The position numbers and the translations under genes are program-made. This document shows positions 1-32,361 of a stretch of 32,361 bases of DNA, in pieces (within the stretch, counting starts at the first letter, position 1; each line of letters starts with the position of its first letter). The notes beneath the pieces are model-generated. The model did not search any database. It worked only from the letters and a program-made list of their open reading frames with translations, and was not told the DNA's origin. Source of the DNA: Ignavibacteriota bacterium. GTDB taxonomy: Bacteria; Bacteroidota; Ignavibacteria; UBA10030. The DNA is taken from assembly GCA_003162695.1 (NCBI GenBank), contig PMML01000054.1, forward strand, positions 1 through 32,361, read 5' to 3'.

Positions 1-5
1 TTTCA

Positions 6-34
6 AATCATGAGATCATGTCTCATGTCTCTCG
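6..34. repeat. Short degenerate ~7-bp repeat (aatcatg-a/gatcatg/tctcatg/tctctcg) containing a CATGAGA..TCTCATG inverted pair
   Basis: TCATG occurs at 8, 16 and 23. Bases 9-15 are the reverse complement of 21-27. It may be the tail of an array extending left of the window. Confidence 0.4.
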
Positions 35-44
35 GGCAGTTTAA

Positions 45-54
45 TAAGGAGGTG
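45..54 (+). promoter_or_regulatory. Perfect Shine-Dalgarno sequence TAAGGAGGTG
   Basis: 10-nt match to the canonical anti-SD complement, followed by an ATC at 57 in frame with the HNH gene. Confidence 0.65.
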
Positions 55-56
55 CG

Positions 57-602
57 ATCTTCAGTAATTTCGAGAAAACCATAGAACTCAATGGCAGATT
101 AAGCCGCAAAGTGCTCGTGTTAAACCATAATTACGAACCTTTGAGTATCTGTAATGTCCGAAAAGCGGTAATTTTACTTTTTTTAGGCAAAGCTGAATTG
201 ATAGCAGCGTGTGATGGGAAAAGTCTCCATTCTGTTTCTGCAACGATGCCGTATCCGAGCATTGTCCGTCTTTGCGTCTACATACGCATTCCTTATAAAA
301 AGATCGTGCTTTCACGAAAGAATATATTACGGCGAGACGGACATCGATGTCAATATTGCGGGAAAACGGATATCTCACTGACCGTAGATCATGTCATTCC
401 CAAGGCTCATGGCGGCATTGAGTCATGGGAAAATCTCGTTGCAGCGTGTGTGCAGTGTAATAATAGAAAAGGAGATCGTGCACCGGGTGAAGCTCAAATG
501 ACGCTCCTCCGAAAACCGATCCGTCCAAACCATGTTATGTTTATCCGGCATTTTATCGGAACGGTAGACGATCATTGGAAGCCTTATCTTTTTATGAATT
601 GA
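57..602 (+). CDS. HNH endonuclease family protein (McrA-like, VLVLNxxYEP subfamily); start uncertain (ATC 57 vs GTG 111)
   Basis: VLVLNHNYEPL N-terminal motif, RRDGHRCQYCG, TVDHVIPKAHGG, WENLVAACVQCNNRKGD (two CxxC plus the HNH core). The frame is open from 48 to 602. Confidence 0.9.
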   Translation: MFSNFEKTIELNGRLSRKVLVLNHNYEPLSICNVRKAVILLFLGKAELIAACDGKSLHSVSATMPYPSIVRLCVYIRIPYKKIVLSRKNILRRDGHRCQYCGKTDISLTVDHVIPKAHGGIESWENLVAACVQCNNRKGDRAPGEAQMTLLRKPIRPNHVMFIRHFIGTVDDHWKPYLFMN

Positions 603-1017
603 CTTTACTGTGATTTTTTTCTCTTCAGGCGACCGGGGAAAATACTTTGAAATTTGTTTTCGTGACGCGACAAAAGACATCCTTTAAATCTCATCCATAC
701 TGCTTTCTATGATGCAGGAGAGCAATGAGTGCGGGTGCAGACGGATGTGAACGCTCCATTATGCAGCCGGTTACAGCTATTGCATTATACTATGTGAGGG
801 AAAATTCAATCGGGTCTTCTTCTTTAGGTGCAAGATACGGTTCACATTTTTTGAAGTACTCTGATTGCAGGAATGAACTGCCGATCGATGGGCAAGAGCA
901 TAATCGAACGAAGGCGAAAAAGTCGCTGTGAACCGGTCCCTGATGAACGTATCGGCGAATTGGCCGGGTTATTCTACATCGAAATCTGACGTATTTTAAA
1001 TAGGAGCAGGAAGGTTT

Positions 1018-2010
1018 TTGGAAAGAAAAAAGAAAGTAATACTGAGTGGGATGCGGCCGACAGGCAAATTGCATCTTGGTCATTTGACCGGCGCTCTGGA
1101 AAGCTGGGTCGCGTTACAGGGGGAATTTCAGAACTATCATCTGATAGCCGATTATCATGCATTAACGACAAATCCGGATTCGTCATTCCTGTACCAAAAT
1201 TCAATCGATATGCTGATCGACTGGCTTGCAGCTGGCATCGACCCGAAGATCAGTCCGATGTTCCGTCAATCGCAAATCAAGGAACATTCAGAATTACATT
1301 TGATCTTTTCAATGCTGATAACGACGGCACGTTTGGAACGTAATCCGACCCTGAAGGAACAGGTTCGTGACCTGGCGATGGAAAGTCTAGTCTACGGGCA
1401 TCTCGGATATCCGGTGCTTCAAGCAGCGGATATTCTTCTTTATAAAGGAGAGGTCGTTCCGGTCGGCGAAGATCAATTGCCGCATATCGAAATTACAAGG
1501 GAAATTTCACGGCGCTTTAACGCGCAGTATCCGGTACGTGTTCCTATTTTCCCGGAACCGGAAGGGCGGATTACAAAATTTGCACGGCTGACGGGTCTGG
1601 ACGGCAAGAGAATGAGCAAGTCGATTGGCAATACGATTCTCCTCTCCGATGCTCCCGATGCCATCATGAAGAAAATGAAAACAGCGGTTACTGATCCGCA
1701 GAAAATTCGAAAAGGCGATCCGGGTCATCCGGATATTTGTCTTGTCTTTTCCTATCATACGAAATTCAATCCGGCAGAAGTCGAGGCGATTCGCGCCGAT
1801 TGTCAAGCCGGAAAACTGGGATGTGTTGATTGTAAAACAAGATGTGCACAGCGGATCATTGAAGCACTCGAACCGCATCGCGAGAAACGCGCATATTTTG
1901 AATCGCACATGGACGAAGTCCATTCGATTCTGGACAATGGTGAACAACGGGCAAAGCAAAAGGCTGCAGAAACAATGAATGAGGTTCATGCGGCGATGAA
2001 TATGGGATAA
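1018..2010 (+). CDS. trpS: Tryptophan--tRNA ligase
   Basis: SGMRPTGKLHLGH (HIGH), YPVLQAADIL, VPVGEDQ, RMSKS (KMSKS). TTG start behind AGGAAGG. Confidence 0.97.
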   Translation: MERKKKVILSGMRPTGKLHLGHLTGALESWVALQGEFQNYHLIADYHALTTNPDSSFLYQNSIDMLIDWLAAGIDPKISPMFRQSQIKEHSELHLIFSMLITTARLERNPTLKEQVRDLAMESLVYGHLGYPVLQAADILLYKGEVVPVGEDQLPHIEITREISRRFNAQYPVRVPIFPEPEGRITKFARLTGLDGKRMSKSIGNTILLSDAPDAIMKKMKTAVTDPQKIRKGDPGHPDICLVFSYHTKFNPAEVEAIRADCQAGKLGCVDCKTRCAQRIIEALEPHREKRAYFESHMDEVHSILDNGEQRAKQKAAETMNEVHAAMNMG

Positions 2011-2041
2011 TGGAGAACGCTCAAGGCTCTGCGGTGCTTTC

Positions 2042-2143
2042 GTTCAACGTTGGTTTGTTCTTGAGTTATTCAGTTGTTTAGTTATTCGGTTCTTTAGTTC
2101 TTTGGTTTTAACGTTCACAGTTTTCAGTTCACTGTTTATTGAT
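2042..2143. repeat. Degenerate tandem array of 8-bp (TTyrGTTn) and 7-bp units
   Basis: GTT recurs at 2042, 2049, 2057, 2065, 2073, 2081, 2089, 2097, 2105, 2113, 2120, 2127 and 2134 (spacings 7, 8 x8, 7, 7, 7). Confidence 0.85.
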
Positions 2144-2147
2144 TATC

Positions 2148-2864
2148 ATGTTTAATATTAAACTTCAAGATTTCGAGGGACCGTTGGATCTCCTCCTGTT
2201 TTTTATAAAACGGGATGAATTGGATATCTATGATATTCCGATTGCGCGTATTGCAAAGGAATTTTCGGATTACATGCATTATCTGCAGGAACTCGATCTT
2301 GAAATCGCCGGAGAATTTCTGGTTGTAGCGGCGGAATTGATGCAGATCAAAGTAAAAATGCTCCTGCCGCCTGAGCCTGGAGAAGAAGAAGATACCGATC
2401 CGCGCACCAATCTGGTGCAGCGGCTTGTCGAATATAAGCGGTACAAAGAAATGGCGTTTGAGATGAAGAAGCTTGAAGAAGAACAATTCAAGGTCTCGTA
2501 TCGCGGATATTATGAAATGGATGCGCGCGTGTACGAAGCAGAAACGGGCGAAGATATGATTCGCGATGTAACTTTTTTCGATCTCATTGCATCGTTTAAA
2601 TTCGCAATGGATCGAATACCGAAGCGTATGTTTCATGAAATCGTGAAAATTAACGTCACGGTGGAAGAACAAATCGCCTTTCTTGAGGAATTATTCTCTC
2701 ATCGCTCGGAAGCTACATTTTTTGAAATTGTAAAAGATTTTACGGAACGGATCCGAATTGTCGTCACGTTCCTTGCGCTTCTGGAAGTGATCCGATCGAA
2801 AAAAATTATTGTCCGGCAGCTTTCCCCGTACGGTGAATTGTCGATTATGCGCAATATTCAGTAA
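2148..2864 (+). CDS. scpA: Segregation and condensation protein A (kleisin)
   Basis: FEGPLDLLLFFI, AGEFLVVAAELMQIK and VVTFLALLE motifs; sits upstream of scpB. ATG 2148 chosen as start (MFNIKL). Confidence 0.95.
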   Translation: MFNIKLQDFEGPLDLLLFFIKRDELDIYDIPIARIAKEFSDYMHYLQELDLEIAGEFLVVAAELMQIKVKMLLPPEPGEEEDTDPRTNLVQRLVEYKRYKEMAFEMKKLEEEQFKVSYRGYYEMDARVYEAETGEDMIRDVTFFDLIASFKFAMDRIPKRMFHEIVKINVTVEEQIAFLEELFSHRSEATFFEIVKDFTERIRIVVTFLALLEVIRSKKIIVRQLSPYGELSIMRNIQ

Positions 2865-2882
2865 GCTCTGAACAGAGAAACG

Positions 2883-4118
2883 ATGACCGAAACGACTGCA
2901 GTAAAACAGCAATTAAAAATTCCGAGTACGCTTAAAGTGCTTGTGGAAGCGCTCATTTTTGCAGCCCAGGAACCGCTGTCTCTCGCGCAGTTAAAAGCTA
3001 TTTATATCGGTGAAGGTAAAAACGACGAAGCACGTCAAATTGAAACGGAAACGATACGCCAGGTTGTAGCGGATCTCAATAAAGAGTTCGAAAAAGCTTC
3101 CAAATCGTATCGCATTGTTTCTGTTGCGGGAGGATACCAGTTCGCAACGCTCTCAGAATATGCGGAGTGGCTGGGCCGGCTTTATCGCGAACAAGGCAGA
3201 CGCAAGCTGTCTCAATCCGGCTTGGAAACGCTGGCTATCATTGCATATAAACAGCCGATTACAAAATCGGAAGTTGAAAAAATCAGAGGGGTTAACTGCG
3301 ATTATGTGCTGCGGACTCTTCTTGAGAAGGAATTAATCGGTGTAACGGGAAGGGCGGAAAGCGTCGGAAGGCCTTTGCTTTACGGAACAACAAAAGAATT
3401 CTTAAAACATTTCGGACTGAACGACATTACGGATTTACCGCGTCCGCGCGAAATAGAAGAAATACTGGGTGAGAGCCAGTTCGAGACGGAACGGAGGATG
3501 CTCGAAGCTCAGGCAGGAGCGGAGGAGATGCAAAAAGAACAGGAAGAATTCAAGTCCCGCCTTCCCCATATTCCGAAAAAGAAAATAGATCTGGAAGAGA
3601 AGGAAGCTTCTATTCTTCCGCGAAGGACGGCGCGCGAAATATCAATCGTTCCTAATGAAACGACGGCGCAGGAAGCGATAGAGTTCAAACCGGATACAGA
3701 AGGAGAAGAAAAAATCGTTTCTCAAAATGCGAAACAGGAATCTGCCGATGCAATTCCTCTCGTAAATTCCGGAGACCCCCTTTTTCCGTCTGAAGTTAAA
3801 AATGAATTAACGGAGACGGAATTGATTCCGGAGGGAATGCAAGCGGTTTCTGCAGAGACAGAAATCGTTCTTTCCGGCCGAGAAAATTTTGAGGAAAAAA
3901 TAAATGTCCCGGATCCGGAGATTATAGCTGAACAGGAATATCCGGATACAATACGTTCTGAAACCTCTGATCAAAAAATTGAAGCCGAGCAAAAAAGACG
4001 GCAAATCACCGGTGATGAAACGTTGATCACAAGAATGGACGAGCACGGGAAAAAGGCTCCGCGGTGGAAATTATGGAAAGAGAAAATACAAGGATTCATC
4101 AAGAAACTGTTCGATTAA
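2883..4118 (+). CDS. scpB: Segregation and condensation protein B with a long acidic C-terminal extension
   Basis: VEALIFAAQEPL, VAGGYQFAT, LETLAIIAYKQPIT, IRGVNC, GRPLLYGTTKEFLKHFGL. The core ends near aa 195 of 411. Confidence 0.95.
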   Translation: MTETTAVKQQLKIPSTLKVLVEALIFAAQEPLSLAQLKAIYIGEGKNDEARQIETETIRQVVADLNKEFEKASKSYRIVSVAGGYQFATLSEYAEWLGRLYREQGRRKLSQSGLETLAIIAYKQPITKSEVEKIRGVNCDYVLRTLLEKELIGVTGRAESVGRPLLYGTTKEFLKHFGLNDITDLPRPREIEEILGESQFETERRMLEAQAGAEEMQKEQEEFKSRLPHIPKKKIDLEEKEASILPRRTAREISIVPNETTAQEAIEFKPDTEGEEKIVSQNAKQESADAIPLVNSGDPLFPSEVKNELTETELIPEGMQAVSAETEIVLSGRENFEEKINVPDPEIIAEQEYPDTIRSETSDQKIEAEQKRRQITGDETLITRMDEHGKKAPRWKLWKEKIQGFIKKLFD

Positions 4119-4822
4119 ACCGTTTTCTTGCGATGGCGGGAATCGGTTCAAGAAGGAAAAACGATGAACTTATTCGCTCCGGCGCTGTAAAAATCAACGG
4201 ACGTGTTGTGACTGAATTGGGTACGAAGGTCGTTCTCTCGAAGGATCGAGTATCTATGAACGGTACGATCGTGTCCATAGAGGAAAAGAATGTCTATATC
4301 CTTTTGAATAAACCCAAAGACGTCATCACAACCATGAACGATGAGAGGGGACGTGAAACAGTGATGAATTATGTCCGGACGAAGTATAGAGTTTTTCCGG
4401 TCGGCCGGCTTGACCGCAATACGACGGGGGTACTGCTCTTCACCAATGACGGCGAATTTGCAAATGCCCTGATCCATCCGAAATTTGAAATTGAGCGTGT
4501 GTATCGTGTAACGGTCGATAAAACGATGCAGGATGATGATTTGAAAAAACTCAAAAAAGGCATCCATCTTGAAGACGGGCTGGCAAAGGCGCAAACCGTA
4601 GAAATTGTCGAAGGGTCTAAAAGAAAAAAAATCTTGATCGTCATACGGGAAGGGCGCAATCGCGAAGTACGCCGTATGTTCGAAGTGCTTGATTATGATG
4701 TAAGGCAGCTGGATCGTGTTGCGTTTGCCGGATTGACAACTCTCGGCGTTCCCCGCGGAAAATGCCGGATGTTGTCGTATCCGGAGGTCAAGGATTTGAA
4801 AAAATATTTAGGGTTGGCTTAA
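4073..4822 (+). CDS. rluB: RsuA/RluB-family rRNA pseudouridine synthase with N-terminal S4 domain
   Basis: RLNRFLAMAGIGSRR (S4), LLNKP, PVGRLD (catalytic Asp), EGRNREVRRM; typical scpAB-rluB synteny. Overlaps the end of scpB by 46 nt. Confidence 0.9.
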   Translation: MERENTRIHQETVRLNRFLAMAGIGSRRKNDELIRSGAVKINGRVVTELGTKVVLSKDRVSMNGTIVSIEEKNVYILLNKPKDVITTMNDERGRETVMNYVRTKYRVFPVGRLDRNTTGVLLFTNDGEFANALIHPKFEIERVYRVTVDKTMQDDDLKKLKKGIHLEDGLAKAQTVEIVEGSKRKKILIVIREGRNREVRRMFEVLDYDVRQLDRVAFAGLTTLGVPRGKCRMLSYPEVKDLKKYLGLA

Positions 4823-4825
4823 TTT

Positions 4826-6340
4826 ATGCGATTTATGCGGAGTGCAGGAATATTACTTCACCCGACGTCTCTGCCTGGCCCTTACGGATCGGGCGATCTC
4901 GGCGTTCCAGCGTACCATTTTATAGATTGGCTCCATGCGGCCGGACAGGCTTTGTGGCAGATGCTGCCGATCGGACCTGCTGGAATGGCAAATTCTCCCT
5001 ATATGGTTTCGTCGGCGTTTGCCGGAAGTCCGCTGCTGATCGATTTGCAGGAACTTAGAGAACTTGGATGGCTTGATAATTTTGAAGCGGATGGTTTCTG
5101 CAACATTTCAGATCATCGAATCGATTATGCCGCAGTAACCCGCTTCCGCATGGAAAAACTCCAGGCAGCTGCAAATAAATTTTTTAGAGTAATCCGGAAC
5201 GGACAGCGGGATCAATACGAATCGTTCTGCAGCAGTGAGAAATATTGGCTTGATGATTATGCTCTGTTTCAATCGTTGAACTGGCATTATGACGGACAGG
5301 AATGGACCGGATGGGAAACAAAATTGGCCCGGCGAGACCCTGCAACTCTTCGGGCAGCTGAAAAAGAATTTGGATTGGATATTCAATTTCATAAATTCAT
5401 TCAGTGGTGTTTTGTCCGTCAGTGGAACAAGCTGAAAGGATACGCGCATGAACGGGGAGTTCAATTGATAGGGGATATTCCATTTTTTATCGCCGGGCAC
5501 AGCGCGGATGTTTGGGCTCATCCGGAAGATTATTCCCTGGACGAAAACGGGATCCCGACTCATGTAGCCGGAGTACCTCCTGATTACTTCAGTGCCGCGG
5601 GCCAGCGTTGGGGAAATCCGCTCTATCGCTGGGAAGTGATGAAAGAAAAGAAATATCAATGGTGGGTCGAACGATTCCAGAAAACATTTGAGTTGTTCGA
5701 TATAGTCCGGATCGATCATTTCCGGGGTTTCGAATCATATTGGGAAGTTCCCGCAAAAGAAAAAACGGCGATTCATGGTGAATGGCGAAAGGGACCGGGA
5801 GAAGATTTTTTCAAAATAGTCCGCAAAAAAATCGGAAAACTTCCCATCATTGCGGAAGATCTGGGTATCATAACTGATAAAGTGCGGGCTTTGAGGGATG
5901 CTTTGGACTTTCCCGGAATGAGAGTCTTGCATTTTGCTTTTGCTTCAGGTCCGGATCATGAATATTTACCGCACCGGTACAATGCAAACTGTGTCGTCTA
6001 TACCGGCACACATGATAATGATACGACATGCGGATGGTATGCAAAAGCAAGCGAACACGAAAAAGATTTCGTGCGGAGGTATTGTCAAACGAACGGAAGC
6101 GCGATACATTGGGATCTTATCCGGCTGGCGCTTCAATCCCATGCGGATATAGCAATCGTGCCGTTTCAGGATGTGCTCGGATTGGATTCAGAATCCCGCA
6201 TGAATATTCCCGGGACGATTGATGGAAACTGGGAGTGGCGGTTTACCTGGGATCAGGTGGGTTCGTACCCGGCAGAGAGGATGTATGAATTATCTGCGCT
6301 TTACGGGCGCACGGACCCGAATAAACTGCATTTGTTGTAA
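4826..6340 (+). CDS. malQ: 4-alpha-glucanotransferase (amylomaltase, GH77)
   Basis: GILLHPTSLPG, GVPPDYFSAAGQRWGNPLY, RIDHFRGF, IAEDLG, YTGTHDNDT. Confidence 0.97.
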   Translation: MRFMRSAGILLHPTSLPGPYGSGDLGVPAYHFIDWLHAAGQALWQMLPIGPAGMANSPYMVSSAFAGSPLLIDLQELRELGWLDNFEADGFCNISDHRIDYAAVTRFRMEKLQAAANKFFRVIRNGQRDQYESFCSSEKYWLDDYALFQSLNWHYDGQEWTGWETKLARRDPATLRAAEKEFGLDIQFHKFIQWCFVRQWNKLKGYAHERGVQLIGDIPFFIAGHSADVWAHPEDYSLDENGIPTHVAGVPPDYFSAAGQRWGNPLYRWEVMKEKKYQWWVERFQKTFELFDIVRIDHFRGFESYWEVPAKEKTAIHGEWRKGPGEDFFKIVRKKIGKLPIIAEDLGIITDKVRALRDALDFPGMRVLHFAFASGPDHEYLPHRYNANCVVYTGTHDNDTTCGWYAKASEHEKDFVRRYCQTNGSAIHWDLIRLALQSHADIAIVPFQDVLGLDSESRMNIPGTIDGNWEWRFTWDQVGSYPAERMYELSALYGRTDPNKLHLL

Positions 6341-6367
6341 ATATATTTAACTTGAGAGAAAGCTTGT

Positions 6368-7906
6368 ATGGCGGAAGAAAAAAAACAATCCGAGCATTTG
6401 CCGGAACAAGAAGATCTGAATGTTTTGATGTCCCGAAGGCGTGAAGAATTAGAGCAGCTGAAGAAAATGGGCGTTAATCCGTATCCGTATTCCTTTGAGC
6501 GCAATGCATTTTCAAAAGAAATAATCGAAAGCTTTACCGACGGAGTGGAACAGCGGACCGTTTCGATTGCCGGGAGGATTATGTCGATCCGGCGGATGGG
6601 TAAGGCCTCGTTCTGCCATATTCAGGATGCTCACGGCAGGATTCAAGTCTATTTACGGAAAGACGATATCGGATCTGCCTACGATGCTTTTAAGTTGATG
6701 GATATCGGGGATATTGTCGGTATTACCGGATTTATATTCAGGACGAAAATGGGTGAAATCTCTCTTCATGCACAGAAGCTCGAACTTTTATCAAAATCAT
6801 TGCGGCCGCTGCCTGTTGTCAAGGAGAAGATCAACGAGAAAGGCGAAAAAATCATTTATGATCCGCTTTCCGATAAAGAGATACGTTACAGGCAGCGCTA
6901 TATAGATTTAATCGTCAACCCTGAAGTCCGCACTGTGTTTGTGAAACGGGCGAAAATTATCAGCGCTATACGGAGATATTTTGACGACCGTGGTTTTCTG
7001 GAAGTCGAAACACCCGTTCTTCAGCCGATCTACGGCGGCGCTTCCGCACGTCCGTTTAAGACGCATCACAATGCATTGGATTTCGATTTCTTCCTTCGCA
7101 TTGCGGACGAACTCTACCTCAAGCGATTGATTGTCGGCGGTTATGACGGGGTCTATGAAATTTCTAAAGATTTTCGAAACGAGGGAATGGATCGCACCCA
7201 TAGTCCTGAGTTTACCATGTTGGAAATTTACGTCGCGTATAAGGATTATACTTGGATGATGTCGATGGTCGAAGACCTTGTTTCCATGGCCGCAATCGCT
7301 GCAAACGGATCTTCGCAGGCGGTTGTGGGAGATAAGGTGATTGATTTTACTCCTCCATGGAAACGTGTCACGATGTTCGATGCTATCAAAGAATACACGG
7401 GTAAAGATTTGATCGGGAAGTCGGAGACAGAACTGCGGTCGGCTGCAAAAGAATTACATATCGACATAGGACCGAATGCAGGCATCGGAGCTATTATTGA
7501 CGAAATTTTCAGCGCAAAGGTCGAACCGTTTCTCGTTCAGCCGACGTTCATTATCGATTATCCTTTGGAGATGTCTCCTCTTGCCAAGAAGCATCGGACA
7601 AAACAGGGATTGGTCGAACGTTTTGAGGCGATCGTCAACGGCAAGGAGTTGTGCAATGCATTTTCAGAATTAAACGATCCTCTCGACCAGCGTGCGAGAT
7701 TTGAAGAACAAATGAAACTTCGTGAACGCGGTGATGATGAGGCACAGGTTTTAGACGAGGATTATCTCAGAGCGCTGGAATATGGCATGCCGCCTACCGC
7801 CGGGCTCGGCATTGGAATCGACCGGCTGACTATTCTTCTTGCAAATCAGGAATCAATACGCGATGTTGTTCTGTTTCCCCAAATGAAGCCGGAAACGAGA
7901 GAGTGA
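6368..7906 (+). CDS. lysS: Lysine--tRNA ligase (class II)
   Basis: OB-fold [52 protein letters not shown]. Confidence 0.98.
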
Positions 7907-7957
7907 ATCTTTTTGCTGAAATTCGCGTTACAAAGGGATAAGAATGACCTGAAGTAT

Positions 7958-7985
7958 TTGATTTTGTCGTGAATTAACGTATTAT
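7958..7985 (+). promoter_or_regulatory. Possible sigma70-type promoter (TTGATT-16-TATTAT)
   Basis: Partial consensus match in the lysS-protease intergenic gap. Confidence 0.35.
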
Positions 7986-8089
7986 TGCAAAAATGAGTGA
8001 AAGGGAAATAAAGAATGGATCAGAAGAAAAGGCAGTATGGTCTGCGATTGTCTGATCTGCATTGGATAGAATCTGCAAGGAATTTAATT

Positions 8090-9718
8090 ATGAAAAAAAG
8101 ATTTTCCACTATTACAGTATGTGCTTTGATTATCGTCAGTATGATCGCGGGGATGGGAATTAATCGTCTGATATCGGCGGATAATCTTTATGACCAAATA
8201 CGCAAATTCGGAGATATTCTGAGTTTCGTAGAAAAAAATTATGTCGACGAGGTTGATACCGGAAAATTAACGGATGCCGCTATTGTCGGTATGCTGAATT
8301 CCCTCGATCCGCATTCAATCTATATTCCGCCGAAGCAGTTTGAAAAAGTGGTTGAAGATTTTAAGGGGAAATTTGAAGGGGTTGGAATCTCTTTCCGAGT
8401 TATCAATGATACGATTACAGTTATTGAGCCGATTGCCGGCGGACCATCTGCACGGATGGGTGTCCTTTCCGATGACCGTATCGTGAAAATTAACGACTCC
8501 TCTTCTATCAAGTATACCGATCAAGATGTTATGAAGAGACTGCGAGGTCCGAAAGGGACAAAAGTCAGAATAACGATCAAGCGTCCCGGTGAAAAGGATC
8601 TTCTCGATTTTGAAATTATCCGTGACGTTATTTCCATCTATAGTATCGATGCATCCATGATGGTCAGTCAAGATGTCGGTTATGTGCGGGTCAATCAATT
8701 TAAGGAAACGACACACGAGGAGTTTGCGGCCGCGCTTCAAAAATTGCAGAGTCAGGGAATGAAACGGCTGATACTCGATCTCCGCGATAACGGCGGCGGA
8801 TATCTTGAAGAAGCGTATCACATGGCGGATCAATTTTTATCGGGAGGAACGGCGGAACATCCCCGAACGATTGTCTATACGAAATCCCGCAAAGCGGAAT
8901 TCGAGGAAGCTTATTATGCACAGTCGGGCGATCCGTATGAAAAGCTGCCGCTGATCATTCTCGTGAACCATGGAACAGCGAGTGCAAGCGAGATTGTGTC
9001 GGGAGCAATCCAGGATTGGGATCGTGGACTTGTCGTGGGAGAAACGACATTTGGAAAAGGATTGGTTCAACGTCAATATCCGCTGAGGGACGGTTCGGCG
9101 TTCCGGCTGACCGTTGCGCGATACTATACTCCGAGCGGCCGCCTTATCCAGCGTTCCTATGAAGGGAAGAACAAAGACGAATACCAGATGGAAGCGTTCC
9201 AGCGGGATGAACAAGAGGGCGAAAACATAGATCATACTCATGATGAAAAATCCGACAGTACGATTCCGAAATTTAAAACATTCGGCGGCCGCACGGTTCT
9301 CGGCGGCGGCGGGATTACGCCGGATTATGTCGTAAAATCCGGAAATCTTACGGGACTTGTTCAAACTCTCTGGAGGCGTAATATTTTCTACGACTATTCA
9401 AAAGAATATATTGAAGGTCCCGGAAATTCAGTTCGGTCTAAATACGGACAGGATTTAGAAAAATTCAAATCGTCGTTCCAGATATCGGATCCAATGCTCC
9501 AGGATTTCCGAAAGTATATTGCGACAAAGAAGATCGTGATCGATGAAAAAGAATATCAAGAGGATCTGAACTTCATTAAAGCCAGGTTGAAGGCACAGAT
9601 CGCTCAATGGCTCTTCGGGTTTGAAGGATATATTGGCGTGATTCTTGAAGTGGACAACCAATTCCAAAAAGCAATGACGTTGTTTCCGGAAGCAGAAAAA
9701 ATATCAAATCTAAAGTAA
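8090..9718 (+). CDS. Carboxyl-terminal processing protease (S41A) with N-terminal signal/anchor and PDZ domain
   Basis: LDPHS, FEGVGI (PDZ), LRGPKGTKV, LDLRDNGGG, ASASEI (catalytic Ser), TFGKG (catalytic Lys). ATG 8090 follows AAGGA and opens a hydrophobic signal-like segment. Confidence 0.95.
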   Translation: MKKRFSTITVCALIIVSMIAGMGINRLISADNLYDQIRKFGDILSFVEKNYVDEVDTGKLTDAAIVGMLNSLDPHSIYIPPKQFEKVVEDFKGKFEGVGISFRVINDTITVIEPIAGGPSARMGVLSDDRIVKINDSSSIKYTDQDVMKRLRGPKGTKVRITIKRPGEKDLLDFEIIRDVISIYSIDASMMVSQDVGYVRVNQFKETTHEEFAAALQKLQSQGMKRLILDLRDNGGGYLEEAYHMADQFLSGGTAEHPRTIVYTKSRKAEFEEAYYAQSGDPYEKLPLIILVNHGTASASEIVSGAIQDWDRGLVVGETTFGKGLVQRQYPLRDGSAFRLTVARYYTPSGRLIQRSYEGKNKDEYQMEAFQRDEQEGENIDHTHDEKSDSTIPKFKTFGGRTVLGGGGITPDYVVKSGNLTGLVQTLWRRNIFYDYSKEYIEGPGNSVRSKYGQDLEKFKSSFQISDPMLQDFRKYIATKKIVIDEKEYQEDLNFIKARLKAQIAQWLFGFEGYIGVILEVDNQFQKAMTLFPEAEKISNLK

Positions 9719-9731
9719 TAGGGGAAAAACA

Positions 9732-10589
9732 ATGCTACAAAGAAAAAGGATAGTTTGGTGCAGTATTCTTTGCGGAGTCCTTCTTGCCGTATGTTCGCTG
9801 GGTCTACGCAGTGATCGGTCGATCGTTGTTCCCGGAGACATGACACTGACCGAAAATCAGCTGGGATCTATGCTTCAGGTCGGCGAAGAACTTGTCTATG
9901 GAGTGCATTATTCTTTTTTTAACATTGGAACAATACGCATGAGGGTCAATTCAAAAGAAAATGTCGATGGCAGGGAAATTTACCACACTACGGCAGTTAT
10001 AAATTCAAATTCCTCTCTCTCCTGGCTCGTAGAACTGCATATCCGGTTTTACAGCGGTATTGATCAGGACCTGTTCACGCATACATGGTTGAGTGAGGAC
10101 AGCTCAAAGAAAACAATCTCGTACAGAAAAATATGGTTTCAATACCAGGACAACACTCTGCACGGAGAGAACGGAACGAAAAATGACGGTACATACAGGC
10201 CGGAAAAATTTGACACGGCGAAAATATCCGGGCACTGCCAGGACGGGCTCTCGTTATTCTTCTATGCACGCGGCAATGCCCGCCGGAAAAAAGAGCAGTA
10301 CGTGCCGACATGTATCGACAATAAGGAAGTAAAGACATATATTAATTTTCTTAATGAACGGGAAAAAGTGGAAATCGATTCGGTTCAATATCCGATCGAC
10401 TGTGTTCACTTTGAAGGACGTGCGGACTTTACAGGAATTTTCGGCCTGACGGGCGGATTCGAAGGATGGTTCAGCAACGATCAGGCGTGTATTCCCATTA
10501 AGGCAAAAATGAAAGTAATTCTTGGCAGCGTCAAAGTCGAACTGTTAAGCTGGAAGAGAAGTTCTTGGACTCCCCCGAAATGGAATTAA
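9732..10589 (+). CDS. Exported protein, DUF3108-like
   Basis: Signal peptide, then GEELVYGVHYSFFNIG and C-terminal WFSNDQACIPIKAKMKVILGSVKVEL, which match the DUF3108 pattern. Confidence 0.7.
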   Translation: MLQRKRIVWCSILCGVLLAVCSLGLRSDRSIVVPGDMTLTENQLGSMLQVGEELVYGVHYSFFNIGTIRMRVNSKENVDGREIYHTTAVINSNSSLSWLVELHIRFYSGIDQDLFTHTWLSEDSSKKTISYRKIWFQYQDNTLHGENGTKNDGTYRPEKFDTAKISGHCQDGLSLFFYARGNARRKKEQYVPTCIDNKEVKTYINFLNEREKVEIDSVQYPIDCVHFEGRADFTGIFGLTGGFEGWFSNDQACIPIKAKMKVILGSVKVELLSWKRSSWTPPKWN

Positions 10590-11107
10590 AGTCATATTCG
10601 GTAATCAAATACGATGGAATAGAACCGAAAATTCATCGGTCTGTATTTCTTGCAGACGGGGCGAGGATTATCGGTAATGTCGAAATAGAAGAAGACGCCG
10701 GTGTCTGGTTTAATGCAGTTTTAAGGGGCGATGTAAATTCCATCCATATCGGAAAACGCACCAATATTCAAGATACTGCCGTGGTTCATGTAACGCACGA
10801 AAATTATGCGGTCCGCATCGGTGAAAATAATACCATTGGCCACGGAGCCATTTTGCATGGATGCACTATTGGGAATTTTAATTTAATTGGAATGGGATCC
10901 TGTATTCTCGATGGTGCGAGAATAGGCGATTACAGTATGATTGCTGCGGGGACATTGGTCATGGAAAAGTATGACGTGCCGGATGGTGTTTTAGTGGCGG
11001 GCATACCGGGAAAAATAAAACGGCTGCTTACTCATGAAGAAAAAACATTTTTTGAACAATCGGCTCGAAGCTATGTTGACGAAGCCAAAAAATATATGAC
11101 CGTATAA
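10580..11107 (+). CDS. Gamma-carbonic anhydrase family protein (YrdA/PaaY-like hexapeptide repeat)
   Basis: VWFNAVLRGD, TNIQD, VVHV, IGHGAILHGC (three His metal ligands) and left-handed beta-helix repeats. ATG 10580 overlaps the upstream stop region. Confidence 0.93.
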   Translation: MELKSYSVIKYDGIEPKIHRSVFLADGARIIGNVEIEEDAGVWFNAVLRGDVNSIHIGKRTNIQDTAVVHVTHENYAVRIGENNTIGHGAILHGCTIGNFNLIGMGSCILDGARIGDYSMIAAGTLVMEKYDVPDGVLVAGIPGKIKRLLTHEEKTFFEQSARSYVDEAKKYMTV

Positions 11108-11124
11108 AATCGGAAGGAGTTTCT

Positions 11125-12024
11125 ATGAAGCTCACATTTTGGGGCGTTCGGGGGTCGATTCCGACTCCAGGTAAACATACCGTTCGTTACGGCGGCAATA
11201 CACCGTGTCTGGAATTGAGACTCGACGACGATAAGCTGCTTATTTTTGATGCAGGGACTGGAATTCGAAGTTTTGGCGAATTTCTCATAAACAATGGAGA
11301 ATCTGTAAAGGCATATTTGTTTATCTCTCATCCGCACTGGGATCATATTCAGGGATTCCCCTTTTTCAAACCGGCGTTCATTCCCGGCAATGAACTGACG
11401 ATTGTCGGTACGGAACGTCCGGAAAAACCTTTGAACGAGATCATTGCCGAGCAGATGAATCGAATTTATTTTCCTGTACAGCTGCATGATCTCAAAGCAA
11501 AAATAAATTTTGTACCTATAACTGAAGAACAGGAAATACAGGTATACGATGCAGTCGTAAAGATGATTTATGTTAATCATCCAGGCTTTACCATCGGTTA
11601 CAGAATCGAATATAAGAAAAAGGTTTTGATCTATATCAGTGATAACGAGCCGTTTGATGCTGCCGCAGCGGATTCGCTGGCAAATTTCGAACCAAAAGTG
11701 AAGGATAAATTTCGAGCTATGAAAGGAGATCCGAACCAGCGTATTTTCGATTTCTGTCGTGATGCCGATGTTCTGATTCATGATGCGACTTATACACCTG
11801 AAGAATATATCGACCGCGTGGGTTGGGGACACTCCGATTACCTTTTCGCATTGCGCGTGGCGGTAGAAGCGCATGCGAAACGTTTATACCTTTTTCATCA
11901 TGATCAGAATCACAGCGACGAGAAGGTAGACGATATTTTAAAAAAATGTAAAAAAGAAATTCGAAGCCGCGGTTATTCGCTGGAATGCGAAGCGGCGATC
12001 GAAAATACGACGATTACCATCTGA
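11125..12024 (+). CDS. MBL-fold metallo-hydrolase (RNase Z/phosphodiesterase-like, WGVRGS subfamily)
   Basis: WGVRGSIPTPG, YGGNTPC, DAGTG, SHPHWDHIQG (HxHxDH), HPG, SDNE, GWGHS, LFHHD. AAGGAG RBS. Confidence 0.92.
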   Translation: MKLTFWGVRGSIPTPGKHTVRYGGNTPCLELRLDDDKLLIFDAGTGIRSFGEFLINNGESVKAYLFISHPHWDHIQGFPFFKPAFIPGNELTIVGTERPEKPLNEIIAEQMNRIYFPVQLHDLKAKINFVPITEEQEIQVYDAVVKMIYVNHPGFTIGYRIEYKKKVLIYISDNEPFDAAAADSLANFEPKVKDKFRAMKGDPNQRIFDFCRDADVLIHDATYTPEEYIDRVGWGHSDYLFALRVAVEAHAKRLYLFHHDQNHSDEKVDDILKKCKKEIRSRGYSLECEAAIENTTITI

Positions 12025-12027
12025 AAC

Positions 12028-12058
12028 TTGACATTCAGAAAGGTTGCAGGTATATTTG
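12028..12058 (+). promoter_or_regulatory. Strong sigma70-type promoter TTGACA-17-TATATT(TG)
   Basis: Perfect -35 at 12028-12033, 17-bp spacer, TATATT at 12051-12056. Confidence 0.8.
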
Positions 12059-12087
12059 CGTGAAGAAAGCTTGAACGGAAAGATCGT

Positions 12088-12582
12088 ATGAAGTTTGCAT
12101 TTGCACGAACTGACATTAAAAAAATTGCACGAATATTAGAAGTACAGCCGAAAAAAATCGGCGACGGCGTACGCTTCGAGATTCTCAATGCTCCTCGCAG
12201 CAGCCGTCTTTCGGTAGAAATATATTCCGGCATCGATATCGGTTTGCGAAAAGGGAATCTCATCTCAGTCTACACGGCGGCTTCCCATCTTCAGCTTCAT
12301 TATTGCACCGGCTATGTTGTCAGCGCAATACTGGGAGAAGTTACGTTCATCGGTGAATCGAACGGAAAATTATCCGGTCTGACGATCGAGCGCGGGGGAG
12401 GATGCTCTCTCTATGCCAATGTCGATCGTGCTATTTTATCCGGAGATTTTACGAGATTGGGTCCTGAAGTCATGTTGTCTGGAATAGCATTATCGCTCAC
12501 CGAATCGGTACTTCTTCCCCTCCCTCTAGCCGGGAACAAGACTTCTTCGAATGTCCAGAAACGGAGAAAACGATCCGGATGA
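12088..12582 (+). CDS. Hypothetical protein (predicted beta-rich, 164 aa)
   Basis: Clean ORF directly behind a consensus promoter, with ATGA coupling to ybeY. No family recognised. Confidence 0.8.
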   Translation: MKFAFARTDIKKIARILEVQPKKIGDGVRFEILNAPRSSRLSVEIYSGIDIGLRKGNLISVYTAASHLQLHYCTGYVVSAILGEVTFIGESNGKLSGLTIERGGGCSLYANVDRAILSGDFTRLGPEVMLSGIALSLTESVLLPLPLAGNKTSSNVQKRRKRSG

Positions 12583-13028
12583 TTTTCGTTTCACATAATC
12601 ACCCATTTTTACGGTTCCCTAAAGAATTGGTTCCCCGTGTTTTTCGATGCGTTTACACCGGAGAGGGGCGGAGCACATTGCCTGCAATGTCCATCGTGTT
12701 TACTGACGCTCAAGAGATACGGGCGCTGAATCGAAAATATTTGCAGCATCAATATGATACGGACATTATAACATTTGATCTCGGCGACGAAAGCGGCGAG
12801 GAGGCGGAACTCTATATCAATTTAGATGCAGCTCGACGGCAAGCCGCCGAATACGGCGTAACGTTTCGGGATGAGACACAGCGGCTTCTTATCCATGGTG
12901 CTTTACATTTGCTTGGATATCATGATGGAACGACTGACGAACAAACCGTTATCCATGACCGCGAGGATAGATACTTATCGATGCTCTCTACATATAAAGA
13001 AAGAAAAGATGCAGGAAAGAATCGTTGA
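12579..13028 (+). CDS. ybeY: rRNA maturation endoribonuclease YbeY
   Basis: LNRKYL...TDIITF and LIHGALHLLGYHD (HGxLHLxGYxD). Confidence 0.93.
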   Translation: MIFVSHNHPFLRFPKELVPRVFRCVYTGEGRSTLPAMSIVFTDAQEIRALNRKYLQHQYDTDIITFDLGDESGEEAELYINLDAARRQAAEYGVTFRDETQRLLIHGALHLLGYHDGTTDEQTVIHDREDRYLSMLSTYKERKDAGKNR

Positions 13029-13455
13029 AATTATTATTTATCTTGTGGGTGAGCTGCGTTTAGATAAACGGCTGCACGAAGTCGATCTGAGTTCTTTAAT
13101 GCGGCAAGGTTATACACAAGGTGAAATCTCCAAAGCGTTTTCGTGGTTTTTTGAGCGAATGATCGATCTGAAGAATCCATCGCTCACGGTCCAGGCTAAA
13201 GCTGTTTCTCACCGGCAGTTGAATGATGCAGAGCGCATGATGATCCTGCCGGATGCCTTCGGATATTTGATCCAGTGTGCTCAATTGGGCTTGCTCGGAA
13301 ACGCTGAAATCGAATCGGTAATTGACACCATTATGGGATCGGGACTCTCTGCGCTGGGGATTTCCGAAATGAAAACTCTGGTCGCAGGACATATATTCGA
13401 TCCTGGAAGGATGAACTCTAAGCTGATTTTCGGCTCAAATGATACTATTCACTGA
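13009..13455 (+). CDS. DUF494 / Smg family protein
   Basis: MQERIVEIIIYL, GYTQGEISKAFSW, R-x-L-x-x-x-E, AFGYLIQ..QLGLL...E, C-terminal IH. Located immediately upstream of topA. Confidence 0.8.
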   Translation: MQERIVEIIIYLVGELRLDKRLHEVDLSSLMRQGYTQGEISKAFSWFFERMIDLKNPSLTVQAKAVSHRQLNDAERMMILPDAFGYLIQCAQLGLLGNAEIESVIDTIMGSGLSALGISEMKTLVAGHIFDPGRMNSKLIFGSNDTIH

Positions 13456-13457
13456 AT

Positions 13458-15725
13458 ATGGGAATTATGGAAAAATCATTATTAATCGTTGAATCCCCTG
13501 CAAAAGCAAAAACCATCAACAAATATCTTGGAAAAGATTACATAGTCGAGGCTTCGGTCGGCCATATCAAGAATTTGCCGAAAAGCAAATTAAGCGTCGA
13601 TGTAGAAAATGGTTTTGAGGTTTCGTATGAAACAATCGCAGGTAAAGAATCGGTTGTAGAAAAATTACGAACACATGCGGAGAAGGCGAAAACCGTCTTC
13701 ATTGCAACTGACCCTGATCGAGAAGGAGAGGCGATAGCCGCACATATAGCCGGCGAACTGAAAGGCATCAATAAAAATATCAAGCGTGTCCTTTTCCATG
13801 AGATCACGGAAAGCGGCGTCAAGGACGGCATGGCTCATCCGAAAAAAATAGATCAGCACCTGGTGATGTCACAGCAGGCACGACGGGCGCTGGACCGCAT
13901 CGTCGGTTATAAAGTCACTCCGTTTATATGGAAGACGATGTATTATGGACTTTCTGCCGGAAGAGTGCAATCTGTTACCGTGCGTATCATTTGCGATAGG
14001 GAAGTGCTCATTAGAGGTTTTGTTCCGGAAGAATACTGGTCGATGACGGCGGAATTCAGAACACTCGATGAAGAAAAATTCCTCGCAAAGCTGACAAAAG
14101 TTGCGGGTGAAGATCCGCGGATTCCCGATGAAACGACGATGAAAGGATATCTGGAAGATATCCCGAAACACCAATTCAAAATTGGAGCGATTAATCGCCG
14201 TATTGTGAAGCGCAACGCGCCGGCCCCGTTTATTACAAGCACGCTGCAGCAGGAAGCGGCGCGAAGGCTGCGGATGTCTACAAAGCGAGCCATGATACTC
14301 GCACAAAAGCTTTATGAGGGAGTCAATATAGGAGACGAAGGACCGACAGGACTTATTACGTACATGCGAACGGATTCGACGCGTCTCAGCAGCGAAGCCG
14401 TTGCACAGGTGCGGGAATATATCTATAATAATTACGGTAAAGAATATTTACCGAAAGAACCGCGTCTTTTTAAAAAAGGCAAATCCTCTCAGGATGCGCA
14501 TGAAGCCATCCGTCCGACTTCCATAAAATATGCGCCCAAAACTATAAAGAAATATCTTGATAAAGATATGTACGCACTTTATGAATTGATCTGGAACCGA
14601 TTTGTTGCATGTCAAATGAATCCCGCGGAGTTTGAGCAGATATCAATTGATGTCGAAGGAGGAGACTATTTGTTTAGGGCTACGGATCAGAAAGCCAAGT
14701 TTAGAGGATTTCTGCAGGTGTTTGACGATATCGCGGAAGAAAGCACGGCTGAAAATGAAGATACTGATCCGACTTCGAAGCTTCCTGAGCAACTTGTTCA
14801 GGGACAAAAAACCGCAATCAACGATGTGCTGCCACGTCAGCATTTTACCAAACCTCCTGCACGCTATACGGAAGCAAGTCTTGTGAAAGAATTGGAATCT
14901 TTGGGCATCGGACGTCCAAGCACGTATGCTCTCATCGTTTCTACGGTTATCGATAGAAATTATGTGGAACAAAAGGAACGGAAATTGTTTGCCACCGATC
15001 TGGGAATGCAGGTCAACAGCCTCCTGCTTGCCCATTTCCCGGAAATTGTCAATATACAATTTACCGCACGAATGGAGAATGAACTCGATACGATTGCATC
15101 CGGGAAACAGGAATATATAAAAGTGATGCAGGATTTCTATGAACCATTTTATCGTTCGGTGGAAAAAGCTTCCAGTCTTGCCGGGAGTATTAAGAAATCG
15201 CTTCAAACGACGACGGAGGAACTGTGTGAATTGTGCGGCAAGCCGATGGTGATTAAATGGGGCAGGAACGGAAGATTTATGGCATGTTCGGGATATCCGG
15301 AGTGTAAGAACACCAAGCCGCTTGCAGAAGATGCACAAAAACATCAGCACGTTGTCGGCGGGAAGTGTGAATTATGCGGCGGAGATATGGTTGTCAAAGG
15401 AGGGCGTTTTGGAACGTTCCTCGGCTGTTCGAATTATCCGGCGTGTAAGAATACCAAGCCGATTTCGATGGGTATAAAATGCCCGAAGTGTACACAAGGG
15501 GAACTTGTTGAACGAAAAACAAAAAAAGGGAAACGCGTGTTTTACGGATGCTCGCGGTATCCGGATTGCGATTTTGCTTCATGGGATAAACCGGTAAATC
15601 AGGCATGTCCGGCTTGTCATAACGCATACATCGTCTCAAAATATTCGAAAACAAAAGGGAACTATTTGATGTGTCCCGCATGCAAACAAGAGGTCGTTCA
15701 AACAGAACTCGCTGAATCGGCATAA
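13458..15725 (+). CDS. topA: DNA topoisomerase I with four C-terminal Zn ribbons
   Basis: LIVESPAKAKTI, ATDPDREGEAIA, SAGRVQS, LITYMRTDS (catalytic Tyr), GIGRPSTYA, repeated CxxC...C-x-x-YP-x-C. Alternative start at 13467. Confidence 0.98.
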   Translation: MGIMEKSLLIVESPAKAKTINKYLGKDYIVEASVGHIKNLPKSKLSVDVENGFEVSYETIAGKESVVEKLRTHAEKAKTVFIATDPDREGEAIAAHIAGELKGINKNIKRVLFHEITESGVKDGMAHPKKIDQHLVMSQQARRALDRIVGYKVTPFIWKTMYYGLSAGRVQSVTVRIICDREVLIRGFVPEEYWSMTAEFRTLDEEKFLAKLTKVAGEDPRIPDETTMKGYLEDIPKHQFKIGAINRRIVKRNAPAPFITSTLQQEAARRLRMSTKRAMILAQKLYEGVNIGDEGPTGLITYMRTDSTRLSSEAVAQVREYIYNNYGKEYLPKEPRLFKKGKSSQDAHEAIRPTSIKYAPKTIKKYLDKDMYALYELIWNRFVACQMNPAEFEQISIDVEGGDYLFRATDQKAKFRGFLQVFDDIAEESTAENEDTDPTSKLPEQLVQGQKTAINDVLPRQHFTKPPARYTEASLVKELESLGIGRPSTYALIVSTVIDRNYVEQKERKLFATDLGMQVNSLLLAHFPEIVNIQFTARMENELDTIASGKQEYIKVMQDFYEPFYRSVEKASSLAGSIKKSLQTTTEELCELCGKPMVIKWGRNGRFMACSGYPECKNTKPLAEDAQKHQHVVGGKCELCGGDMVVKGGRFGTFLGCSNYPACKNTKPISMGIKCPKCTQGELVERKTKKGKRVFYGCSRYPDCDFASWDKPVNQACPACHNAYIVSKYSKTKGNYLMCPACKQEVVQTELAESA

Positions 15726-15726
15726 T

Positions 15727-16617
15727 ATGCAGCAACACGTGCGAAATTTTCTTGAATATTTGGAAATTCAAAAGAATTATTCTCCGCATACCGTTCTTTC
15801 CTATGAAACGGATTTGACATCGTTTTTGCAATTTCTTAAAAAAGAATGTATTCAGGACTTCTCACAAGTGAAGAGGGACGTTCTGCGTTTGTTCGTAGGA
15901 ATGCTTATGGACGATGGATTTCAGCCGAGAAGCGTTGCACGCAAAATTGCCGCATTGCGTTCCTTCTTTAAATTTCTTAAAAGGCAGGGAATTATTTCCT
16001 CAAATCCGGCAATCCTTTTAGTGACGCCTCGCCTGCCGAAGCATCTGCCGCAATTTCTTGATGAGCATGCAATGGAAAATGTTCTCCATCTTCCTAACTG
16101 CACGACCGATGAAGGAAAGCGCGACTCCGCAATCCTTGAGCTTCTCTATGGTACCGGTATCCGGGTTGGAGAGCTCGTTGCTCTTTCCATCAAGGATTAC
16201 AGCCGAGAACAAGGGGTTATAAAAGTGAAAGGAAAAGGAAGTAAAGAAAGAATTGTGCCTGTTGGAATGAAAGCTGCCGAAGCCTTGTCCCGTTATTTGC
16301 TGACACGAACTGATATTTCGAGGAGCCGCTCGCCGGCCGGGGTCCCGATGTTTACCGCGAAAAATGCGCAGCGCATCTATCCGCAGGCTGTTCGACGCAT
16401 CGTTAAAAAATTTGTAGGACAGGTATCGGAAATACAAAAAAAGAGTCCTCATATGCTGCGCCACACATTTGCAACTCATCTCTTGAATCGAGGCGCAGAT
16501 CTAAGGGCCGTCAAAGAACTTCTGGGACATGAAAGTTTATCGACGACGCAGGTATATACTCATGTTTCAACTTCACGGTTGAAAAAAATTTATCAAGATA
16601 CGCATCCCAAGGCATAA
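15727..16617 (+). CDS. xerC: Tyrosine recombinase XerC (XerC/D family)
   Basis: YSPHTVLSY, LELLYGTGIRVGEL, KGKGSKER, SPHMLRHTFATHLL, LLGHESLSTTQVYTH. topA-xerC synteny supports XerC over XerD. Confidence 0.88.
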   Translation: MQQHVRNFLEYLEIQKNYSPHTVLSYETDLTSFLQFLKKECIQDFSQVKRDVLRLFVGMLMDDGFQPRSVARKIAALRSFFKFLKRQGIISSNPAILLVTPRLPKHLPQFLDEHAMENVLHLPNCTTDEGKRDSAILELLYGTGIRVGELVALSIKDYSREQGVIKVKGKGSKERIVPVGMKAAEALSRYLLTRTDISRSRSPAGVPMFTAKNAQRIYPQAVRRIVKKFVGQVSEIQKKSPHMLRHTFATHLLNRGADLRAVKELLGHESLSTTQVYTHVSTSRLKKIYQDTHPKA

Positions 16618-16643
16618 TCATCGGCTCACGAAGGAGGACGTCT

Positions 16644-16976
16644 ATGCAGATCAAAGTAACGGCACGTCATTTTAAGGCGCATGATTCGCTCATTGCGTAT
16701 ACCGAAGAAATATTGGAAAAACTCAATCACTTCTACGATGGCATCATAAAAGCGGACGTCATTCTTTTCTTCGAAAAGAAACCTAAGGATGGAAAAATTG
16801 CGGAAATTACCATCTCGGTATACGGCACTGTTCTCACAGCGATAGGAAAGAGTGATGAGTATACAAAATCCATCGATATCGCAGTGGAGAAGGCTCTTGT
16901 TCAGCTTAAGAAATATAAAGGCAAACTTCACACGAAAGACAGAAAAGAAGTGCGAAAAGCGCGGGATAAAGAATAG
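16644..16976 (+). CDS. hpf: Ribosome hibernation promoting factor (short HPF/RaiA)
   Basis: MQIKVTARH...SIDIAVEK..VQLKKYKGK; AAGGAGG RBS. Confidence 0.9.
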   Translation: MQIKVTARHFKAHDSLIAYTEEILEKLNHFYDGIIKADVILFFEKKPKDGKIAEITISVYGTVLTAIGKSDEYTKSIDIAVEKALVQLKKYKGKLHTKDRKEVRKARDKE

Positions 16977-16988
16977 AAAGGGAACTGT

Positions 16989-17996
16989 ATGCCTCTGAAC
17001 CATATCAAAGAGACGCAGAAAAAAAGTATTACCGTAGGTTTTTTATACGAAGTCAACAAAGAGCGGCTCAGGCTGAGAACGTTGAACGGAGAAGTAGGGT
17101 TTGAAAAGGAAATCAGGGACAAAAACATCCATCGTCCCGGGCTGGCTCTCGCAGGCTATGTCGAATTGTTTACATATGACCGTGTCCAAATCTTCGGCAA
17201 TACAGAAATGCGGTATCTGAACCACTTGAGCAAGCAAGAACGTCTGCATGTCTTTGAAACAATTTTTAGTTTTGATCTGCCGTGTATTTTTATCACAAAT
17301 GACAACGAGCTTGACGAAGAATTAGTCCGGATAGCTACGGAAAAACATGTTTCTGTTTTTCTTTCTCCCTTTGAAACGACCAAACTCGTTTATTATGTCA
17401 GCGATTTTCTGGACGATCAATTTGCGCCGCAAACCGTTCTTCATGGTTCATTTATCGATGTCTACGGCATCGGAGTATTGATCACCGGCCGTTCCGGCAT
17501 AGGAAAAAGTGAGATTGCCCTCGATCTTGTGGAGCGGGGACATAGGCTTGTTGCCGACGATGTCGTAATGATCGTTCGTAAAAGTGAAAACATTCTCATC
17601 GGTTCCGGCTCCGATGTTGTGAAACATTTTATGGAAATTCGAGGATTGGGATTGATCGACGTCCGGGCGACGTTCGGTATTCGTTCTATCCGTTATCAAA
17701 AGAGAATAGAAATTATTGTAGAACTCAAAGAATGGGACCCTAATATTGAATATACCCGGACAGGTCTTGATCATGAAAGTATTGCGATCCTGAGTGTTAA
17801 TCTGCCGCATATAAAGCTTCCCATCTTCCCGGGAAAAAACATTACAGTTATCATTGAAGTCGTTGCATTGGATTATCTATCGAAACATTATGGATATGAT
17901 GCAGCGAAGGCGTTCGCACGGCGGTTAGATGCGGCTATTACGGAAAAAACGAAAGGGAAAAGAGTTATCGATTATTTCGATCACGATTTTGAATAA
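16989..17996 (+). CDS. hprK: HPr(Ser) kinase/phosphorylase
   Basis: RPGLALAGY, GVLITGRSGIGKSEIALDLVERGHRLVADD, MEIRGLGLIDV, PGKN. Confidence 0.97.
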   Translation: MPLNHIKETQKKSITVGFLYEVNKERLRLRTLNGEVGFEKEIRDKNIHRPGLALAGYVELFTYDRVQIFGNTEMRYLNHLSKQERLHVFETIFSFDLPCIFITNDNELDEELVRIATEKHVSVFLSPFETTKLVYYVSDFLDDQFAPQTVLHGSFIDVYGIGVLITGRSGIGKSEIALDLVERGHRLVADDVVMIVRKSENILIGSGSDVVKHFMEIRGLGLIDVRATFGIRSIRYQKRIEIIVELKEWDPNIEYTRTGLDHESIAILSVNLPHIKLPIFPGKNITVIIEVVALDYLSKHYGYDAAKAFARRLDAAITEKTKGKRVIDYFDHDFE

Positions 17997-18009
17997 ATGT
18001 GAAAAAATC

Positions 18010-18038
18010 TTGACAAAAGAATAATATTTTCCTATCTT
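18010..18038 (+). promoter_or_regulatory. Sigma70-type promoter TTGACA-17-TATCTT
   Basis: Perfect -35 at 18010-18015, 17-bp spacer, TATCTT at 18033-18038, with an A-tract upstream. Confidence 0.75.
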
Positions 18039-18092
18039 CACCCTGCGCAGGAACTAGATTTTCAAAACTTGCAAGGAACGATTCGTACATTT

Positions 18093-19043
18093 ATGGCACG
18101 TTTACCGCTTTATAGATATTCACCTCAATCCGTCGAATTTAAAGAGATTCGCTGGGGTAGAATAAAGCTGATTATCCTCGGGATCGTGCTGGGGTTTTGT
18201 TTGATCACTGCATCCGTTATAATTAATCAATACTGCGGTGATTTTTTACGTCTCTCGTATTTGCAGCAAAGCGCACTTGCCAATGAGAATAAAATTCTTA
18301 TGGATCAATTGGCCTATCTCAACAACCGGCTTGAAAAAGATGAAAAAACGCTGGATAAGCTTGGTGATCAGGGAAACGAACTTCGCTTGCTTGCCGATTT
18401 GCCGAAGATCAATGAGGAAGTGCAAAAGGCCGGTCTCGGCGGAACTGAAAGCCGTGTCGATTTTTCTTCCTCGATGAAGATTAATGACTTGCTGAATAAT
18501 TTGCATGCGGTGCTCGATAAAACAGAAGGAGAACTGCATATTCAAAAAACGAGCTATGATGTTGTCGAGCATACAGTCGAAAACAATAAAGATAGATTTT
18601 CTCATTTGCCTGCCATTAAGCCTATGGAGGGATATTATTCGCTTCAAGGATTTGGAATGAGACTGCATCCGATTCTACATATCTACAGGATGCATGAAGG
18701 TATTGATATTTCGAATATGACAGGTACGCCTGTCTATGCATCTGCCGACGGAACGGTGGACTTTGCCGGTCATCAAACAGGATTCGGCATCGTGCTTGAA
18801 ATCAATCATGGATATTCGTTGAAAACTATATACGGCCATCTTTCGAAGATTTTAGTGCATGAAGGACAGATCATCCGGCGCGGACAGTTGATTGCGCGGT
18901 CGGGTAATACGGGCTTATCTTCTGCCCCGCATCTGCATTATGAGGTTCGTTTGAACGGGGTAGCGCAAAACCCTATAGATTATTTTTTTAATAATGATGA
19001 TCGAAAGAAGTCGCAAAAGGGAAGTCTTAGCGCGAGCGATTGA
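18093..19043 (+). CDS. M23 family peptidoglycan metallopeptidase with N-terminal TM helix and coiled coil
   Basis: HEGID (HxxxD), GTPVYASADG, YGHL, SGNTG.SSAPHLHYEV (HxH). ATG 18093 preferred over TTG 18069. Confidence 0.93.
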   Translation: MARLPLYRYSPQSVEFKEIRWGRIKLIILGIVLGFCLITASVIINQYCGDFLRLSYLQQSALANENKILMDQLAYLNNRLEKDEKTLDKLGDQGNELRLLADLPKINEEVQKAGLGGTESRVDFSSSMKINDLLNNLHAVLDKTEGELHIQKTSYDVVEHTVENNKDRFSHLPAIKPMEGYYSLQGFGMRLHPILHIYRMHEGIDISNMTGTPVYASADGTVDFAGHQTGFGIVLEINHGYSLKTIYGHLSKILVHEGQIIRRGQLIARSGNTGLSSAPHLHYEVRLNGVAQNPIDYFFNNDDRKKSQKGSLSASD

Positions 19044-19083
19044 TTCCGACATACATGAATGTTATGCTGCAGGAGAAATAAAA

Positions 19084-19308
19084 ATGATTTGGACCATTGA
19101 GTTGGCTTCATATCTGGATGATGCCCCTTGGCCGGCGACAAAAGATGAATTAATCGATTACGCGGTTCGGACAGGTGCTCCTACTCAGGTTATACAGAAT
19201 TTAGAGGAATTGGAAGATACCGATGAACCGTATGAAAGCATCGAAGAAATTTGGTCTGATTATCCGACAGATGAAGATTTTTTCTATGAGGATGATAAGG
19301 AATATTGA
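19084..19308 (+). CDS. DUF2795 domain protein (74 aa, acidic)
   Basis: MIWTIELASYLDDAPWPATKDELIDYA...YESIEEIWSDYP; AGGAG RBS at 19071-19075. Confidence 0.9.
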   Translation: MIWTIELASYLDDAPWPATKDELIDYAVRTGAPTQVIQNLEELEDTDEPYESIEEIWSDYPTDEDFFYEDDKEY

Positions 19309-19366
19309 TTGTCGCAGCCTCATCATTAACTTCTCTTAAATTCGATTTGAATATATAATGAACATC

Positions 19367-19396
19367 GCCCGGCATTTTCGTGCTGGGTTTTTTTTT
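19367..19396 (+). terminator. Intrinsic terminator
   Basis: GCCCGGCA-ttttcg-TGCTGGGT stem-loop running into a tract of 9 T. Confidence 0.8.
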
Positions 19397-19407
19397 ATTG
19401 AGGGTCC

Positions 19408-21465
19408 ATGCGCCTTTTTTCGGCCATTCTTGTATTAATACTATTTTCCTGCTCTATTTTTGGACAGGACAGAACCGGTAAATTGGAAATCAAAGACATT
19501 CGGTTTACCGGCAATGTAAGCGTAAAGCCGGATCAACTTCTTTCGTTGATGCAAACTCAAAAATCCCCTTGGACGTTCTGGAAATACATCTATACGCATA
19601 TCAGCGAATCGATCGGGCAAAAAGCCGAATATTTCGATCCGGTCGTTTTTGGAGCGGACTTTTTTACGGTTAAAAAGTATTACGAAAGCAAGGGCTTTTA
19701 CCTGGCAAAAATTGATACGACATTCATCGTCGATAGGGAGCGCGGGACTATCGAAATATTGTTTTCAATAAAAGAGAACAAACGTTCGCTCATCGACACT
19801 GTTGTGTATAAAGGATTGGATATTCTGCCGGAAGATGTTCGGAACGACATTGTCATGAATTCGGTGCTCCATGTGCATGAGCCGTTTATTATGGATAATC
19901 TGGAGACGGAAGTTCGGCATGATATTGCCGTCCTGGCCAATGGCGGATATGTCAATATGCGGGTCGATACGATCGATGCCCATCGGTACGCTTCCACCAA
20001 TAATTTTACAATTGTCTTGGCTTATACGCCGGGCGCGCGGTACACATTCGGGAAAATTAGTATTCAGGAAGACACGGCATCGCTGGCTCACATAGATTCG
20101 ATGACGATCCTTCAACATCTTGATTATCAGGAAGGCGATTTCTATAGCGAACAGAAAAAAACGCAGAGCGAGAGAAACTTAAATCGACTCGGAATCTTTG
20201 ACGCATCAAAAATCGAGAACGTTATTTCTCCTTCATTGACTGGTTCCAGAAGTATTCCGACGAATGTTTTGGTGCGGACACGTTCGTTTCAGGAGCTTTC
20301 GCCGGAAATAGGCGTTAACGACGAGAACAATGCATTCAATGTTTCTTTGGGTGTGAGTTATAATCATAGAAATTTTTTGGGAAGTGCACGGAATTTTTCC
20401 ACGAGTCTGGACGTCAATATACAGTCAATTTATGCCATCCAATTCAAGCGGCTGTTGACACAAACCGGATGGCAGGACAGTTCGCTTGTTGCAAAATTGA
20501 ATCTTTCGATGCAGATTCTGCAGCCGTTCTTTTTGAATAACAGGACGAGTCTGAGCTGGACTCTCTCCGGCATTATCGATAAAGAGATGACCTATTATTT
20601 GCCCGTTCTGCAAAACAAGGTTGAAGTCATAACTCAAACAGCAACATATACAAAAGCATATTATGATTGGACACTCGAGTTCAGCAGTCCGAGGGCGGTT
20701 GTTGCCCAGCGCGATACAACGATAGGAACATACGCGAAGCAGCTCAATTCGATTTTGACGGTCACTCTCCAGCGCGATAAACGGAATGATATATTTTATC
20801 CTTCGGAAGGATTTTTGCAATCAATTTCTCTTGAGGAATCGGGCACTCTGCCGAGAATGTTCGGCAGTGATATCGGCATCCACCTGCCCTATTCACAATA
20901 CCTAAAAGCAACGGTGCTTGGCCAATGGTACTGGGATCCGGATGGGAAACGGGATGTTATCTGGGCAACGAAATGGAATGTGGGTGAGGCCGTGCTTTAC
21001 GGGTCATCGCCGATCGATGTTCCTCTGACTCAAAGATTTTTTTCAGGAGGGAGCGGAAGTGTGCGAGGCTGGAAATCACGTTCGTTGGGATTTGTGGACA
21101 GTACGGATGACCAGGGAGGCGATGCATTTCTGGACGGCAGTCTCGAGGCGCGGTTGAATCCCCTCAAAAATGCAGGGTCTTTCTCTTTTATCGATCTCGA
21201 GAAAATTTCGTTTGTGCTTTTCTATGATATCGGTAATGTATGGGCGAGACCGTCAAGTTTCCGGTTTTCGCAGATTGCAATGGCGGCGGGATTCGGCCTT
21301 CGCTATAATACTATTGCCGGACCGATCCGCATAGATTTCGGCATGCGTGTATTCGATCCCGATGCGTTTGCCGCAGGTACAAACGCTTGGATTACAGAAA
21401 AGAAATTTTTTCCGGAAACCGTTGCCACGGGAGTCGTCCAACTCGGCGTTGGCCACGCATTTTAA
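19408..21465 (+). CDS. Omp85 family (TamA/BamA-like) outer-membrane protein, about 3 POTRA domains
   Basis: Signal peptide; POTRA-like motifs (IRFTGN, YESKGF, LNRLGIF); FFSGGSGSVRGW loop; GFGLRY..IAGPIRIDFG; C-terminal GHAF. Confidence 0.9.
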   Translation: MRLFSAILVLILFSCSIFGQDRTGKLEIKDIRFTGNVSVKPDQLLSLMQTQKSPWTFWKYIYTHISESIGQKAEYFDPVVFGADFFTVKKYYESKGFYLAKIDTTFIVDRERGTIEILFSIKENKRSLIDTVVYKGLDILPEDVRNDIVMNSVLHVHEPFIMDNLETEVRHDIAVLANGGYVNMRVDTIDAHRYASTNNFTIVLAYTPGARYTFGKISIQEDTASLAHIDSMTILQHLDYQEGDFYSEQKKTQSERNLNRLGIFDASKIENVISPSLTGSRSIPTNVLVRTRSFQELSPEIGVNDENNAFNVSLGVSYNHRNFLGSARNFSTSLDVNIQSIYAIQFKRLLTQTGWQDSSLVAKLNLSMQILQPFFLNNRTSLSWTLSGIIDKEMTYYLPVLQNKVEVITQTATYTKAYYDWTLEFSSPRAVVAQRDTTIGTYAKQLNSILTVTLQRDKRNDIFYPSEGFLQSISLEESGTLPRMFGSDIGIHLPYSQYLKATVLGQWYWDPDGKRDVIWATKWNVGEAVLYGSSPIDVPLTQRFFSGGSGSVRGWKSRSLGFVDSTDDQGGDAFLDGSLEARLNPLKNAGSFSFIDLEKISFVLFYDIGNVWARPSSFRFSQIAMAAGFGLRYNTIAGPIRIDFGMRVFDPDAFAAGTNAWITEKKFFPETVATGVVQLGVGHAF

Positions 21466-21474
21466 CGAGACAAT

Positions 21475-22590
21475 ATGAGCTGGACAAAAATTATAGGTCA
21501 GGAGCGTGTCAAACGCCTTCTGCAAAATTCGCTTCGCGCAAACCGACTGGCACATGCCTACCTCTTTTATGGTGCAGAAGGCATTGGCAAAGATGCACTT
21601 GCTCTGGAATTTGCCCGCGCAATCAACTGTTCGTCCGGTGCATCTGATGCATGCGGATCGTGCCCTAGCTGCAAAAAATTCGAAACGCTTCAGCATCCCG
21701 ATGTGAAGCTTATTTTCCCTCTGCCCGTAGGCAAAGGGGAACAGCAGGGAGATGATCCCTTTGCCGTGCTCACGGAAGATCAAATCCTCACCGTACGAGA
21801 ACAGGTTCGAATCAAGGCTGAAGATCCATATCATAAGATTGAAATTGCAAAAGCAAATTTTATAAAAATCAACAGCATACGCGGCATGAAACGAGAATCT
21901 TCGATGTCGCGCTCGGAAGGGGGGGAAAAAATATTTATTCTCTTCAATGCCGAGTTGATGAATAACGAAGCGAGCAATTCACTTCTCAAGATTTTGGAAG
22001 AGCCTCTGCCGGACACCGTCATTCTGCTGACAACGTCGGCTAAAGAAAGCCTTTTACCTACCATTCTTTCCCGATGCCAGACGGTGCAGTGTGATTTCTT
22101 GCTCGAAGAAGATATTTTTACGGCATTGCAGGAACGCGATGGTGTTGAAAATGGCCAGAGCCGGCTTGCGGCGCGTTTGGCGAACGGAAGTTACGGACTT
22201 GCACGCCTTCTGACATCTGCTGATATGGCGGCACAGCGTGAGGAGGTCGTTGATTTTTTACGGCTTTCTCTTTCCAAACAACGGCTGCCGATGCTGCAGG
22301 CAGTTGATGAACTATCAAGTACGTACGATCGAACTGCCCTGCAACGCTGGCTTGAAGTGCTCCAGATCTGGCTGCGAGAAGCCCTCCTGCTTCAAAAAAC
22401 GGGGAACGATACGGGATTAGCTTGGGATCAGGAGAGTTTGAAACGCTTTGTCCGGAATTTTCCTCAAGCGAACTTAATCGGCGCTCTTGATTTGACAAAT
22501 CAAGCAATTGCTCAAATAGACAAAAATGGCTACCTTCCTCTTATCCTGATAAATGTATCTCTTGGATTACGAAAGAATTTAACGGAATAA
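21475..22590 (+). CDS. holB: DNA polymerase III subunit delta'
   Basis: IIGQE, HAYLFYGAEGIGK, C..ACGSCPSC Zn motif, HPD, SNSLLKILEEP, LPTILSRCQ. Confidence 0.95.
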   Translation: MSWTKIIGQERVKRLLQNSLRANRLAHAYLFYGAEGIGKDALALEFARAINCSSGASDACGSCPSCKKFETLQHPDVKLIFPLPVGKGEQQGDDPFAVLTEDQILTVREQVRIKAEDPYHKIEIAKANFIKINSIRGMKRESSMSRSEGGEKIFILFNAELMNNEASNSLLKILEEPLPDTVILLTTSAKESLLPTILSRCQTVQCDFLLEEDIFTALQERDGVENGQSRLAARLANGSYGLARLLTSADMAAQREEVVDFLRLSLSKQRLPMLQAVDELSSTYDRTALQRWLEVLQIWLREALLLQKTGNDTGLAWDQESLKRFVRNFPQANLIGALDLTNQAIAQIDKNGYLPLILINVSLGLRKNLTE

Positions 22591-22593
22591 ACC

Positions 22594-24666
22594 ATGATCA
22601 AAGAATTTAAACGCATACTTGTTACGGCCGCTTTGCCTTATGCAAACGGCTATCTTCACCTGGGGCATCTTGCCGGCGCCTATCTTCCGGCCGATATATA
22701 CGCCCGCTATCAGCGTTTAAAGAAACGCGAAGTTCTTTTTCTTTGCGGTTCTGACGAGCATGGGGTTGCTATTACCGTCTCTGCGGAAAAAGAAAAGATA
22801 ACCCCTCAAGCCATTATCGACCGCTATCATCCGGCGAATAAATCGGTTTTTGAAGCATTTGAAATGAGCTTCGATAATTATTCTCGCACATCCCTGCCTT
22901 TGCATTATAAAACAACGACTGAATTCTTTACGGAATTCCATAAGAACGGCATTGTTCTGGAAAAAAAGGAACAGCAGCTGTTTTGCGAAAAAGATTCTCT
23001 GTTCTTAGCCGATCGGTATGTCGAAGGAACATGCCCGAATTGTAAATCAACGCAGGCACGCGGAGATCAATGTGAAAATTGCGGGACGTGGATCAATCAG
23101 GTCGATCTGATCGATCCAAAGTGCAAACTCTGCGGAAGCACGCCGGTTATCCGCGAAACGCTGCACTGGTATTTTCCGCTTGGAAAGTATCAAAAGAGGC
23201 TACAGGAATATATTAAAAATGCAGATGAGCGGGATGGGTGGAAAGAAAATGTTCTGCGTTATTGCGAGGGCTGGTTCAAGGATGGATTGCAGGACCGTGC
23301 AGTGACACGCGATCTTACCTGGGGAGTTCCTGTTCCGGTGAAAGGATTTGAACACAAAGTCATTTATGTCTGGTTCGATGCTGTGCTCGGGTATATTTCA
23401 TCCGGCAGGGAGTGGGCAGCCGGAAAAGGAACCCCTGACGCATGGAAAAAATATTGGCTCGATCCGGAAACAAAATATGTCCCTTTTATCGGCAAAGACA
23501 ATATCGTATTCCATTGCATCGTTTTTCCTGCTATGCTCATGGCATGGAATGATAGCGGAAAAGAACAATATATTCTGCCGGCAAATGTTCCCGCCAACGA
23601 ATTTTTGAATTTCGAAGGACAAAAATTTTCAAAGAGCCGCGGGTGGGGAATCGACGTTCAAGATTTCCTGAAGTTTTTCCCCGCTGATACGATTCGTTAT
23701 GCACTTGCCGTCAATTTACCGGAAAAAAGCGACAGTGATTTCTATTTGAAAGACTTTCAGGCGCGCGTCAACAATGAACTTGCAGATATCGTTGGAAATT
23801 TTATCAATCGTACCATTGCATTTACAGAAAAGAACTTCGAAGGCAAAGTTCCGAGTCCCGGTACATTGAATTTACTCGATGCTGAAATGATCTCTAAAAT
23901 CAAGAAAATACCCGGGATGGTCGGACTATCATACGAACAGTACAGATTCCGCGATGGTTTGATGGAAACAATGAACCTTGCTCGATCTGCCAATAAATAT
24001 TTCAACGACAGCGAGCCTTGGAAGACCAAAAAGTCAAATCCTGAACAATGTGCAGCTACGCTGTACGTTTCCCTGCAGGTTGTCCGTACGCTGGCAATAT
24101 TGCTGGCACCTGTCATTCCTTTTACGGCTGATAAAATTTGGAAACTTCTCAAGATGGATTCGGTGTTGTATCAGGACGGCTGGGATTCTGCGGCAGATAT
24201 TCTGCTTGAACCCGGCCATATTTTAGATAGACCTGAAATATTGATTCAAAAGATTGAGGATAAGCGTATCGAAGAAATTATCAAATTTTTAGAAGATGGC
24301 AGTGAGAAAACGCCGAAACCTGAAGCCGCGCCGATCAAGCCGGTTATAACGATCGACGATTTTTCAAAACTTGATTTACGCATTGCAAAAGTCCTTCAAG
24401 CAGAGAAAGTTCCTAAATCGGAAAAACTTCTGAAACTTCGGGTCGAGCTTGGATCCGAACAACGGCAGATTCTTGCCGGTATCGCAAAAAAATATGAGCC
24501 GGAGGATTTGATCGGAAAATCGGTTGTTATCGTTGCAAATCTGCAGCCTGCTAAACTTATGGGGCAGGAATCGCAGGGGATGATCTTGGCGGCAAGCGAT
24601 GCGAACGGAGACATGAAATTGATCGAACCGAACGGTGAAATGCCTGCCGGTTCGATTGTCAAATAA
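22594..24666 (+). CDS. metG: Methionine--tRNA ligase with C-terminal tRNA-binding domain
   Basis: ALPYANGYLHLGH, Zn knuckles, YVWFDA, GKDNIVFH, KFSKS, C-terminal VANLQPAKLMGQESQGM. Confidence 0.98.
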   Translation: MIKEFKRILVTAALPYANGYLHLGHLAGAYLPADIYARYQRLKKREVLFLCGSDEHGVAITVSAEKEKITPQAIIDRYHPANKSVFEAFEMSFDNYSRTSLPLHYKTTTEFFTEFHKNGIVLEKKEQQLFCEKDSLFLADRYVEGTCPNCKSTQARGDQCENCGTWINQVDLIDPKCKLCGSTPVIRETLHWYFPLGKYQKRLQEYIKNADERDGWKENVLRYCEGWFKDGLQDRAVTRDLTWGVPVPVKGFEHKVIYVWFDAVLGYISSGREWAAGKGTPDAWKKYWLDPETKYVPFIGKDNIVFHCIVFPAMLMAWNDSGKEQYILPANVPANEFLNFEGQKFSKSRGWGIDVQDFLKFFPADTIRYALAVNLPEKSDSDFYLKDFQARVNNELADIVGNFINRTIAFTEKNFEGKVPSPGTLNLLDAEMISKIKKIPGMVGLSYEQYRFRDGLMETMNLARSANKYFNDSEPWKTKKSNPEQCAATLYVSLQVVRTLAILLAPVIPFTADKIWKLLKMDSVLYQDGWDSAADILLEPGHILDRPEILIQKIEDKRIEEIIKFLEDGSEKTPKPEAAPIKPVITIDDFSKLDLRIAKVLQAEKVPKSEKLLKLRVELGSEQRQILAGIAKKYEPEDLIGKSVVIVANLQPAKLMGQESQGMILAASDANGDMKLIEPNGEMPAGSIVK

Positions 24667-24676
24667 TCAGGACAGC

Positions 24677-25519
24677 GTGAAAAAAATAAAAAGTATAACG
24701 GATTTTGTTAAAATTGAGCATACTCTTTTTTCTTTACCGCTGATTTTCGCCGGCGTATTTTTAGCTTCACCAAAGCCTCCTTCGCTGAAACTGATCATGC
24801 TCATTCTTGCCGCTGCTCTTGGAGCCCGGACGACGGCTCTGGCTCTGAATCGAATTATCGACCGGCATATCGATAAACGCAATCCGCGAACGACCGACAG
24901 GGAGTTGCCGAGCGGAAGGATGCCTCTTGGCGGGGCATTTATTATTCTTATCGCTGGCTTTGCGTTGTATGAATTCAGCGCAAAATTAATATCTCCTTTT
25001 TGTCTTGCTCTCTCTCCGATTCCGCTCGCAATTTTTCTTATCTACCCATATATGAAACGCTTTACCTCGTTCGCGCATTTTGGCGTAGGATTCGGATTAT
25101 CGATGGCGCCGCTCGGCGGATGGTTTGCAGTCAAAAATACAGCCGAAGGAATGCTCCCCGGATTGCTGCTATCGCTTTTTATGGTTTTCTGGGCCACCGG
25201 TTTTGATGTCATCTATTCAACGCTTGATGAGGCATTTGATCGGGGAGAGAATCTTTATTCCTTTACTTCACGGTACGGACGAAAACGTGCATTAAAAATT
25301 TCAGCGTGCCTGCATGTTTTATCTTTTGCCGTACTGGTAGGTCTTTTTACGCTGCAAATCCGCGCTTTAGCGGCTCTGCCGCTGCTCATTGTTTCCGGAT
25401 ACCTTTTATATCTGGAGCACAGGAAAGCCGAAGATGTTGAGCTGGCGTTCTTTAGAATAAATGCTGTCATCGGTTTTGCGGTTCTTGCAATGGTGCTGGC
25501 AGGAGTGTATTTTCCATGA
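24677..25519 (+). CDS. ubiA: UbiA-like polyprenyltransferase of the futalosine pathway (MqnP-type)
   Basis: KIEHTLFSLP, NRIIDRHIDKRNPRT.RELPSG, YPYMKRFT, GFDVIY..D..FD; multiple TM helices. GTG 24677 follows AGGA. Confidence 0.92.
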   Translation: MKKIKSITDFVKIEHTLFSLPLIFAGVFLASPKPPSLKLIMLILAAALGARTTALALNRIIDRHIDKRNPRTTDRELPSGRMPLGGAFIILIAGFALYEFSAKLISPFCLALSPIPLAIFLIYPYMKRFTSFAHFGVGFGLSMAPLGGWFAVKNTAEGMLPGLLLSLFMVFWATGFDVIYSTLDEAFDRGENLYSFTSRYGRKRALKISACLHVLSFAVLVGLFTLQIRALAALPLLIVSGYLLYLEHRKAEDVELAFFRINAVIGFAVLAMVLAGVYFP

Positions 25520-26067
25520 GGATTATCGTCGGAGTGACCGGGTCATCCGGGGCGATTTTTGCTAAGGAATTTTTAAGGCAATGTGAAGCGGAAAAATTTC
25601 TTATTATAAGCAAATGGGGAAAAGTGGTCGTGAAGGAAGAACTCGGCATTTCTGAAAAAGAATTCGCTTCTTTTGCAAAGAGGCAGTTTTCAGATGATGA
25701 CTTGACCGCTCCTTCTGCATCAGGATCCAACAGATTCGATGCTATGGTGATTCTTCCTTGTTCAACATCTACAGTAGGAAAAATAGCATCCGGAATAGGG
25801 GATACACTTATCACGCGCACTGCTCAGGTTGCATTAAAAGAGCGGTATCGTCTGATTCTCTGCATACGGGAAACTCCGCTTTCTACCATTACGCTTGAAC
25901 AATGCACAAAAATTTCGGCTTGCGGTGGGATGATTATGCCGATTTCTCCTCCTCTTTACTTTGTTCCGAATTCCGTCCAGGAATATATTGATGCTTATAT
26001 TGCCAAATTGCTCGGTGTTCTCGGCCTGCGTGAATCAAAAGGGTGGCGTTCCGGAGATTTGGAATAA
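25516..26067 (+). CDS. ubiX: Flavin prenyltransferase UbiX
   Basis: GVTGSSG, ASGS, PCSTST, LITRTAQVALKE, RETPL; ATGA overlap with ubiA. Confidence 0.93.
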   Translation: MRIIVGVTGSSGAIFAKEFLRQCEAEKFLIISKWGKVVVKEELGISEKEFASFAKRQFSDDDLTAPSASGSNRFDAMVILPCSTSTVGKIASGIGDTLITRTAQVALKERYRLILCIRETPLSTITLEQCTKISACGGMIMPISPPLYFVPNSVQEYIDAYIAKLLGVLGLRESKGWRSGDLE

Positions 26068-27887
26068 TGCAGACGTTTCCGGCGCTTGGCGAATTTGTTC
26101 GGTATCTGGAGTCTATCGGTGAGCTCAGAAGAATCAAGAAGGAGGTTGATCCTTTTCTTGAAATAACCGAAATTGCCGCACGATCTCTCCGTGAAGGCAG
26201 ACAGGCTCTTCTTTTTGAAAATGTAAAAGGTTCACCGTTTCCCTGTGCTGTCAATGTTTATGCTTCGGAACGCCGGATTGAAATCGCTCTGGGCAGGCAT
26301 CCGGAACAGATCGGCGAAGAACTCATAAATTTTGCAGAAAGATTGTTTCCACCCAAACCTTCGGAGCTATGGAAGAATCGATCGATGCTTCTTCGCATTC
26401 TTCATTCTCAATCGCGAAAAGTTGCATCAGGATTTTCCCAGTCCATTGTTCTGTCTCCCGATCTCAATGTGCTGCCGCTTCAAACCTGCTGGCCCGGCGA
26501 TGGCGGTCGTTTTATTACGCAGGGGCAGGTCGTTACGTACGATCCGGTCGATGGAAAGAGGAATATTGGAATGTATCGTATGCATGTGTATGATGCCGTT
26601 ACAACAGGCATGCATTGGCAAATTCAAAAAGGCGGTGGATTCCATTATCATCATGCGGAACAAATGAATCGGGCACTTCCGGTTTGCGTTGCTCTCGGAA
26701 CAGATCCGGCATTGCTGCTCGCAACGATCGCGGCTTTACCGGAAGGTATCGACGAGGCAATGTTTGCTGCATTTTTAAGAAATAAAAGAATTCCATTTGC
26801 ACGCGGGAAAAGCATCGGCGTCGATGTCCCGTCTCGGGCTGAGTTCATCCTGGAAGGAAATGTGTACCCCGGCGAGCGCAGAGAAGAAGGACCGTTCGGA
26901 GATCATTTAGGCCATTATTCCCACGCATCGCTGTTTCCGGTTTTTCATTTAAAAGCTCTTACACATCGTCATCATGCAGTATACCCTGCAGCGGTTGTCG
27001 GCGTTCCGCCTCTGGAAGATAAATTTCTGGGGGATGCGACACAGCAAATTCTTTCTCCATTGATCAGGCTTCTTCACTCGGAAATTCGGTCGATGTGGGC
27101 GTATTACGAAGCGGGTTTTCATAATCTGCTCGTTGTTTCGACGGAAGCACGCTATAAAAAAGAAGCAATGAAAACCGCACTTGGATTATTGGGGACAGGT
27201 CAATTATCGTTGACCAAATGCATGGTCCTGGTTTCGGAAGAGGTCGATCCGAAAAACTGGTCTTCCGTTCTGAAGGAAATTCATGAAAATTTCGATCCGC
27301 ATTTCGACTTTATGCTGCTTCCGAATGTTCCGCTTGATACTCTCGACTTTACAAGTTTTAATTTGGAACTGGGAAGTAAAATGATTTTAGATGCGACGAG
27401 AAAACAGAGCAGGAAGCACGAACAAAAGAAGCGAGATGAGCGGATTACCGGCCTGAAGCGCTCGCTTATCTCCAAGGTTATTTCTTCCGATAAAAGAATC
27501 ATAGACGCAGAATCGTGGGAAGAAACTCTGCTTGTTGTCAAAATCCGTTCCAGCGGTTCAGCATCGAGCGGATCACAATTAAACGGAAGACCAGTTCTGG
27601 AGAAATTGCTTCGGAACCGGGAATGTCAGATTTTCAGCATCATTGCGGTTGTGAGCGAAGATGTCGATGTGAGAGATCGAGTGAACTCGATTTGGGGAAT
27701 ATTCACGCGATTTGACTGTCAGAGGGATGTGATTTTTACGGATCAAAAAATGTCGGGAATTTCTCCGCTCTATTCGGGTGTTATGGGAATAGATGCAACG
27801 TGGAAAAAAGGATATCCGGACCCTCTTGTTATGGATCCCGATGTCGTGTGCAGAGTCCATTCACAATGGGAAGAATTTTGGAAGTAG
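26067..27887 (+). CDS. ubiD: UbiD-family prFMN-dependent decarboxylase (menaquinone biosynthesis, long form)
   Basis: VDPFLEITEI, WPGDGGRFIT, NIGMYR, MHWQIQK, EGPFGDH.GHYS, DTLD, GIDATWK. TAATG coupling gives the start at 26067. Confidence 0.93.
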   Translation: MQTFPALGEFVRYLESIGELRRIKKEVDPFLEITEIAARSLREGRQALLFENVKGSPFPCAVNVYASERRIEIALGRHPEQIGEELINFAERLFPPKPSELWKNRSMLLRILHSQSRKVASGFSQSIVLSPDLNVLPLQTCWPGDGGRFITQGQVVTYDPVDGKRNIGMYRMHVYDAVTTGMHWQIQKGGGFHYHHAEQMNRALPVCVALGTDPALLLATIAALPEGIDEAMFAAFLRNKRIPFARGKSIGVDVPSRAEFILEGNVYPGERREEGPFGDHLGHYSHASLFPVFHLKALTHRHHAVYPAAVVGVPPLEDKFLGDATQQILSPLIRLLHSEIRSMWAYYEAGFHNLLVVSTEARYKKEAMKTALGLLGTGQLSLTKCMVLVSEEVDPKNWSSVLKEIHENFDPHFDFMLLPNVPLDTLDFTSFNLELGSKMILDATRKQSRKHEQKKRDERITGLKRSLISKVISSDKRIIDAESWEETLLVVKIRSSGSASSGSQLNGRPVLEKLLRNRECQIFSIIAVVSEDVDVRDRVNSIWGIFTRFDCQRDVIFTDQKMSGISPLYSGVMGIDATWKKGYPDPLVMDPDVVCRVHSQWEEFWK

Positions 27888-27889
27888 TT

Positions 27890-29752
27890 ATGGAGATACA
27901 TTTCCGGGATATAAATCTTGAGCCCGTCTGGCAAAAAGTCCGAAAGGGGAACCGATTATCCGCTGAAGACGGATTAAGGCTCCTCGCAACCAACGATATC
28001 ATTTCGCTCGGCAAGATGGCGCACTTTGTTCAAAAACAGAGAAGCGGTGATGCGGTTTACTTTGTCTTGAATCAAAAAATCGAACCGACGAACGTTTGTG
28101 TCTTATCGTGTAAGTTTTGCGACTTTGCCGTAAAACAAGGTGACGCGAAATCTTATGAAATGACGATCGAAGCAATTCTCGGAAAGCTTACCTCCGACAT
28201 TCAGGAAGTGCATATTACGGGCGGTTTGCATCCGGATTGGGAGTGGGAATACTATCTCGATATGCTGCGGCGTATTCGTGAAAAATATCCGCATGCGGAT
28301 ATCAAAGCGTTCACGGCGGTCGAAATCGATTTTTTCCATAGGAAATTCAAAATATCGATTGAAGATGTTTTGCGGCAATTAAAAGAAGCCGGACTTCGAA
28401 CGATGCCGGGAGGCGGAGCGGAAGTGTTTTCAGAGCGTGTGCGAAAGGAACTCTTCCCTCAGAAGATAGGAGCCGAGCAATGGCTGGCCATTCATCGAAC
28501 CTCTCATAGACTGGGGATCCCGACAAATGCAACGATGCTATACGGTCATATCGAAACGATGGAAGAACGGGTACATCATCTTCTCAAACTCCGGGAATTG
28601 CAGGATGAGACGCATGGATTTCTTTCTTTTATCCCATTAGCTTTTCAGCCGGGGGAAACCGGTATTAAGCCTTCTGATCAATATACATCGGCTATCGACG
28701 ACCTTAGGGTGATTGCCGCCTCGCGGCTGATACTCGATAACATTCCGCATATCAAGGCCTATTGGGTTATGCTGACGGAGGATGTTGCATCCATAGCTTT
28801 AAATTTCGGGGCAGATGATATGGATGGAACGGTGGGAGGTGAGCGCATCGCGCATGATGCAGGTGCGATAAGTCCGTCAGTGCTGGCAAAAGAACAAATC
28901 GTTAAAATTATTCGTGATGCAGGAAAGATCCCGGTGGAACGGGATATCTATTATAATCCGCTTCGTCTATACGGCGAACATGTAGTAGGAAAAATTCCGT
29001 ATTTGAATTCCGTGCCATTCTATGCAAATATCGAACAGCGGAAATTCAAGATTTTGCCGGTTTCTCCCCGTCGAATGGGTGATCTATCTTCAAGGGGGTA
29101 TCTGGATGCCGGTCTTTTTTCTTTGGTCGACTATCTGCAGCAGCAGACGAAACTGGAAGCTCTTGATTATTGCATTGCAACGAGAGATCAAGTGAAAAGT
29201 GTAATGCTCTTCACAAATCATGACTGGCAAAGCCTCCAGGGCAGGACCATTGGTATTGTCGACGACACGGCAACTTCCGTTCAACTCTTGCGGGTTTTGT
29301 TGAAAAATAAATACGGAGTACATGCACATTTCCAGCGCATGAATTCCGGTGTGAACGAGTATCGGTCGTTCGATGCTGTACTGTTGATCGGAGATGAGGC
29401 TCTCCGTTGCCAAAAGCACGGTCTTGCTGGTTTTGAGTTGATTTATGATCTTGCATCGGAATGGTACGAATGGAAAAAACTTCCATTTGTATTTGCAATA
29501 TGGGCGGTACAAAAAGCGGTGCAGCCGGACATGAAAGCGGAATTGATCGAAATTCTGCAAGCCTCTCTCAAAAAAGCGGAACAAAATTATACTGAGGCAG
29601 GCGCTCTGCATGCGAAAAGCATCGGCCTCACAGGGCAGGAATGCGATGAATATCTGGAAGGATTTAACTTCCGTATCGGCGCTCGTGAGCGTGCAGCTAT
29701 TGCAGAATTCGAAAAACTTTTAATAGATTTGGAAGTAATGGAAAGAGTCTAG
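27890..29752 (+). CDS. mqnE: Fused aminofutalosine synthase MqnE (aa ~1-360) and chorismate dehydratase MqnA (aa ~365-620)
   Basis: N-terminal part: PTNVCVLSCKFC (CxxxCxxC), KAFTAVEI, MPGGGAEVF, NATMLYGHIE, HIKAYW, FGADDMDGT. C-terminal part: GKIPYLNSVP, VKSVML, ATSVQL, LLIGDEAL, DLASEW...LPFVFAIW. Confidence 0.92.
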   Translation: MEIHFRDINLEPVWQKVRKGNRLSAEDGLRLLATNDIISLGKMAHFVQKQRSGDAVYFVLNQKIEPTNVCVLSCKFCDFAVKQGDAKSYEMTIEAILGKLTSDIQEVHITGGLHPDWEWEYYLDMLRRIREKYPHADIKAFTAVEIDFFHRKFKISIEDVLRQLKEAGLRTMPGGGAEVFSERVRKELFPQKIGAEQWLAIHRTSHRLGIPTNATMLYGHIETMEERVHHLLKLRELQDETHGFLSFIPLAFQPGETGIKPSDQYTSAIDDLRVIAASRLILDNIPHIKAYWVMLTEDVASIALNFGADDMDGTVGGERIAHDAGAISPSVLAKEQIVKIIRDAGKIPVERDIYYNPLRLYGEHVVGKIPYLNSVPFYANIEQRKFKILPVSPRRMGDLSSRGYLDAGLFSLVDYLQQQTKLEALDYCIATRDQVKSVMLFTNHDWQSLQGRTIGIVDDTATSVQLLRVLLKNKYGVHAHFQRMNSGVNEYRSFDAVLLIGDEALRCQKHGLAGFELIYDLASEWYEWKKLPFVFAIWAVQKAVQPDMKAELIEILQASLKKAEQNYTEAGALHAKSIGLTGQECDEYLEGFNFRIGARERAAIAEFEKLLIDLEVMERV

Positions 29753-29760
29753 CAGGATAT

Positions 29761-30558
29761 ATGTCGGAACATATTCTTAAACGATTCGAAGAGCTTGTCG
29801 AGGCGGGGAACAGACTTGCCCCTCAGGGGGGATTTGATTTTTCCGGTTATAATGCGCGTCTGCAAAATACATATTTGGAATGGCGCAAAGCGTGCCTTGA
29901 AATTTTAGAACTCTCCGGCCCGATCGGCATTCCCTATAAAAATAAAATTCTCAGCGATAAAAATGGAGGAGTTTTTTTCCAAATTTCCGCACTCTTGATT
30001 CTGCATTCGATACATGAATTGTATGCTAAACTCAAAGCTTCTCCGGAAATGGTATCTTCAGATGGAAAAGAATTACAGGAAAACCAGCCGTTGACGCAAA
30101 CCGTCTCGGATGGAGTTCGCGTGTTGAAGCCGCCGGTTAAAGCCGAAAAGGTACAAACCAGCCCTGCTGCTGCGCGTACTGTCTATATCATCGGGGAAAA
30201 AAACAGCCCGCTCTATGTACAACTGGCGCATTTTTTATTGGAGATTGGAATTGAAGAGGTGCTGATAGAAAGACAGCATGGAACGATGATTTCGTTTAAC
30301 ACATTTCAGGAACGGGCCGATATACGATTTGCATATTTTGTTCTGAATGAAGACGATCTTGGGTATGTGATGTTTGAAATAGGTCATTTGGTCGGCAAGC
30401 TGGGATCAGGGCATGTTTGTGTATTATGCAAATCAGAAGTGAATTTTCCCGGCAATATCCCCGGTATCAGTGTTAAACGAATTGTTGTTAAGCTGGAAGA
30501 AGCCGGATTCGAATTGATGAAAGAATTAAAAGCAGCAGGATATACCGTCAATATTTAA
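29761..30558 (+). CDS. Hypothetical protein: helical N-terminal domain plus degenerate CAP12/Pycsar-type TIR-like domain
   Basis: C-terminal half shows VYII, AHFL..IGIE.VLI, FAYFVL..DD.G, VMFEIG.LVGKLG...VCVL, P.NIPG and ELKAAGY. AGGA RBS. Confidence 0.7.
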   Translation: MSEHILKRFEELVEAGNRLAPQGGFDFSGYNARLQNTYLEWRKACLEILELSGPIGIPYKNKILSDKNGGVFFQISALLILHSIHELYAKLKASPEMVSSDGKELQENQPLTQTVSDGVRVLKPPVKAEKVQTSPAAARTVYIIGEKNSPLYVQLAHFLLEIGIEEVLIERQHGTMISFNTFQERADIRFAYFVLNEDDLGYVMFEIGHLVGKLGSGHVCVLCKSEVNFPGNIPGISVKRIVVKLEEAGFELMKELKAAGYTVNI

Positions 30559-30671
30559 CGCAGAATAAAATACAAAAAAAGTATGAATAAAAATACCTGT
30601 TTCCTCTCTCTCTCGATGGAAAAGAAAGAACGTTTATTTTACATCCCAATATATTCTCTTGCGGTGGATGC

Positions 30672-31766
30672 ATGACAGTTGCAGAGATAGAAAAAAATAT
30701 TCGAAACGGCATTCGGATGACGAAAGAAGAGGGGGTTTTCCTGCTCCGCAATGCAGAAATTCTCGATCTTGGCGCTTTGGCAAACGAGATTCGTTTTAAA
30801 AATAACCCAAAACCGTATGTGACGTATGTACTGGATACAAATCCGAATTATACGAATGTTTGCACTGTCGATTGTATCTTCTGTGCGTTTTATCGTCATC
30901 CGGGTGAAGAAGGAGTCTACACTCGTACGGTGGATTATATGATGGAAAAATTCAAAGAAGCTGCTCGTAATGGAACGACGACTGTCCTTCTCCAAGGGGG
31001 TGTAAATCCCGATTTGCCGTTCGAGTATTATCTGGAGCTTGTTGAGCGGACGGTAAAAGAGGTTCCGCAGATTTTTCCGCATTTCTTTTCGACTTCTGAA
31101 ATTCTTATCATGTCGAAAGTGTCCGGATTCAGCGTTCATACCGTTCTGGAAAAATTATGGGAAAAGGGATTGCGATCCCTGCCGGGCGGGGGAGCGGAAA
31201 TACTCTCCGATAGAGTAAAAAAGAAAATCAGCGGCAAAAAAGGGACTTCTGACGATTGGATTCGCGTTATGAGAACTGCGCATCGGATCGGGTATAAAAC
31301 GACCGCTACGATGATGTACGGGCATCTGGAAGCAGATGAGGATATCATAACGCATCTGGATGCTGTACGCGCCTTACAGGACGAGACAGGCGGCTTTACG
31401 GCCTTTATTCCGTGGTCGTTCAAGCCCGGTAATACGCCGCTGGAAAAGATTATACCGCATTATGCATCGCCACTGCGATACCTTCAAATGATTGCCTTGT
31501 CGCGCATCTATCTGGATAACTTCCGGCATATACAAGGATCGTGGTTTTCAGAAGGGAAAAAAATAGGCCAGATATCGCTTCACTTTGGAGCAGATGATTT
31601 CGGCGGGGTTTTAACGGAAGAGAATGTTCATGCCTCTGCAAAGTTTGTGAACAAGACGAGTGCCGAGGGATGTAAGATGCTTATCCGAGAGTCCGGTTTT
31701 CTGCCTGCCCAGCGTAATACCCTTTATGATATTCTCAACATCGATGATGTGCGGAAAGCAGTGTAA
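30672..31766 (+). CDS. mqnC: Cyclic dehypoxanthinyl futalosine synthase (radical SAM)
   Basis: NPNYTNVCTVDCIFCAFYR, LLQGG.NP, SLPGGGAEIL, TATMMYGH, GFTAFIPW, HIQGSW, GADDFG...EENV. Confidence 0.93.
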   Translation: MTVAEIEKNIRNGIRMTKEEGVFLLRNAEILDLGALANEIRFKNNPKPYVTYVLDTNPNYTNVCTVDCIFCAFYRHPGEEGVYTRTVDYMMEKFKEAARNGTTTVLLQGGVNPDLPFEYYLELVERTVKEVPQIFPHFFSTSEILIMSKVSGFSVHTVLEKLWEKGLRSLPGGGAEILSDRVKKKISGKKGTSDDWIRVMRTAHRIGYKTTATMMYGHLEADEDIITHLDAVRALQDETGGFTAFIPWSFKPGNTPLEKIIPHYASPLRYLQMIALSRIYLDNFRHIQGSWFSEGKKIGQISLHFGADDFGGVLTEENVHASAKFVNKTSAEGCKMLIRESGFLPAQRNTLYDILNIDDVRKAV

Positions 31767-31777
31767 GGAGGCTGAAA

Positions 31778-31831
31778 ATGAATCATGCTCTCGAGCATTT
31801 CGCTTCTCTGTTGGGCTCTTCGCTTGAATGA
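31778..31831 (+). CDS. Candidate 17-aa small ORF (MNHALEHFASLLGSSLE)
   Basis: TAAGGAGG overlaps the mqnC stop, 6 nt before ATG 31778. No homology evidence. Confidence 0.25.
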   Translation: MNHALEHFASLLGSSLE

Positions 31832-32020
31832 GCAATGAAAATCGCTTTCCCGTCATTTTTTTCAAAATCAGTTTTTCTCACTTTCTCATCGATAGAGGCT
31901 TTTTTCACTGACCCCCCTTTTCTTTTTCCAAGAAAAAACCAATATTGTAATTATCTGATGATAATTTTTTTTCTATTTATGAATTGTCATTTAACGGAAA
32001 AATAACAATTTGAAAAACTT

Positions 32021-32361
32021 ATGTTGAACCATATCTGGTGGGCGCTTATCGTTCTTTCATTGCTTGCGGCGGCAGGAAACGACGCATACGATGAATTGAA
32101 CAATACCTACAGGAATGGACTTCCTCTCCGGATATCTTTCCATTCAAAAGAAGTTTGGACTGGTGGAACGAAGACTGAAGGAGACATTATTGTTGCATGT
32201 GCGGTATTGAGAAATTTCTATGGTATCGAGGACCGCAGATATCAAAACGATACGTTGAAGCAGAATGCCTCTCTCTCATCCGATGGAAAAGCAGCGCTCG
32301 TCATTTCAGACTCGTCTCCGATTATCTGGCAGACTATGGCAAAAAGCAGTTCGATAAAAGT
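32021..32361 (+). CDS. 5' part of a membrane protein, probably SpmA / nucleoside-recognition family (truncated by window end)
   Basis: Open frame to the end of the window, absent from the ORF track: MLNHIWWALIVLSLLAAAGNDAYDELNNTYRNG... The MLNxIW plus TM start is typical of SpmA-like proteins. Confidence 0.6.
   Translation, partial: MLNHIWWALIVLSLLAAAGNDAYDELNNTYRNGLPLRISFHSKEVWTGGTKTEGDIIVACAVLRNFYGIEDRRYQNDTLKQNASLSSDGKAALVISDSSPIIWQTMAKSSSIK

Follow-up and report, generated by a model that had tools for sequence, protein, structure and literature searches.

Work on bacterial TIR proteins has dealt almost entirely with their part as mobile effectors of immunity, which consume NAD+ or produce signals. 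In animals, non-catalytic TIR adaptor domains use the same fold as a binding or assembly module without NAD+ consumption (also in the abstract of 10.64898/2026.04.20.719644). The described systems closest to the gene analyzed here are Cap12/TIR-STING, PycTIR, and PDC-S35, a PADLOC candidate for single-gene phage defence in which a variable N-terminal domain is joined to a PF10137 TIR domain. For SfSTING, a passage of Morehouse et al. (2022, PMC9402430) gives E84 as the catalytic residue, S10, R78 and N80 as the residues that hold the phosphodiester and the ribose, and F6, W33, F37 and L47 as those that stack the nicotinamide. Our literature search found no paper naming PDC-S35 and no paper joining futalosine with a TIR domain, and the passage found of one PF10137 paper (10.64898/2025.12.03.692087), a methods list, held nothing like this gene. 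Here we analyzed a TIR-like gene that lies among the menaquinone (mqn) genes of an Ignavibacteriota bacterium, on a stretch of DNA of 32,361 nucleotides that we call the window.

The TIR-like gene, its neighbours and its domains

The gene, its parts and its neighbours in the window were located as follows.

22594..27887, + strand: metG, then ubiA-, ubiX- and ubiD-family genes (Pfam)
27800..29752, + strand: mqnE-mqnA fusion, the upstream neighbour (TIGR03700, 469.7 bits against a cut-off of 434.55; PF02621 at aa 396-640)
29753..29760, + strand: 8-nt spacer CAGGATAT with AGGA inside, from the mqnE-mqnA stop (29752) to the ATG of the TIR-like gene
29761..30558, + strand: TIR-like gene, 265 aa (ORF with ATG start; PF10137 above cut-off; PDC-S35 E 7e-19)
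29761..30048, + strand: N-terminal four-helix bundle, aa 1-96
30049..30165, + strand: disordered Pro/Ala/Gln-rich linker, aa 97-135 (pLDDT <50)
30118..30141, + strand: short linker motif RVLKPPVK, aa 120-127, conserved in the family alignment
30166..30555, + strand: C-terminal degenerate TIR-like (flavodoxin-like) domain, aa 136-265
30376..30378, + strand: E206 codon GAA in the FE[IL]G motif, counterpart of the Cap12/SfSTING catalytic Glu
30672..31766, + strand: mqnC, the downstream neighbour (TIGR03699, 445.8 bits against a cut-off of 428.1)

These coordinates confirmed the initial annotation, which had described a 265-aa ORF starting 8 nt past the mqnE-mqnA stop, with an AGGA in the spacer, ahead of mqnC. 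The distance from the TIR-like gene to mqnC was 113 nt, and the upstream fusion was 650 aa long. In the window and in nearly all of the relatives listed, mqnE and mqnA formed a single ORF (~620-700 aa). The listed GTG start of the fusion overlaps the ubiD-family ORF by 88 nt, suggesting that the true start may be further downstream. The order metG-ubiA-ubiX-ubiD was repeated in most of the loci that we fetched from relatives. Pfam scans of 29 window ORFs found no cyclase, STING or cNMP-binding family, in agreement with the earlier statement that no such partner is visible, and no known defence-system family near the TIR-like gene. A 163-aa HNH endonuclease ORF (PF01844, window 111-602) stood isolated ~29 kb upstream in an otherwise housekeeping window. 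A promoter and terminator scan returned the same counts as shuffled sequence; its sole terminator-like site between 29752 and 30672 was at 29819, within the TIR ORF, in a scan that was uninformative overall.

We also found contigs from peat RNA libraries that matched this region. With no differences from the window, one contig bridged mqnA and the TIR-like gene (29300-29922) and another bridged the TIR-like gene and mqnC (29996-31200), while contigs from two further runs bridged the TIR-like gene and mqnC with 11-12 differences. RNA-library contigs can hold DNA and contigs cannot prove a single transcript, so that these matches are consistent with expression and co-transcription rather than proof of either.

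The C-terminal part of the protein belongs to the TIR family, as had been proposed, by its match to the Pfam profile PF10137 (CAP12-PCTIR_TIR; E 1.5e-6, 28.6 bits against a gathering cut-off of 24.7, aa 142-240), which homologues of the window protein likewise carry as a precomputed match. The best match in any profile library was to the PADLOC PDC-S35 models (E 7e-19 to 3e-9, aa ~95-264), the top one (E 7e-19) covering only aa 127-264 against model positions 107-258 of 264. The match to PADLOC PycTIR was weak (E 0.0024), the NCBIfam Cap12 equivalogs reached 16 bits against a cut-off of 450, and the protein matched neither PF01048 nor TIGR03664. A PDB sequence search with the window protein gave no match at E<=10.

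We then considered an AlphaFold2 model built on a 31-sequence alignment. The model had helices at residues 3-19, 32-51, 57-64 and 74-93, which form a predicted four-helix N-domain, followed by residues 97-135 with pLDDT <50 and an alpha/beta domain at 140-258. This prediction agrees with the N-terminal helical domain and linker that had been described from the sequence, and the N-domain modelled alone reached a pLDDT of 91. In the structural comparison of the C-domain that had been suggested as a check, the top Foldseek matches were Cap12/TIR-STING structures, and the fold could not be separated as TIR from receiver or B12-binding domains. Because the fold alone does not make this distinction, the TIR call rests on the sequence profiles. 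For the N-domain the fold search gave generic matches, and a comparison of aa 1-96 with the protein atlas gave scores of 0.86 to unnamed clusters only and no lead.

The degeneracy of the TIR-like domain was read from an alignment with canonical relatives that bear the same N-domain. These relatives have the motifs VFIVHG, G.TLIEK.E and LLTPDD, a 21-column loop ending in RARQN, and the motifs FELGYF and PSD. Where they have VFIVHG in strand 1, the window protein has VYIIGE, so that IGE stands in place of the usual HG. The G.TLIEK.E motif was absent, a gap of 21 columns replaced the RARQN loop with Y202 occupying the column of its N, and FPGNIPG was found where the canonical relatives have E.PSD. 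The FE[IL]G motif was retained, including E206 (GAA at 30376-30378), which was invariant in 31/31 aligned family members, and [FY]E[ILMV]G was present in all 57 open frames of clades A and B. The missing HG, the deleted loop and the kept Glu of the initial annotation were therefore all seen in this alignment.

We mapped the SfSTING residues onto the window protein through a canonical relative, P0144, which reached Cap12 chains in the PDB sequence search whereas the window protein did not. In the alignment with SfSTING (Cap12; 7un8), the LELG of P0144 fell on FEFG, and its RARQN on the residues immediately preceding this motif. The mapping consists of two chained alignments (window protein-P0144-7un8) and not of a solved structure. 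On it, and with respect to the residues given in the passage of Morehouse et al. cited above, the Glu is kept (E206) and an aromatic residue, Y142, stands at the place of F6, while the counterparts of R78 and N80 are lost and so is the HG near S10. Loss of the R78 and N80 counterparts together with the HG would be expected to abolish NAD+ binding, and judged from the sequence the window protein is probably not NAD+-cleaving.

Distribution and conservation in two families

We surveyed 277 genomes of the order for the TIR-like gene at E<=1e-10. The gene was present in 80 of the 85 other genomes of the window's family; a second family had it in 51 of 55, and it was found in none of the 136 genomes of seven other families of the order at the same threshold. 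Where listed, each genome had a single full-length copy. Two same-family misses, G013 and G014, are probably assembly gaps since their mqnC lies at a contig end. The gene lay between mqnE-mqnA and mqnC in 18/20 fetched loci of clade A (a count that takes in G030 of the second family), usually after metG-ubiA-ubiX-ubiD, and in all 38 fetched loci of clade B and all four of clade C. The survey for retention at this site thus returned 60 of 62 fetched loci. The sporadic occurrence that the initial annotation had counted against a pathway role was not seen in these two families (80/85 and 51/55 genomes, always at a single housekeeping locus). The present distribution of the gene is near-universal and vertical in two families.

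When 1.84 billion representative proteins were searched, 865 relatives were identified, only 10 of them at E<=1e-30. Some distant relatives were ~260 aa long and had the same N-terminal motifs joined to a canonical TIR domain (PF10137 E ~1e-35, PDC-S35 E ~1e-70). These canonical relatives occurred at no fewer than 598 loci scattered over many phyla, and mqn or ubi genes were found within 5 kb of the canonical TIR gene at none of the 80 loci kept. A MetRS-like gene lay within 5 kb at two of the 80 (L158:2846-4498, L115:5601-6041), probably by chance; the TIR-like gene itself directly follows metG in mqn-less relatives. In G029, which belongs to a TIR-less family, two type II toxin-antitoxin pairs were found between mqnE-mqnA and mqnC (L171:3342-4693), one a PIN toxin with a DUF6290-like partner and the other a RelB-like antitoxin with a ParE toxin, indicating that mobile modules can settle at this site. 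The TIR-like genes have both their place of insertion and their derived losses in common, which suggests that a mobile TIR gene was probably captured once and has been inherited vertically since.

Across the family the TIR-like protein was 47-56% identical, as compared to 50-65% for MqnA and 62-68% for UbiA, and 66 columns were invariant across 18 genera-level sequences. Clade B was ~35% identical to the window protein. When the three clades were compared, conservation was highest in the N-domain, with 20 of 96 columns invariant and with the cross-clade invariant loops P-x-GG-x-x-F-SGYNA and D-x-NG-x-F/Y-F. In the model of the window protein, the conserved loops P21-GGFDFSGYNA-32 and D66-x-NGGxFFQ-74 are predicted to sit together at one pole of the bundle. 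The linker differed between clades in length and composition, being either Pro/Ala-rich or EAR-rich, and the whole protein ranged from 265 aa here up to 478 aa in clade C, where the linkers are EAR-rich. In the linker motif RVLKPPVK, L122, P124, P125 and K127 were invariant in 31 family members, and the motif was kept in mqn-less species as well; it was not conserved in clade B.

In the TIR-like domain the family-invariant set comprised Y142, R171, G174, D199, Y202 and E206. Clade C had Ala at E206 and His at R171 and kept both the position in the operon and a strongly conserved N-domain. The joint loss of R171 and E206 in clade C suggests that the two residues belong to one site in clades A and B, and also that the function common to all clades needs no such site. 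The function shared by the three clades is thus probably non-catalytic. The strict Glu, R171 and the new invariant residues in clades A and B would fit a working enzyme as well as a scaffold.

A selected function independent of menaquinone synthesis

We found two nearly complete genomes, G012 (97% complete) and G018 (99% complete, 6 contigs), that were without MqnC, MqnE, MqnA and MqnD, and in which neither MenB nor MenD was found above cut-off. The TIR-like gene was intact in both (275 aa in G012 and 273 aa in G018) and stood directly after metG. Within the genus of G018 all 16 species had the TIR-like gene, and only eight had an intact MqnC and MqnE. Of the remaining eight species, four had a frameshifted or stop-ridden mqnC and no mqnE, and four had nothing or a faint remnant. 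Locus maps (L163-L170, L026) showed the intact TIR-like gene between mqn remnants. The four broken mqnC genes shared a break near aa 268, indicating that the inactivation is older than the split of these species.

The dN/dS of the TIR-like gene was 0.10-0.23 among the four species with a broken mqnC, and the same range, 0.10-0.23, was obtained over all 10 mqn-less pairs with dS<1. At the 66 invariant columns G012 deviated at two and G018 at four, as compared to 0-5 in other genera. In a quick tree G012 grouped with the mqn-bearing G005 (support 95) and G018 elsewhere; these placements, together with the two groups within the genus of G018, suggest at least three losses of mqn genes. Since the TIR-like gene stays intact and constrained where the mqn genes decay, it is selected for something besides menaquinone synthesis, and its selected function is therefore independent of that pathway. 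The genus that is losing its menaquinone genes serves here as a natural experiment which separates selection on the TIR-like gene from selection on its neighbours. The analysis also shows that a gene's place within the operon of a pathway can be a misleading guide to its function.

We considered E47 as an mqn-tied contact, as it is Ala in G012 and G018 and invariant in 18 others, and rejected it since seven other mqn-less species keep E47. Three further observations concern the genomes with decaying mqn genes. The genus of G018 is losing menaquinone biosynthesis, and the classical Men pathway was not found in G018, the sole species of the genus checked for it. An Amidohydro_2 (PF04909) gene adjoins mqnC and mqnD in relatives (L016:4970-5893, L030:7853-8777), and G012 and G119 retain it after mqn loss, where it may be split in two. 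A third and weaker PF02621 paralogue (~93-113 bits) besides MqnA and MqnD was present in the window's genome (G000:C66:191-886), with counterparts in G012, G013, G014 and G018; it was thus retained in genomes that lost the mqn pathway.

Alternative explanations and comparison with known systems

The initial annotation had noted that mqnB is missing from the cluster and had raised a role for the TIR-like protein in its place. The absence of mqnB was confirmed, as the MqnB profile (TIGR03664, E<=0.001) had no match anywhere in the window's genome and none of 41 sampled genomes of the order had MqnB above the TIGR03664 cut-off. Most of these 41 genomes held just two PF01048 proteins, which in the window's genome were PunA-type PNPs (G000:C99:24051-24791 and G000:C105:126-872). 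With no MqnB/MTAN-type nucleosidase recognisable in the order, the enzyme of the step between MqnE and MqnC was not recognised in this lineage. A TIR-fold N-glycosidase that replaces MqnB or MTAN at this step would agree with that gap and with where the gene sits in 60 of 62 fetched loci. N-glycosidic bonds are cleaved by TIR domains and also by the related MilB fold, which appeared at Foldseek ranks 38 and 44. However, 14 of the 16 genomes from other families in the sample were without the TIR-like gene yet had MqnC, and among those 14 a weak MqnB-type match was seen only in G039. Because genomes with MqnC and without the TIR-like gene also lacked MqnB, the co-occurrence check revealed no complementary pattern of TIR and MqnB in the 41 genomes. 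The gene was also intact and constrained in at least nine genomes without a working mqn pathway, and clade C, with Ala in place of the Glu, holds the same position. We therefore abandoned the MqnB substitution, which is very unlikely. A housekeeping N-glycosidase for adenosyl metabolites, in effect a TIR-fold analogue of MTAN that would have arisen from a defence NADase, with Y142, R171, D199, Y202 and E206 as its remodelled pocket, is an unlikely reading as well; its candidate substrates would be aminofutalosine, 5'-deoxyadenosine from radical-SAM enzymes, MTA and SAH. If true, it would explain why the gene sits between two radical-SAM genes, why these genomes lack MTAN and MqnB, and why the gene survives mqn decay.

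The degenerate motif set could also be that of a dead defence gene, a decaying passenger carried along by the operon structure, since a neutral ORF might be protected for some time by its place in a stable operon. We consider this extremely improbable: essentially all listed genomes have the ORF intact, its dN/dS is 0.10-0.23, the 66 columns are invariant across 18 genera-level sequences, and the gene outlasts deletions that remove the genes on both of its sides. The protein may still act against phages, as an abortive-infection effector of the PDC-S35 kind whose active site has been remodelled and whose gene is fixed and constitutively co-expressed with a housekeeping operon. PDC-S35 models are its best profile matches, and canonical relatives with the same N-domain score E ~1e-70 against them. 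All 57 frames of clades A and B have the Glu, a defence gene would be expected to be retained in the absence of mqn genes, and in G029 toxin-antitoxin pairs occupy the same junction. Yet nearly all genomes of two families have the gene as a single, vertically inherited copy and it was not found in seven sister families, whereas its canonical relatives are scattered. The counterparts of R78 and N80 and the S10 region, as named in the cited passage, are lost, and clade C has lost the Glu. No known defence family was found nearby by Pfam, the only nuclease-type match being the HNH ORF ~29 kb upstream, and PDC-S35 itself is only a candidate. A lineage-fixed defence gene would be unusual, not impossible, and we regard present anti-phage activity as possible, if doubtful. 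The earlier suggestion of a stand-alone defence gene at a neutral site thus stands for the likely origin, to which the scattered canonical relatives and the toxin-antitoxin pairs at the junction point, but not for the present state, in view of the near-universal vertical distribution.

We favor the reading that a former defence TIR has become a fixed core gene whose function does not depend on menaquinone synthesis and is probably other than NAD+ cleavage, and we give it a probability of roughly 0.6. The gene would have originated from a mobile stand-alone TIR of the PDC-S35/PF10137 type, a candidate abortive-infection NADase, which may have inserted at the mqnE-mqnA/mqnC junction in the ancestor of two related families and become fixed there, to be inherited vertically thereafter as a single-copy core gene. 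Its TIR-like domain would have kept the fold and the helix-C Glu and lost the contacts to the ADP-ribose half that the cited passage describes for Cap12/SfSTING, and it would have ceased to be an effector that depletes NAD+. The remodelled pocket of clades A and B (Y142, R171, D199, Y202, E206) may still bind or hydrolyse another nucleotide-like ligand, and the N-domain may be a ligand- or partner-binding module joined through a flexible spacer to the TIR-like scaffold. The general idea of a domesticated TIR, already put forward in the initial annotation, is supported by a fixed and vertical core gene in which residues mapped to NAD+ contacts are lost. It would make this a TIR-family member that is long fixed and operon-embedded, with its putative NAD+ contacts removed and an N-terminal module more conserved than the enzyme domain. 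If true, a bacterial immune TIR was taken over for another cellular role, in parallel to the adaptor TIRs of animals.

Among known systems the PDC-S35 candidates and the Cap12/PycTIR effectors are the closest. The protein and PDC-S35 share a similar length (~260 aa), and no profile matched better than those of PDC-S35 (E 7e-19, aa 127-264); some PDC-S35 proteins also have the N-bundle motifs P.GG..GYN..Q..Y..WR and D..G.YFY..SA and the C-terminal tail KELKAAGY. In contrast, canonical PDC-S35 members score E ~1e-70, some of them end to end, and have the HG, TLIEK, the RARQN loop and PSD; they are scattered over phyla with 0/80 loci near mqn genes, whereas the window's family is vertical and operon-embedded. 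With Cap12/TIR-STING (SfSTING, PDB 7un8, 9lmq) and PycTIR the protein shares the PF10137 family and the helix-C Glu in F-E-x-G. Unlike CBASS and Pycsar effectors, it is not fused to a STING, SAVED or cNMP-binding sensor, and the window holds no cyclase. Set against the Cap12/SfSTING residues named in the cited passage, it has lost the strand-1 HG, and what would correspond to R78 and N80 has been deleted or replaced. The likeness to MqnB/MTAN (PNP_UDP_1 fold) is only positional and, in that the TIR fold family contains N-glycosidases, chemical in principle; the protein has no PF01048 or TIGR03664 similarity and its presence is uncoupled from the futalosine pathway. We describe it as a lineage-fixed, remodelled TIR-like protein that matches the PF10137 profile and keeps the Glu and lacks the predicted NAD+ contacts, the sensor, the cyclase partner and the sporadic distribution of these effectors. 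As a working model for all three clades, we take from the animal TIR adaptors the idea of a TIR domain that may function without NAD+ consumption; clades A and B, unlike those adaptors, keep the Glu, and the likeness is one at the level of the fold only.
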